Below are positions 1 to 64,000 of a DNA stretch of 64,000 nucleotides, piece after piece. This DNA is from Candidatus Latescibacterota bacterium. GTDB lineage: Bacteria; Latescibacterota; UBA2968; GCA-2709665. Position 1 is the first letter of the stretch, and each line of letters starts with the position of its first letter. The position numbers were made by a program, and so were the translations under genes. The notes below the pieces were generated by a model. That model saw only the letters and a list, made by a program, of their open reading frames with translations, was not told the DNA's origin and did not search any database. The stretch spans positions 2,144,001 through 2,208,000 of the forward strand of contig OZ242358.1 of assembly GCA_965208835.1 (NCBI GenBank), given 5' to 3'.

Positions 1-1
1 C

Positions 2-613
2 CAGGGAAGACATCCCAACGAATCCGGCGCCCGCGGCGTTTATCTCGTCGAGGTCGACGATGACGGCGACGTCAGTGTTGAATTCAGGTCTATGGATTGC
101 GTGCGGTGGGAGAGGACCGCAGTGGACATTTCCCGGTTGGACGGAGAGCAGGGCTTGATCGATGGAATCCACCAGAGAATTGATGAGGCTTTGAATGGCG
201 CAAACGGCGTGTCGGTCGTGCTGAGGATTTCACTGGTCGGAATTGGCAGTCTGCACGGATCGCTGCAGCAGCCGGACCTGTTGGAGCACGTGACGGAGGT
301 TGTTAACGACGAATGGGCGAAACGTGCCCAATTTGCGTGGTGTGAGCGCATAGTGGACGAGACCGCCGCGCCGTTCAACCGTGATGATCGTATTGTTGGA
401 TCGGACTTCATGGCCGAGGTGCTCAGGACCGCGGACGGTGCGAAGAAAGACACCGACCTGCTGGCCCGTCTGCAAGATGGTCTTTCAGATCTTTATCAGC
501 ACCGCCTCTATCGCCAATATCTCTCTGACCACGTACCGTGTGGCGATGAACTTCCCACGTTGATCGATGAGGCTGAGGCAATCCTCGTAAACCGGCTCGG
601 CGAAGACGCATGA
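2..613 (+). CDS. YhaO/SbcD(Mre11)-like metallophosphoesterase DNA repair nuclease, 3' part (5' end outside window)
   Basis: Frame open from base 2 (QGRHPNESGARGVYLVEV..., typical of YhaO-type nucleases); stop overlaps the start of the YhaN-like ATPase (ATGA). Confidence 0.8.
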   Translation, partial: QGRHPNESGARGVYLVEVDDDGDVSVEFRSMDCVRWERTAVDISRLDGEQGLIDGIHQRIDEALNGANGVSVVLRISLVGIGSLHGSLQQPDLLEHVTEVVNDEWAKRAQFAWCERIVDETAAPFNRDDRIVGSDFMAEVLRTADGAKKDTDLLARLQDGLSDLYQHRLYRQYLSDHVPCGDELPTLIDEAEAILVNRLGEDA

Positions 614-3600
614 GAATCCGCAGACTACGCATTGATGGCTTCGGGCAGTTCGCCGACAGGCAATTCGGGGCACTGGAACGACCCGTGACTGTCTTCTTCG
701 GGCCGAACGAGGCGGGCAAAAGCACACTGCTGGAGTTTGTCCGACGGATACTCTTCGGATTTCCACGCAAGAGCGGAAGGGTCAACGCTTATCCTGCATT
801 GGCCGGGGGGAGTTACGGAGGTTACATGACCATAGAAGGTGCGGGCGGTCGTATGTACGACGTGCGCAGAACGACCGGAAGGAGTTACAGCGGAGACGTT
901 CTCCTGACTTCGACAACAGGAGACACACTGCCCGAATCTGAACTCGCGTTGTTGTTGGGACACCACTCGAGGGAAGTATTCGAGAGGATATTCGCGTTCA
1001 CCCTCGACGACCTCTACAGCGACGACCTTCTGAACGACGCGAACGTCAATGGTCAGATCTACAGCGCGGGCATGGGCGTTACGTCACTTCCGAACGCCGT
1101 GAAGTCCATTGAGTCGTCCCGCATCGGGATCTTTCTCAAGGGTGGGAGCACCCAGAAGATCTACGAGATCTACAACAAGATCGAGGACGTAGACAACAAG
1201 CTGAGGGAAGTCTCCAACAACGCGGCAAGGTACGGTGAACTGACCGACCGGCTTCAGAGGGTCGAGATCGAGCTGGGAGACCTGGCTGCCCAACAGTTGG
1301 AGACTCAATCTCGGTATAACGGTCAAAATACACTACAGAAGGGCTGGGACGCCTGGAATGAGTTGAATTCCGCCGAGGAAGAGTTGGCTGGCATTCCGGT
1401 TGTCGACCCATTTCCCGCGGATGGTGTGAATCGCCTGGAAGCATTACAGGAGCGCGTCAATGCCGCGCGACGGGAGTACGAGTCCGCCGGGCAACGAGCC
1501 ACTGAAGCCGCACGGGCAGCAGACATTCGGGTCGAGCACGAGGCCATTTTGGAGCACTCGTCCGAAGTCCGCTTTCTGCAGAACGGAAGAGGCGCATTCG
1601 ACGGCTCGGTCAAAGACTTGCCGAAACGCAAAGCCGAGTTCGAGAGCCACAGCAGAGATCTGGTTGAAGCCTTGAAGGACCTGGGACCTGATTGGGATGA
1701 AGCCAGGCTGGAGCAGTTCGATCTTTCCATTGCCGTTCGCCAGGAGATATCTGAACTCGGCGACCGATTGCGTCGCGCAACCGAGGAGCAATCGGACTGC
1801 AGGTCAGCTCTTCGTCAGGACAAGGCATCCCTTGAGGAAGCCAATGACGCTGAGAACAAGGCCAATCGAGCATTCGAGGTCGCCAGGATACCAGGCCTGA
1901 ATGCCGACCAGATACGGCAGCGCCGCAACCTGGTGCGCGCCACAAGGTCGAAACTCGATGATCTCAACCGCCAGCGACAGAACGTGCTGAATCTCGAGAG
2001 CCAACTCGAGTCTCTCAGAGGCAGCGCGTCTCATACCGGTGGTTCGGGCAGGAGCACCGTTGTCGCAGCAATCAGCGTTGTCATTGGGATTGGACTCCTG
2101 ATCGCCGGTGGGCTGCTCGGTGGAACGCCATTAACCATAGGCGTCGTTGGCGGCATCGCGCTCGCAGTTGTGGGCGTGTATCTGTTCATGTCTGCCGGGA
2201 TCCGCCATCCGGGCGCAGGCGAATCACCGCTCGCCCGACCTGTTCGCGAGTCACTGCGCCGCGCCGAATTGAACATAGAGGATCTCCAGTCAAAGATGCT
2301 GGAGGATGCAGCGCCCCTTCACCTCGAAGTGATCGATGAAGCGTCGCTCCTGGCGGCCGAACAGTCGATCGACGAAGAGGAAGACCTATTTCAGGAACAA
2401 ACTCATCTCTCCGAGACTCTCGAGGCTGCAAAGGAAATCGCAAAACAGCGGCAGATCCGCACTGACAAATCCGCCGCTGACGTCGAGGATGCTGAAGGTC
2501 GCCTCGAAGTGGCGCAGCGTGGATGGCAGGAATGGCTGATGGCGCGTGGTCTGTCCGAAGCCTTCACGCCCGAGACGGCCGATGTGCTCCAGAGCCAGGT
2601 CGAACTCGGTCGAAGCAGGCAGGATGACGTGCGAAGCTGGCAGCAGCGCATCAGGGCGATTCGGAAAGACATCGACGAATACGTTGAGGTAGTTGAACCG
2701 CTTGCCACTGCATTCGACGTCACGTTCGACCGCAGTGATTATCGCACGATTGCAGCCGCGGCCGACAGGCTCGTCGAGTTGATGGAGGAAGTCCGGGAAG
2801 ACATAAGAAATCAGACCGACGCGAAACTCAATCTGGAGAATGCCCGGCGCCACCAGGACGAGCGATGCAGCGACCTGAAGAACGCGGAAGATGAGCTGGG
2901 TCAGCTGCTGCAATCCGGCGGCGCAGAGGACGCCGAAGCGTTCCGCGTGCGCGCAGGTTTTGCCGAAAGGCGAACGGAACTCAAAGACAAGGCCCGCGAT
3001 GCACTTCATCGGCTTCAACGCCTCAGCGGACCGGGCGAACCGCTGGAAATGCTGAAATCGGACCTTGGCAGCACGAACCCTCAGGCAATCGCCGACGAGA
3101 TGGCAAGGCTGGAGGAAGAACGGACGACTGCCAACGCCCAGCGTGAGGCGTTGTCGACCCAACGAGGTTCCATTCAGACCGAACTGGCAGGGCTGGTCGG
3201 CGAGGAGGAGTCGTCTCGCCTAAGGATGGAAAAGAATGTCCTGCTGGAACAGTTCCAGGGCCACGCGCGCGACTGGACCCGGCTTACGATTGCCCGGAAC
3301 CTGCTGGAAGAATCCCGTCGAAAGTTCGAGCGTGAGCGGCAGCCCGGAGTAATCCGGCATGCTGAGAGATTTTTCACTTCGATCACCGATGGACGGTACC
3401 GCCAGGTCTATGCGCCGCTCGGTGAACAGACGATCACGGTGACGGACGCCGACGGGCGGACGAAGCAGCCTTCGGAACTCAGCCGGGGCACACGGGAGCA
3501 GCTGTTCCTTTCGCTCCGTTTCGGGCTGATCCGGGAACTGGGGGAGCGAACGGAGCCGCTGCCGGTCGTGGTGGACGAGGTCCTAGTCAACTTCGATCCG

Positions 3601-3753
3601 GACCGCGGGTTTCGCGCCGCCGTCGCCTTCACGGAGCTGTCCAAAGCCAACCAGGTACTGGTTTTTACCTGCCATCCGACGGTTGTCGAACTGTTCCGGA
3701 ACGCGGCAACCGAGTTGGAGGTGGAAAAGCCTGAGGTAGTACAGATCACGTGA
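610..3753 (+). CDS. YhaN/SbcC(Rad50)-like AAA ATPase with long coiled coil
   Basis: N-terminal Walker A FGPNEAGKST; C-terminal LSRGTREQL signature and VVDEVLVNFD Walker B; long coiled coil with a central hydrophobic hairpin. Confidence 0.9.
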   Translation: MRIRRLRIDGFGQFADRQFGALERPVTVFFGPNEAGKSTLLEFVRRILFGFPRKSGRVNAYPALAGGSYGGYMTIEGAGGRMYDVRRTTGRSYSGDVLLTSTTGDTLPESELALLLGHHSREVFERIFAFTLDDLYSDDLLNDANVNGQIYSAGMGVTSLPNAVKSIESSRIGIFLKGGSTQKIYEIYNKIEDVDNKLREVSNNAARYGELTDRLQRVEIELGDLAAQQLETQSRYNGQNTLQKGWDAWNELNSAEEELAGIPVVDPFPADGVNRLEALQERVNAARREYESAGQRATEAARAADIRVEHEAILEHSSEVRFLQNGRGAFDGSVKDLPKRKAEFESHSRDLVEALKDLGPDWDEARLEQFDLSIAVRQEISELGDRLRRATEEQSDCRSALRQDKASLEEANDAENKANRAFEVARIPGLNADQIRQRRNLVRATRSKLDDLNRQRQNVLNLESQLESLRGSASHTGGSGRSTVVAAISVVIGIGLLIAGGLLGGTPLTIGVVGGIALAVVGVYLFMSAGIRHPGAGESPLARPVRESLRRAELNIEDLQSKMLEDAAPLHLEVIDEASLLAAEQSIDEEEDLFQEQTHLSETLEAAKEIAKQRQIRTDKSAADVEDAEGRLEVAQRGWQEWLMARGLSEAFTPETADVLQSQVELGRSRQDDVRSWQQRIRAIRKDIDEYVEVVEPLATAFDVTFDRSDYRTIAAAADRLVELMEEVREDIRNQTDAKLNLENARRHQDERCSDLKNAEDELGQLLQSGGAEDAEAFRVRAGFAERRTELKDKARDALHRLQRLSGPGEPLEMLKSDLGSTNPQAIADEMARLEEERTTANAQREALSTQRGSIQTELAGLVGEEESSRLRMEKNVLLEQFQGHARDWTRLTIARNLLEESRRKFERERQPGVIRHAERFFTSITDGRYRQVYAPLGEQTITVTDADGRTKQPSELSRGTREQLFLSLRFGLIRELGERTEPLPVVVDEVLVNFDPDRGFRAAVAFTELSKANQVLVFTCHPTVVELFRNAATELEVEKPEVVQIT

Positions 3754-3771
3754 GTCGCCGGATTCCGTCTC

Positions 3772-5589
3772 CTACCCTTCATACCATCCCGCCTGCAGTT
3801 TCCACATCCGCGAGTATTCTCCACCGCGGGCGACCAGTTCCTCGTGGGACCCTTCTTCCACGAGCCGCCCTTCCTTGAGTACGAGAATCCGGTCGCACAT
3901 CCGGGCCGAGCCCAGCCGATGGGAGACCACAATCGTGGTGCGGCCGCCGGCCATGGCGAGGAAGCGCCGGAATACGTCGGCCTCGGCCTTCGGGTCGAGG
4001 GAGGCGGTCGGCTCGTCGAGGACGACGAGGTCGGCGTCCCGCATGAATCCCCTGGAAATCGCGACCCGCTGCCACTCACCGCCTGAGAGTTCCGTTGCGC
4101 CTTCGAACTCCCTGCCAAGAGGCGTTTCATATCCCTTCGGTAGCCGGTTGGCGACGGCGTCCGCCCCGCCCCGGCGCGCCGCACGCTCGATTTCGCCGGG
4201 CTCCTGCATCCGCTCCCAGCGGCCGAAACCGATGTTTTCACCCAGGGTGAAAGCGAAGCGGGTGTAGTCCTGAAAGACCGCGGTGGACCGGTTCCAGAGC
4301 CGGTCCCGGTTCGCCCGGTTCGCGGGGAGGTCGCCGTAATCCAGTTCGCCTGCGGTGGGCTGGAACAGGCCCAGCAGCAGCTTGACAAGAGTCGTTTTGC
4401 CGGAGCCGTTTGCGCCGACCAGGGCGACACGCTCTCCGGACCGGATGGTCAGGTCGACCTCAGTAAGCGCATCGCGCTTTGCCTGAGGATAGCGGAAGGT
4501 CAGGGATCGAGCTGCGATTGACCGTCTCTTGAGCGATGAAATGGCGGCTGTGCCCGGGCGTTCTTCGGGTCCAAGGTCCAGATAGATGAACAGATCGGCG
4601 ATGTTCAGCAGCCGGATGCCGAGATAGCCGATCCGGGCGATAATCCGGTCGACGCTATCGCGAACTTGCCGCAGAGCGACCATCATGGCCGCGAACTGCC
4701 CGGCTGAAAGGCCGCCCTCGAGGACCGCCCACGCCGACCAGCCGACGCCGGCGGTCAGCGTCGCGAGGCTGAGGACCGAAAGCGACCCTCGGAGCACCCA
4801 GTTCCTTCGCAGTTGTCGGTAAAGAGCATCGGCGACTCGCCAGTAGAGGAACTCCCACCAACGGATCAGGGCGGGTCCAAGGCCGAACACCCTCACTTCT
4901 TTGGCGGCGTCCCGTTCCGTCAGCGTAGTTTCCAGATATCCCCGCAGTCGCTGTGCCTGCGTCGCTCTTCGAAACGTGTAAAACCTGCCCCGGTCGTGAA
5001 CGATACTCATCAGGGGCGGCGGCAGCGAGACCAGCACCACGGCAAGGAGGAGTAACGGGTTCCAGAATCCAACAACGACAGCAACCGAGATCGCCGTCAC
5101 CGTGCCGGCAAATATGGATCTGATCTCGCCGAACAGGTTCAGAAAGAATCCGGGCGTGGCGGCTTCCTGGGCGCGTCGCAGGAGGTCGTGGAAGTCGGCC
5201 CTCTCGAAGGCCTCCAGGTGAAGCGAACGGGACTTGACCTGGAGCTGCTCGAGTAGCCGGTCCTCCAGTTCCTGCTTCACCCGCTCGAGCAGGATCAGCC
5301 GGCTCCAGGCCAGAATACCGTTTTCCGCGAGGCTGAAGGCCGCCCACAGGGCGAGCCAGGGGAGCATGGAATCGACCGGCAGTTCTCCTTCATACACGCC
5401 GACGCCGCGATCGACGAGTTCGCGCATAACCCAGACCGTCGCGGCCGGTATCACACCTACAGTAAACTCCAATATAAGCGCGCCGATAGTCCGCTGCGGA
5501 TCGATTCGGATCATCCAGCCCAGGAAGCGGAACAGAGTCCGGGGCCCTCGGGGGCGCTTCAGAATGGGATCGGGTTCTACCGGTACCAC
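3772..5589 (-). CDS. ABC exporter, fused TMD + NBD
   Basis: GANGSGKTT, LSGGEWQR, VLDEP and SHR motifs; N-terminal TM helices. Start uncertain: GTG 5589 with GGAGG upstream, or ATG 5652. The ORF-track extension to 6027 overlaps the upstream gene. Confidence 0.88.
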   Translation of the reverse strand: MVPVEPDPILKRPRGPRTLFRFLGWMIRIDPQRTIGALILEFTVGVIPAATVWVMRELVDRGVGVYEGELPVDSMLPWLALWAAFSLAENGILAWSRLILLERVKQELEDRLLEQLQVKSRSLHLEAFERADFHDLLRRAQEAATPGFFLNLFGEIRSIFAGTVTAISVAVVVGFWNPLLLLAVVLVSLPPPLMSIVHDRGRFYTFRRATQAQRLRGYLETTLTERDAAKEVRVFGLGPALIRWWEFLYWRVADALYRQLRRNWVLRGSLSVLSLATLTAGVGWSAWAVLEGGLSAGQFAAMMVALRQVRDSVDRIIARIGYLGIRLLNIADLFIYLDLGPEERPGTAAISSLKRRSIAARSLTFRYPQAKRDALTEVDLTIRSGERVALVGANGSGKTTLVKLLLGLFQPTAGELDYGDLPANRANRDRLWNRSTAVFQDYTRFAFTLGENIGFGRWERMQEPGEIERAARRGGADAVANRLPKGYETPLGREFEGATELSGGEWQRVAISRGFMRDADLVVLDEPTASLDPKAEADVFRRFLAMAGGRTTIVVSHRLGSARMCDRILVLKEGRLVEEGSHEELVARGGEYSRMWKLQAGWYEG

Positions 5590-7493
5590 GATGCCTGATC
5601 CTCCCACATGCCGGCGTAGACGCCCCCATATGCCAGGAGGTCGTCGTGACATCCGTCTTCGACGATGCGGCCCTGCCGTAGCACGAGGATGCGATCGGCC
5701 ATGCGTGCTGAGCCGAGCCGGTGGCTGATCAGCAGGGCGGTTTGCCCCTCGAGTAACTCGGCGAACTGACGGTAGAGCGCTGCCTCCGCTACGGCGTCGA
5801 GGGCAGCGGCGGGCTCGTCGAGGATGAGCAATTCCGCATCGCGGGTGAAGGCGCGGGCGATGGCGATACGCTGCCATTCGCCGCCGGAGAGACCCCGCCC
5901 GCCGTCGAGGACGTGCCCGACAGGGGCGTCGTAACCTTTGGCAAGGTGTTCCGCGAGTTCGTCGCCGCCGGCGCGCCGGGCAGCCTCCCTGACCACAGTC
6001 ATGTCGGGCTGCAGCCATGAGGGCCACAGTTCGGCGGCCTGTCCGCCTGCCGATCTGCCCAATGTGCCGATGCCGATGGATTGACCGAGCGTGAGTTCGA
6101 ACCGGCAGTAGTCCTGGAATGCGGCACTCACGGCGCCTGTCAGGCTATCCGGATCGATCTCGGCGTAGTCCAGACCGTCTGCCGTCACGCGCCCCCCGGT
6201 GGGTCGGTACAGTCCCAACAGAATCTTGGCCACGGTGGACTTTCCGGCGCCGTTGTCGCCCACGAGGGCAACCCGTTCGCCCGGCGCCAGGCAGAAGGTG
6301 ACACCGTTCAGCACGGACGCGACCTCTTCGCCCGAAGTGGATGCCGGGTAGGCGAATCGTATGCCTTCCACGAAAAAGCCCTTTCGCAGGGGGCGAGGAA
6401 AGGAAGCTCCCCGCGAATCACTGGCTGCCACGTCGTGCGCCTCCGTTTCAACCTGATTCCGATCCCGTTGTTCGAAGAATTCCCGCACGTAACCGACCTG
6501 GGTGGAGCGCTCCTGCAACTCCCGTGAGTTGTAGCCGAGACTGGCGCCCGCGGCCAGCATGTCTGCCACACCCTGGAACAGCGCCACGAATTGTCCCGGC
6601 GTGATTACCCGGTCTCCAAGGAGGTACGCGAGGACGACGGCCACGGTGGCCGCCACAGCAATTCGTAACCCGGATGCGGGCAACTCCTTCGCGACCTGTC
6701 GCTGTCGCTGCCCCAGCAGTCGTTCACGCAACACCTGTCGCATCCTCCGCCAGCGCCCGGTCAACGGCGGGTGCAGGCCGAAGAGCCGCATTTCCTTCTG
6801 CTCTGTCCTGCCGGTCAGGATGCGGTCCACGTACCTGGCCCGGCGTTCCTCCGGCGTCTCCCCGTAGGTGAAGGACATGAACATCCGGCTCTGCTGTATC
6901 GCCAGGCGGATCTGCGGCATCAGCACCGCCACCAGGGCCAGAGAGATCCACGGAGAAACCGTAAAGAACATGGCGGCCACCGAAACGGCCTTGATAGCGG
7001 CCTGGAAAAAATGCAGGGCGGCGAAGAACAGCCGGTCGAGTTTGCGGCCCGGGTCCCGGGCTCGCTCGAGGCGGTCGTAGGTCCCGCTGACGTCGAAATA
7101 CAAAAGAGAAAGGCGGGACGAACATTCGAGCAGTCGTCTGCCCAGGACGTGTGCCAGGTTCTGTTCCATCCGGAGATGAAGGACATCCCGCACGTTCCAG
7201 AGCACTTCTCTGGTGAGCAGCAGGATCAGGCCGAATGCAATCAGCCAGGGCAGGATATCGTCAAACCCGGACGGGCCGCCGCCGGCCGCATCGACCACGG
7301 CGTCGACCAGATGCCTGGTCACGTGGATGAGCAGGGCCGGCTGGATTCCAAGCAGAATGTGTATGAGAATCAGCCAGAGCGCGGCCGGTCCGGCGTGGGC
7401 ACGGATGTGACTCCAGGTCCAGCGCAGGTTGGCGAAAATCGCGCCTGCATTCTCGCGGCGGTTCCAGTATTCGAGGTCAGATCTTGGCGGCAT
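5577..7493 (-). CDS. ABC exporter, fused TMD + NBD (partner of the downstream exporter)
   Basis: GDNGAGKST, LSGGEWQR, ILDEP and SHR motifs; TM helices; GGGAG upstream of the ATG. Confidence 0.9.
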   Translation of the reverse strand: MPPRSDLEYWNRRENAGAIFANLRWTWSHIRAHAGPAALWLILIHILLGIQPALLIHVTRHLVDAVVDAAGGGPSGFDDILPWLIAFGLILLLTREVLWNVRDVLHLRMEQNLAHVLGRRLLECSSRLSLLYFDVSGTYDRLERARDPGRKLDRLFFAALHFFQAAIKAVSVAAMFFTVSPWISLALVAVLMPQIRLAIQQSRMFMSFTYGETPEERRARYVDRILTGRTEQKEMRLFGLHPPLTGRWRRMRQVLRERLLGQRQRQVAKELPASGLRIAVAATVAVVLAYLLGDRVITPGQFVALFQGVADMLAAGASLGYNSRELQERSTQVGYVREFFEQRDRNQVETEAHDVAASDSRGASFPRPLRKGFFVEGIRFAYPASTSGEEVASVLNGVTFCLAPGERVALVGDNGAGKSTVAKILLGLYRPTGGRVTADGLDYAEIDPDSLTGAVSAAFQDYCRFELTLGQSIGIGTLGRSAGGQAAELWPSWLQPDMTVVREAARRAGGDELAEHLAKGYDAPVGHVLDGGRGLSGGEWQRIAIARAFTRDAELLILDEPAAALDAVAEAALYRQFAELLEGQTALLISHRLGSARMADRILVLRQGRIVEDGCHDDLLAYGGVYAGMWEDQASWYR

Positions 7494-7625
7494 CAGAGGC
7501 TCCCTGCAGGCGTTCGTCTATCGCGCAAATTCATCCGGCGGCAAGCCAGTCAAAGATAACTCACGCATCGCACGTATTCAATGGAAAACTACACTTAAGT
7601 GAATGTTTATAAATTATTTAAATAC

Positions 7626-7654
7626 TTGACTTCCGGGTCGTATTTTGTTATATT
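7626..7654 (+). promoter_or_regulatory. sigma70-type promoter
   Basis: TTGACT-17 bp-TATATT with extended -10 TG and an AT-rich upstream tract. Confidence 0.6.
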
Positions 7655-7670
7655 ATTTACGTGGGAATTC

Positions 7671-7712
7671 AAAGAGGGAGTTGAAGGCGGATGCCTTCAA
7701 CTCCCTCTTTTT
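7671..7712. terminator. Intrinsic terminator hairpin, possibly bidirectional
   Basis: Perfect 18-bp stem AAAGAGGGAGTTGAAGGC / GCCTTCAACTCCCTCTTT with GGAT loop and T-run. Confidence 0.8.
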
Positions 7713-7834
7713 CGTCTTGCGTTTCAGTCCCGACATTCGTCTGTAGCACCGAACCGGAAGCCAGGCTGGCCGTGGCGCGATGTCACCCTGACGCGAACAG
7801 TCGGGGAAGCCTGTCCGACCGAACTACCTGCCGC

Positions 7835-8092
7835 TCAGGACTGTTCTCCAAGATATCTCTCAGCGTAAATGTCCAGCACTCTCCGAATCATGCTCTGGTA
7901 GGGTACGCCGTTCTGCTGCGCGCTCGACTTGAAAAAATCCACGCTCCGCTTGTTGAGATTAAGGGTTATCCGTACGGTTTCCTCCCTCACGACAAGCCGG
8001 TCGGGTGACGGCAGAAAGTCCTGAATCACCTCAGCCTGTTCGATTGCTTCCGCCAGTTCCGCCGGCGCATTTTCATATTTCGCCTTGCTCAT
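7835..8092 (-). CDS. BrnA/CopG-type antitoxin
   Basis: 85 aa with FLPSPDRL...ITLNL...GVPYQSMIRRVLD (RHH-like C-terminus); overlaps the toxin stop. Confidence 0.8.
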   Translation of the reverse strand: MSKAKYENAPAELAEAIEQAEVIQDFLPSPDRLVVREETVRITLNLNKRSVDFFKSSAQQNGVPYQSMIRRVLDIYAERYLGEQS

Positions 8093-8360
8093 AACGCGTC
8101 CTTCCCTCGCGCCAATAGCCTGCGCCGAAAATGCGGATTCTGCCTCTTCGATACGTGAATCGCACGGTCAATATTCGACCTTCAACCAGTCCAAAACAGA
8201 AATACCGCGTTTCCTCGGCTGTGCTATGTTTTCGATCAACGGCGATAACACGATTCCGGTCCATGAACGCCTGTCGGGCACTTGCGAAAGTGACGCCGTG
8301 TTTGCGCCGGTTGAGACGGTCCTTCTGGTCATCCCACTCAAAGACAACGTTTGTCCTCAT
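8073..8360 (-). CDS. brnT: BrnT family toxin
   Basis: FEWDDQKDRLNRRKHGVTF...HSTAEETRY...LTVRFTYR..RIRIFGA, the BrnT pattern; toxin-first gene order. Confidence 0.88.
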   Translation of the reverse strand: MRTNVVFEWDDQKDRLNRRKHGVTFASARQAFMDRNRVIAVDRKHSTAEETRYFCFGLVEGRILTVRFTYRRGRIRIFGAGYWREGRTRYEQGEI

Positions 8361-8386
8361 TCAATCTCACAGAATAAACACATTTT

Positions 8387-8424
8387 TATACATACAAATA
8401 TACATATATACGGACTCGCGTCAA
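8387..8424 (-). promoter_or_regulatory. brnTA promoter with candidate operator repeats
   Basis: Minus-strand TTGACG-16 bp-TATATT; TATACATA direct repeats at 8387-8394 and 8399-8406 over and next to the -10. Confidence 0.5.
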
Positions 8425-8596
8425 GTCCGCTTTCACATCAATTCGGGATACCGTCTTGCAGGGAGCGGAATCCAGCTGAACAGAGCGTTCCGGATTTCCA
8501 TTTTCGCTGACGAGCTTCAGAAGTGAACTTCCTACAGATTGTACGTATTTGCGGACCGAGGACCGGTTGGAGCGCGGAAGAGGGGGCGCATTAACT

Positions 8597-9868
8597 CTAT
8601 CGGTGATGAAATCCGTGATTCAGTTCCATCCGGACGCCAATCACCAGGGCGTTTTCAAGCGTCCGATCCGGGCCGGGGTTGATGATATACTGAATATCCG
8701 GTTGGATCTGTATCAGGTCGTGGATGTGCGCGCGGTAGGTCAGTTCGAATGCGGCCTCATGGCTTCCCGCTCCGGCCGCAGCCCGATAGTCCGCGCCGCA
8801 CCGCGCAATGGCCAGGGAAATTCCAATCTGGTCGTCGGACCTGCGGGGGACGAGACCGGACAGCACGATCCCGGCGCCGATGTATCTGTCGAAGGGATTG
8901 AGTGTGCCGTTGGCGGCTCCGTAGCGAATGAAGGCCGATGCGGTCCGTCCGTGCGTCGCGTCGCTGTACACATCTCCTTCAGCAAAGGCATACCAGCCTG
9001 CATTCCCGTTCCGGTGGACTGGATTCCCACCATCGTCGGTTTCACGAATCGCCTCGAATTTCGCGCTGTACAGGAACGCGCCGAGACCCAGACGGAGGGC
9101 ATTGGGAAAGTTACGGTTGTACTCCAGGGCATGTAAAACGCCCTCGCGGCTGCTTAACTTCACTGCGGTGGCGGCGGGATTCTCAGGATCGCCGGGTACC
9201 GCGTCGAGGAGCGCGTAACGCAGCACGTTGTTCCTGTCAATCTCCCATTGCAGGCGCGCCGATAGAGACGTCACCGGAAATATCGAAGGTCCGTTTTCTC
9301 CGGTCTGGGAATACGTGGGTATGATTCCGTGAGAACTGTTCAGGAATAACGCCGCCGCATCGACCGCGTCAAACTCGCTGTTGAGATCGTAGAGTCCGAT
9401 TTTCAAACTCAGCGCGTCGGCATGACGATGTTCGTACCAGAGTTCATAGAGGCGCAGGGCCCGTTCCGCGTCGATGTTTGAGACAACCTGCGCGTCGCCG
9501 GGGTATCGATCCGAAAACGTCGACGCGTCATTCCAGAGCAGATAGGCGAACAACGAGCCGGCACCATTTCCGTAGACCGGCCCCAGGTCGATTGCAAACG
9601 TCGCGTCGACGTTCTGCAGATAGGCGGAGCCGCTCCGGATGCCGCCTGAGGCGTTTCGAAGCAAGTCCGAGACGTACCCGAATTCGGCGGAGATCGTACG
9701 CCCGCCGGATTCCGCTTCAGCACGCCCGGAGACGGGTATCGAACCGATCATTAGCGTGCAGATAATCAATCGGAGCAATCTAGCCGTAAATTCGGACTTG
9801 TCTGTTCCGGATGGAGTGGGCGGTACAGCCGCGGAAGGGAAATCCGGAGTAGTGGTCATCCTGCTCAT
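8597..9868 (-). CDS. OprB-family carbohydrate-selective porin
   Basis: GDAQVVSNIDA, LYELWYE, GLYDLNSEFD, FLNSSHG, GPSIFP and IQPDIQYIINPG motifs; signal-like segment. True start may be downstream. Confidence 0.85.
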   Translation of the reverse strand: MSRMTTTPDFPSAAVPPTPSGTDKSEFTARLLRLIICTLMIGSIPVSGRAEAESGGRTISAEFGYVSDLLRNASGGIRSGSAYLQNVDATFAIDLGPVYGNGAGSLFAYLLWNDASTFSDRYPGDAQVVSNIDAERALRLYELWYEHRHADALSLKIGLYDLNSEFDAVDAAALFLNSSHGIIPTYSQTGENGPSIFPVTSLSARLQWEIDRNNVLRYALLDAVPGDPENPAATAVKLSSREGVLHALEYNRNFPNALRLGLGAFLYSAKFEAIRETDDGGNPVHRNGNAGWYAFAEGDVYSDATHGRTASAFIRYGAANGTLNPFDRYIGAGIVLSGLVPRRSDDQIGISLAIARCGADYRAAAGAGSHEAAFELTYRAHIHDLIQIQPDIQYIINPGPDRTLENALVIGVRMELNHGFHHR

Positions 9869-9876
9869 TGATTTTA

Positions 9877-10296
9877 TCAGGAGTCAAGTACCAGGCGGAA
9901 GCCGAGATTCTCACTGGGTCGATAGGTCGAAAAGCCGCGGCGGTCGAGGGTGAGGATATCGAAACATCTGATGTGTTTGGCCAGGAGCACGAGGGTTGCG
10001 TCCGCATAGTCCATCGGAGTGTCCACGTATTCTTCCATGAACATCGCGCACCTGCGAAGCGCGGCGGGCTGAGCGAAATCGAATACCCGGATACGAGCGG
10101 TCGTGACGAATTCTGTCAGGAGGCGGGGACCGAACCGGCTTCCCGCCACGAAATGCATCGCTTCGGTGATGACCGCGGCGGTCGTACAGAGTTGTCCGCT
10201 AAAGCCGTCGAGCGCATCCCCCGCTTCCCGATGAGCGGGATCCGCGGCGTTCAGATACGCGACCAGTGGACCGGTGTCCAGCAGCCAGGACGTCAT
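9877..10296 (-). CDS. vapC: VapC PIN-domain toxin
   Basis: LLDTGPLVA, VITEA, MDYADATLV and LTLDRRGFSTYR PIN acidic motifs. Confidence 0.9.
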   Translation of the reverse strand: MTSWLLDTGPLVAYLNAADPAHREAGDALDGFSGQLCTTAAVITEAMHFVAGSRFGPRLLTEFVTTARIRVFDFAQPAALRRCAMFMEEYVDTPMDYADATLVLLAKHIRCFDILTLDRRGFSTYRPSENLGFRLVLDS

Positions 10297-10526
10297 GTTC
10301 GCCAGTTCCGTTCACGCAGGCGATTTCGCCACGCGTCGGCGCCGGGGTCGGAGAGTTCGAGACGCCCCTTCAGATGTCCGACGCGTTGCGCCAGCGGACG
10401 TTCCGAAATGGCTTCTTCAAGCAACCGACGCACCAGTTCTGAAACCGTCAATCCATGCGCCTGCGCGCGTTCTTCCAGCGCCTCACGCATGGTCTTGTCG
10501 GTGCGTACTGTAAGTGTCGTATTCAT
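10293..10526 (-). CDS. Ribbon-helix-helix (CopG/VapB-like) antitoxin
   Basis: TLTVRTD...LEERAQAHGLTVSELVRRLL; ATGA overlap with vapC. Confidence 0.85.
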   Translation of the reverse strand: MNTTLTVRTDKTMREALEERAQAHGLTVSELVRRLLEEAISERPLAQRVGHLKGRLELSDPGADAWRNRLRERNWRT

Positions 10527-10533
10527 GTATTAC

Positions 10534-10562
10534 AATATATTACATTGTATGACAACGTGCAA
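10534..10562 (-). promoter_or_regulatory. vapBC promoter, probably giving a leaderless mRNA
   Basis: TTGCAC-17 bp-TATATT ends 7 nt before the ATG; no SD; imperfect inverted repeat GTATTACAA / TTGTATGAC across the -10. Confidence 0.55.
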
Positions 10563-10696
10563 CGAGAAATATCAATTGTGCGGCTTGTTCCTTTAACAAC
10601 ATGATGGATCCGGTGAACAGGGAACATGGGTGAGGGCAGGGAACAGGAAGCAAAATTCAGTGTGGCGCAGGGGCAATTCTCAATCCTGGCGCTGTT

Positions 10697-11704
10697 TCAT
10701 TCGTTCCACACCTGCGCGAACAGGCGCATCCAGTTTCCGCCGAGGAGTTTTGTGATCTCTCCGGCGTTGTATCCGCGGTTGGCGAGCGCGTCGGCGACGT
10801 TGGGGAACTCGGCCAGCGTTGCCATTCCCCTCGGCTGAAAGCTCACCTCGGTGTACGGGACGGAACCGTCAGCGAACGTGGACGGGAATTTGGTACCCTG
10901 CTGCGATGCGATGAAGTGCCAGAATTCAAGGGGTTGATCGTGAGTGGAATCGGTACCGATGGCGACGTGGTCGATGCCGACCCGCTCCACCATGTCGTCG
11001 ATCGCGTCTACGAAATCTTCTACGGTCGTTTCGTACCCTTTGGGAAGGAAAGGCGTGTACGACGTCGCGCCCACGACACCCCCTTTTTCGGCCAGGCGTT
11101 TCAACGCTTCGTCTTCCTTGTTTCGCGGATGGTCACAGAAACTACGGGCGTTGGCATGGGTGATGGCGACAGGTTTCTCCGACATTTCGATGGCGTCCAG
11201 CGTCGTCCGTGGACCCACGTGCGACAAATCGATGAGAATGCCCAGCCGGTTCATCTCCCTCACTGCATCCACGCCGAAATTGCTTAGGCCGGCGTCGTTC
11301 CGTTCCCAGCAGCCGCTGCCCAGGAGATTGGTCTCGTGGTACGTCAGTTGAATCACCCTCACCCCCAGCGCGAGAAACAGGCCGAGGCGGTCCAGTTCGT
11401 TCTCGATGGGAGAGGCGTTCTGGAATCCAAGGATAATTCCGGTCCTGCCCTGCTGCTTTGCGGCGTGTATATCGGCCGTTGATTTCACCTGCAGAATGTC
11501 GTCGCGCTCCCGGAACCGCCGCATCCACGCCGCGAGATGGGCCATGGTCTGAATGAAGTTCTCCCACGTCGAGACGGTCGCGTTGATTGCCGTAATATTG
11601 CCGGCGCGCAATTGCCGGAAAACGGCATCGCTGTTCCAGTTGCATACACTCAACCCGTCGATCACCAGCGCATCGTCGTAGACTTGCCGCGGATTCAATG
11701 CCAT
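10697..11704 (-). CDS. Membrane dipeptidase (peptidase M19)-like protein
   Basis: GVRVIQLTY, GLSNFG, EMNRLGILIDLSH, THAN, HPRNK and GIDHVAIGTD motifs; start placed at MALNPRQ after AAGG. Confidence 0.88.
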   Translation of the reverse strand: MALNPRQVYDDALVIDGLSVCNWNSDAVFRQLRAGNITAINATVSTWENFIQTMAHLAAWMRRFRERDDILQVKSTADIHAAKQQGRTGIILGFQNASPIENELDRLGLFLALGVRVIQLTYHETNLLGSGCWERNDAGLSNFGVDAVREMNRLGILIDLSHVGPRTTLDAIEMSEKPVAITHANARSFCDHPRNKEDEALKRLAEKGGVVGATSYTPFLPKGYETTVEDFVDAIDDMVERVGIDHVAIGTDSTHDQPLEFWHFIASQQGTKFPSTFADGSVPYTEVSFQPRGMATLAEFPNVADALANRGYNAGEITKLLGGNWMRLFAQVWNE

Positions 11705-11717
11705 GGGAACGCCTTTC

Positions 11718-12848
11718 TTAATCGAAGCGGTTTCCAATCCTGAACAGATCGCCCAGCGGGTTCTCCCGGTCTTCCACCGCATCCGCGATGACGGGCCCGA
11801 TGGCGCCTCCGAACTTGAAGCCATGGCCGCAGCCGCAGCCCGCGATCAGCACCCGTTCGCAACCCCGTGCCCAATCGATGACGAATTCTTCGTCCTCCAT
11901 ATTGGCCATGTTGGTATACAGACAGGACCGGCCGCCGACCAGCGGCGCAGCGCTCAGGCCCGGTATGCGACGCGCAACGAACTCCCGTGCCCACGCCAGA
12001 AACTCGTCGGTCGGTTCCCGGGAGACGTCCACTTCAGCGTCATCCCATTTGCTGTCTTCCGCCACCTTCACGAACCCCTCGTGCAGATAGGGGAATCCGT
12101 ACCAGAGGTTCCCGGGGGAGAAGATCATCCAAACCGGGAAACGGGTCCGTTCGAAAGGCCCGGGGTCTTCAGGCGCGAAAAACGCCATCTGCTGCCGCGT
12201 GATGCGAACGCGTTTCTCCATCTCCGGAACGAGTTCGGAAACCCACGGGCCGGCCGACACGACCGCACGGTCGCAGTCCTTCCATTCGGATTCCGTACGG
12301 ACTCTGGCGCCCGCGGGGGTTTCCTCCACCGCGGTAACGAGCGTGTTCTCCAGGATGGTCACGCCCGCCTCACTCGCCAGCTTTGCCAGGTCCTCCAGCG
12401 CCCGGCCGCTGCGCAGGTAACCCGCCCAGGGGTCGAAAAAGAGACTGTCCTCGTCGCTCACGGTGAACTGTGGGAACCTCTCGCGGACCTCACCGGCCGT
12501 GAGTTCGTAGACCTCCTTTCCCAACCTGTTCAACGTTTCCCACCCCGCGTGGGTTTCGTGATCCGCTTCCAGGTCTCGCGACACGATCAGCGCCCCGTGC
12601 TGAAAGTAAATCGACCGGCTCGTGCGGTTGTGCCACGCTTGCCATTGCGCCGCAGCCCGGGTGACGAGTTCCACGTATGTCTCGTTCGGGTAGTTCGTGC
12701 GCCGGATCACCTTGGATACATCGGTGCTGGACGCCTCCGGATTGGGGATTTGCCCGCGTTCGATCAGCGTTATCTCATGACCCCTGTTTCGCAGCTCCAG
12801 CGCCGCGGCCATCCCGAAGACTCCCGCGCCGACGATGCAGATATTCAT
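11718..12848 (-). CDS. FAD-dependent oxidoreductase, sarcosine oxidase/fructosyl-amine oxidase (DAO) family
   Basis: IVGAGVFG dinucleotide motif, ASSTDVSKVIR, RSCLYT, GHGFKFG; alternative start 12860. Confidence 0.85.
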   Translation of the reverse strand: MNICIVGAGVFGMAAALELRNRGHEITLIERGQIPNPEASSTDVSKVIRRTNYPNETYVELVTRAAAQWQAWHNRTSRSIYFQHGALIVSRDLEADHETHAGWETLNRLGKEVYELTAGEVRERFPQFTVSDEDSLFFDPWAGYLRSGRALEDLAKLASEAGVTILENTLVTAVEETPAGARVRTESEWKDCDRAVVSAGPWVSELVPEMEKRVRITRQQMAFFAPEDPGPFERTRFPVWMIFSPGNLWYGFPYLHEGFVKVAEDSKWDDAEVDVSREPTDEFLAWAREFVARRIPGLSAAPLVGGRSCLYTNMANMEDEEFVIDWARGCERVLIAGCGCGHGFKFGGAIGPVIADAVEDRENPLGDLFRIGNRFD

Positions 12849-12914
12849 GGAAGTACTCATTGGTGTTGGGTGGTGTTTTCCGCGCGCCCATCGCGATGCG
12901 GCGGCGCCGATCGA

Positions 12915-13793
12915 TCAAACGTCGACGCCCGAACGCATCAGAAGGTCCGGAATCATGTCGGTAAACTCATCCTGGCCCCTGTCACCCCCATCGCGGAACC
13001 GGACGATGAGGTCCCTGACCGGCGTACTGACATCCAGCGGTACCCCGAGTTCCGATCCGAGCTCAACCCCCAGACACATATCCTTCACCGCCAGATCGGT
13101 GGTTGCACCCATTTGTGCGTTTTTCAGGAACAGCGAGAGGGTGCGTTCAAATATCCTGCTTTGTCCCATACTCGCCTTGACCGCATCGAGCAACAACTGC
13201 AGATCGATCCCGGCCCTTGCGCTCATCGCCACGCCTTCGCACGCGCCGATGAAGTTGACATACATCATCAGGTTGTTGATCAGCTTGATCACATTCCCGG
13301 ACCCGGCCGGTCCCGCGTGGACGATCTTGCCGCCGATCGTCTGCAACACGGTCCGCACCCGCTCCAGATCCGCCGCGTCACCGCCCACGAACAGGGTGAG
13401 TGCAGCATTTCGCGCGCCAAAGATACCACCGCTGACGGGCGCGTCGAGCACGCGCAGCCCCCGTTCCGCACCGAGCGCGGAGATTCGGCGCGCTGCGGAC
13501 GGAGCGATGGTGCTGGTGTCGACGTATGTTGTTCCCTTGGCCAGACCGGCAAACACCCCGTCGTCACCCAACACGACCTGCTCGACAGCCTCGGTGCCGG
13601 GCAGGGAGGTGAATACCACTTCCGATCGAACCGCGACCGCCTTCGGGTCTTCAGCCCAGGTGGCACCCGCCGCCTCGAGCTCGCGGCCGGTCCGACGCCG
13701 GGTATCGTGGACGGTCAGGGGGTGCCCTGCATCCAGGATATTGGCGGCCATCGGCTGTCCCATATTTCCCAGACCGATGAACCCGACTCTCAT
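12915..13793 (-). CDS. 3-hydroxyisobutyrate dehydrogenase-family NAD(P)-dependent oxidoreductase
   Basis: GFIGLGNMGQPMA, DTSTI, LDAPVSGG and GSGNVIKLINN motifs. Confidence 0.9.
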   Translation of the reverse strand: MRVGFIGLGNMGQPMAANILDAGHPLTVHDTRRRTGRELEAAGATWAEDPKAVAVRSEVVFTSLPGTEAVEQVVLGDDGVFAGLAKGTTYVDTSTIAPSAARRISALGAERGLRVLDAPVSGGIFGARNAALTLFVGGDAADLERVRTVLQTIGGKIVHAGPAGSGNVIKLINNLMMYVNFIGACEGVAMSARAGIDLQLLLDAVKASMGQSRIFERTLSLFLKNAQMGATTDLAVKDMCLGVELGSELGVPLDVSTPVRDLIVRFRDGGDRGQDEFTDMIPDLLMRSGVDV

Positions 13794-14191
13794 GTGAATT
13801 CCTGAGGTTCTTCTTCGTGGGTGTCGAATTCGGCCGGCATGGTGATTTCGATCACTTCCCAGTCATCGGAGTATTCGAGAACTTCATGCCTGATCCCGGG
13901 CGGTTGGTACCATGCGTCACCCGCTTCGACCCGGATTTCGCCGATGTCCTCGAAATAGAGGCGGGCCCATCCTTTGATCAGATAGACCATCTGAAAATCC
14001 AGGTCGTGTGAGTGATAGCCCAGCGGTCCGGTACACGGTTGATGGGCGCGGATGATGTGCGCCAGAACCTTCCCCTCCGTGGCGTCCCTGATACCCAGGT
14101 CCCGATAGGTGAAATAGGGCCGCAACCCCTCCTCCTTCCAGCGGGCGTCTTTGGCGTGTGCGGCGAACGACTTGACCTTTTTCCCGGACAT
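13790..14191 (-). CDS. Cupin-domain protein
   Basis: YRDLGI..AT.G, HSHDLDFQMVY, QPPGIRH cupin His motifs; AGGAG RBS before MSGKKVK. Confidence 0.85.
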   Translation of the reverse strand: MSGKKVKSFAAHAKDARWKEEGLRPYFTYRDLGIRDATEGKVLAHIIRAHQPCTGPLGYHSHDLDFQMVYLIKGWARLYFEDIGEIRVEAGDAWYQPPGIRHEVLEYSDDWEVIEITMPAEFDTHEEEPQEFT

Positions 14192-14397
14192 AGGACAACT
14201 CCTGTGTTGAAAGGGATGACAATGGTTGACGGCGGGACAGACGCACCGGCGGTCCGCCCCGGCAAGATCGCCTGTTAATTGTGCGCTAAACCCGCCCGGT
14301 GTGCAAGCCATTTCTTCGAGCCGGGCCGGTAGTAGTCTCACCGGAATTTGCTGCCGGCCTTCGATGAGGTTGTTCCGTTGCGCGGACCGGGTTTCAG

Positions 14398-15183
14398 TCA
14401 GGCCGAGGCGCCGGAATAGTGGCGGAGCCCCCACCTCCAGAACAGACGCGAGGCGATCAGCATACCGGCCGCCACGAGAATCGCTGCGGTGAGCGACTCC
14501 GAATCGAGCCGGCCGGTCAGCGCCCGGGCGGGAACGGTGATCGCAAATGCAACCGGAACGATGAACGTAAGGACGAAACGGAGCCAGTGGGGATAGATGC
14601 CGATGGGCCAGCGCCCTGCCTGAACCATCGCATCGAAGATATTGAGGATGTTCTCGACCTTTATATACCAGAATGAAATGGTGGACAGGACCAGGAAAAA
14701 GCTGTAGATCGTGGCCGCGCCGCACAGAAGGACAAGGCCGAAGGTGAGTGCGTCGACGGCGCCGACGTCCGTGCCCCTCCTGATAAGGGCGTACGACAAC
14801 ACGATACCGCCCAGCACGAAGTCGCTCGCCTTCCAGATTCGAAACTGGCTGATACTGACCAGAAACTGCGCATCCTCGGGTTTCGTGAGGGTGTAATCGA
14901 GCGTTCCCCGGCGGACGTCCGTCATCAACTGCATCATACTTGGCCGGATAACGATGGATATCGCCCCGCCGACGATCACGAATACGCCGATCAGGGCGAG
15001 CAGATCGTAGGATCTCCAGTCGCCGAGGGATTCCGTATGCAGAAAAACCACGTAGACCCCGAGCAGCGCCTGTCCAAGGCTCACCGCGGACTGGAAGACC
15101 TGAACGTAGAAGTTGACGCGATAGGCGAATTCATTGAGAATGCCAATCTTCAGGAACGTCCACATCACGATCAATTTGTGCAA
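14398..15183 (-). CDS. ABC-2 family (DUF990-type) permease
   Basis: Six TM segments; YRVNF, GTLDYTLTKP, RWPIGIYP and C-terminal RHYSGASA. Start uncertain (TTG 15183 or ATG 15165). Confidence 0.85.
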   Translation of the reverse strand: MHKLIVMWTFLKIGILNEFAYRVNFYVQVFQSAVSLGQALLGVYVVFLHTESLGDWRSYDLLALIGVFVIVGGAISIVIRPSMMQLMTDVRRGTLDYTLTKPEDAQFLVSISQFRIWKASDFVLGGIVLSYALIRRGTDVGAVDALTFGLVLLCGAATIYSFFLVLSTISFWYIKVENILNIFDAMVQAGRWPIGIYPHWLRFVLTFIVPVAFAITVPARALTGRLDSESLTAAILVAAGMLIASRLFWRWGLRHYSGASA

Positions 15184-15211
15184 AACCGAATACCCCGCGA
15201 TAGAGTTGTTC

Positions 15212-16024
15212 TCAGGATCCCACGGCGGAATATTTCCTGACACCCCGGCGCCACACGAGTTTGACAATGCCGAGTCCGACGACGACCCAGAGCATCTGCA
15301 TCAGGAATCCGCGCTCGATCTGCGCCATATCGAGCCTGCCAAGGAGAAGTTCGACGGGAAAGGCGACCGACCATTTGAACGGGAGCGCGGCAGCGACCGC
15401 CCGGGCCCACTCTGGAAGCAGATCCAGCGGCGCAATTCTGCCCGAAAGGAAAAGGCCGAAAAAGAAATACATCTGATTGACCGCGTCGGTCCGGGTTGTC
15501 CAGAACGCGACGAGCGAGAGTGCCCACTCAACGAAGAATCTGAGAAGATATGCCAGGATCAGTGAGAAAACAAACAGGAGCACGTTAAAGGCTTCAAAGT
15601 CAAACGCGGGATTGAAAAGGAGGCAGAGCACGGCCGCGGACGGGATCAGCACGAACAACGTCAGGGTCTTGTAACCGATGTTGTCGGCAATGTCGCTGTG
15701 GATGGGATGGATCGGCTTCAGGAGCATCGCCGACAGCTCGCCGTGCTGGACGCGATAGCCCATCTCGTGCATGATCCACGTAAACGTCCACATGTTGACG
15801 ACCATAAGGACGATGTAGTACGCGGCAAACCCGCCGGCGTCGTAACCGCTCACGTCGCCGCCCTTGGCTAACGCCACGGTTGACCAGACGACACAATAGA
15901 TCATCGGTTCGAGTAGCCCGCCGATCATCCAGATCGCCATGGCGACGCGATATTGAAACTGAAGCGCAAGGGTGGTTTTCAGGTATGCCCAGTAGATCGC
16001 AAGCATTGGTGTCGCTCGGCTCAC
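15212..16024 (-). CDS. ABC-2 family (DUF990-type) permease
   Basis: QYR, GELSAMLLKP, LSGRIAPLDLLP and C-terminal RKYSAVGS. Confidence 0.88.
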   Translation of the reverse strand: MSRATPMLAIYWAYLKTTLALQFQYRVAMAIWMIGGLLEPMIYCVVWSTVALAKGGDVSGYDAGGFAAYYIVLMVVNMWTFTWIMHEMGYRVQHGELSAMLLKPIHPIHSDIADNIGYKTLTLFVLIPSAAVLCLLFNPAFDFEAFNVLLFVFSLILAYLLRFFVEWALSLVAFWTTRTDAVNQMYFFFGLFLSGRIAPLDLLPEWARAVAAALPFKWSVAFPVELLLGRLDMAQIERGFLMQMLWVVVGLGIVKLVWRRGVRKYSAVGS

Positions 16025-17016
16025 GCCGGGTCGGCGTCGTCTTCAGGGGTTTCAACGGAAAAGACCTGCTCGATAACCTCCTCGATGGGCGGGTCCTCAA
16101 CGGTCAGGTCGAGTACGGGTAAATCACCCAGAATTCTCGCTGTCACCTGCGGTGTGGCTTCCTTGGGCACGCGCAGGGAGTAGCGCAGCCCGGCGGCCTC
16201 CACCACGTCTCCGTACGGAGAGAGGTCGGCGTTTTCGGTCTCGAGTTCGACGTCGATGGTCTTGTGCGGGGAGAATCGGGTGATGAGATCCGAAAGCGCG
16301 CCATCGAAGAGAATCCGGCCGTGGTGGATGACGACAACGCGCTTGCAAAGCGCTTCGACGTCGGCCATATAATGGCTGGTGAGCAGCACCGTCGCGCCGT
16401 GCGCACGGTTGTAATCTTCAACGAAGCTCCGTATGCGGCGCTGCATGGTAACGTCGAGACCGATGGTGGGTTCGTCCAGGAAGAGTACCTCCGGACGATG
16501 CAGCAGGGCCGCTGCGATCTCACACTTCATCCGCTCTCCGAGGGACAGGTTTCTGACGGGTTTCGGCAGAAGCGGCCCCAGTTCGAGCAATTCCGTCAGT
16601 TCGTCAAGGGTCTCCCTGTAGTCCCCGCGAGAAATCCGATAGACCGCCCGATTGCGTTCGAGGGAGTCGATCATCGGGATGTCCCAGATCAGCTGGTTTC
16701 GCTGTCCCATCACCAGCGTAATCCGGCGGAGGAAAGCCCTTTCCCGCCGATGAGGAACATAGCCCAGGACTTCGGCCGCGCCGTCCGTGGGATAGAGCAA
16801 CCCGGAGAGCATTTTGAGCGTGGTGGTCTTACCCGCCCCGTTGGGACCGAGAAAGCCGACGATCTCGCCCGGTTCCACGCTGAAGGAGATCGCTTCGACG
16901 GCCTTGACCGTCCTCGTTTTCCGTTTGACAAGGCTCTTGGCGGCGGCGCGCAGACCGGCCTCGCGCTCGGGCACGTCGTAATACTTGGAGAGACCGTTAA
17001 CCGTGATGGCGTGCAT
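16021..17016 (-). CDS. ABC-2 type transporter ATP-binding protein
   Basis: GPNGAGKTT, LSLGERMK, FLDEPTIGLD and TSHYM motifs. Confidence 0.93.
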   Translation of the reverse strand: MHAITVNGLSKYYDVPEREAGLRAAAKSLVKRKTRTVKAVEAISFSVEPGEIVGFLGPNGAGKTTTLKMLSGLLYPTDGAAEVLGYVPHRRERAFLRRITLVMGQRNQLIWDIPMIDSLERNRAVYRISRGDYRETLDELTELLELGPLLPKPVRNLSLGERMKCEIAAALLHRPEVLFLDEPTIGLDVTMQRRIRSFVEDYNRAHGATVLLTSHYMADVEALCKRVVVIHHGRILFDGALSDLITRFSPHKTIDVELETENADLSPYGDVVEAAGLRYSLRVPKEATPQVTARILGDLPVLDLTVEDPPIEEVIEQVFSVETPEDDADPA

Positions 17017-17135
17017 ATAATCGTGGATGTCGGATCGGCGTTTTCGTGATTATGGACGACGGGCCGCCGGTCTGTCGTATTCGGCGGCCCTTGATTGCGA
17101 AGAAAAAGACCCAGGATAATCCTCACCGCGAACGC

Positions 17136-18365
17136 TCAGGTGCGGGACAGGTCCTGAACTACCCGCCAATCGGACTCCGTCATGTCGCTGTAATGCCAGT
17201 AGATGAGGGTGGTCAGTCCGCCCTGTACGACGGTGTTCAGCAGGTGTTCGAGTTCGCGGCTGTCCATGCGGACGCCGCCGTGATGCAGACCCATCCATGG
17301 TCGAATGCGTGAGACGTCGCCAAGCCGCTCCCGCATCTTGGTGATTTCGCTGAGGGCCACCTGCTCGAAGAACTCAGGGGGCAACGGAGCGTCAAGGTCG
17401 GCGAGGCATCTGACGCCGGGAACCCACAGGGCGAAGAGCTCACGCACACGGTCGAGCGCTTCCGGTTCGGTCATGCCGGGGTTCCAGGCGCACAGGGTTT
17501 CCGCCCAGCGGTACAAGGTGCCCTTCAGCCCATCGATCCCATGCTGCCAGAAATAGAGTTTCGGGCACTGGAAGTCGACGATTTCCGCAAGGCGTCCGTA
17601 ATTGTATCCTGTAAGCGGCGCGAAGGCGGGCAGGCGCGGACCGCACGCCACCTTGCGCGCCGGCTCCAGCGACTTGGCGGTGTCGGCAAACGCGCCGACG
17701 TAATTCTCGATGCTGTCGGTCTTGAAACGGATCCAGTCGAAGAGTCCGGGGTTCGAGATCAGTGCATCGAGGCCGTCGATCAGCCCGCGTTCCCGGCGTC
17801 CGGGCGGAAGGTTCCCCAGGCTCTTCAGACGGTCCTTCAGGCGTGTCCGCGCCTGCAACAGGACGTCGAAATTGTACCCCCATTCTCCGGCTCGCGCACG
17901 GCAGCAGTCGCAGTCACACTGGAACAGTTTGCTCCGGTCGAGTGCGATTTCGTACCCCCACTCGGGTCCGTCCAGGATGAATCCGTCCACCCCCGGGAAA
18001 CTCCGCACGACGTCTCGCGTCCGCGCGGGTCCGTACCTGAGTTTCTCCGGATCGTTGATGCACCCCGGGGCGGATTGCAGCCAATCGTGCAGGTACACGC
18101 CGAAATTCCGGTCCTTCGCACGCTCAACAGCCCGTTGGAGTGTTTTGAACCTGGGGATGTCTTCCGGCGCCATTTCCGGCGGACGGGTCTCGCATCCTCT
18201 GTAGAGTTCAGGCGAGGGCGGATACGCCGGCGATGACCCGAATCTCAGGTCGCCGAGCACGATCTTGTCGATGCCCACTTCTTCCAGGCGGTCCAGGATA
18301 CGGTCGGCGCCTTCTTCTTCGAAAGCGTCGATACGCCCGATAAACATCCAGATATCGAGTGACAT
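17136..18365 (-). CDS. Hypothetical protein, possibly glycoside-hydrolase-like TIM barrel
   Basis: 409-aa ORF of normal composition; VDGFILDGPEWGY followed by CDCDCC. Function not assignable. Confidence 0.7.
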   Translation of the reverse strand: MSLDIWMFIGRIDAFEEEGADRILDRLEEVGIDKIVLGDLRFGSSPAYPPSPELYRGCETRPPEMAPEDIPRFKTLQRAVERAKDRNFGVYLHDWLQSAPGCINDPEKLRYGPARTRDVVRSFPGVDGFILDGPEWGYEIALDRSKLFQCDCDCCRARAGEWGYNFDVLLQARTRLKDRLKSLGNLPPGRRERGLIDGLDALISNPGLFDWIRFKTDSIENYVGAFADTAKSLEPARKVACGPRLPAFAPLTGYNYGRLAEIVDFQCPKLYFWQHGIDGLKGTLYRWAETLCAWNPGMTEPEALDRVRELFALWVPGVRCLADLDAPLPPEFFEQVALSEITKMRERLGDVSRIRPWMGLHHGGVRMDSRELEHLLNTVVQGGLTTLIYWHYSDMTESDWRVVQDLSRT

Positions 18366-18380
18366 GGAAGGTCCACATAA

Positions 18381-18494
18381 GAAGCTGTCTTAAAATTCAC
18401 AGCGGTCTTCCCACGGCTGCGCGCCCCTCGTGCCTCTTAACCGCCACTTTTTCGCTCGCGCTCGGGAACTCACCGGAAATTTTAAGACAGTTTT
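18381..18494. mobile_element. MITE-like repeat family B, short (internally deleted) copy
   Basis: 17-bp TIRs GAAGCTGTCTTAAAATT / AATTTTAAGACAGTTTT, TAA on both flanks; ends match the copies at 23976 and 52362. Confidence 0.75.
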
Positions 18495-18548
18495 TAAAGA
18501 AGGGCGGGTATGAAACCCCGCCCCCCAAGGCCCGGACTGTTTGTAAAT

Positions 18549-19598
18549 TCAGCCGATTTCCAGCATCCGGTCCACCGCACGTCGGGCGCGGATGCGGATA
18601 TCTTCGGGTACTTCGATAATCTGCTCGTTGTTTTTAAGGGCGTTCAACGTGTCTTCCAGTGTGATTTCGTTCATATGCGGACAGCGGATACTGCAAAGCC
18701 GTACCATTTCCTTCTCGGGGTTTTCGGCCATGATATTGTCGCCCATGCTGCATTCCGTTAGCAGCAGATAACTCGATGCCTCGGTCTCCTGCACAAAGGC
18801 GCTCATTTTCGACGTGCTGCTGGAGAAGTCGGATGCGGCCACGACTTCGGGACTGCACTCCGGATGTGCGAGAACGAGTACCCCCGGGAACTGCTCGCGC
18901 ACGTTAGTGACGTCGTCCACCGTGAATTTCTCGTGTACTTCGCAGCGGCCGTGCCAGCCGATCATCTCGTATTCGAGTTCCGCGCGCGGAAGATCGGGTT
19001 CTTCACGCGTGGGGAAGATGATTCGCTTGCCGGTCTCCTGGGCCACGTTGGCCGCAAGATACTCGTCCGGAAGAAAGATGACGGTTTTGCTGCCGAGCGA
19101 ATCCACGACCCTCGCGGCGTTGCTGGACGTACAGCAGACGTCGCATTCCGCCTTGACGTCCGCATAGGTGTTGATGTACGTGACGATGGGCACGCCCGGG
19201 TATTCACGCCGGAGCTCTCGGACGTCGTCGGCGGTGATGCTTGCCGCCAGCGAACAACCCGCAATCCTGGCCGGCAGGAGTACGGTCTTGTCCGGGTTCA
19301 GAATCTTCGCGGTTTCCGCCATGAATCTCACGCCGCAGAAGACGATGGGGTCGCATTCGGTTTCAGCGGCTTTACGGCTGAGTTCGAGCGAATCGCCGAC
19401 CACGTCCGGCACGGTATGGAAGAGCGCCGGCTCCATGTAGTTGTGACCCAGGATAATGGCGCCACGCTCTCGTTTGAGACGGTTGATCTCGTAGACCAGT
19501 TCGGCTTTGTAAAGCAGCTCGATTTCCGGCACGATACCGCTGAGTTTGCGCTCCATGCGTTCGTACGTTTCCTGGAGCGTATCCGCCAGAATTGTCAT
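18549..19598 (-). CDS. nadA: Quinolinate synthase A
   Basis: ILGHNY, GDSLELS, FCGVRFMAETAKILNP, GCSLA, CEVHE, AHPEC and CPHM motifs. Confidence 0.96.
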   Translation of the reverse strand: MTILADTLQETYERMERKLSGIVPEIELLYKAELVYEINRLKRERGAIILGHNYMEPALFHTVPDVVGDSLELSRKAAETECDPIVFCGVRFMAETAKILNPDKTVLLPARIAGCSLAASITADDVRELRREYPGVPIVTYINTYADVKAECDVCCTSSNAARVVDSLGSKTVIFLPDEYLAANVAQETGKRIIFPTREEPDLPRAELEYEMIGWHGRCEVHEKFTVDDVTNVREQFPGVLVLAHPECSPEVVAASDFSSSTSKMSAFVQETEASSYLLLTECSMGDNIMAENPEKEMVRLCSIRCPHMNEITLEDTLNALKNNEQIIEVPEDIRIRARRAVDRMLEIG

Positions 19599-19724
19599 TG
19601 AGAGAGTCTCCGCGGCGTCGGGAATGCGAAAAGGTTAGCGGTAAAGATAAACAAAGTTGGATGCATCGGCAAGGGCATAGGACCCGTGAATTTTCGTTTC
19701 GATCCGGGTGCAGCGCCGGCCCTT

Positions 19725-20783
19725 TCAGTCTGCAAGATCCTCGTGCCGCGAGCGTTTGAGGAGTTCCGCTTCCGCCGTACGCCTGTCCGCGTCGTTCCTG
19801 AGTGGCGTTATGGTGACCCCTGGCGCCGGCCTGGGTGAAAGGATTCGGCTGGCACCGGCGCGCTGCAGTTCCCGGATGACCGGTTCCGGGTCCGGCGCCA
19901 GCGCAATGATGGTGCCGCCTGCTCCTGCGCCGGCCAGCTTGGCACCCAGGGCCCCGGCATTCAACGCCGCTTGAATGAGACGTTCGTTCTCCGGGCCGGA
20001 GCCGCCAAGATCCCGCTGTATTTCGTGATTCTCCACCATCAGTTCGCCCAGGGTTCGCCAGTCTGCTTCCAGAAGGGCTCGTTTTCCCATTCGCGCCACG
20101 TGGGCAATGCGCAAATAGCTGCGGACGACTTCCCGGTCGCCTTCAAGCCAGCGCTCCCGGATCGGCTGGTGTACGCGTGCGGAGTTGCGTTTTATCCCCG
20201 TGTGGGCGAGGACGAAAGGATATTCGTCGACGAATGGCGCGAGTGGCTCGACGGTGGCGTAGGGTTCGTCGGCCAGCGCCCGGTAGAACTGCTTTTCCCG
20301 AAAATCCAGAAAGTTCAGCCCTCCGATCGTACACATGTACGCGTCCTGGTAGCCGCACAATACAAGGTAGTGCAACTCGATGTGGCGTGCCATTTCCGCG
20401 CGGTAGTATATATGGACCGACCGTCCCATGTAGGCCAGAACGGCATTGAGAATGGTTACGATCAGGGCCGAGGAACTTGACAGTCCCGCCCGGAAGGGGA
20501 CGTCGCACGCCCATCGCAGAGAAAACAGCGCGTTCTTCAGCTTGAGGTAGTCAACGACGGCCATCGCAACGTCGAAATATCCGCCATCGGGCTTAAGTTC
20601 GTCGGCGGGCAGGATCACACGGCGGTGGCCCGCGACCTCGAAGCTCAGAACGTCGGCGGGTTCGATGAGTACGACGGCGCGTTCCCGCGTGGAACAGGAG
20701 ATGACACTGCCACCATACATGTCGGTTGGATTGCCGATAATGCCCGCTCTGCCGGGCGCCGTACACATGTATGCCTCCGGCAT
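19725..20783 (-). CDS. GHMP-family sugar kinase (glucuronokinase-like N-terminal motif)
   Basis: PGRAGIIGNPTDMYGG, PFRAGLSSSSA ATP loop, CGYQD, GAKLAGAGAGG; start 2 nt after the upstream stop. Confidence 0.85.
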   Translation of the reverse strand: MPEAYMCTAPGRAGIIGNPTDMYGGSVISCSTRERAVVLIEPADVLSFEVAGHRRVILPADELKPDGGYFDVAMAVVDYLKLKNALFSLRWACDVPFRAGLSSSSALIVTILNAVLAYMGRSVHIYYRAEMARHIELHYLVLCGYQDAYMCTIGGLNFLDFREKQFYRALADEPYATVEPLAPFVDEYPFVLAHTGIKRNSARVHQPIRERWLEGDREVVRSYLRIAHVARMGKRALLEADWRTLGELMVENHEIQRDLGGSGPENERLIQAALNAGALGAKLAGAGAGGTIIALAPDPEPVIRELQRAGASRILSPRPAPGVTITPLRNDADRRTAEAELLKRSRHEDLAD

Positions 20784-20785
20784 GC

Positions 20786-21691
20786 TCAGAATTCCCTCAG
20801 CAATTTCTGAACATGCTGGCGGATGATATAGCCATGGCGCTGGTCCGAAATGGCGAAGTCGATGAACGCCTTGTAGTAGGATACCGGGTCGCCAATGCCG
20901 TAACGAAGCTCCTCTTTTTTCAGGCGGACACACCGTACCTTTCGGCCCATCTTGATCAGCGTGGCTATCGCGTCCGTCAACTCCAGTTTTCCACTTGGGC
21001 CTGGCAGGGTGTGCCGGATTGCGTCGAAGATCTCGGGATGAAACACATATCGGGCAGCGACTGCAAGGCGACTGGGCGCGTCGGCCGGGGACGGCTTTTC
21101 CACAATGCTCTCGATCTCGAAGTCCGTCCCGGCCCTGCCCCTGGGCTTGACGATGCCGTAATTGGGCACATCCGAAGGTTCCACCTCCACAACAGCGATG
21201 GTACACCGGGAATCGTGCTGGAAGTGGGACCTGATCATCCTCCGGATCAGGCCCGCGTGGCTGCCGGACTTGACAATGGTATCTCCGAGCGCCACCACGA
21301 ACGGGTCGTTTCCCGCAAAGTCCTCGGCTCCGCCGATGGCGTCACCTATTCCGGGAGGCGTGTGCCGCCCCGGAGGGATGAGCTGACGCGTGAAGAAAAA
21401 CCTCGCTGACTCACGTCCATAATCCACCGCGTCCAGCAGTTCCCGGTTTTCGCTTTCCGAAAGACGATTCAACAGTTCCGGGTCCCGATCGAAGTGGTCT
21501 TCGACAGGGCGTTTGTCGCGCCCCGTAATGAACAGGAATCGCGTAAGGCCCTGATCGACCATCTCTTCAACGACATATTGGACCACGGGTTTACACGCAA
21601 CCGGAAGCATCTCCTTGGGTTGCGACTTGGTGGCCGGAAGGAGCCCGGTGCCCATACCGGCCAGCGGGATCACGACCTTTTCAATTTCCAT
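20786..21691 (-). CDS. galU: GalU-like sugar-1-phosphate nucleotidyltransferase
   Basis: VIPLAGMGTGLLPATKSQPKEMLPV, EDHFD, PFVVALGD, IVEKP and LELTDAI motifs. Confidence 0.82.
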   Translation of the reverse strand: MEIEKVVIPLAGMGTGLLPATKSQPKEMLPVACKPVVQYVVEEMVDQGLTRFLFITGRDKRPVEDHFDRDPELLNRLSESENRELLDAVDYGRESARFFFTRQLIPPGRHTPPGIGDAIGGAEDFAGNDPFVVALGDTIVKSGSHAGLIRRMIRSHFQHDSRCTIAVVEVEPSDVPNYGIVKPRGRAGTDFEIESIVEKPSPADAPSRLAVAARYVFHPEIFDAIRHTLPGPSGKLELTDAIATLIKMGRKVRCVRLKKEELRYGIGDPVSYYKAFIDFAISDQRHGYIIRQHVQKLLREF

Positions 21692-21704
21692 AAGTCGGAA
21701 CTCC

Positions 21705-21727
21705 CTGGGAATTTAAAACAGCTTTCT
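21705..21727. repeat. Solo terminal remnant of MITE family B
   Basis: CTGGGAATTTAAAACAGCTTTCT closely matches the end of the copy at 24140-24162. Confidence 0.5.
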
Positions 21728-21863
21728 GGTGGAACACAAAAATCAGGGCGTGCCTGCTGCGGCACACCCTGTATTCGATGTGACGGTCATGGATCGTACC
21801 GCGGCCGTTTATTCCGCCCACACCGGCGCGTCAGCGAGTTCGAGTCCGTTCGGCTGGCGTTAA

Positions 21864-22023
21864 CAGCCCGTTGAAAAAGCCCATCCGGTCTGCGGCCGGC
21901 CCTTGCGGTCGAAATACTGCGTTGCGCTCCCTCGCCTAATCGCTGGATGGGACTCTGTCGCGCGCCTTGTCTTCGGCCACAATGGCTCGGCCTCGCCTGC
22001 AGAGCGACTTTATCAACGGACTG
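21864..22023. mobile_element. MITE-like repeat family A, copy 1 (160 bp)
   Basis: TIRs CAGCCCGTTGAAAAA / TTTATCAACGGACTG; flanks TTAA / TTAT; close match to the copies at 48428 and 49892. Confidence 0.85.
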
Positions 22024-22123
22024 TTATCGGACGAGGCAACCGGTGGGGGTCCCGGCCCGGCAGGGCTTGGTAATACAATGCGTAGTGCCCGACCAGGTGT
22101 TCCTTTGACTCCGGGCACCTTGC

Positions 22124-22459
22124 TTACAATACGGCCTCGAGTTTTTCAACCAGCTGTTTCTTCGGTACCGCGCCGACAACCTGGTCGGCCAATTCGCCGT
22201 TTTTGAATATGAGAAGCGTCGGGATACTGCGGATACCGAAGTCGGCGGCGATTTTCTGCTCTGAGTCCACGTCGACTTTGCCAACCTTGATCCGGCCCTC
22301 GTATTCGACGGCGAGTTCGTCGACAATAGGCGCAACCATGCGGCAGGGCCCGCACCACACGGCCCAGAAGTCCACGAGCACCGGAAGGGAGGAATCGACC
22401 ACTTCAGTCTTAAAGCTATCGTCGGTTATGGTTATAGGATTTCCCACCGTGCCCACCAC
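22124..22459 (-). CDS. trxA: Thioredoxin
   Basis: [16 protein letters not shown] and IRSIPTL; GTG start at 22459 or 22447. Confidence 0.96.
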
Positions 22460-22572
22460 CTTTCGTTAATTGGTTCAATTTACCACTAGAATCTTTGCAT
22501 TGAAACGTCGGCCGTCTCATCGACGTTCCTCCAAAACGACCCGGCGGATCCGGACCTCTACACGAATTGTCA

Positions 22573-22601
22573 AATCTACCAAGTTTTCGGGATCGTGTCA
22601 A
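22573..22601 (-). promoter_or_regulatory. trxA promoter
   Basis: TTGACA-17 bp-TAGATT on the minus strand. Confidence 0.6.
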
Positions 22602-22650
22602 GAATCAGAAGAACGGGGAAGCCCGCTTGAAGGCTTGCCCCGGTACGGAA

Positions 22651-23721
22651 TCAGCCGGACGGACCGGAACACATGCGGCAGATGAGTTGTGTGAGCGTGG
22701 CGGCTGGGGCGCGAGACCGGGACTTCAGGCGATTGTCCGCGTTCAGGAGCGCTTCGTAAGCGTGCCAGAGGTTTTTTTCGTCGAAACGGGCCGCCTGGTC
22801 GAGGTATCTGGAGACAAAGAATGGAGGAACCTTCAGTTTTCCTGCCAGTTCGGACCGTGGCAGATCCTGATTTCTGAGCCACCGGGCCTTGCGGAGAATA
22901 CCGATGTGCCGGACGAGCATCGCGACGATTGCCACCGGACTGTCGCCGCGGTCCAGAAGGTGATGCAGCACGGTCAGTGCATCACCGGTTTTCCGTTTCC
23001 CCACTGCATCGGCGAGTTCAAACACCGTCGCTTTTCGCGAAGCGCCGGCCACCTGGGCGACGTCTTCTTGCGTAATGGTATCGCGTCCATTCGTATAAAT
23101 GGCCAGTTTTTGGAGTTCACTGACCAGTTCGCCCGGATTCGGCCCCACGCCAAGGTGTAGCACGTGCGCGGCTTCGGGTTCGATCGTCTTATTCATTGCA
23201 GCCGCCCGTCTGCGAATCCACTGTGGGAGCTCATTTTCGAAAGGTGGCTTGAATTCCACCGAAACGGCGTTCTTTCGCAATGCGACGGACAGCTTCTTGC
23301 GGCCGTCCAGTTTGTCCGCGGTGAATACAAGAACGGTGGTCTCAACGGGATTTTCGATAAGGGGCAGGAGCGTTCGCGCTTCGGTGTCACGCAAGCGTTC
23401 CAGGCGCTTGATCACGACAACCCGCCGCGCCGCCATCATCGGAAAGGCGGTTGCCCGGCCGACTGCGTCGGCCGCGTCCATATCCTCGCCGTGGAAGATA
23501 TCCAGGTTGAACGCACCTGACGCGGGATCGACGGCGGCGTCCACAAGGGCTTTCAGGCTTTCTTCCTTACTGACGTTCTCAGACCCGTGCAGCAGATACA
23601 GCGGCGCGAATTCGCCACTTTTGATCTGTGCGGTCAGTCTGTCGTGCGCGTTGGCGGATCTGGGTCTGGATCTGGCCAAGGTCGAGGTCAACCTCAAAGA
23701 TGCGGACGCGCCATACGGCAT
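22651..23721 (-). CDS. holA: DNA polymerase III delta subunit
   Basis: PLYLLHG.E, FNLDIF, FPMMAARRVVV, KLDGRKK, ELQKL and VFELADA; exact start uncertain. Confidence 0.9.
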   Translation of the reverse strand: MPYGASASLRLTSTLARSRPRSANAHDRLTAQIKSGEFAPLYLLHGSENVSKEESLKALVDAAVDPASGAFNLDIFHGEDMDAADAVGRATAFPMMAARRVVVIKRLERLRDTEARTLLPLIENPVETTVLVFTADKLDGRKKLSVALRKNAVSVEFKPPFENELPQWIRRRAAAMNKTIEPEAAHVLHLGVGPNPGELVSELQKLAIYTNGRDTITQEDVAQVAGASRKATVFELADAVGKRKTGDALTVLHHLLDRGDSPVAIVAMLVRHIGILRKARWLRNQDLPRSELAGKLKVPPFFVSRYLDQAARFDEKNLWHAYEALLNADNRLKSRSRAPAATLTQLICRMCSGPSG

Positions 23722-23767
23722 GTCCGGCGCATTTGCTTGCGGGCATTAAACCGGCGGTGTGAGAGCA

Positions 23768-23959
23768 TCAACTATCGAGGTCGCGGAATTCGGCATCCGT
23801 GACCCGATCCTTATTGATTCGCCAGGATGCCTTCTTGCCGTTGGTGCGGGAACCGTCTCTAGACGTAAAGGCCCATCGAAGTGAAGAGCGCAGAACGTCT
23901 CGAAACACGCGGTATACCAGACCCAGAAACAGGACGAAAAGGAAGATACGCAGCAACAT
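23768..23959 (-). CDS. Small membrane-anchored hypothetical protein (63 aa)
   Basis: GGGAG RBS, N-terminal TM helix, C-terminal VTDAEFRDL motif. Confidence 0.65.
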   Translation of the reverse strand: MLLRIFLFVLFLGLVYRVFRDVLRSSLRWAFTSRDGSRTNGKKASWRINKDRVTDAEFRDLDS

Positions 23960-23975
23960 GGCTAACTCCCGCTTG

Positions 23976-24161
23976 GAGGTTGTCTTAAAATTACCGGTGA
24001 GTTCCCGAGCGCGAGCGAAAAAGTGACGGGCAAGGCGGGAAAATTCGCCTATGAGAGGCGAGCAAGCGCAGCCTCGATCTCGTAAGACGGGCGGGTTTGA
24101 GCAACGCCGCCCGGCGCTTTTGCAGCCGCGCGAAGACCGCTGGGAATTTTAAAACAGCTTC
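23976..24161. mobile_element. MITE-like repeat family B, full copy (inverted relative to the 52362 copy)
   Basis: 186 bp with 17-bp TIRs; reverse-complement match to 52362-52547; terminal base is part of the purM stop codon. Confidence 0.85.
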
Positions 24162-25204
24162 TAAAGGATTTGGACGCCGGAAGCGGTGTCGGTGACGACT
24201 TCACCGATAATGTAGCCTTCATCACCATTTCGATTCAGCTGCTCGATCGCTTGTTCAGCCTGACTCGACGGTACGACGAGTACCATGCCCATGCCCATAT
24301 TGAACACGCGAAACATCTCGTCGACGTGGATGTTGTCTCCCACCCTCTGCAGGAGGCTGAACACAGGCGGTTCGGGCCAGGTACCCCTGAGAATACGTGC
24401 GCCAAGCCCGTCCGGAAGGGTGCGTGGCAGGTTATCCACGATGCCTCCTCCGGTGATGTGGGCCATCCCCCTTAAGGTCACGGCTTCCATGAGACCGAAC
24501 ACGGACGAAACGTAACTCCGGTGGGGAGCCAGCAGGATCTCGCCGATCGTGCCGCCGAGTTCGTCCAGCTGTGTGCCGACGCCCCATCCCGCGGTTTCGA
24601 ACAGGAGTCTGCGCGCCAGTGAATAACCGTTGGTGTGGAGTCCGGACGACGGCAGTGCGATGAGTTTGTCCCCCGGCTGCACCCGGGAGCCGTCCAGAAT
24701 GTCTTCCCGGTTGACAATGCCCACGATCGTACCCGCCAGGTCATATTCCCCCTCCGCGTAGAAGTCGGGCATTTCCGCCATTTCGCCGCCCAGCAGAGCG
24801 CATCCGCAGGCTTTACAACCGTTTGCGATTCCCTCAACGACGGCCTCGGCCACGGCGGAATCGTGTTTCCCCATGGCGAGGTAGTCCAGGAAGAAGAGCG
24901 GGCGCGCGCCCTGCACAAGGATGTCATTGGCGCAATGGGCGACAAGGTCGGCTCCGACCGTATTGTGGATACCGGTCAGAAACGCGATTTTCAGCTTGGT
25001 GCCCACACCATCCGTACCCGCTACCAGGACAGGGTCCCGGTAAGCGTCCCATCGGGGTGCAAAGAGGCCGCCGAAACCGCCGATGTCGGCAAGTACTTCC
25101 GGGCCGAACGTCGATCGTACCAATGCGGCGATACCCCGCTTGGTGCGACCGGCACCCTCAATATTCACGCCGGCGGCCGCGTATGCGTCTGACTTTCCCG
25201 GCAT
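24161..25204 (-). CDS. purM: Phosphoribosylformylglycinamidine cyclo-ligase (AIR synthase)
   Basis: YAAAGVNI, IGGFGGLF, TDGVGTK, PLFFLDY, SSGLHTNGYSL, HITGGG and FNMGMGM motifs. Confidence 0.97.
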   Translation of the reverse strand: MPGKSDAYAAAGVNIEGAGRTKRGIAALVRSTFGPEVLADIGGFGGLFAPRWDAYRDPVLVAGTDGVGTKLKIAFLTGIHNTVGADLVAHCANDILVQGARPLFFLDYLAMGKHDSAVAEAVVEGIANGCKACGCALLGGEMAEMPDFYAEGEYDLAGTIVGIVNREDILDGSRVQPGDKLIALPSSGLHTNGYSLARRLLFETAGWGVGTQLDELGGTIGEILLAPHRSYVSSVFGLMEAVTLRGMAHITGGGIVDNLPRTLPDGLGARILRGTWPEPPVFSLLQRVGDNIHVDEMFRVFNMGMGMVLVVPSSQAEQAIEQLNRNGDEGYIIGEVVTDTASGVQIL

Positions 25205-25279
25205 CGGTTTTCCTTCGGCGGGTCGTTTGTGATTTAACAGGGAATGGGAATGTGGCTTTCCGTCACGGCTGAGGTATTC

Positions 25280-26281
25280 CTAACCGACTCCGCCGCCGCG
25301 ACCTGATTCGCGGAAAACAGTCGGAGGCGCGCCATTTCCGGAGCGCGACGGGCCCGCGTCCGAATGAACCTGTTGCATTCCCTCGGGTGTACTGCATCCG
25401 GTACCGGAGGCAGCCACGATCTGTTCCGCGACACGAACGGCTTGAACCGCGGCGCCCACGTCGTGTACACGCACGACGTGGGCGCCCGCGGCCGCGGAGA
25501 AACCCACGGCGGCCAGAGTGCCGTGCAGCCGTGCCTCTGGCGGAAGATCCAGTGCAGCGCCGGTGAATTTTTTGCGCGAAGGCCCGATCATCAGAGGGCA
25601 GCCGAGGTCATGGAATTCTTCAAGCCGGGCAAGAATCTCAAAATTGTGGGCATTTTGTTTACCAAATCCCAGGCCGGGGTCGATCAGAATCCGGCCGGGA
25701 TGGATGCCCGCTTCGATGGCCGCGGTCTTGCGCTCGTCGAGAAAATCGAGGATTTCGCGGATCAGGTTGTCATACGCCGGCTTGATCTGCATGGTCAGGG
25801 GCGTACCCTTCATGTGCATGAGAACAACCGCGGCCTCCGATTGCGCGATCGTTGCGCCCATGAGAGGATCGAAACGCATGGCGCTGATGTCGTTTACGAT
25901 AGATGCGCCCAACCGCAAAGCGCTTTGCGCGACAGACGCTTTGGTCGTGTCAATGGAGATGATCAGATTGGTTCTGGCTGCGATCTCTTCGATGACAGGT
26001 GCAGTACGGCGAATTTCCTCATCCGCAGAGACGGTTTGGGCGCCGGCCCCGTACGTTCCCGCCGGACGTGTGGACTCGCCGCCCACGTCGATGATGTCCG
26101 CGCCTTCTTCGGCCATCAGAAGCGCGCGTTCAATGGCATGCGGCGGCTTGAAATAACGTCCACCGTCGGCAAACGAATCGGGCGTCACGTTGAGAATCCC
26201 CATGATGAGGGTCCGTGAGCCCAGATTGAGGATGTTTCCCCGACAGTCGAGCCGACGGCCGGGGGATCTTACGTATTGCAT
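25280..26281 (-). CDS. folP: Dihydropteroate synthase
   Basis: MGILNVTPDSF, DVGGESTRP, DPGLGFGK, SRK and RVHDV motifs; extra C-terminal tail of about 40 aa. Confidence 0.95.
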   Translation of the reverse strand: MQYVRSPGRRLDCRGNILNLGSRTLIMGILNVTPDSFADGGRYFKPPHAIERALLMAEEGADIIDVGGESTRPAGTYGAGAQTVSADEEIRRTAPVIEEIAARTNLIISIDTTKASVAQSALRLGASIVNDISAMRFDPLMGATIAQSEAAVVLMHMKGTPLTMQIKPAYDNLIREILDFLDERKTAAIEAGIHPGRILIDPGLGFGKQNAHNFEILARLEEFHDLGCPLMIGPSRKKFTGAALDLPPEARLHGTLAAVGFSAAAGAHVVRVHDVGAAVQAVRVAEQIVAASGTGCSTPEGMQQVHSDAGPSRSGNGAPPTVFRESGRGGGVG

Positions 26282-26358
26282 GTTGACACCGGAAATACAA
26301 AAGGATGGCAAAATGACACAGCGTTTTACCATCCCTCAATGAAACCCGAGTACCGCGT

Positions 26359-28506
<2,148 letters not shown>

Positions 28507-28529
28507 AACTACCGCCTTGACGATATTGC

Positions 28530-29954
28530 TTAAGAGGAGGCGATTACCCCTCCGCAGCCACCCTTGAGAGTGACCTCCAGCACCGTTTTTGACCGTTGGG
28601 TAACGGCCGTGGACTGCGCCGTACGTAAGCCGGCCACCCAGAGGATGACCTTCCCGTCCAGCAGCAGCGGGATTTCATCACGCAGCGGTCTGGGAATCTT
28701 GAGGTTGATAAACAGGTCGCTGACTTTTTGTGATCCACTCAGGCCGAGCGGCACGAGACGATCCGCACGGCGCCGGTTTCTGAGCGTCAGCCGACCGAAA
28801 ATCGCATCCCGATCGAAACAGGCGCGAAAAGGATTGGATGACAGATCGTCCTCTTGCACCTCGCTGGCCGGCCTGATCTTCGTCTCGACAAATGCGCCGA
28901 TTTCCGGGATTCCAGTGACACCGGGAACGGCCACTTCGGTCTCGAACGGTGGCGTCGGCCGACTCAGGATCAGCCACGGACTGGAATGATGAACGAAGAC
29001 ATCGGAACACACCTGAGCCGAGCCTGCAGGCGTCAGACGCAGACCTTCAATGCGGCTCACACTCTGTTCATCAAGGTCCCGTGCGCTGCCTCGAAGCCGA
29101 AAAAATGCCGTTTTGAATATCCGGCGCCGAAGTGCTATATGATAACCGAAAACGGCGGTTTCATCAAGAATTATTTTTCGTTTGCCCTCGTAATGCAGGG
29201 CCTCCTTATATGCCGATTCCGCCTGCAGGGCGAGCAGCTGATCTTCATCCCGGATGATCGCCGCGGACCTTGCAAGGGACGCCTCGATCGACGGGTTGTA
29301 TTCCGAGGCGATCTCCGGGAGAAGAAGATGCCGGATCCGGTTCCGGAGAAAGCGGGATTCAGAGTTGGATTCGTCATGACGCACGTTAAGGTTCCGGTGT
29401 TCGACATATGCCTGTATCTGTCTTCGGGAGACCGCCAGGAGCGGGCGGATCCAGATCCCGTCGCGGATCGGCCTGATCCCGCTGAGCCCGGTCGGACCGG
29501 CGCCACGAATCAGGCGCATCAATACGGTTTCAGCCTGATCGCTGCGGGTATGCCCCAATGCGATGCGGGAGGCGCCGGTATCTCGCATTACCTCATTGAG
29601 AAACTCCAGGCGTGCATCACGCGCCGCCGCTTCCGGAGAGCCTGCCGTGGATACGGTCGTGCTGTCAGAGAAACACGGCAGGTCCAAGGTCGCGGCGAGG
29701 TCCATCACGAATTGCTGGTCTTCATCGGATGCGGGACCTCGCAGACGATGGTTGAGATGGGCGACATAAAGCGCGATATCGACAGCTTCACGCAGCCTGA
29801 CCAGCAGATCCAGGAGCGATACCGAATCCGGCCCTCCGGAAACACCTATCACAATCCCGTCACCTGGCTCGATCATGTCGTGCCGGTCGATGTACGATTG
29901 AACCGCTGAAAGCAGGTCGGGTGTACTGGAATTGTTGCGAGGATTTGGTTTCAT
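28530..29954 (-). CDS. tilS: tRNA(Ile)-lysidine synthetase
   Basis: SGGPDS PP-loop, [27 protein letters not shown] and C-terminal TilS_C domain. Confidence 0.96.
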
Positions 29955-30491
29955 GGGGTATAATCCGCGTTATCAGAGACCCAATGGAATGTCCTTTTTA
30001 ACCTTAATTCCGCAAAAACCGCAACGCGGCACCGCGACGAAACTTCCCGAAACGGGCCGAAATGGCTTTCAGGAAGGACGTTTTTTCTGTTCGCGTCCAG
30101 TGACCTGGTGTATCCTGGTAATCCGCAGTCTAATCGCCTTTATTAACTAGCACATATTCGAATTAACGTCCCCGAAAAATGACGAATCAAGGTTAAAACT
30201 GACTCTAGCGCGGCTGGTAGCGACCGCTATAGGTCTACGGACAAAGATTACCAGTCTGTCGGCGTTTCCACAACTGCATTCAATATGATTAACGCCCAGC
30301 GATTTACACCACTGCATGGGTTGAGAATCTGACGTCGGCAAATGTCCGAAGCCAGGGTTGACTCTTAGACGCATGAGAACTCGGCTCGGTTTCTGAAAAC
30401 CGGCTTCGTCGGGTCGAATTAAAAGTCTGATTATCAATTATATAGCCCAACTGAACAGAAAATGATCCATGCACGCGTTCAGGCGGGAAAT

Positions 30492-30523
30492 GAAAAGACA
30501 CGCCTGAATCAGCGTGTCTTTTC
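30492..30523 (-). terminator. Terminator of the redox operon
   Basis: 12-bp stem GAAAAGACACGC / GCGTGTCTTTTC, 24 nt past the stop at 30548, with a U-rich tail on the minus strand. Confidence 0.65.
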
Positions 30524-30547
30524 TGCGCCCATTTACTCTGCGCGAAA

Positions 30548-31846
30548 TCAGGGTACGCTTTTGCCGAAGTTTCTTGCGAATTCCAGAAAGTCCGCGAAGT
30601 CGACCAGTCCGCTCCCGTCCAGGTCGAAGGTCGGGTTGTCGGAGTTGAAGGCCTGGGCGAAGGCAATGAAGTCGACGAAATCGATTTTCCCGTCACCATC
30701 GAAGTCGGCACGGGCATTGACGGAGACAACGATCGCCGTTCCGGAAATCGCGACCGTGACATTTTTGTTTTCCGGATCATCGCTGGAAATGGTAATGGTG
30801 CCGGAGAAAGGTCCCCCCACCGCGGGCGTGAAGGTGATATCGACGGTTGCACTGTCACCCGGCGCGACCGTAAGCTCCTCCAGGCTGAACGTGATGCCCT
30901 CGAGGTCGGACTCCAGGTTCGTGATGCTGAGGTCTTTCCCTCCTGTGTTTTTCACGACGAGGGTAAGGGTCCGGGACTCATTTACCGCAACGTGCCCGCC
31001 AAAGTCGAGTATTGTAACAGGTAAGTTGATTGTGGGCGGCTGCACGATGGCTGCGATTCCGGAAATCGAGACCGTGACATTTCCGTTTTCAGGGTCATCG
31101 CTTGAAATGGTAATCGTGCCGGAGAAAGGACCGCCCTCCGCGGGCGTGAAGGTGATATCGACGGTTGCGCTGTCACCCGGTGCGACCGTGAGCTCCGTCA
31201 GGCTGAACGTGACGCCCTCGAGGTCTGACGCCAGGTTCGTAATGCTGAGGTCTTCTCCACCGGTGTTCTTCACGACGAGGGTAACGGTCCTGGTTTCGCC
31301 GGCCGGAAGGTCCTCGCCGAAGTCGAGCGAGGTACTGGGAAGGTTGATCGCGGGAGGCGCGACGGCCAGCAACTCCCGGATTCTCGCCGCCGCGGCGCTG
31401 AGACCCGAAGCGCCGACCCCGATGTGACGGACGATCCCTTCCCGGTCCGCGACCAGCAAAGTGTGAGTACCCCGCGTCCTCTGAATCCCCCCAGCCTGCA
31501 ACAGCAGGGGAAATGTGATCGTTGTTGCGGCTCGAAAGCCTTCCAGTTGCGACTTGCTGCCATTATAAATATCAAGCCCCAGGACCGTTACGTCATCGTT
31601 CTGGAACGCCTTCCAGATCTGCTGCTCGATGGACGGACCCGCCGCCCGGCAGGTGGGTCAGTTGTGGCCCAGGTAATAGAGAACCAAAACTTCACCCTTG
31701 TAGTCGGCCGGACTGTGTTTGTTGCCGTTTAGATCTTCTAACGAGAAGGCGGGCACAGCGTCACCTTCTTTCTGGGCCTCCGCAGGCAACGGCAGGTTGA
31801 GTCCGACGAGCAGCAGGAACACAAGGCATGTGGCGATTCGACGCAT
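30548..31846 (-). CDS. Putative secreted selenoprotein: AhpC/TSA-redoxin domain (UxxC) + two Ig-like repeats + dockerin-like domain (432 aa with Sec readthrough)
   Basis: AAAGGAGG RBS, signal peptide, PAFSLEDLNG...VLVLYYLGHN, then TGA (31658-31660) followed in frame by PTCRAAGPSIEQQIW...TFPLL and continuing without another stop into the 317-aa ORF. Confidence 0.85.
30740..31357 (-). repeat. Tandem duplication of a 300-bp Ig-like (ASH/choice-of-anchor D-like) domain
   Basis: 31058-31357 and 30740-31039 encode 100-aa units differing at 18 positions (manual count). Confidence 0.9.
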
Positions 31847-31879
31847 TGAAATCCTCCTTTATGAGAGTTGCGGTTTGCG

Positions 31880-33463
31880 TCAGAAATGGGTCTTAAGACG
31901 CATTTCAAGTCCATTGAACGGCAACACCTGATAGCATGTTCCCGAAGTACATGCGGCGCCACCGCGCCTGCGTCCGGCGAAGACGAGGGCTTCGTATCGT
32001 TCGAGAAAGCCGACGTTCAGGTTGACCGCCAGCCAGGAGCGCGTTCCGGTCTCGACCCGGTCCGGCGTCTTGACATCGTCCACTTCAAACGGATCGCTTG
32101 TGCGATCCAGGACGAGTGCGGCACCCACGCCGGAGCGATGCTGGTAGGAAAACTGGGTAAAGACATCCCAGAACACCGGCTCGTTTCGGGGATGCCTGGC
32201 CGCGTGACGGACCTGCAGATCAAAACCCAGGACAGACCCTCCGGGTGTATTGGATTCGGCCCCCACGCCGCCGATTCGGTGCTTTCCGATCCCCTTCAAT
32301 TCATCTTTTCCCCAATCGATGAAGACGGTCGACGTCACGCTGTGTCCCCCCGCCAGCGGAGGCAGTTCGACGTCCACGCCCAGATACCGCTCATTGAAGG
32401 TCGTTGAAAAGCCGGGCACCAGTTCGTTTTTTCCCTTGCTGATGTTTGCCGTCAGCGTGCCCAGTCCGAATATCGAATACGTAGCTTCCACCTGATAGCC
32501 CGCTTCTGCATCGGCAATCAGGGCATGGGTGGACCGGTTGAGCAGGACCGCCGCGTGTTCGCGAACCAGAGATGGGGGATCGTTGAAACTGAAGGCGAAA
32601 TTTTCGTAGTCCTTGTATTCCAGGCTGAGACCCAGGTTGGAAATGCCGGCGTTTGCCGAAAGATACAACGCGTTGCCGTCCACGTGCACGTCATTCAGAC
32701 CGGCGTACTCCGCGTACACGGTCGCATACCCGTCCTGAAGGCCTGATGCTTCGATAGCAGGCGTGATGTCGAGTTCCAGAAATCCCGACCATGTCCGCGT
32801 CGAGTCAAACCTGGAGGCGTGATGGCTGACGGCCGTGATGCCGGTCTTGATTCGGTTGCTAGGCCGCAGCGAGACCTCGCCTCCTAGAAGCCAGTTGTCA
32901 CGCCGCGGTAGGTCCCGAAGCGGATTACCCACCCGCACCGCGGGCGGAATATCACTTATTACGGGGCGGCCGACCAGGGCTTTTGCCTCGGACCGAGGTC
33001 CGGCCCAGGTGGCCATGCCACCCTCGAGGTCCCGTGACGGCGAATAGCGGCGCCGGTATTGCCCGCTTTCCAGAATGACCCCAGGTAGATCGAACGCCCT
33101 GAGCGTGATACCGCGGCCCAGGATGGCATAGTAGTTGCCCGCAACCAGCTCGACCGGTCCCCGGGTCCAGCGCAGGTGTTTCTGTGATATGTGTACGACC
33201 TGGTATTCAACCTGCGACAACGGCGAGCCGGGTGCGATACTGCGCCATGCGTTGAAGACTTCCGCTCGAAGTCCGGCCTGCAGACCGTGCCGTGTGTAGT
33301 CGACGTCGAGTTGCTCATAAAGTGATGAAACCGCCAGCGAGTCCGCTCCCGGTACGCGTCCCCGCTGGACTTCGGTCAGGCTGGATGCGGTCACCTGCGC
33401 TCCCGCCGGTTTCTCCGTCGGCAGCAGAAGGAGCATTATCAGGCTATTGATCAGCGCTCGCAT
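31880..33463 (-). CDS. DUF6029-like outer-membrane beta-barrel protein
   Basis: Signal peptide, AGNYYAILGRGITLR, LEYKDY.NF, FNDPPSLVREH, C-terminal GRRRGGAACTSGTCYQVLPFNG...F; family recalled from motifs, not searched. Confidence 0.75.
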   Translation of the reverse strand: MRALINSLIMLLLLPTEKPAGAQVTASSLTEVQRGRVPGADSLAVSSLYEQLDVDYTRHGLQAGLRAEVFNAWRSIAPGSPLSQVEYQVVHISQKHLRWTRGPVELVAGNYYAILGRGITLRAFDLPGVILESGQYRRRYSPSRDLEGGMATWAGPRSEAKALVGRPVISDIPPAVRVGNPLRDLPRRDNWLLGGEVSLRPSNRIKTGITAVSHHASRFDSTRTWSGFLELDITPAIEASGLQDGYATVYAEYAGLNDVHVDGNALYLSANAGISNLGLSLEYKDYENFAFSFNDPPSLVREHAAVLLNRSTHALIADAEAGYQVEATYSIFGLGTLTANISKGKNELVPGFSTTFNERYLGVDVELPPLAGGHSVTSTVFIDWGKDELKGIGKHRIGGVGAESNTPGGSVLGFDLQVRHAARHPRNEPVFWDVFTQFSYQHRSGVGAALVLDRTSDPFEVDDVKTPDRVETGTRSWLAVNLNVGFLERYEALVFAGRRRGGAACTSGTCYQVLPFNGLEMRLKTHF

Positions 33464-33977
33464 CAGTCTTCGCCTCGACGTCGGCATCGGGAAAAAGCGC
33501 TTCGACGGCAGCCAGTAACACTTCGGCGTTTTTCGAATTGTATCCGACCTGCCGCAACGCGATTTCACCATCCGGTGTGATCAGCAGCGTCGTCGGAAGT
33601 ACGTTCACCTGCATTCGCCTCATCACCGCGCTGTCCGAGTCGAGGGCGATCGGGAAACTGACCTTTCGCGCCCTGAGAAAGGGTTTCACCCGGTTCTGTC
33701 CGCGCGGACCGTCCACGTTCACGCCAAGAACCGTGAGTCCGGACTTGCCGTACTTCTCGTGAATCTTCTGGAGCTTGGGCATTGCCTTGACGCAGGGTTT
33801 GCAGTAGGTCGCCCAGAAATCCAAAAGCACCGGACCCCTTGCCAGCAGGGCCTTCAGGTTGACCCGTTCGCCCCGCAGGTTCCGGAGGTTGAAGTCGGGG
33901 GCCGAGGCGGCGTTCAGAGTCGCTGCACCCAGGAATATGGAGGCGGCAAGTGCCGCCGATTGAAAGATCGATTTCAT
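33444..33977 (-). CDS. TlpA/ResA-family thiol-disulfide oxidoreductase (exported)
   Basis: Signal peptide, APDFNL, LDFWATYCKPC and LPTTLLI; 3' end overlaps the start of the barrel gene. Confidence 0.92.
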   Translation of the reverse strand: MKSIFQSAALAASIFLGAATLNAASAPDFNLRNLRGERVNLKALLARGPVLLDFWATYCKPCVKAMPKLQKIHEKYGKSGLTVLGVNVDGPRGQNRVKPFLRARKVSFPIALDSDSAVMRRMQVNVLPTTLLITPDGEIALRQVGYNSKNAEVLLAAVEALFPDADVEAKTDASADQ

Positions 33978-34437
33978 CCGTGCAACGTCTCCCCGTTTCC
34001 TTAACGATTGGCGGGTATCGCGTTCTATATTGAAAAACGCCTGATGTATACACATGGTTCCAGACCCGACGTCACGAGCAAATTCCACACCGGGATGATT
34101 GCGAACCGATTAACGATAACCGAAAAAATCCGCTTCATCAAGGGCTTTCTTGCATTGTATCACAAACACCCTCAACGTGTCAAAGCGGTTTGGTGTTTGC
34201 AGATCCGGCTGGAGAAACGAAGACCACATTCCAAACGTTCCGTTTCTGCTTGCTGCGCATCGTCAGTCGTTCTATATTGAAGTCAATATTGTCCCTGCCG
34301 GGAGACCGCGGCGCGGACGACGCGCTCTTTGAGTCGCCGGGGTCGCGCCAGGTCCGTCGTGAAGGTCTCGGCAGCGCGACCGTGCGCAAGGCCGTTCGTG
34401 TTGCGGACGGTCGTTGAATTTTCTCGAAAGAGTCGCC

Positions 34438-35490
34438 ATGGTACACATCGGCATCATCGGTATCGGATTCATGGGGATGACCCACTATCGCGGCGCCCGC
34501 GGGGTTAAGGGCGGGAAGGTGGCGGCCCTTTGTACGAGGGACGAAAAGAAACTGCGGGGGGACTGGAGGGATATCCACGGGAACTTCGGGGACCCCGGCG
34601 GTATCGAGGACCTGTCGGGCATACGAACATATCGGCAGATCGACGAACTGCTGGCCGATCCCGGAATCGATCTCGTGAACATCTGCCTGCCGTCGGTGAT
34701 GCACAAAGACGTGACAATAGCGGCGCTGCGGGCAGGAAAGCATGTATTGCTTGAGAAGCCGATCGCATTGAATCCGAAGGACGCCGACCGGATGGTTCAG
34801 GAGGCGGCAACTGCCGGACGCTCTCTGATGGTAGCGCATGTTCTTCCTTTTTTTCCGGAGTTCGCCTATGCACGGAAGGTCGTCGCGGGCGGCGAGTATG
34901 GAGCGTTATTGGGCGCACATTTCAAGCGTATTATCTCGCAGCCGGACTGGTCTTCGGAATTCAGTGACGTGGAACGGAGCGGCGGGCCGGGTGTTGACCT
35001 GCACATCCACGATACCCATTACATTCTGCTGCTTTGCGGCGTACCCGACCGCGTATCGTCCACCGGACGGCTGGTGAATGACCATTATGCGGAGTATCTG
35101 TGTACGAGCTACAGATACCTCGATCGGCCGGATGTAAGCATAACCTGCGCTTCGGGTGCGATTTCCCAACCCGGACGCGCGTTTGCCCACGGCTTCGAAA
35201 TCTACCTCGAAGAGGCGACGTTGATTTACGAATTCGCCACACTTGGCGACAAGCCGGTCCTGTCCACCCCTCTAACGCTGCTTACCGCAGACAGAAAGGT
35301 CCGGAAGCCAAGGCTTGGTTCCGGAGACCCCGTGGTGGCGTTTACACGGGAAATTCAGGCTGCCGTGGATGAAGTGGTGAAAGGGGTCCCTGCCGAGGCG
35401 CTTTCCGGAGCTCGGGCGGCGGACGCGCTCCGGCTCTGTTTCAAGGAAGTTCAGTCCGTGCGTCGCGGCCGGGCGGTGCGGGTAAGATGA
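34438..35490 (+). CDS. Gfo/Idh/MocA-family oxidoreductase
   Basis: GIIGIGFMG, AGKHVLLEKP and DLHIHD motifs. Confidence 0.92.
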   Translation: MVHIGIIGIGFMGMTHYRGARGVKGGKVAALCTRDEKKLRGDWRDIHGNFGDPGGIEDLSGIRTYRQIDELLADPGIDLVNICLPSVMHKDVTIAALRAGKHVLLEKPIALNPKDADRMVQEAATAGRSLMVAHVLPFFPEFAYARKVVAGGEYGALLGAHFKRIISQPDWSSEFSDVERSGGPGVDLHIHDTHYILLLCGVPDRVSSTGRLVNDHYAEYLCTSYRYLDRPDVSITCASGAISQPGRAFAHGFEIYLEEATLIYEFATLGDKPVLSTPLTLLTADRKVRKPRLGSGDPVVAFTREIQAAVDEVVKGVPAEALSGARAADALRLCFKEVQSVRRGRAVRVR

Positions 35491-35548
35491 GAATCAGACG
35501 AGGGTAGGGAGGAGGGCGCCGGATAGAAGGAGTACCACCGGTGCGGAG

Positions 35549-35590
35549 AAAAAAAACGAGCGGGCGGCCTGCGACAGGCCGCCCGCTCGT
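35549..35590 (-). terminator. Intrinsic terminator between convergent genes
   Basis: Perfect 16-bp GC-rich stem (35556-35571 / 35575-35590) with an A-run on the left (U-run on the minus strand). Confidence 0.8.
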
Positions 35591-35649
35591 CTATATGGAC
35601 GGGAAGCGCGTATCCTGTTGCGAAATGGGTGGAAACGGCGAAGTACCGC

Positions 35650-37125
35650 CTAGTTCCTGAACGCGAAATCGACCGGTTTGCCCTGTGCGAACTCCGCTTC
35701 GACATTGCCAAGGCCGAAAAGGGTCGCTGAAAGGTCTTTCGGCGACAGGGGTTCGGCTACGCGCGTACCGGCGGGCATATCGGGTCCCACGAGCAGCGCA
35801 CGTCCGGCAGCGGCGTCGAGTACCGCCAGGGTCGTGCGATTCCGGTACCGGTGGTGCCCCTGCACGATTTCCCGGATTTGCTCGATTGTCGCACGGCTGT
35901 CGGTTCCGTCGGCGAGTTGAAGAAGCAGGAGATCAGGCTGAGCTCTTGGCAGGCAAGCAATCGCCAGAGATGCCAGAAAGCTGTTCTTCAGTTCCAGATT
36001 CCTGTCGGACGATAACAGGGTTCTGACGATCAGGCGCGAAAGGACTTTGTTTTTTACGTTCTTGGTGATTTTTAGTTTCTTGGGGTCGAGGGTCGGATAG
36101 ACGACGTTTTCGATGAACGCCTGCGACCTCCCTTCCGAGCGCGCTTCGCCAAGTGCTTGGCGGACGGTTTCCGCCGCCCCGGTCAACGACGAGGCCCGCA
36201 CGCTCAGTGGGCCGAATTTCCTGTATTTCCTGTGCGTGCTGCGCTCCGGCGGGGCGCTGTCGTCCATATAGAGAGCCAGCGTGCGGGCGCGTGTCTTGTC
36301 CTTATTCGCGCGATTGTGATACTCGAACAGAGTCGGGTGTGCGAGCTTGTCGCCCTTCAGCGCGTCGTCGCGTCCCGTCAACAGGGTGGCCAGCCATCGT
36401 TTTGCCGGAGTGGGGGCGGGCGTGGTCTGCAGCAGGGTTCCCTGAGCGATCAGGCTGTCGTTGAACGTTGAATCGGATGTTCCGTATTGCCCTGGCATGA
36501 TCGCAATCGCCAGAAGCGCAGGGGGAAAGTCCACATCCCTGTATACGAACCGATTGAACGCGGTTTCGATTCTTGCCCACTGTTCGGGCAGGATCTGTAT
36601 GTCGGGACTTAGACGCCTCTGCTGCGGGGGACCGCCGCGTTGGCCCATTCCCCCGCGCCGGCCAGAACCCTGTCGCCGTCCAATTCCCTGCCGGTCGCCC
36701 GGGTCGCGAAGTTGCCGGGGGCCCCGTCGTCGCGCGAAGATGCCTGCGATTGCCTCGCCGAACGCCTCCCGCAAGTCGCCATCCGACACGTCGCCGGCCC
36801 TATCGAAAAACAGTCTGAATCGCTCCTTCTCCCGAGGGAAGAAATCGTCCCAGTTTTTTAACGAGCCCAGTACAAAAGACCTTATGGGGAAGGGCAGCCG
36901 GTTGAACGTCTCCTCGTTCCCCTTCACCAGGTCGTAGGCGCCCGAGGGGAGATCAGAGTACTGGTCGTTGCGAATCGGACTGAGATCGACGCCGCCTCCT
37001 CCGCCTCGTCTCCGTCCGCCTCCTCCCCCTCTCTGCGCAAGCACGTCCTCACAGGCAATCAACAGGACAAGCAGGGTTGCCACGATCGATACCATCCCTC
37101 GCGAGGACTTCTGAAAAACTGGCAT
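35650..37125 (-). CDS. Exported hypothetical protein with Arg/Gly-rich segments and an alkaline-phosphatase-superfamily-like C-terminus
   Basis: Hydrophobic signal; RGGGGGRRRGGGGG; PTLFEY and LLVGPD...DLSATL...GKP resemble AlkP-superfamily motifs. Confidence 0.65.
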   Translation of the reverse strand: MPVFQKSSRGMVSIVATLLVLLIACEDVLAQRGGGGGRRRGGGGGVDLSPIRNDQYSDLPSGAYDLVKGNEETFNRLPFPIRSFVLGSLKNWDDFFPREKERFRLFFDRAGDVSDGDLREAFGEAIAGIFARRRGPRQLRDPGDRQGIGRRQGSGRRGGMGQRGGPPQQRRLSPDIQILPEQWARIETAFNRFVYRDVDFPPALLAIAIMPGQYGTSDSTFNDSLIAQGTLLQTTPAPTPAKRWLATLLTGRDDALKGDKLAHPTLFEYHNRANKDKTRARTLALYMDDSAPPERSTHRKYRKFGPLSVRASSLTGAAETVRQALGEARSEGRSQAFIENVVYPTLDPKKLKITKNVKNKVLSRLIVRTLLSSDRNLELKNSFLASLAIACLPRAQPDLLLLQLADGTDSRATIEQIREIVQGHHRYRNRTTLAVLDAAAGRALLVGPDMPAGTRVAEPLSPKDLSATLFGLGNVEAEFAQGKPVDFAFRN

Positions 37126-37299
37126 ATATCGCCTCCCCGGGCGAATGTAAAAGACTGACAGACCTGATTGAATATGGCGCGTACCCTGTATCGCGTCTGA
37201 ATCCCTGGGCCTCGCGGGTTCGGTTTCGCCAGTGTCAGGATCCTCCGTGCCGGCGTAATCTAGTATTGTACCAAGCTTGAATCACGCCGCGACGATCGT

Positions 37300-38076
37300 T
37301 CAGAGGTGTGTTCGAAGCCACTGGATGATCTCCGCCCGGGCGTCCGGGTTGTTCAGCAGAGCCAGACCGTTGGCCGCGCCCTGATATCCGCTGACCCGGA
37401 CGGGCTCCAGGGTTTCCCGGGCTAGCAATTCGGACGACGTGAACGTATATCCGTCGCCGTGTGAGGCCATGAACAGGATCGACCGGGGCTTGAAGCCCTC
37501 GACGTCGGTGCCCAGCAGAATGTCCTGTCTGAGCCGCGTGATGAGAGAGATGGCCACAGCCGTCTTTACGTCCGGATTCGTGCCCGAACTGACGTACGCG
37601 ATATTGGCGCCAAGCGCCGCGCCAACCAGCCCGATACGCGTGGCATCCACGTCGGCGCGGCGCTTCAGCCAGCCGATGGCGCCTTCTACGTCGAGCGGCA
37701 TGCTGTTGAAGTCTTCGATCTGGAACCTGCTCCGCGGAGAGTAAACGTCATCATGAAACGTGCTCCGGCCATGACCTCTTACGTCGTAGGCCAGCACGTG
37801 GAATCCCGCGTCCGTCAGGTCCGGCACGAAAGGTACCCAGATGCCGAGATCCTCGTCGTAGGGGTGGATGAGGACAACAGCGGGCCGGCGCCCCGTCTGA
37901 CGGTTGGAGGTGAACCAGGCCGCGAAGATGTTGAAGCCGTCCGGTGTATTGAACGAAACCGTCTCGCCCGTAACCAGTTCCGGAGGAGTCGAAACCTCGT
38001 TGTCCGTGGGCTGTTTGCCGCATTGCATCGCGAACAGCGCGATCGTCAGTACGGCCAGATATGCGCGTGGCGCCAT
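37300..38076 (-). CDS. Alpha/beta-hydrolase-fold lipoprotein, probably catalytically inactive
   Basis: Signal peptide ending in Cys19, DVRGHGRS, RIGLVGAALGAN (Ala at the nucleophile position), GAANG (Asn at the His position). Confidence 0.8.
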   Translation of the reverse strand: MAPRAYLAVLTIALFAMQCGKQPTDNEVSTPPELVTGETVSFNTPDGFNIFAAWFTSNRQTGRRPAVVLIHPYDEDLGIWVPFVPDLTDAGFHVLAYDVRGHGRSTFHDDVYSPRSRFQIEDFNSMPLDVEGAIGWLKRRADVDATRIGLVGAALGANIAYVSSGTNPDVKTAVAISLITRLRQDILLGTDVEGFKPRSILFMASHGDGYTFTSSELLARETLEPVRVSGYQGAANGLALLNNPDARAEIIQWLRTHL

Positions 38077-38533
38077 GTCCGGAATTTCCTTCGATCAAAG
38101 GATCAATGCGTTCGCGTCCTGGATAAATTAACGACATCATGTACTCAAAAACAAGAGGGTAGTTTATGCCGCTCGAGGGCGTTGCGGCATCGCCGAAGAA
38201 TCGATCGCGTACTTCGGAGGGAGACCAGGGTGTCGTCCGCGCAGGGCGACGTGAAGCACACAACATCTGTCCTGGCGCCGCCGGTTGCCTGCCCTCCTCG
38301 CCTTCTTCGAACGTACGATTCCGGGAAGACTCCTGTATAAACGGACCGGAAAGGGTCAAGGGGATGCCGGGCTCGCTCGGCGGGCAAACGAAATGTCCAC
38401 GGGTGGGCATTTACGCTTGCGGTTACGTAGATTAGACAATAACTTAGAACTATTCGTTCCGTACAGGGCCTGCCCCGGTGCGGTCATCAGGCTGCCGGGA
38501 ATATCCAACCGAGTTGGCTGAGGGAGATCAAAG

Positions 38534-39304
38534 ATGCATAGTTTCGGCTTTTTCTGGAAGGTTGCTATCGTGCTGGTTGCCGCAATAACGGTCACTGACG
38601 GGAGCGTCGCCGCGCGAAAGGCTTCCACCAGGCGCAACAGTGTGGGAATGGAGTTCGTCCTGGTTCCTGCGGGTGAGTTTCGCATGGGTTCCACAAGTGA
38701 AGACGCCGGAGAGAACGAGAAGCCGCTGACGTCAGTGACCATCAGCCGGGCGTTTTACATTGGAAAGCATGAAGTCACACAGAAGCAATGGGCGAAGGTG
38801 ATGGGGACCAATCCGTCGGACTTCAATGACTGCCCGGATTGTCCGGTCGAACAGGTATCGTGGAACGACGCACAGGCTTTTATCCGTACGCTGAACGCAA
38901 TGGAGGACTCCAAGCGGTATCGGCTGCCAACAGAAGCAGAGTGGGAATACGCCGCGCGGGGCGGAACAGGCGGCGACCGGTACAGCGCGGATTTGAATGC
39001 GATCGCGTGGTACGACAAGAACTGTAACGAACGCCCACATAAAGTGGGGAAGAAGGCACCGAACGCCTACGGCCTTTTTGACATGCTGGGAAACGTCTAC
39101 GAATGGGTACAGGACTGGAAGGGGCCGTACACCGGTGAAAAGGCCACGGATCCGAAGGGGCCCGCCCGCGGAAAGTTCCGGATGATCCGCGGCGGTAGCT
39201 GGGAGACCGGCGCGAAGAGTTGCAGGGCCCCGCATCGTCTCGACGCGTCACCCGGATTCCGGATCCATGCGGTGGGTTTACGGATTCTGATGGAGAAGAG
39301 GTAG
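38534..39304 (+). CDS. SUMF1/formylglycine-generating-enzyme-fold protein (exported)
   Basis: FRMGS, EVTQ, PVEQVSWNDA, RLPTEAEWEYAAR, NAYGLFDMLGNVYEW, RGGSW and VGLR motifs. Confidence 0.92.
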   Translation: MHSFGFFWKVAIVLVAAITVTDGSVAARKASTRRNSVGMEFVLVPAGEFRMGSTSEDAGENEKPLTSVTISRAFYIGKHEVTQKQWAKVMGTNPSDFNDCPDCPVEQVSWNDAQAFIRTLNAMEDSKRYRLPTEAEWEYAARGGTGGDRYSADLNAIAWYDKNCNERPHKVGKKAPNAYGLFDMLGNVYEWVQDWKGPYTGEKATDPKGPARGKFRMIRGGSWETGAKSCRAPHRLDASPGFRIHAVGLRILMEKR

Positions 39305-39493
39305 TCTGAATGCGGCTTCAATCGGCCGGACGCATGGGTGTTCACGGACCGGCGGCCTGTTGGCAAATCGGAGTGCCGCGGGGTGAGAACGTCACGGCGG
39401 CGCAGCGGAATTTCGGGGAAGCTCGCGGACGGGAACGTCCAGGAGTCAGATACCGTCGCAAAACGGCGTTTTCGTGTAGAACGCAAAAAACAC

Positions 39494-39522
39494 TTGACAT
39501 CGATTTGCCGTTTATCTAAATT
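39494..39522 (+). promoter_or_regulatory. rRNA operon promoter
   Basis: TTGACA-17 bp-TAAATT with an A-tract upstream. Confidence 0.75.
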
Positions 39523-39551
39523 TGGAGACTTCCGCTAAAGCGGAGTTTCGC

Positions 39552-39564
39552 TGTTCTTTGACAA
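39552..39564 (+). promoter_or_regulatory. boxA antitermination element (leader)
   Basis: TGTTCTTTGACAA, repeated identically in the ITS at 41543-41555. Confidence 0.7.
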
Positions 39565-39661
39565 TCGAATAACGTGCATGAGTATGCCCGACTGGTATAC
39601 CCAGGTCTCGTACCTGGATCTTACGGTGTGAAAACCCCGAATTCGGGGTCTGATATTTATT

Positions 39662-41224
<1,563 letters not shown>

Positions 41225-41333
41225 GGGAGACACGGCATAACGTCATTTATGACGGTTGTGTCTACTCTAAGGTCAATTACCGTTGGGACTCTCATGCACG
41301 TTATTTGATTGTTGAAGGGCCACGGCGGATTTG

Positions 41334-41410
<77 letters not shown>

Positions 41411-41431
41411 AAGAATATTCTCGCATTTTCC

Positions 41432-41507
41432 GGGGATATAGCTCAGCTGGGAGAGCGCAGCCTTTGCAAGGCTGAGGTCACCGGTTCGATCCCGGTTATC
41501 TCCACCA
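41432..41507 (+). tRNA. tRNA-Ala(TGC)
   Basis: GGGGATA...TATCTCC-ACCA with a G3-U70 pair, anticodon loop TTTGCAA. Confidence 0.97.
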
Positions 41508-41542
41508 AAGACACAAGAAAACCGGGTGACGCGAGTCCCCGT

Positions 41543-41555
41543 TGTTCTTTGACAA
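41543..41555 (+). promoter_or_regulatory. boxA element (spacer)
   Basis: TGTTCTTTGACAA downstream of tRNA-Ala. Confidence 0.7.
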
Positions 41556-41788
41556 CCGAATACGGAACATGAAAGCCCATATGGATCGGTTTATTTCCAT
41601 ATGGACTTTCTGGGTATGCTGCAATTTAGCATAGCCGATCTCGTTCACTAAGCTGTCTGAAAGCCCGTTTTCAGCCTGAGAGGGCAGCGGAGATCTTTAC
41701 CGTCTGCCTTGCTCAAGGCGCATTGAAACCGGGGACAGCTTCCGTGGATTGGGCAGAACACACGTGTGATCTGCCGGGAACCTGTTTT

Positions 41789-44821
<3,033 letters not shown>

Positions 44822-44901
44822 ATTAATGGTTTCTCGGCGGATCGTGCGTGCGTTTTGTTTGCAGCGAGATCCTGTTCCGTATTCGGTTGTCCGTTTTGTT
44901 T

Positions 44902-45019
<118 letters not shown>

Positions 45020-45024
45020 AACTA

Positions 45025-45064
45025 CAACAGGGTCCGGGATTCGAACGAATCCCGGACCCTGTTG
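45025..45064 (+). terminator. Hairpin at the end of the rRNA operon
   Basis: Perfect 19-bp inverted repeat immediately after 5S. Confidence 0.75.
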
Positions 45065-45220
45065 ACGTTTTGGCGCGAAGAAAGACTTGACAGGCGTGAA
45101 CGTTCTGTATTAATTGTTCGTTTCGCGCCTGAATGAAACATCCGATTTGCATTCGGGTCGATGGCGCTTGCGGGCGATGGACACGCCGGTACTTTTTTGT
45201 GTCTTTACAGGAGGAGGCGC

Positions 45221-47314
45221 GTGAATAGCGAAACGCCTGACAGGATTCGGAACGTTGCCCTGGTTGGTCACAGCAGCACCGGGAAGACCTCGCTGGCCGA
45301 GGCGCTGCTTTACTCCGCGGGTGAAAGCAATCGATTGGGGACGGTCGATGCCGGCACGACAAAGTCGGATTTCGCCGAGCCCGAGATTGCCCGGAAAATC
45401 TCCATCAGCATGTCAATGTTGCACTGCGGTTGGAATGGCGCAAAGGTCAATATTCTGGATGCGCCTGGATACGCGGATTTTATTGGCGACGCCAAGGCGG
45501 CGCTCTGGGCGGCGGACAATGCGGTACTCCTTGTTCACGCGGCAAACGGGGTGGAGATCGGGACGGACAAGGCCTGGGGAATTGCGGAATCCTTCGGGCG
45601 TCCGCGCCTGTTTTTTGTCAACCACGTCGACAAGGAATTTGCCGACTTTGACAAAGTTCTCAATGAACTTCAGGAGCAGTACGGGCGACACGTACTTCCG
45701 TTTCAGATGCCGGTCAACCAGGGCACCGGCTTTAACCAGATCATCGACGTACTGAATCAAAAGCTGCTGACGTATCCGGCCGATGCGAACGGAAAACCCG
45801 AAGTAGGCGAAGTGCCTGCCGACCTTCGCGACGACGTCGAGACACTGCGGGAACAGATCGTCGAAGCGGCGGCCGAGAGCGACGATGAGTTGACGGAGAA
45901 ATACCTGGAGGAACTGGATCTTTCGGTAGAGGATCTCTCTCGCGGACTGAAGCTCGGCATCCTGAAGGGAACGACGGTTCCGGTCCTTTGCGGTGATGCG
46001 TCCAGAAATATGGGTGCCGATCAGTTGCTGGATTTCCTCGTCGACAATATGATGTCTCCGTCTGAAGTGCCCGCCACTGGCGGACGTATGGTGGCAACCG
46101 ACGAACCGGCCGAACTCCGGCCGTCTGCGGACGGTCCGCTTGCCGCCGTCGTGTTCAAGACCGTTTCGGAGACCGTCGGCGATCTGTCATTCGTCCGCGT
46201 GTATTCCGGATCGCTGGCGGCATCCTCCGAGGTGTATAATTCGAGCGGAAAAACGGCCGAACGGGTAGGGCAGATCTACGCCCTGAACGGCCAGGACCGT
46301 GAAGAGGTGCCGTTTATTTCTGCCGGAGACATGGGGGCGCTGGTCAAACTGAAAGACACGCATAGCGGCAATACGCTGTGCGAACGGCGCAACCAGGTGG
46401 AGGTCGCGCCGCTGGATTTCCCGCATCCGCTGATACGTATCGCGGTGGAGCCGAAATCACGCGGAGACGAAGAGAAGATCAGCATGGGTTTGCAGCGTAT
46501 TCACGAGGAAGATCCAAGTTTCATCGCCGGATACGATGCGGAGCTGAAACAGATCATCGTTCAGGGTCAGGGAGAGTTGCACCTCGATGTCGTACTCGAA
46601 AAACTGAAGCAGAAGTTCGGCGTAGAGGTGATCACGGTCGAGCCGAGGATTCCGTATCGGGAGACCATCACATCTCACGCCGAAGGTCACCACCGGCACA
46701 AGAAGCAGACCGGAGGGCGCGGGCAGTTCGGCGAGGCGTACCTGCGAATCGAGCCGGTGAGCCGCGGCGAAGGATTCGAGTTTCAGGATGAGGTGGTGGG
46801 TGGTGCCATCCCTCGCAATTATATTCCCGCCGTTGAAAAGGGGGTTGTCGAAGCGATCGAACGTGGGGTGCTCGCCGGTTACAATGTAGTGGATACGCGG
46901 GTTACTGTCTACGATGGTTCGTATCACCCGGTCGATTCGTCTGAAATGGCCTTCCACATGGCGGGTTCCCAGGCCTTCCAGAAGGCGTTTATGAGCGCAC
47001 GGCCGATTCTGCTGGAGCCCATTTATCGGGTAACGGTCATGGTGCCGGAGAAATATATGGGCGATGTGATGGGCGATCTGAACAGTCGCCGGGGCAGGAT
47101 ACAGGGAATGGACCCCGAAGGCAGTTTTCAGGTCATTCGGGCCGAAGTACCGCTGGCGGAGCTATATAAGTACTCGACTTCGCTGCGTTCGATGACACAG
47201 GGAACGGGCGACTATACAATGGAATTCGACCATTACGAACCCGTACCCGCCGAACTGACCCGGAAGATCGTAGAAGCCTCCAGGAAGAAGGAGGGCGAAG
47301 CCGTAGAGGCGTGA
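45221..47314 (+). CDS. fusA: Elongation factor G paralog (EF-G2 type)
   Basis: AGGAGG RBS + GTG; GHSSTGKTS, DAPGYADF, GQGELHL, HKKQTGGRGQFG and DSSEMAF; RKISI replaces the RGITI motif; not in the str operon. Confidence 0.92.
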   Translation: MNSETPDRIRNVALVGHSSTGKTSLAEALLYSAGESNRLGTVDAGTTKSDFAEPEIARKISISMSMLHCGWNGAKVNILDAPGYADFIGDAKAALWAADNAVLLVHAANGVEIGTDKAWGIAESFGRPRLFFVNHVDKEFADFDKVLNELQEQYGRHVLPFQMPVNQGTGFNQIIDVLNQKLLTYPADANGKPEVGEVPADLRDDVETLREQIVEAAAESDDELTEKYLEELDLSVEDLSRGLKLGILKGTTVPVLCGDASRNMGADQLLDFLVDNMMSPSEVPATGGRMVATDEPAELRPSADGPLAAVVFKTVSETVGDLSFVRVYSGSLAASSEVYNSSGKTAERVGQIYALNGQDREEVPFISAGDMGALVKLKDTHSGNTLCERRNQVEVAPLDFPHPLIRIAVEPKSRGDEEKISMGLQRIHEEDPSFIAGYDAELKQIIVQGQGELHLDVVLEKLKQKFGVEVITVEPRIPYRETITSHAEGHHRHKKQTGGRGQFGEAYLRIEPVSRGEGFEFQDEVVGGAIPRNYIPAVEKGVVEAIERGVLAGYNVVDTRVTVYDGSYHPVDSSEMAFHMAGSQAFQKAFMSARPILLEPIYRVTVMVPEKYMGDVMGDLNSRRGRIQGMDPEGSFQVIRAEVPLAELYKYSTSLRSMTQGTGDYTMEFDHYEPVPAELTRKIVEASRKKEGEAVEA

Positions 47315-47337
47315 TTCGGCTCAGGAACCGATGGCCT

Positions 47338-47374
47338 CAGGCGATGTCCTCCAGGACATCGCCTGCTTTTGTTT
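47338..47374 (+). terminator. Intrinsic terminator after the EF-G paralog
   Basis: CAGGCGATGTCCT-CC-AGGACATCGCCTG followed by CTTTTGTTT. Confidence 0.8.
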
Positions 47375-47507
47375 ATGGCTGTCGGCCCTCATGAACCGCG
47401 GAACCTCCGCAGGCAAAGCACAGTTCTGGCGCCCGGGCCGCCGAATTGCCGCCCGCGTCGGATCAGGATAGACGGAGAATCCGCGAGCAAAATTGCTCGT
47501 TTTTGTA

Positions 47508-47536
47508 TTGCCTAAATATCTATTTGTTGCTATATT
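47508..47536 (+). promoter_or_regulatory. yebC-ruv operon promoter
   Basis: TTGCCT-17 bp-TATATT with extended -10 TG. Confidence 0.55.
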
Positions 47537-47600
47537 ATCAAATAGTTAGAGCGATTTTTTTTCGGAAAGTTTGTCGTTCTTCGACGGAGGTGGGCGGTTT

Positions 47601-48353
47601 ATGGCCGGTCATTCGAAATGGGCGAATATCAAGCACAGAAAAGGACGTGCGGATGCCGCCAGGGGCAAGCGGTTCACCAGGCTGATCAGAGAAATCACGG
47701 TGTCCGCGAGGGAAGGAGGCGGCGACGAGGCGAATAATCCACGGCTCAGGGCCGCCATTCTAAACGCAAAATCGGAAAATATGCCGGCCGCCAATATAGA
47801 ACGCGCGGTCAAGAAAGGCACCGGCGACCTGCCGGGCGAATCGTACGAAGGTGCAGTGTACGAGGGATATGGCCCGGGCGGGGTCGCGCTCTTTATCGAG
47901 GTTTTGACCGACAACAGAAATCGCACCGTATCTCAGGTGAGGCATCTCCTGAACAAGCACAATGCCAGTATGGCCGAAAGCGGCTCGGTAGCCTGGGTTT
48001 TCGATCAGAAGGGGCTGGTTGTCGTGTCCAGAGAAAACGCCGACGAAGAGACACTGATGTTGGCCGCCCTCGAAGCCGGCGCCGAAGACATCGTTGAAGA
48101 CGACGCCGTTTACGAAGTTTACACGTCACCCCAGGGTTTCGGACCTGTACAAAAGGCGCTTGCGGCGCAGCAGATCCCCTTTGAACGGGCCGAGCTGACG
48201 CGGGTGCCTCAGAATACGGTGACCGTAGAAGGGAATACGGCGGTACGCCTGATCCGCCTGCTGGAGACGCTGGAGTCTCAGGACGACGTCCAGCGAGTCT
48301 ATGCGAATTTCGAGATGGACGAAGAGGAACTGTCGGCGCTGATGTCGCCCTGA
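47601..48353 (+). CDS. yebC: YebC/PmpR family protein
   Basis: MAGHSKWANIKHRK, YEGYGPGG, TDNRNRT and DDVQRVYAN motifs. Confidence 0.96.
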   Translation: MAGHSKWANIKHRKGRADAARGKRFTRLIREITVSAREGGGDEANNPRLRAAILNAKSENMPAANIERAVKKGTGDLPGESYEGAVYEGYGPGGVALFIEVLTDNRNRTVSQVRHLLNKHNASMAESGSVAWVFDQKGLVVVSRENADEETLMLAALEAGAEDIVEDDAVYEVYTSPQGFGPVQKALAAQQIPFERAELTRVPQNTVTVEGNTAVRLIRLLETLESQDDVQRVYANFEMDEEELSALMSP

Positions 48354-48427
48354 GTCAACAGGATCTGCTGTATCGGCCGATTCATTCAGACACGTGCACC
48401 CAAGCGGACTCTGATTACTCCTCCTGA

Positions 48428-48573
48428 CAGCCCGTTGAAAACGCCCATCCCGGCTACGGCCGGCCCTTGCGGTCGAAATACCGCGTTGCGCGCCCTCGCC
48501 GAATCGCAGGATGGGACTCGGTTGCGCGCCTTGTCTTCGGCCTCGCCTGCAGAGCGACTTTATCAACGGACTG
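48428..48573. mobile_element. MITE-like repeat family A, copy 2 (146 bp)
   Basis: Same TIRs; perfect 4-bp target duplication CTGA on both sides. Confidence 0.88.
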
Positions 48574-48610
48574 CTGACGAGTCCAAACCGCACCCTGAAA
48601 GGCGGGCACC

Positions 48611-49255
48611 TTGCTGGTTCTGGGTATAGACCCCGGCAGTGTGATCACCGGTTACGGTGTAGTGGAATGCCGTGGCCGCAGGAGCCGTATGGTTGCAGGC
48701 GGTACATTGCGCCCGGATACGGGGTTACCCTTTGCCGGGCGGCTGCTTGAGATTCACGATGGGCTCCTGAAACTGATCGAAGAATACTCGCCCGACGAAG
48801 TTGCGGTCGAGAACGCTTTCTATCGTGCCAACGTGAAGACATTGATGAAGATGTGCGAAGCCCGGGGCGCAATCATGGTGGCGCTCGCCAGATCGGATCT
48901 GCCCGTTTTCGAATACGCGCCTCGCGAGGTCAAACAGGCTGTCGTGGGTCGTGGCGGTGCGTCCAAGGAACAGGTGCAGTTTATGATACGGAATCTGTTC
49001 GGTCAGAAACGGGTCACGGGACCATACGACATCACCGATGCGCTGGCTGTCGCGGTTTGTCACGTGAACCGGCTCCAGGCGCCCGGGGGTGACGCCGTGC
49101 GCGCAGCCGCCCGTGGGGGACAGCGGGCGGTGCGCCTTCCCGACGGCAGCGGCGGGCACACGCGTGCGGGACGGATGGACCGTCTGAAGGAAAAGCTGGA
49201 GGAATTGGGCGTCGAAAGCGTTCGAACGACCGGAGCGAAACGAAGGGGTCGATAG
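48611..49255 (+). CDS. ruvC: Holliday junction resolvase RuvC
   Basis: LGIDPG..TGYG, AVE, EARG, VKQAV.G.G.ASKEQV and DALAVA.CH; extra C-terminal tail. Confidence 0.95.
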   Translation: MLVLGIDPGSVITGYGVVECRGRRSRMVAGGTLRPDTGLPFAGRLLEIHDGLLKLIEEYSPDEVAVENAFYRANVKTLMKMCEARGAIMVALARSDLPVFEYAPREVKQAVVGRGGASKEQVQFMIRNLFGQKRVTGPYDITDALAVAVCHVNRLQAPGGDAVRAAARGGQRAVRLPDGSGGHTRAGRMDRLKEKLEELGVESVRTTGAKRRGR

Positions 49256-49259
49256 TCGA

Positions 49260-49853
49260 ATGATCGCCTATCTCGAAGGCAAACTGGCCGTGAACAGCCC
49301 CACGCATCTGGTTGTCGACGTTGCAGGCGTCGGCTTTCTCGTTCACATTCCGATGTCAAGCTACGACGCCGGCCGGGGACGTGGGGAAACCGTCAAGATA
49401 CTGACCCATTTGCACGTACGCGAAGATGCACTTACGATTTACGGTTTCGAAACCGAAGCCGAGCGGGATCTGTTCGAGTTATTGATTTCGGTTTCGGGAA
49501 TCGGTCCCCCGCTTGCCCAGAAGATTCTTTCCGGCGTCCAGATTCAGACTTTTCGCCGGTTGGTAGCGTCGGAAGACGCCCGTGGACTCACCCAGATCAA
49601 GGGGATCGGGCAGAAACTGGCGCGGCGGCTGGTGCTCGAATTGAAGGACCGGATCGGCGACGTCCCCGATGACGATGTCCGGGGGCGGGTATCGCCGGTG
49701 GCGGCGGGACGGGCCGATGAAGCGGTTAAGGCGCTCGCGGGTCTGGGCGTGCCCCACGTGAAAGCCCGCAGCGTGGTTGACAACGTGATCGGCGATCATG
49801 GTAACGAGGCATCGGTGGAAGCGATCATTCGAGAAGCGCTTCGGCGACTGTAG
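49260..49853 (+). CDS. ruvA: Holliday junction branch migration protein RuvA
   Basis: MIAYLEG, HLHVRED, LISVSGIGP, GIGQKLARRLVLELKD. Confidence 0.95.
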   Translation: MIAYLEGKLAVNSPTHLVVDVAGVGFLVHIPMSSYDAGRGRGETVKILTHLHVREDALTIYGFETEAERDLFELLISVSGIGPPLAQKILSGVQIQTFRRLVASEDARGLTQIKGIGQKLARRLVLELKDRIGDVPDDDVRGRVSPVAAGRADEAVKALAGLGVPHVKARSVVDNVIGDHGNEASVEAIIREALRRL

Positions 49854-49891
49854 TCTTCTGTCGCGACGTTCGACAACTCATCCCGGTTTAG

Positions 49892-50037
49892 CAGCCCGTT
49901 GAAATAGCCCATCCGGGCTACGGCCGGCCCTCGCGGTCGAAATACTGCGTTGCGCTCCCTCGCCGAATCGCAGGATGGGACTAGGTCGCGCGCCTTGTCT
50001 TCGGCCTCGCCTGCAGAGCGACTTTATCAACGGACTG
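49892..50037. mobile_element. MITE-like repeat family A, copy 3 (146 bp)
   Basis: Same TIRs; perfect 4-bp target duplication TTAG on both sides. Confidence 0.88.
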
Positions 50038-50065
50038 TTAGTGCGATAAAGGAAGACGGTTCGGA

Positions 50066-51088
50066 ATGAATGGAAGGGTAAGCGACCCTCAGATGCAAGA
50101 CCAGGACCGGAATGAAGGCGACGATCAGTTGCGCCCGGCGCGATTCGCCGATATGACCGGACAGGAGAAGGTCAAGGAGAAGCTGCGAATCGCGGTTGAT
50201 GCGGCAACACACCGGGGCGACGCCATGGACCATGCGCTTCTCTACGGCCCGCCCGGGCTGGGGAAGACAACGCTGGCATATGTCGTCGCCAACGAGCTGG
50301 GAGCGGAGATCATGCCGACTTCCGGCCCCGTACTTGAACGCGCCGCGGACCTGGCCGGTCTGCTGACGAACCTGGCCGAAAGGGACGTCCTATTCATCGA
50401 TGAAATTCATCGGATGAACCGGGTCGTGGAGGAAACGCTGTATCCCGCGATGGAGGACTTCGTGCTGGATATAATGCTCGACAGCGGGCCCGGCGCACGC
50501 TCTTACAGAGTTCCTCTCGATCGGTTTACGCTCATCGGCGCAACAACCCGCTACGGCCTCCTGACCGGTCCGATGCGGGATCGTTTCGGCATCGTCGAGC
50601 GGCTGGACTTTTATAACGAATCGGAATTACAGACCATCGTCGAACGCGCTGCGCGAATTCTGAAAATCAGTATCCAGTCCGAGGGGGCGTACGAAATCGC
50701 ACGGAGGTCGCGGGGTACGGCCCGGATCGCAACCCGGTTATTGAGAAGGTCGCGGGACTACGCGCAGGCGCGTGCGCAGGGTACGATTACGCTGGACGTT
50801 GCAGGTCGCGCGCTGGAACTTGCCGACATAGACAACAAAGGACTGGACGAAATGGACCGTCGACTCCTGTCGATGCTGGTGGAGAAGTACGGCGGTGGTC
50901 CGGTGGGCCTGAATAACCTGGCGGCCGCGCTGGGCGAAGAGCCGGATACCATCGAGGATGTCTACGAGCCCTATCTGATTCAGGAAGGATATCTGCTGCG
51001 TACCCACAGAGGCCGTCAGGCCACGCCGCTGGCCTATCGACACCTCGGATTTACCCCGCCGGAAGGAAAGCAGGGGCGCCTGTTGTGA
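50066..51088 (+). CDS. ruvB: Holliday junction branch migration helicase RuvB
   Basis: [33 protein letters not shown] and EPYLIQ motifs. Confidence 0.97.
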
Positions 51089-51135
51089 CGTCACGTGGGA
51101 CAGGTACATAGCGGTTGCGGCGAGAGGCTGAAGCG

Positions 51136-51819
51136 ATGTACATGTTGGGTATCGAAACCTCGACACCGGTGTGCAGTGTCGGTCTGGTTGACGAAAACCG
51201 GGTGTTGACTTGCTACTCGCAGAATACGGGGCTGCGGCACGCGGAACGGACGGTTGCGCTGGCGGAACGGGCACTCCAGGACGCCGGACTCGCGGCCGCG
51301 GACCTGCACGGGGTGGCCGTGGGATCGGGGCCGGGCTCGTTTACGGGCCTGCGGATTGGAATGGCCGCTGCAAAGGGCCTGTGTGTCGCATTGAATCTGC
51401 CACTCCTGGCAGTGTCGACGCTGAAGGGCCTGGCGGCCCAGGTCGTCTTCGAGCGCATGCCGGTCTGTGCAATACTCGATGCACGGCGTGGCGAAGTCTA
51501 CGCGGGTGTGTACAGTCTCGACGGAGGGACCCTCACGGCACGTCTTCCGGATACCGCTCTTCCTCTTGAAGATCTGATTCCGAAGCTCCCGAAGCCGGTG
51601 TTGTTTGTCGGCGATGGCGGGATGACATACCGGAATCGTATCGAGGCATCCCTGGGCGCAGACGCCCGGTTCGCCCCCGCATCCACTCACCCCAGCGGCG
51701 GGTCCATCGCGATTCTCGGCGCTGAAGCCCTGCGGGACGGAAATTCAGTCGACCTGGCGACGGCGGAGCCGGAGTACCATCGCCGGAGTCAGGCCGAAAG
51801 TGCGGGAACAACAGGATAA
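51136..51819 (+). CDS. tsaB: t6A biosynthesis protein TsaB
   Basis: LGIETS, GPGSFTGLRIG and DARRGEVY motifs. Confidence 0.95.
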   Translation: MYMLGIETSTPVCSVGLVDENRVLTCYSQNTGLRHAERTVALAERALQDAGLAAADLHGVAVGSGPGSFTGLRIGMAAAKGLCVALNLPLLAVSTLKGLAAQVVFERMPVCAILDARRGEVYAGVYSLDGGTLTARLPDTALPLEDLIPKLPKPVLFVGDGGMTYRNRIEASLGADARFAPASTHPSGGSIAILGAEALRDGNSVDLATAEPEYHRRSQAESAGTTG

Positions 51820-51840
51820 CTGCACAGGAGTCCGAATTCA

Positions 51841-52356
51841 ATGCGGTGCGAGTCGCGGCAGGCGATTTCCGAATTCAGGCTTCTTGGAATGGGCGCGGGT
51901 CACCTCGACGCGGTCGTGGCGATCGAGCGCGAGGGGTTCGCGGATCCATGGCGAAGAGAGGACTTTGAAGACGCGTTGGGCAGAGGGAACAGTTACAACC
52001 TCGTCTACCTGAACGGCAACCGGGTCGTCGCATATGCGGTTGGCTTTCTTGCGTCCAACGAATATCATCTGGCCAATCTCGCGGTGCATCCGGAATTTCG
52101 GCGCCGCGGAGTCGGTAGACGGTTTCTGGAGGCCGTAATGAACGGGTTGCCCGATCGAAATGTGAATGTCGTCACCCTCGAGGTGCGCGTTTCCAATCTG
52201 ACAGCCATCGGCCTTTACAGAAAGCTCGGATTTCGGACTGTCGCGATTCGCCAGGGATATTACAAATCGCCCGCGGAAGATGCGCTCGTCTTGTTGAAAG
52301 CGCTGCATGGACGATTCACCGATTGGGCGAACGGCGGACTCGCAGTTTTGCGTTGA
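51841..52356 (+). CDS. rimI: Ribosomal protein alanine N-acetyltransferase RimI
   Basis: NLAVHPEFRRRGVG, LEVRVSN, LYRKLGF and GYY...EDA; follows tsaB. Confidence 0.9.
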   Translation: MRCESRQAISEFRLLGMGAGHLDAVVAIEREGFADPWRREDFEDALGRGNSYNLVYLNGNRVVAYAVGFLASNEYHLANLAVHPEFRRRGVGRRFLEAVMNGLPDRNVNVVTLEVRVSNLTAIGLYRKLGFRTVAIRQGYYKSPAEDALVLLKALHGRFTDWANGGLAVLR

Positions 52357-52361
52357 ACTTA

Positions 52362-52547
52362 GAAGCCGTCTTAAAATTCCCAGCGGTATTCGCGCGGCTG
52401 CAAAAGTGCCGGTCGGCGTTGGTCAAATCCACCCGTCTTACGAGATCGAGGCTGCGCTTGCTCGCCTCTCATAGGCGGATTTTCCCGCCTTGACCGACAC
52501 TTTTTCGCTCGCGCTCGGGAACTCACCGGTAATTTTAACACAGCTTC
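52362..52547. mobile_element. MITE-like repeat family B, full copy (186 bp)
   Basis: TIRs GAAGCCGTCTTAAAATT / AATTTTAACACAGCTTC; fills almost the whole rimI-holB gap. Confidence 0.85.
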
Positions 52548-52567
52548 TTGCGGCAGGGGACTGACGA

Positions 52568-53632
52568 ATGTTCTGCCAGACAGTCATGGGACAGAAACGT
52601 GTCACGGAGCGGCTCGAGCGGATGGCGGGAAGCGCAAATCTGCCGCACGCCCTCCTGTTTACCGGGCCGGAGGGCACCGGAAAGGTGGCCGCGGCCCTCG
52701 AAATGGCGAGGAGCCTTTACTGCAGTGAGCCGAATGCCGGATGCTGTGAGAATTGCCGCGGATGCAGGAAGACGGCGGGTTTGAACCACCCTGACATGTC
52801 ATTGTTGTTTCCGATTTCACAGCGGTCGTCGCCCGAGATGGAGCGGGAGACGTTGGTACGGATCGCAGAGGATCCTTATGGGTACCCGCTGCCCGCCGAC
52901 CACGCGACCCATTCAATCGGACAGATTCGATCCCTGCAGAAACAGTTCGCGTACGGCGCGTTCGAGGGGGGATGGCGGGTGGCGGTTGTCATGCATGCGG
53001 ATCGGATGCGGGCGGAAGCCGCCAATGCGCTGCTGAAGACGTTGGAAGAACCTCCCGCGCGGTCTCTGTTGATTCTCACGGCGGCCTCACAGGAGTCTCT
53101 GCTGCCGACGATCGTCTCCCGCTGCCAGTGGGTGGTGTTTTCGCCCGTCTCGGTTGAGGACGCGGCCCGGGCATTGTCGAACCAGCCCGGAATCGACGCG
53201 GACTCGGCGATGTCCGTCGCGCGAACCTGCGGCGGAAACCTCAGGCGCGCCCGGGAAATGATCGATCATCAGGTCGACGGCCTGCAAGACCGGGGGTACC
53301 GGTTTCTGGCCGCGCTCCTGTGGGACGAGGAGGCTCGAACCCACGAGGCGCTGGAGAAACTGGCAGCAGACAGGGATGAAGCCCTGCAGCTGCTCGGCAG
53401 CGCGGAGATGTGGCTCCGTGACGTCCTTCTTCTCCAATATGGCGACTCCGGCAGCGTAACACACGCCCGGAGGTTGGACGAGATTCGACGACTGTCCCGC
53501 GCGCTGGGTCTGGAGGGTGTGAAGAGCACCGCCGATAAGATTGAAACGCTGCGCGAGATGAATCGTCGCAACGTCAATCTGTACGTTGGCCTCGTTTCGC
53601 TCTGGCGGGAAGTCAGGGGCGCTGCGAATTAG
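52568..53632 (+). CDS. holB: DNA polymerase III delta' subunit
   Basis: HALLFTGPEGTGK, Cys-rich zinc module, HPD, AANALLKTLEEPP and LLPTIVSRC. Confidence 0.92.
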   Translation: MFCQTVMGQKRVTERLERMAGSANLPHALLFTGPEGTGKVAAALEMARSLYCSEPNAGCCENCRGCRKTAGLNHPDMSLLFPISQRSSPEMERETLVRIAEDPYGYPLPADHATHSIGQIRSLQKQFAYGAFEGGWRVAVVMHADRMRAEAANALLKTLEEPPARSLLILTAASQESLLPTIVSRCQWVVFSPVSVEDAARALSNQPGIDADSAMSVARTCGGNLRRAREMIDHQVDGLQDRGYRFLAALLWDEEARTHEALEKLAADRDEALQLLGSAEMWLRDVLLLQYGDSGSVTHARRLDEIRRLSRALGLEGVKSTADKIETLREMNRRNVNLYVGLVSLWREVRGAAN

Positions 53633-53707
53633 CCGGAATGCCATGTGGATGGGAGGCGTAGCCGATGAGAGCTGATCGCCTGTTTTCGGGGCCGGAAGGT
53701 TGAGTGT

Positions 53708-55612
53708 ATGGGGCGATTCTACATAACAACACCAATATATTATGTGAATGACGAGCCGCATCTGGGGCATGCGTATACGACCATAATGGCGGATGTCTTC
53801 GCCAGGTATCACCGGGTTGCGGGCGACGACGTGCTGTTTCTGACCGGGACGGACGAGCACGGTCAGAAGGTGGCCCAGGCAGCGAAGGAGCGCGGTGTCG
53901 ACCCTCAGGATCACTGCGACGAGATGGTAGAGCGATTCCGGAGACTCTGGGCGACATTGAATATTTCTTACGATGATTTCATCCGAACCACTGAATCCCG
54001 GCACAGGCGCGTCGTGCAGCAGATTCTCCAGCGTCTATACGAAGCCGGAGAGATCTACGCGGACGACTACGAGGGCTGGTATTGCGTTCCGGACGAACGG
54101 TTCTGGACCGAGAAGGACCTGCTGGACGGGAAGTGTCCGGAGTGCGGGCGCGAGGTGACGCGGATATCCGAGAAGAACTATTTTTTTCGCATGGGCAAAT
54201 ATCGTGAGTGGCTGACAGACCACATCCGAGACGACTCCCGGTTTGTGCTTCCTCCTGCGCGCAGAAACGAGATGCTCGGGTTTCTTCGCCGGCCGCTGAA
54301 CGATCTGTGTATCTCCAGGCCGAAGGCCCGCCTGGCCTGGGGCATTCCGTTGCCGTTCGACGAGTCATACGTGTGCTACGTCTGGTTCGATGCGCTGATC
54401 AATTACATTACGGCTGCGGGTTATCTGCAGGATGCCGACGCTTTTGGACGGTGGTGGCCGGCTTCATGCCATCTGATAGGCAAAGATATCCTGACCACGC
54501 ACTGCATTTACTGGCCGACGATGTTGAAGGCGATGGGCGTTGAGACCCCGGACACCGTGATGGCCCACGGATGGTGGCTGGTCGACGACGAAAAGATGAG
54601 CAAGTCTCTGGGAAACGCAATCCGGCCCCTGGATCTGGCGGACAAATACGGTGTGGACGCTTTTCGGTATTTTCTGGTACGTGAGATGGTGCTGGGAATG
54701 GACAGCAGTTTCGGTGAAACGGGGTTTGTCCGCCGCTATAATTCCGAACTCGCAAACGATCTGGGCAATTTACTGAATCGCACGGTGGTCATGGCCAAAC
54801 GATACCTGGGCGGGCGGGTGCCTGCTGCAGATACGAACCACCCCGACTTATCGGAGTTGAAGTTGCAGGCGCGCAGGACGCTGGACGGCGTGACTGACGC
54901 GCTGGGCAAGATGAATCCCGCTGGAATCCTCGATGCGATCTGGGACCTTGTTCGGCAGGCAAATCGCTTTGCGGAGGTGCAGGCGCCGTGGAACCTGGCC
55001 AGGGATCCCGACAGCAAGGATATCCTGAAGGCCACAATCTACGGTCTTCTTGAGACGATGCGTTATCTGGCGGTTCTGTTGTTTCCGGTCCTGCCGGAAA
55101 AAGCAGAGGAGATCTGGGCGCAGATTGGCGCGGACGGCGAAGTGAAAACCCGGACCATGCGGGACCTTCATTCCTGGGGCGGGCTTCGCGCCGGGGCTGA
55201 CGTGAACGCGGGGAGTCCGATTTTTCCCAGGATTGAATCGGTGGAAAAAGACCATTCGGAGAAAGCAGACATGGCTGACGGCAAAGAAGATCTCGTCCCG
55301 TTCAAGGAATTTCAGAAGCTGGAGTTTCGCGTGGCAAGGGTGGAGTCCGCCGATCGGGTTCCGGGCGCCGATCGCCTGCTGACGCTGCAGGTCAGCCTGG
55401 GCGACGAGCAGCGCCAGATTGTGGCCGGAGTCGCGGAGCAGTATCAACCGGAATCGCTGGTTGGCCGCCAGATCGTGGTGGTGGCTAATCTGGAGCCGGC
55501 GACGATCCGCGGGGTGGCGTCCGAAGGAATGCTGCTGGCGGCATCGGCGGACGGCCGTGTAGCCCTGCTGCAACCGGACGCCGACGTTCCCGACGGAGCC
55601 GAGGTGGGCTGA
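53708..55612 (+). CDS. metG: Methionine--tRNA ligase
   Basis: FYITTPIYYVN..PHLGH, GTDEHG, KMSKS and C-terminal tRNA-binding OB domain. Confidence 0.98.
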   Translation: MGRFYITTPIYYVNDEPHLGHAYTTIMADVFARYHRVAGDDVLFLTGTDEHGQKVAQAAKERGVDPQDHCDEMVERFRRLWATLNISYDDFIRTTESRHRRVVQQILQRLYEAGEIYADDYEGWYCVPDERFWTEKDLLDGKCPECGREVTRISEKNYFFRMGKYREWLTDHIRDDSRFVLPPARRNEMLGFLRRPLNDLCISRPKARLAWGIPLPFDESYVCYVWFDALINYITAAGYLQDADAFGRWWPASCHLIGKDILTTHCIYWPTMLKAMGVETPDTVMAHGWWLVDDEKMSKSLGNAIRPLDLADKYGVDAFRYFLVREMVLGMDSSFGETGFVRRYNSELANDLGNLLNRTVVMAKRYLGGRVPAADTNHPDLSELKLQARRTLDGVTDALGKMNPAGILDAIWDLVRQANRFAEVQAPWNLARDPDSKDILKATIYGLLETMRYLAVLLFPVLPEKAEEIWAQIGADGEVKTRTMRDLHSWGGLRAGADVNAGSPIFPRIESVEKDHSEKADMADGKEDLVPFKEFQKLEFRVARVESADRVPGADRLLTLQVSLGDEQRQIVAGVAEQYQPESLVGRQIVVVANLEPATIRGVASEGMLLAASADGRVALLQPDADVPDGAEVG

Positions 55613-55616
55613 GAAG

Positions 55617-56381
55617 ATGCTTGTCGATACCCATGCCCATCTCAATTTCCCACAGTTTCTGGGAGACGAGGAAGCGACGATACGCCGGGCTCGTGAGGCA
55701 GGGGTAGGGAGCATTGTCAACGTCGGTACGAACCTTGACGTGAGCCGGAGGGCGCTGGACCTCGCTCGGAATCACGAAGGGGTCTATGGGACGGTGGGAT
55801 TCCATCCGCACGACGTCGAACTGGCCGACCCGGACGGTTTGAATACGCTGAAGCGGCTTGCATTGAACAAAGAGATTGTGGCCGTGGGCGAGACGGGACT
55901 GGATTTCTTTCGGAACTATGCGCCCAGGTCCCTACAGGAACGGGTATTCAGGTTCCATATCCATCTCGCACGCCAGACTGGACTTCCGCTTGTTATCCAC
56001 AGTCGCGGCGCGGAGGACAGAGTGATGGATATCCTTGAAGAGGAGGACGGCATTGCGGCCGGCGGAGCATTGCACTGTTTCGGCGGAGGTCCCGGGCAGG
56101 CGAAGCGGGCGGTCGAACTTGGCTTCCATCTGGGCTTCGGCGGGACGGTGACCTACAAACGCTCAACGTCGTTGTCCGTGGCGCTGGGCATTCCGCCCGA
56201 TCGGGTGCTCCTGGAAACCGATTGTCCATATCTCGCGCCCGTCCCGCACAGGGGTCGGCGGAATGAGCCGGCCTACGTAAGGCAGATTGCCGAGTTCCTG
56301 GCGGGACACGCGAACGAGCCGCTGGAATGTTTCGCCGCCCGAACCACGGAGAATGCCCACCGGGTTTTCGGATTGAAGTGA
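55617..56381 (+). CDS. tatD: TatD family nuclease
   Basis: DTHAH, GFHPH, GETGLD, HSR, HCF and ETDCPYL motifs. Confidence 0.95.
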   Translation: MLVDTHAHLNFPQFLGDEEATIRRAREAGVGSIVNVGTNLDVSRRALDLARNHEGVYGTVGFHPHDVELADPDGLNTLKRLALNKEIVAVGETGLDFFRNYAPRSLQERVFRFHIHLARQTGLPLVIHSRGAEDRVMDILEEEDGIAAGGALHCFGGGPGQAKRAVELGFHLGFGGTVTYKRSTSLSVALGIPPDRVLLETDCPYLAPVPHRGRRNEPAYVRQIAEFLAGHANEPLECFAARTTENAHRVFGLK

Positions 56382-57211
56382 TGACCAAGCCCAACAAGGG
56401 CCTTGCGCAGCATTTCCTTACCGACGCCGGGGCCGTCCAGAAGATCGTCAGGGCCGCTCGTGTACACGCGAACGACCTGGTGGTTGAAATCGGCCCGGGG
56501 CGCGGCGCGCTGACCGGCCGGTTGCTGGCGCAGTCGGACAGGGTCGTCGGGATCGAACGGGATGAGGCGTTGTGTGATTTCCTGCGGTCACGATTCGGGT
56601 GCGGGCTGCGTTTGCGCAACCAGGATGTGTTGGAGGTTGACTTTTCCGAACTGATTCGCGGGGAAGGATTTGAACGTGCGATTCTGGTGGGAAACCTGCC
56701 GTATTTCATTACGGGTGCGGTTGTACGGCGTATTCTGAATGCGCGGTCCAGGTTTAAGCGGGCTGTACTTACCGTTCAGCGGGAGGTTGCCCGACGGATC
56801 GTCGCCACGCCGGGCAACAGAGACTATGGGGTTCTGTCGATCGCCGTTCAGTTGCATGCTCATCCGAAGATTCTATTTGACCTGGCCCCCGGTGTCTTCT
56901 ACCCGGCGCCCAAGGTCTATTCGTCCGTGATACGGATGGATTTCCACAGGGAGACTCGCTACCGTATACAGGATGAACGGTTTTTCTTTCGCGTCGTCCG
57001 TACGGCTTTCGGTCAGCGGCGAAAGATGCTGAAGAATGCCCTGCTGGGAATGGTGCATGGAGAAATGGAGATCCTGAACCGCGTGGGAGCGTCGGCGGAC
57101 ATCGACTTCAGGTTGCGGCCGGAAGCAGTTTCCATACCGGAGTATGAGCGGATTTCCCGCGCGCTCAAGGCGTCTTGTCAATCCAGCGGGCAGATTCACG
57201 GGAGTCGATAG
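56381..57211 (+). CDS. rsmA: 16S rRNA m6,2A dimethyltransferase RsmA/KsgA
   Basis: QHFL, EIGPGRGALT, GNLPY, QREVA and F.QRRKM; TGATG overlap with tatD. Confidence 0.95.
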   Translation: MTKPNKGLAQHFLTDAGAVQKIVRAARVHANDLVVEIGPGRGALTGRLLAQSDRVVGIERDEALCDFLRSRFGCGLRLRNQDVLEVDFSELIRGEGFERAILVGNLPYFITGAVVRRILNARSRFKRAVLTVQREVARRIVATPGNRDYGVLSIAVQLHAHPKILFDLAPGVFYPAPKVYSSVIRMDFHRETRYRIQDERFFFRVVRTAFGQRRKMLKNALLGMVHGEMEILNRVGASADIDFRLRPEAVSIPEYERISRALKASCQSSGQIHGSR

Positions 57212-57313
57212 CCGTCATGTGAAACGTACCATCGCGGATTGCCGAAGCGTGCGAGATGCCCGCGGAGGCGTCTTCCGCGGCAGATCCGTTCATCTATGGG
57301 AGAGGGAAGAGAA

Positions 57314-58243
57314 ATGCCTCCGATGCCGAAGGCGGACAAGATCTGGTTTAACGGAAAGTTCGTGAATTGGGACGACGCAAGGATCCACGTGTTGTCGCAC
57401 GTGGTGCACTACGGATCCAGTGTTTTCGAGGGTATTCGCTGCTACAATACGCGAACGGGACCGGCCTGTTTCCGGTTGGCGGATCACGTGAATCGGCTGT
57501 ACGATTCGGCGAAGATCTATCGGATGCCGATCCCTTATAAACACGAGGAAATCTCCGGGGCCATTCTGGAATCCATCCGTACCAACGAACTTCAGAGGTG
57601 CTATGTGCGTCCCGTGATCTTCAGAGGATACGGCAGTCTGGGCGTAGACCCCTCAACCTGTCCCGTTGAAGTCGTGATTGCCGTCTGGGAGTGGGGCGCC
57701 TATCTGGGCGAGGAGGCGCTGGAAAAGGGGGCCGAGGTACGTTTTTCCTCGTGGAACCGGCTTGCACCCAACACGATGCCCTCGCTGGCCAAGGTCGGCG
57801 CCAACTACATGAACTCGCAGCTGATCAAGCTGGAGGCACTCGCCGACGGATACGTGGAGGGAATCGCTCTGGATGCGCAGGGCCACGTGAGTGAAGCAAG
57901 CGGAGAGAACATCTTCATGGTGAAGAACGGCGCGATTTACACGCCCTCTACCGGGTCGTCAATTCTGCCGGGAATTACCCGCCACACCGTCATTACGCTG
58001 GCGCGCGATCTTGGCTACGCGGTAACGCAGCGCGCCATACCCAGAGAGTCGCTGTACATCGCCGACGAAGTTTTCTTCACCGGCAGCGCGGCCGAGGTGA
58101 CGCCAATTGCACGAATTGATCACATTCCAGTCGGTGAGGGGACGCGAGGCCCCATCACAAAAGCGCTGCAGGACGCTTTCTTCGGCGTTGTGTCGGGCGA
58201 GACGGACGACCGGCACGGCTGGCTGACCCATGTCTATCAGTGA
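57314..58243 (+). CDS. ilvE: Branched-chain amino acid aminotransferase
   Basis: [33 protein letters not shown] and DEVFFTG motifs. Confidence 0.95.
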
Positions 58244-58299
58244 ACCCGCGAATTCGGAGACCGGGTCACGGAAGAGATTTCCGGATCGGAATGCACTAT

Positions 58300-59118
58300 A
58301 TGTACGATTTAAGTGACAGACGTATCGCTGTCGTTGGCGCAGGGAATATGGGCGGCGCGTTGATTTCGGGCCTGGTGCAATCAGGTATTCTGCCGCCGGA
58401 ACGGGTGACGGCGGTGGACATCGACGATGCTCTATTGGCGTCGCACCGGCGGGCTCTGGGGGTCAATACCGCCCGTGACGCGGCAGCGGCGGCCTCCGAA
58501 CAAGACGTGGTGATACTGGGTTTAAAGCCTCAGGTCTGGGCGTCCGTTGTCGCACCTCTGGCGACGTCGCTTACCGGTCGGCAACTGGTGATTTCCATTA
58601 TGGGAGGCGTACGGACCGGGGCTATAGAGGAAGTTCTGGGGGGGAGGATCCCGGTTGTGCGGGCGATGCCGAATATCCTTGCGCAGATCCGGACGTCGGT
58701 CACGGCCATCTGCCCGGGCCGATTCTCACAGGAAACCCATATGGCTGCGGCTGAGGCCATCCTGGAGTCGGTCGGCGCGTCTGTCCGCCTGAGCGAAGCG
58801 CAGATGGACGCGGTTACCGGGCTTTCCGGCAGCGGCCCTGCCTTTGTGTACGTGATTATCGATGCACTTGCCGATGGGGGTGTGAGGATGGGGATTCCCA
58901 AGCCCGTTGCTCTCAAGCTGGCCGCGCAAACGGTTTTCGGCGGAGCAAAGATGGTGATCGAAAGCGGCCAACACCCGGCGGTTTTGAAAGACCAGGTAAC
59001 GTCTGCGGGCGGAACGACGATTGCCGGATTGCAGGCGCTGGAACTGGGCGGATTTCGCGCTGCGCTGATGAAGGCGGTGGAAGCGGCGACCCGGCGGTCT
59101 GAGGAACTGGGAACCTAG
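58300..59118 (+). CDS. proC: Pyrroline-5-carboxylate reductase
   Basis: GAGNMG, KPQ, RAMPN, SGSGPAF and SAGGTT; start 58291 or 58300. Confidence 0.95.
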   Translation: MYDLSDRRIAVVGAGNMGGALISGLVQSGILPPERVTAVDIDDALLASHRRALGVNTARDAAAAASEQDVVILGLKPQVWASVVAPLATSLTGRQLVISIMGGVRTGAIEEVLGGRIPVVRAMPNILAQIRTSVTAICPGRFSQETHMAAAEAILESVGASVRLSEAQMDAVTGLSGSGPAFVYVIIDALADGGVRMGIPKPVALKLAAQTVFGGAKMVIESGQHPAVLKDQVTSAGGTTIAGLQALELGGFRAALMKAVEAATRRSEELGT

Positions 59119-59170
59119 CAGCCCGTTTCCGGGGCAGAACACTTTGCCGGGGCTCCGGTCGGAGGTCGTG

Positions 59171-59776
59171 ATGATCGTGATTGTGGACTGCGGCGTGGGC
59201 AATCTGCGCAGCGTCCAGAAGGGATTTGAACGTGTCGGACACGCCGCGGCGATTACGGATCGGCCCGAAGACGTGGCCAGTGCCGACCGCGTGGTGTTGC
59301 CCGGTGTCGGGGCCTTTGGAGACGCGATGGTGAATCTGAAAGCGGCAGGGCTGGTGGAACCGCTGATGGATTCAATTGCCAGCGGTCGACCGTACCTCGG
59401 GATCTGCGTCGGTCTTCAACTCCTGTTTACCGAAAGCAATGAGATGGGCCTCCACCGAGGATTCGGGGTTCTGCCTGGTTCCGTGCGTCGGTTTCCGGAC
59501 GGTGTGCGGGTGCCTCAGATCGGCTGGAACCAGATCCGAATTCAGAGGCGGACGCCGCTTCTTGCTGGCATACCCGACCAGTCATTCTTCTATTTCGTAC
59601 ATTCATACTACGCCGATCCTGAGGTGGAATCCGATTGTGTGGCAACAACGGATTACGCGCTGGATTACACGTCGATCGCCGGACGGGGGGCCGCCTACGG
59701 AATTCAGTTTCACCCCGAGAAAAGCCAGGACCTCGGACTGCGTATCCTGAAGAATTTCGCGGAGCAGGTATGTTAG
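59171..59776 (+). CDS. hisH: Imidazole glycerol phosphate synthase glutaminase subunit
   Basis: GNLRSV, LPGVGAF, GICVGLQ, YFVHSY and QFHPEKS; GGAGG RBS. Confidence 0.96.
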   Translation: MIVIVDCGVGNLRSVQKGFERVGHAAAITDRPEDVASADRVVLPGVGAFGDAMVNLKAAGLVEPLMDSIASGRPYLGICVGLQLLFTESNEMGLHRGFGVLPGSVRRFPDGVRVPQIGWNQIRIQRRTPLLAGIPDQSFFYFVHSYYADPEVESDCVATTDYALDYTSIAGRGAAYGIQFHPEKSQDLGLRILKNFAEQVC

Positions 59777-60558
59777 CGAAACGCATCATTCCCTGCCTGG
59801 ACGTCAAAGACGGCCGGAACGTGCGAGGGGTGAAATTCTCGGCGGACCGCGATGCCGGAGACCCTGTAGAACTGGCTCGCCGATACGACGAGGAGGGCGC
59901 GGACGAGCTCGTTTTCTACGACATTACGGCCTCGGCGGAAAGGCGGGACATCGTCGCCGATCTCGTGCGTCAGGTGTCGGAACAGGTATTTATCCCGTTC
60001 ACGGTGGGCGGCGGCGTGCGGACATTTGACGATATCTGCACGATCATCGAAGGCGGCGCCGAAAAGGCATCCATCAATTCGGCCGCGGTTCGATCACCGG
60101 AGCTGATTACCCGCGGCGCTGGACGTTTCGGCACGCAGGCGATTGTCGGTTCCATCGATGCCGTTCGCCGCGGCGAATCGTCCGGGAAACCGGAATGGGA
60201 AGTCATGATCGACGGTGGAAGGACGGCCACGGGCAGGGACGCCCTGGCGTGGGCGCTGGAATTGGTCGACAGGGGCGCGGGGGAACTGGTGTTGAACAGC
60301 ATCGATGCCGACGGAACGCGAGAGGGTTACGACATCGAGCTGAACCGCGCCGTGGCGGATCTCGTGGATGTGCCGATCGTGGCGTCAGGGGGTTCGGGCG
60401 GACCTGAGCACATGTATCAGGTGCTTCATGAGGGCAAGGCCAGCGCGGCTCTGGCGGCGTCCATTTTTCATTATCGGCATTATAGCATTCCCGAGGTAAA
60501 GGCGTACCTGGCCAGCCGGGGCGTCTGTGTACGCCCCCGGGTGAGGGTGGATCTGTAA
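59770..60558 (+). CDS. hisF: Imidazole glycerol phosphate synthase cyclase subunit
   Basis: MLAKRIIPCLDV, GADELVFYDITAS, TVGGG, DADGT and ASGG motifs. Confidence 0.96.
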   Translation: MLAKRIIPCLDVKDGRNVRGVKFSADRDAGDPVELARRYDEEGADELVFYDITASAERRDIVADLVRQVSEQVFIPFTVGGGVRTFDDICTIIEGGAEKASINSAAVRSPELITRGAGRFGTQAIVGSIDAVRRGESSGKPEWEVMIDGGRTATGRDALAWALELVDRGAGELVLNSIDADGTREGYDIELNRAVADLVDVPIVASGGSGGPEHMYQVLHEGKASAALAASIFHYRHYSIPEVKAYLASRGVCVRPRVRVDL

Positions 60559-61766
60559 TGGGCGACGACATTACGAACGGATCGCGAAAGCCCCGCACAG
60601 TGGATGGAACGGCGTGTGATTCCGATCTGGACCGGACCTGCTCTGAACGCAAGGAGCTGTTCGACGGGGTTCGGCGTGTCGTGCTGAAGCTGGGTACACG
60701 GCTGGTCACGCAGAAGGACCACAGGCTGAATACGAAGTTGATTGAGCGTCTGGCTGCAGACGTGGCCGACTTGCGCCGCAAGGAAATACAGGTTGCCGTA
60801 GTGTCGTCCGGCGCGGTTGGCGCAGGAATGGGACGGCTGGGTCTGGAGGTTCGGCCGCGCCGGCTGTCTGCGCTGCAGGCGACCGCGGCTGTCGGGCAGG
60901 GGCTGTTGATGAATGCCTACAAGCTCGCGTTCAGAACCCATAACGTCCCCGTCGGGCAGGTCCTTCTGACAGCCGATGATCTGGACAACCGGCGGCGTTA
61001 TGTCAATGCGAGAAACACGCTGGATTCGCTGTTTCGGTTTGGCGCCGTTCCGGTTCTCAACGAGAACGACAGCGTGGCCGTTGAGGAACTGCAGCTATCG
61101 GTAGGCGACAACGACCGCCTTTCGGCGCTCGTCGCGCATCTGATCGACGCCGACCTCCTTGTCATTCTGACCGACGTCGACGGGTTCTACTCTGAAGATC
61201 CGGACCGCCACTCGGACGCGCGCCTCATAGCGAGGGTTGAGGAGATACGTCCCGAAATGATCGAACGGGCGGGAAGAGCAGGGAGCCATGTGAGCCTGGG
61301 TGGGATGCGTTCGAAACTGGAGGCTGCGCAGAGTGTGACACGAGGAGGCAGATTGGCGGTGATCGCAAACGGGCACAGGATCGGATTGAGCCGGATCCTC
61401 GCCGGTGCGCCGGCCGGCACGTTGTTTCTTGCCGCGAGGGAGAGGCTGCCAGGCCGAAAACTCTGGATTGCCAATTCTCGTCGCAACGGCGCTGTGATCG
61501 TTGACGACGGCGCGGTAGAGGCAATTGTGAAACGGGGCAAGAGCCTGCTGCCTTCGGGTATTCTGAAAGTGGAAGGCGCTTTCGAGGCCGGAGAGTTGAT
61601 TGGCGTTGAAGACAGGCGTCGGATGGAGGTCGCGCGCGGCGTGGTGAAGTACGGTTCCGATGACGTACAGCGGATATTGGGCAAGTCGACCGGCGAGGTC
61701 GTTTCGATTCTGGATGTGCAATCCGGTGGTGAGGTGGTTCACCGTGACGATCTGGTGGTGCTTTAG
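60558..61766 (+). CDS. proB: Glutamate 5-kinase
   Basis: VLKLGT, VSSGAV, AAVGQ, NEND, GDND and GGMRSK; C-terminal PUA domain. Confidence 0.96.
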   Translation: MGDDITNGSRKPRTVDGTACDSDLDRTCSERKELFDGVRRVVLKLGTRLVTQKDHRLNTKLIERLAADVADLRRKEIQVAVVSSGAVGAGMGRLGLEVRPRRLSALQATAAVGQGLLMNAYKLAFRTHNVPVGQVLLTADDLDNRRRYVNARNTLDSLFRFGAVPVLNENDSVAVEELQLSVGDNDRLSALVAHLIDADLLVILTDVDGFYSEDPDRHSDARLIARVEEIRPEMIERAGRAGSHVSLGGMRSKLEAAQSVTRGGRLAVIANGHRIGLSRILAGAPAGTLFLAARERLPGRKLWIANSRRNGAVIVDDGAVEAIVKRGKSLLPSGILKVEGAFEAGELIGVEDRRRMEVARGVVKYGSDDVQRILGKSTGEVVSILDVQSGGEVVHRDDLVVL

Positions 61767-61847
61767 TGTGGTGGTGTCTCCCGCCCGGACACCGCAACTT
61801 CGCCGCGCATTCGTCAGTGGCACGACAATTCAACGGGAATTTTCGGA

Positions 61848-62195
61848 ATGAGATTCTATAGAGTAAAACGGGATTTCCTTAACGCGCCGCGCAGACGCAT
61901 ATATCGATTCCTGTGGATGCTGCCGGCCTTGTGGTTCGTCTACCTGTTTTTCGCCGGAGACAGCGGTTATCTGCAGATTCGGGAACGGAGTCGGCAGATT
62001 GAAAAGATGCGCGGTGAGATTGAAACCGTGAGGGCGGAAAACCGTCGGTTGGAGGCCGAGGTCGAAATGCTGAAGAACGACCTGGCGATCATCGAAAAAA
62101 TCGCTCGGGAGCGGTACGGTATGGTCAAAGAGAATGAAGAGGTCTATATGGTGTACCCGGATGCGCCCGATCCGACGTCGGTAACCGGCAGATGA
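61848..62195 (+). CDS. ftsB: Septum formation initiator FtsB/DivIC family protein
   Basis: Single TM helix, GDSG, coiled coil, IEKIARERYGMVKENE. Confidence 0.85.
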   Translation: MRFYRVKRDFLNAPRRRIYRFLWMLPALWFVYLFFAGDSGYLQIRERSRQIEKMRGEIETVRAENRRLEAEVEMLKNDLAIIEKIARERYGMVKENEEVYMVYPDAPDPTSVTGR

Positions 62196-62974
62196 TTTCG
62201 AAGTCCGAAGGGCTGGTTCTACGTGGTTACAGGATGAGCGAAAGCAGCAAGGTGGTGGTCATCTATACCCGGAACGCCGGCAAGGTGCGGGTTGTGGCCA
62301 AGGGCGCCCGGCGTCCCAGGAGTAAGTTCGGCGCCAGCGTGGAACCGATAACCTGGGGGGCATATGTCTTTTACAGCCGGGAAAACAGAGACCTGCACAC
62401 CCTGAGCGAAGGTGATATTCTATATTCTTTTGAGGATCTGAAACGGGATTACCGCCGCCTGGCTTACGCAAGCGCCGTGTGTGATCTGCTGGATCGCCTG
62501 ACGCCGGAAGAAGATCCAAATTCACTACTTTGCAGCGTCACCCTGGATTCGCTTCGATGGATGGAAACGGTCGAGGAAGAGTCGGTTGAACTGCCGCTAT
62601 GGTACTTTCAGCTGAAGGCGGCGGCGATGCTGGGATATCGTCCCCATCTGAGCGGATGTGTCGGGTGCGGCGCGCGAATTACAGGCGACAGGGTTTGTTT
62701 CGACGCGGGGCGCGGCGGTACGGTCTGCGGCCGTTGCAAACGTGGGGGCATCGAAGTTGCAATGGCGACCATTCGATACCTGGAACACCTCCAGACGGCA
62801 CGTCCGGACCGAATCGACGACAGTGGTTTCCGGGCGGTCGATACCGGGGAAGCGCGTCGTGTGCTGCGCGGTTTCTTGTGGCGCCACATTGAAAACAGGG
62901 GCCAGGTCAAGTCACTGGACTTTCTGAATCGTCTGCTGGCTGCGGAAGGGACATCTGCTACTTACGGCAGTTGA
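62192..62974 (+). CDS. recO: DNA repair protein RecO
   Basis: EGLVLR, AKGARRPRS and GYRPHLSGCVGC...CGRC zinc finger. Confidence 0.93.
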   Translation: MISKSEGLVLRGYRMSESSKVVVIYTRNAGKVRVVAKGARRPRSKFGASVEPITWGAYVFYSRENRDLHTLSEGDILYSFEDLKRDYRRLAYASAVCDLLDRLTPEEDPNSLLCSVTLDSLRWMETVEEESVELPLWYFQLKAAAMLGYRPHLSGCVGCGARITGDRVCFDAGRGGTVCGRCKRGGIEVAMATIRYLEHLQTARPDRIDDSGFRAVDTGEARRVLRGFLWRHIENRGQVKSLDFLNRLLAAEGTSATYGS

Positions 62975-63050
62975 CGAGGTGTCGGCAGCGTGCCGTATCA
63001 GGAAATGCGATCTGCTTCAACCTTTTTTGGTAGAGGGACGGGTTAGCCGA

Positions 63051-64000
63051 ATGCGAGAGCAAGCCGTGTTGGAAAAAATATACGATCCTGGTTCGGTCGA
63101 GAAGACCTGGTACGCATTCTGGGAAGAAAAGGGCTATTTCAAGCCGGAATATCGGACCGGCGGAAAGCCGTTTTCCATCACGATTCCCCCGCCGAACGTC
63201 ACGGGGGAGCTTCACATGGGGCATGCGCTGCAGCATGCAGTCCATGATGCCGTGGTGCGGTGGAAGCGCATGCTGGGGCATCGAACCCTCTGCCTGCCAG
63301 GCACCGACCACGCGGGCATTGCAACGCAGATGAAGGTAGAGCAACAATTGTTCGAGGAGGACGGTAAGGGACGCCACGACATTGGCCGGGACGAGATGTT
63401 AAAGCGGATCGTGGTCTGGAAACGGGAGTATGGAGGAACCATTCTCAACCAGCTCCGGGAAATGGGTTGCAGCTATGATTGGGGCCGTGAGCGATACACG
63501 ATGGAACGGGGATACGCACGCGCGGTTTTGTCGGCCTTTGTAAAGTTTCATGAGAGGGGATGGGTCTACCGCGGCAGGCGAATGGTGAACTGGTGCCCGA
63601 GATGCGGAACCGTCATCTCGGACCTGGAGGTGGAGGAACGGGAAACCGAAGGGCACCTCTGGCATATTCGGTATCCCGGCGTGGACGGCGGGCCCGATGT
63701 GGTGGTTGCGACGACGCGCCCGGAGACGATGCTGGGCGACACGGGCGTGGCGGTACATCCCGATGACCGGCGCTGGCAGCGGGCAATCGGTGAACGCGTC
63801 ATGCTGCCGCTGATGGAGCGCCCCATCCCGATAGTCGCCGATAGTTATGCGGATCCCGAGATGGGCAGCGGTGCGGTAAAGGTGACACCCGCACACGATC
63901 CGAATGACTACGAAATCGGATTGCGACACGGGTTGCCGGAGATCCAGGTCATCGGATTCAGCGGGGAGATGACCGGAGACGCCGGCCCATTCAGCGGTAT
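63051..64000 (+). CDS. valS: Valine--tRNA ligase, 5' part (runs off window)
   Basis: PPPNVTGELHMGHA, PGTDHAGIATQ, VNWCP, ATTRPETMLGD and KVTPAHDPNDY; start 63051 or 63066. Confidence 0.96.
   Translation, partial: MREQAVLEKIYDPGSVEKTWYAFWEEKGYFKPEYRTGGKPFSITIPPPNVTGELHMGHALQHAVHDAVVRWKRMLGHRTLCLPGTDHAGIATQMKVEQQLFEEDGKGRHDIGRDEMLKRIVVWKREYGGTILNQLREMGCSYDWGRERYTMERGYARAVLSAFVKFHERGWVYRGRRMVNWCPRCGTVISDLEVEERETEGHLWHIRYPGVDGGPDVVVATTRPETMLGDTGVAVHPDDRRWQRAIGERVMLPLMERPIPIVADSYADPEMGSGAVKVTPAHDPNDYEIGLRHGLPEIQVIGFSGEMTGDAGPFSG

Follow-up and report, generated by a model that had tools for sequence, protein, structure and literature searches.

Redoxins with a UxxC motif are familiar selenoproteins. 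Table 1 of PMC13188914 and passages of PMC1088965 describe a Prx-like thiol:disulfide oxidoreductase along with a thiol-disulfide isomerase-like protein and Redoxin-family proteins in which selenocysteine (Sec, U) takes part in such a motif. The same table describes the OS_HP2 family, whose Sec lies in a DUF1573 domain, within a UGC motif (PMC13188914). Here we describe a gene from a 64,000-nucleotide stretch of Latescibacterota DNA (the window) that appears to combine a UxxC redoxin with an anchored multidomain layout, a layout that the curated selenoprotein models of NCBIfam do not cover.

The ORF list of the window contains two minus-strand frames, 31658..31846 (62 amino acids) and 30548..31501 (317 amino acids). 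Read-through translation bears out the earlier note's claim that they are one frame split by one TGA, as the interval between them holds neither TAA nor TAG. The local sequence is VLVLYYLGHN-U-PTC-RAAGPSIEQQ. As had also been claimed, codon 63 yields U-P-T-C where redoxins carry CxxC, and this column aligns with the first Cys of WCxxC in TlpA-like structures; the codon for C66 of the motif lies at 31651–31649 on the minus strand. The true stop is a TGA as well, with a TAA four codons further on. Together the frames encode a signal peptide, a TlpA/ResA-like AhpC/TSA redoxin, two choice-of-anchor D immunoglobulin (Ig)-like domains and a dockerin-like tail. We read them as a single gene for a secreted selenoprotein, a redox enzyme that would be tethered outside the cytoplasm and in which UGA would be decoded as Sec, and give this reading a probability of about 90%. 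On the comparative sequence evidence set out below, the splitting stop codon is almost certainly read as selenocysteine. The features of the locus are as follows.

31880..33571, minus strand: upstream neighbour, encoding a DUF6029 protein (Pfam DUF6029, 56.9 bits).
31852..31860, minus strand: strong Shine–Dalgarno sequence AAAGGAGGA, 5 nt upstream of the ATG at 31846, read directly from the sequence.
30548..31846, minus strand: whole predicted selenoprotein gene; its 432 codons are closed by a terminal TGA at 30550–30548 (read-through translation, Pfam domains on either side of the internal TGA, orthologues in the same frame).
31775..31846, minus strand: predicted Sec-type signal peptide, residues 1–24, with an AEA/Q cleavage site (sequence features; homologues have similar hydrophobic N termini).
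31406..31771, minus strand: TlpA/ResA-like AhpC/TSA redoxin domain, residues 26–147 (Pfam, AlphaFold2, Foldseek, profile search against the PDB).
31658..31660, minus strand: in-frame TGA, codon 63, putative Sec that opens the U-P-T-C redox motif (column shared across homologues; in line with the leading Cys of WCxxC in TlpA-like proteins of known structure).
31631..31645, minus strand: SECIS-like hairpin (pairing, frozen synonymous sites, likeness to selD, absence at terminal TGAs).
31058..31366, minus strand: Ig-like domain 1 (choice-of-anchor D / DUF1573 / HYDIN-VesB type), residues about 161–263 (Pfam and NCBIfam profile matches).
30740..31036, minus strand: Ig-like domain 2, residues about 271–369 (Pfam and NCBIfam profile matches).
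30551..30730, minus strand: dockerin-like tail, residues 373–432, two DxDGxGxxDFxDF loop-helix repeats (EF-hand_1 match; repeats of the tail genome-wide).
30492..30523, minus strand: 12-bp terminator-like hairpin, starting 27 nt past the terminal TGA.

The redoxin domain is recognizable across the stop codon. Pfam AhpC-TSA (PF00578; residues 28–121, 48.4 bits, cut-off 26) and Redoxin (PF08534; residues 26–147, 38 bits, cut-off 26.6) both match over a span that includes the TGA, and AhpC-TSA is found at E ≤ 1e-5 in 15 of 16 homologues. The suggestion that a thioredoxin fold continues past the TGA is confirmed by an AlphaFold2 model of the domain (pLDDT 88), which places U63 at the N terminus of helix 64–81, and by Foldseek matches to ResA and 2ls5 (TM 0.72–0.85; ResA 0.82–0.85). 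Profile matches in the PDB begin with 2ls5 (E = 1.8e-17) and range to about 1e-10. The protein is not ResA itself, because its score against the NCBIfam ResA model (NF002854) is 38.3 bits, far under the cut-off of 170. Assignment as a peroxiredoxin proper (PxxxT/SxxC), which takes a Pro at −7 and a Thr or Ser at −3 before the active residue, was likewise rejected: residues 56–63 read LYYLGHNU, with Leu at −7 and an invariant G60 at −3, and the motif is of the UxxC dithiol type.

The TGA column is kept in all 14 same-genus genomes compared, each of which reads UPTC at 69–77% protein identity, a pattern far beyond chance. When homologous copies were read residue by residue, the column held U in 62 of 67, Cys in 5 and Trp in none; UxxC occurs in 47 of 49 copies from 40 loci and in 15 of 18 additional copies from more distant families. 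Across the phylum, 151 genomes were surveyed; the redoxin family turned up in 85, often in several copies, and 134 of the 139 matches listed, which cover four families, have one TGA. The Cys/TGA pairs that the earlier note had proposed to look for at codon 63 are therefore present, in the forms CPVC, CAPC and CKYC, and Trp never appears. Cys homologues use TGT or TGC, each one base from TGA, and TGA is still the large majority state. U63 and C66 are invariant in the homologue alignment, where P113 reaches at least 90% conservation; C66, G70–P71 and P113 persist down to 29% identity. Sequencing error, the other check that had been named, finds no footing in contigs from three separate studies that span the TGA, as none of the differences listed falls there. 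From these alignments, Sec is the predicted near-universal state of the family across the class, with few Cys reversions, some of which have a hairpin.

The genome carries the machinery for Sec insertion that the earlier note had called for. It has a tRNA-Sec (73.4 bits; gathering score 47), which ARAGORN reports as tRNA-SeC with anticodon tca, the sole tca anticodon among 48 tRNAs; tRNA-Trp has the normal cca. Genome searches also recovered selA (564 bits), selB (361 bits) and selD (359 bits), with all machinery scores above curated cut-offs, and selD carries one in-frame TGA of its own. TGA is nevertheless a working stop, since the gene and its 14 genus orthologues terminate in it.

Immediately downstream of UGA-63 we identified a candidate SECIS-like hairpin. 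Numbered from the U of the UGA, nucleotides 18–21 pair with 26–29 (GGCG/CGUC) around a GGUC apical loop at 22–25, so that the loop of this 4-bp hairpin lies 18 nt past the UGA, inside the range of 16–37 nt given for bacterial SECIS apical loops in a passage of PMC10778597. Pairing holds in 91.7% of the cells of the stem, compared with at most 53.6% for slid partners; for covariation the scores are 0.255 and at most 0.122, respectively. Pair 18–29 is GC in 32 sequences, CG in 3 and GU in 2, and pair 19–28 is GU in 17, AU in 12 and GC in 9. An optional G16–C30 pair, which leaves C17 bulged, is kept by just 25 of the 42 sequences. Synonymous sites under the hairpin appear frozen: at codons +6, +7 and +8 a single codon accounts for 100%, 95% and 91% of copies, compared with 51% on average for 16 other conserved codons, although part of this conservation could stem from the conserved G-P residues encoded there. 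Of 57 Sec copies, 56 contain a perfect stem of at least 5 bp, compared with 39 of 147 control windows from the same genes, and at terminal TGAs of the family the hairpin was found in 0 of 25 cases. The selD gene of this genome has a hairpin with the same loop at about the same distance (CAGUCC-GGUC-GGACUG, loop nucleotides 21–24). In further support of the hairpin, the distant family f3 has a different whole stem at its position. A genome scan for a TGA followed by a 4-bp stem and a GGTC loop returned 46 sites, among which only the redoxin gene and selD stand out; the remainder look like off-frame noise, and such a scan does not serve to detect selenoproteins.

RNAalifold on the 42-sequence alignment returned 0 pairs and no consensus structure, and the stability of the hairpin is not above that of shuffled sequence (z = −0.83 for the redoxin gene; mean z −0.92 for the 57 copies scored, just 17 of which fall below −1.5). 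Rfam scans of 31400–31900, of the whole window and of 29900–30600 recovered no SECIS or other relevant family. ViennaRNA prefers another register (14–19/25–30, with a CGGGU loop), which is paired in only 65.9% of cells, and for this reason we adopted the GGUC-loop register. U24 is changed to A in 2 of 47 Sec copies. The hairpin is not exclusive to Sec copies, because two Cys copies (L045 and L097) retain one. We suggest that this very short GGUC-capped hairpin, common to selD, helps to define the target of the SelB of this lineage.

A nonsense mutation or assembly error in a Cys-redoxin gene would also leave a single in-frame stop dividing the gene, and public gene callers do treat it as broken. 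Such a pseudogene has next to no chance of explaining a TGA that recurs in every genus genome compared and in nearly all of the listed matches across four families, with the sequence beyond it still conserved and the contigs of three studies in agreement at the codon among the differences listed. TGA remains the majority state even though a Cys codon is only one base away, and the scattered non-homologous stops or frameshifts of a decaying gene were not seen in close relatives; the view of the earlier note that the gene is intact is thus supported. It is also very unlikely, if somewhat less so, that UGA simply terminates, so that the products are a peptide of 62 residues and an Ig-tail protein made separately from an internal TTG at 31501. 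The downstream ORF with its TTG exists and public annotation uses such starts, yet this start, at residue 116, falls inside the redoxin fold, and the resulting product would lack a signal peptide while bearing export-type Ig and dockerin-like modules. Residues 64–115 are conserved as protein, including C66 and P113 at the cis-proline position, unlike an untranslated spacer. Public records label the downstream part ‘choice-of-anchor D domain-containing protein’, in fragments of 197–317 amino acids whose differing start points suggest arbitrary start calls.

Translation through the UGA could, in principle, insert Cys or Trp, whether through near-cognate suppression or because the code has been reassigned. 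Some bacterial codes use TGA as a sense codon, and Cys would be chemically adequate at residue 63. This reading, too, we consider highly improbable, because the gene and its 14 genus orthologues stop at TGA, the only tca anticodon belongs to tRNA-SeC next to a normal tRNA-Trp, and the genome encodes the full selA, selB and selD set alongside a SECIS-like hairpin common to selD.

The modules that follow the redoxin point to a location outside the cytoplasm. The Ig repeats that the earlier note had recognized are choice-of-anchor D domains (NF012200; 95.7 bits over two stretches, cut-off 45). Its description of the tail as dockerin-like holds as a likeness: the tail matches EF-hand_1 (36.3 bits, cut-off 25.4), and we term it dockerin-like only, because Pfam Dockerin_1 (PF00404) scores 21.8 bits, under its cut-off of 22.9; dockerin_GC gives 26.1 bits against a cut-off of 29. 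Across the genome there are 81 matches to this tail and three cohesin matches above cut-off, and DsbD is also present. In one strain contig, one Ig-like repeat is absent.

The DUF6029 gene ends 33 nt upstream of the redoxin ATG, and in 21 of 40 loci it is the gene immediately upstream of the redoxin; the two are probably co-transcribed as a unit. A search for RNA runs that contain the stretch listed none. Its product is modelled as all-beta with moderate confidence (pLDDT 66) and matches generic outer-membrane barrels only (TM 0.3–0.5), so that the model suggests what is probably an outer-membrane beta-barrel. An invariant Cys pair (CTSGTC) sits on a hairpin with pLDDT below 50, which makes the position of the pair unreadable. 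Past the other end of the redoxin gene, the terminator-like hairpin is present in 10 of 11 aligned genus genomes (the window included), with paired changes; a consensus terminator scan did not list it.

On the reading that UGA-63 encodes Sec, comparative evidence suggests that SelB carrying Sec-tRNA(Sec) would bind the hairpin beginning some 15 nt past the codon, and that, with SelB so bound, UGA-63 would be read as selenocysteine and translation would continue. The 432-residue protein would be exported by its predicted signal peptide. Judging from the fold and motif, U63 and C66 may form a selenenylsulfide/selenol-thiol pair that reduces or exchanges disulfides outside the cytoplasm. The two Ig-like domains could act as a spacer, and the dockerin-like tail, one of about 80 in the genome, may fasten the enzyme to the cell envelope or to a scaffold that bears cohesins; the gene is probably paired as a unit with that of the upstream DUF6029 outer-membrane barrel. 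The final location, reductant and substrate proposed here are what we infer. A more elaborate arrangement is unlikely: a selenium-dependent redox module located at the outer membrane or beyond it, in which the Sec-redoxin sits on a cohesin–dockerin-like scaffold and works with the co-conserved DUF6029 barrel, whose CTSGTC pair would serve as its dedicated substrate or relay. If true, this would be a system for thiol/disulfide (or polysulfide or metalloid) chemistry at the cell surface without known counterpart, in a lineage that has Sec as the default of the enzyme. The anchoring tail and the DUF6029 partner point to cell-surface redox chemistry in an uncultured group.

With this gene, the bacterial selenoproteome would gain a large family found throughout the lineage. 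Present pipelines overlook the family and give it the labels of truncated proteins, so that hundreds of records would be put right by a curated model. As Sec is the near-universal state and the few Cys reversions have in some cases retained the hairpin, the family also offers a natural series for studying the benefit of Sec over Cys in an exported CxxC enzyme. A literature search on Latescibacter selenoproteins, in the main text of papers, did not find the family, and no relevant work was found on selenoproteins with dockerin or on Latescibacter dockerin or cohesin; none of the passages of the BSepDB paper considered matches it.

The catalogued UxxC families, as described in parts of PMC13188914 and PMC1088965, share with this redoxin an AhpC/TSA or Redoxin (TlpA-like) thioredoxin fold in which Sec opens the UxxC motif, a prediction that draws on Sec/Cys pairs and a SECIS. 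The redoxin here differs in being 432 residues long and predicted to be exported, with 1–5 Ig-like domains and a dockerin-like tail, in its pairing with a DUF6029 gene, and in the near-universality of Sec in a whole class. It may still be identical with one of those families. OS_HP2 (NCBIfam NF041425) resembles it in the DUF1573 domain, to which our Ig-like domains score 50.5 bits; this misses the cut-off of 100, and the Sec lies here in the redoxin domain. The curated model redoxin_TUGYCR (NF053656) scores 16 bits against the same cut-off, and none of the curated NCBIfam selenoprotein models covers the gene.

The Escherichia coli fdhF-type SECIS is likewise a short coding-region hairpin right after the UGA with a GGUC apical loop. 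We take G23 and U24 to fall at the fdhF nucleotide numbers, and the bulged base at position 17 to be as in fdhF. The redoxin hairpin differs in that its conserved stem is only 4–5 bp, its bulge and lower stem are unconserved (25 of 42), and the stem and loop of family f3 differ.

With ResA/TlpA proteins (Bacillus subtilis ResA, 1st9 and 1su9; Bacteroides thetaiotaomicron 2ls5) the redoxin shares the fold, a redox motif (CxxC in those proteins) at the N terminus of helix 1, the cis-proline position and export. It differs in the replacement of the first Cys by Sec and in its extra Ig and tail domains, and its neighbourhood shows no link to cytochrome c maturation genes. In public protein sets the redoxin clade comprises 91 cluster representatives at E ≤ 1e-30. 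The architecture, which the earlier note had called unusual, is so but is not unique, because the public Cys proteins P0030 and P0038 show the same layout with CxxC instead of UxxC. In the larger group of distant Cys homologues, a T9SS type A sorting domain takes the place of the Ig-like domains and dockerin-like tail in all five tested (P0034, P0041, P0026, P0146 and P0168, each with CxxC). The Cys relatives and the redoxin described here all combine signal peptides with C-terminal export or anchoring modules.

The two minus-strand ORFs described in the earlier note, 31658..31846 (62 aa) and 30548..31501 (317 aa), were recovered exactly, and they form, as proposed there, one frame split by a single TGA, with read-through from the ATG at 31846 open for 432 codons. 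The strong ribosome binding site is also present (AAAGGAGGA, 5 nt ahead of the ATG). We put the probability that this redoxin gene is a genuine selenoprotein gene at roughly 90%. The features of the locus are as follows.

31880-33571, minus strand: upstream gene, DUF6029 (56.9 bits)
31846..30548, minus strand: redoxin gene, read through codon 63
31660-31658, minus strand: its one internal TGA, codon 63, reading ...VLVLYYLGHN-U-PTC-RAAGPSIEQQ...
Residues 28-121, minus strand: AhpC-TSA domain, spanning the TGA (Pfam, 48.4 bits, cut-off 26)
Residues 26-147, minus strand: Redoxin domain, spanning the TGA (Pfam, 38 bits, cut-off 26.6)
Residues about 165-263 and 271-369, minus strand: two Ig-like domains of the HYDIN/VesB/DUF1573 type (Pfam)
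30550-30548, minus strand: terminal stop, a second TGA, with a TAA four codons on
30492-30523, minus strand: terminator-like 12-bp hairpin, 27 nt past the terminal TGA

The claimed Ig repeats are borne out by NCBIfam, which assigns choice-of-anchor D (95.7 bits, cut-off 45). The suggested dockerin-like tail holds in part: the last 60 residues contain two loop-helix repeats, with EF-hand_1 above its cut-off (36.3 bits), but Dockerin_1 falls narrowly below the Pfam cut-off (21.8 versus 22.9). Judged by its sequence, the N terminus (MRR, a hydrophobic run and AEA/Q) resembles a signal peptide. This layout, a signal peptide followed by a UxxC redoxin, one to five Ig-like domains and the tail, recurs among the multidomain homologues tested, and AhpC-TSA was found in 15 of 16 homologous proteins scanned. 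Ig-like repeat number varies (window 30630-31057 and relatives), with one or two in genus orthologues and up to five in f2, one of four families (f1-f4) of a single class; a strain contig (run X7) is one repeat short in the same region. In the genome of the window, G000, the tail is matched at 81 places (for example, on its contig C1 at 3599102, 5133327-5136950 and 4062547-4096726); it is a common C-terminal module there, and several clusters of tail-bearing genes occur. It is also present in two large cohesin-bearing ORFs (C1:4917220 and C1:4927615), and the genome has one DsbD-type protein and three cohesin matches above the cut-off.

We searched 41 genomes in six frames, that of the window among them, and found an orthologue in all 14 other genus genomes (69-77% identity), each with exactly one TGA, and the loci read have it in the same column with UPTC throughout. 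The genus orthologues all terminate in TGA, so the codon still functions as a stop in these organisms. Genus genomes G002, G004, G009 and G011 also have a second Sec paralogue in tandem (UDLC or UNLC). From 40 loci in two families we recovered 49 copies of the redoxin domain, 47 with U-x-x-C (UPTC, UDLC, UTIC, USVC, UGTC, UHLC and others) and two with CPVC. We ran a profile search on a phylum-wide sample of 151 genomes. The family occurs in 85 of them, all within f1-f4 (with the genome of the window left out, 17/18, 29/30, 37/64 and 1/2, respectively), and was not found in the 36 genomes of ten other families. Among the 139 matches listed, 134 have one TGA, four have none and one has a TAA. 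Sixteen further loci, chosen to include three of the matches without a TGA, yielded 18 copies: 15 with UxxC at the same column and three with CAPC or CKYC.

Two rival explanations, a nonsense mutation and a sequencing error, were weighed against these data. In the 67 copies read residue by residue, the TGA column holds Sec in 62, Cys in five and Trp, the residue expected of a nonsense mutation, in none. The sequence after the TGA is kept as protein down to 29% identity; position 63 (U or C) and C66 never vary in the homologue alignment, where conservation of G70, P71 and P113 is 90% or more. As for an error in the reads, positions 31658-31660 are covered by contigs from the runs of three studies, with no difference there among those listed; one is a strain contig that has 35 differences elsewhere. 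Of 46 distinct copies, 96% have a C just before the Sec UGA (31661 in the window), although the residue encoded there is only 63% conserved; this may reflect a context preference for Sec decoding.

The Sec machinery that the earlier note asked for is encoded in the genome. A tRNA-Sec (73.4 bits; called tRNA-SeC, anticodon tca), selB (361 bits) and selA (564 bits) cluster near 3.536-3.540 Mb, and selD (359 bits, one in-frame TGA) maps to 4.40 Mb. Among 48 tRNAs, only tRNA-SeC reads UGA. A strict scan of the genome for TGA followed by a GGUC hairpin returned C1:2082005 (-) and C1:3882026 (-), with open frames of 244 and 160 codons past the TGA, which might be further selenoprotein candidates outside the window; its remaining sites mostly resemble off-frame noise.

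A SECIS-like hairpin follows the redoxin UGA. Counting from the U, its stem joins nt 18-21 to nt 26-29, and its GGUC loop spans nt 22-25. Across 42 distinct sequences 91.7% of cells are paired, versus 36-54% with the partners slid, and the covariation score is 0.255 versus at most 0.122; neither value was reached in any of 500 shuffles. Pair 18-29 is GC in 32 sequences, CG in three and GU in two; pair 19-28 is GU in 17, AU in 12 and GC in nine; and 25 of 42 have an extra G16-C30 pair with position 17 bulged. The register favoured by ViennaRNA, which pairs just 65.9% of cells, was rejected. Because the hairpin encodes a conserved Gly-Pro, we tested its synonymous sites: top-codon use at conserved residues is 100%, 95% and 91% at codons +6, +7 and +8 (46 copies), compared with a mean of 51% and a maximum of 79% at 16 other conserved codons. 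In the distant f3, stems are quite unlike in sequence (for example, UCGCGG-AGG-CCGCGA) and encode other residues, with the hairpin position unchanged. We also counted, irrespective of register, perfect stems of at least 5 bp whose loop begins at nt 17-28: they occur in 56 of 57 distinct Sec copies, versus 39 of 147 control windows from the same genes (at least 6 bp, 40/57 versus 16/147). All four pairs are present after 37 and GGUC after 42 of 47 Sec TGAs; either feature follows 0 of 25 terminal TGA stops of the family. The known selenoprotein gene selD of this genome has CAGUCC-GGUC-GGACUG, with its loop at nt 21-24 after the UGA. The redoxin loop, 18 nt from the UGA, falls inside the range of 16-37 nt that PMC10778597 gives for bacterial SECIS loops.

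Other results count against the hairpin. RNAalifold predicted no consensus structure for the alignment of redoxin copies, stability is no better than that of shuffles (z = -0.83 for the window gene; mean -0.92 over 57 copies) and Rfam has no match at the region. The hairpin is also retained after TGT or TGC in Cys copies L045 (genome G020, CPVC) and L097 (G114, CKYC), each beside a Sec paralogue, which suggests that a Sec/Cys switch took place recently and left the SECIS behind; the hairpin is absent from other Cys copies (L042 and L098).

The thioredoxin fold claimed for the read-through protein is supported by an AlphaFold2 model (38-sequence alignment; pLDDT 88, pTM 0.80), in which strand 53-59 runs into helix 64-81, a geometry that places U63 at the helix N terminus, the CxxC position. 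Foldseek ranks 2ls5, ResA and 3kcm highest (E about 1e-12, TM 0.72-0.85), and a sequence-profile search recovers these proteins too and aligns U63 with the first Cys of WCxxC, in agreement with the predicted site. The protein is not ResA itself, scoring 38 bits where the cut-off is 170, nor a peroxiredoxin proper, because Pro at -7 and Thr at -3 are lacking.

In 21 of 40 loci (15/15 in the genus, five more in f1 and one in f2), the DUF6029 gene immediately precedes the redoxin gene. The DUF6029 product is modelled as all-beta (about 26 strands, pLDDT 66), with only a generic resemblance to outer-membrane barrels, and ends in an aromatic residue following an alternating-residue segment. Near this C terminus a Cys pair, C-T-S-G-T-C (31934-31951, minus strand), is invariant in all 19 aligned sequences and might serve the neighbouring redoxin as a substrate or partner site, in a part of the model with pLDDT below 50. 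The terminator-like hairpin, unlisted by a consensus terminator scan, is kept with paired base changes in 10 of 11 aligned genus genomes (window included), which suggests a two-gene unit of DUF6029 and redoxin. Downstream lies tilS; a conserved block between it and the redoxin gene (about 30350-30405, minus strand; GGTTT-TCAG-AAACC hairpin; nine of the same 11 genomes) matches nothing in Rfam and may act as a leader or promoter element for tilS. Elsewhere, the window contains a complete rRNA operon (39662-45019, plus strand: 16S, tRNA-Ile, tRNA-Ala, 23S and 5S).

The family is systematically mis-annotated in public records. Word-index searches returned solely fragments starting past the TGA (seven in one search, 21 in another), whose coverage of the redoxin region never exceeds 47%; entries that have a name are called 'choice-of-anchor D domain-containing protein' and come from MAGs whose titles read Gemmatimonadota or Candidatus Latescibacteria. 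Among public proteins, an exhaustive profile search yielded 91 cluster representatives of this redoxin clade at E 1e-30 or better. Of the Cys relatives, P0030 (CPVC) and P0038 (CAPC) share the layout of the Sec protein, and all five other representatives tested have a T9SS type A sorting domain above the cut-off; that the clade is repeatedly fused to modules for export or anchoring favours an extracytoplasmic function, possibly on the cell surface.

None of the curated NCBIfam selenoprotein models covers the gene, and our literature searches found nothing on a dockerin- or Ig-linked UxxC form or on this lineage. Table 1 of PMC13188914 includes three UxxC thioredoxin-fold families, namely Prx-like thiol:disulfide oxidoreductase (PF00578), thiol-disulfide isomerase-like (cd02966) and the Redoxin family (PF08534), and PMC1088965 reports 21 UXXC Prx-like sequences from Sargasso Sea data; on these accounts, UxxC redoxin selenoproteins are a known kind. 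Compared with the published descriptions of the catalogued families, the redoxin gene is probably a new multidomain form of these known UxxC selenoproteins.
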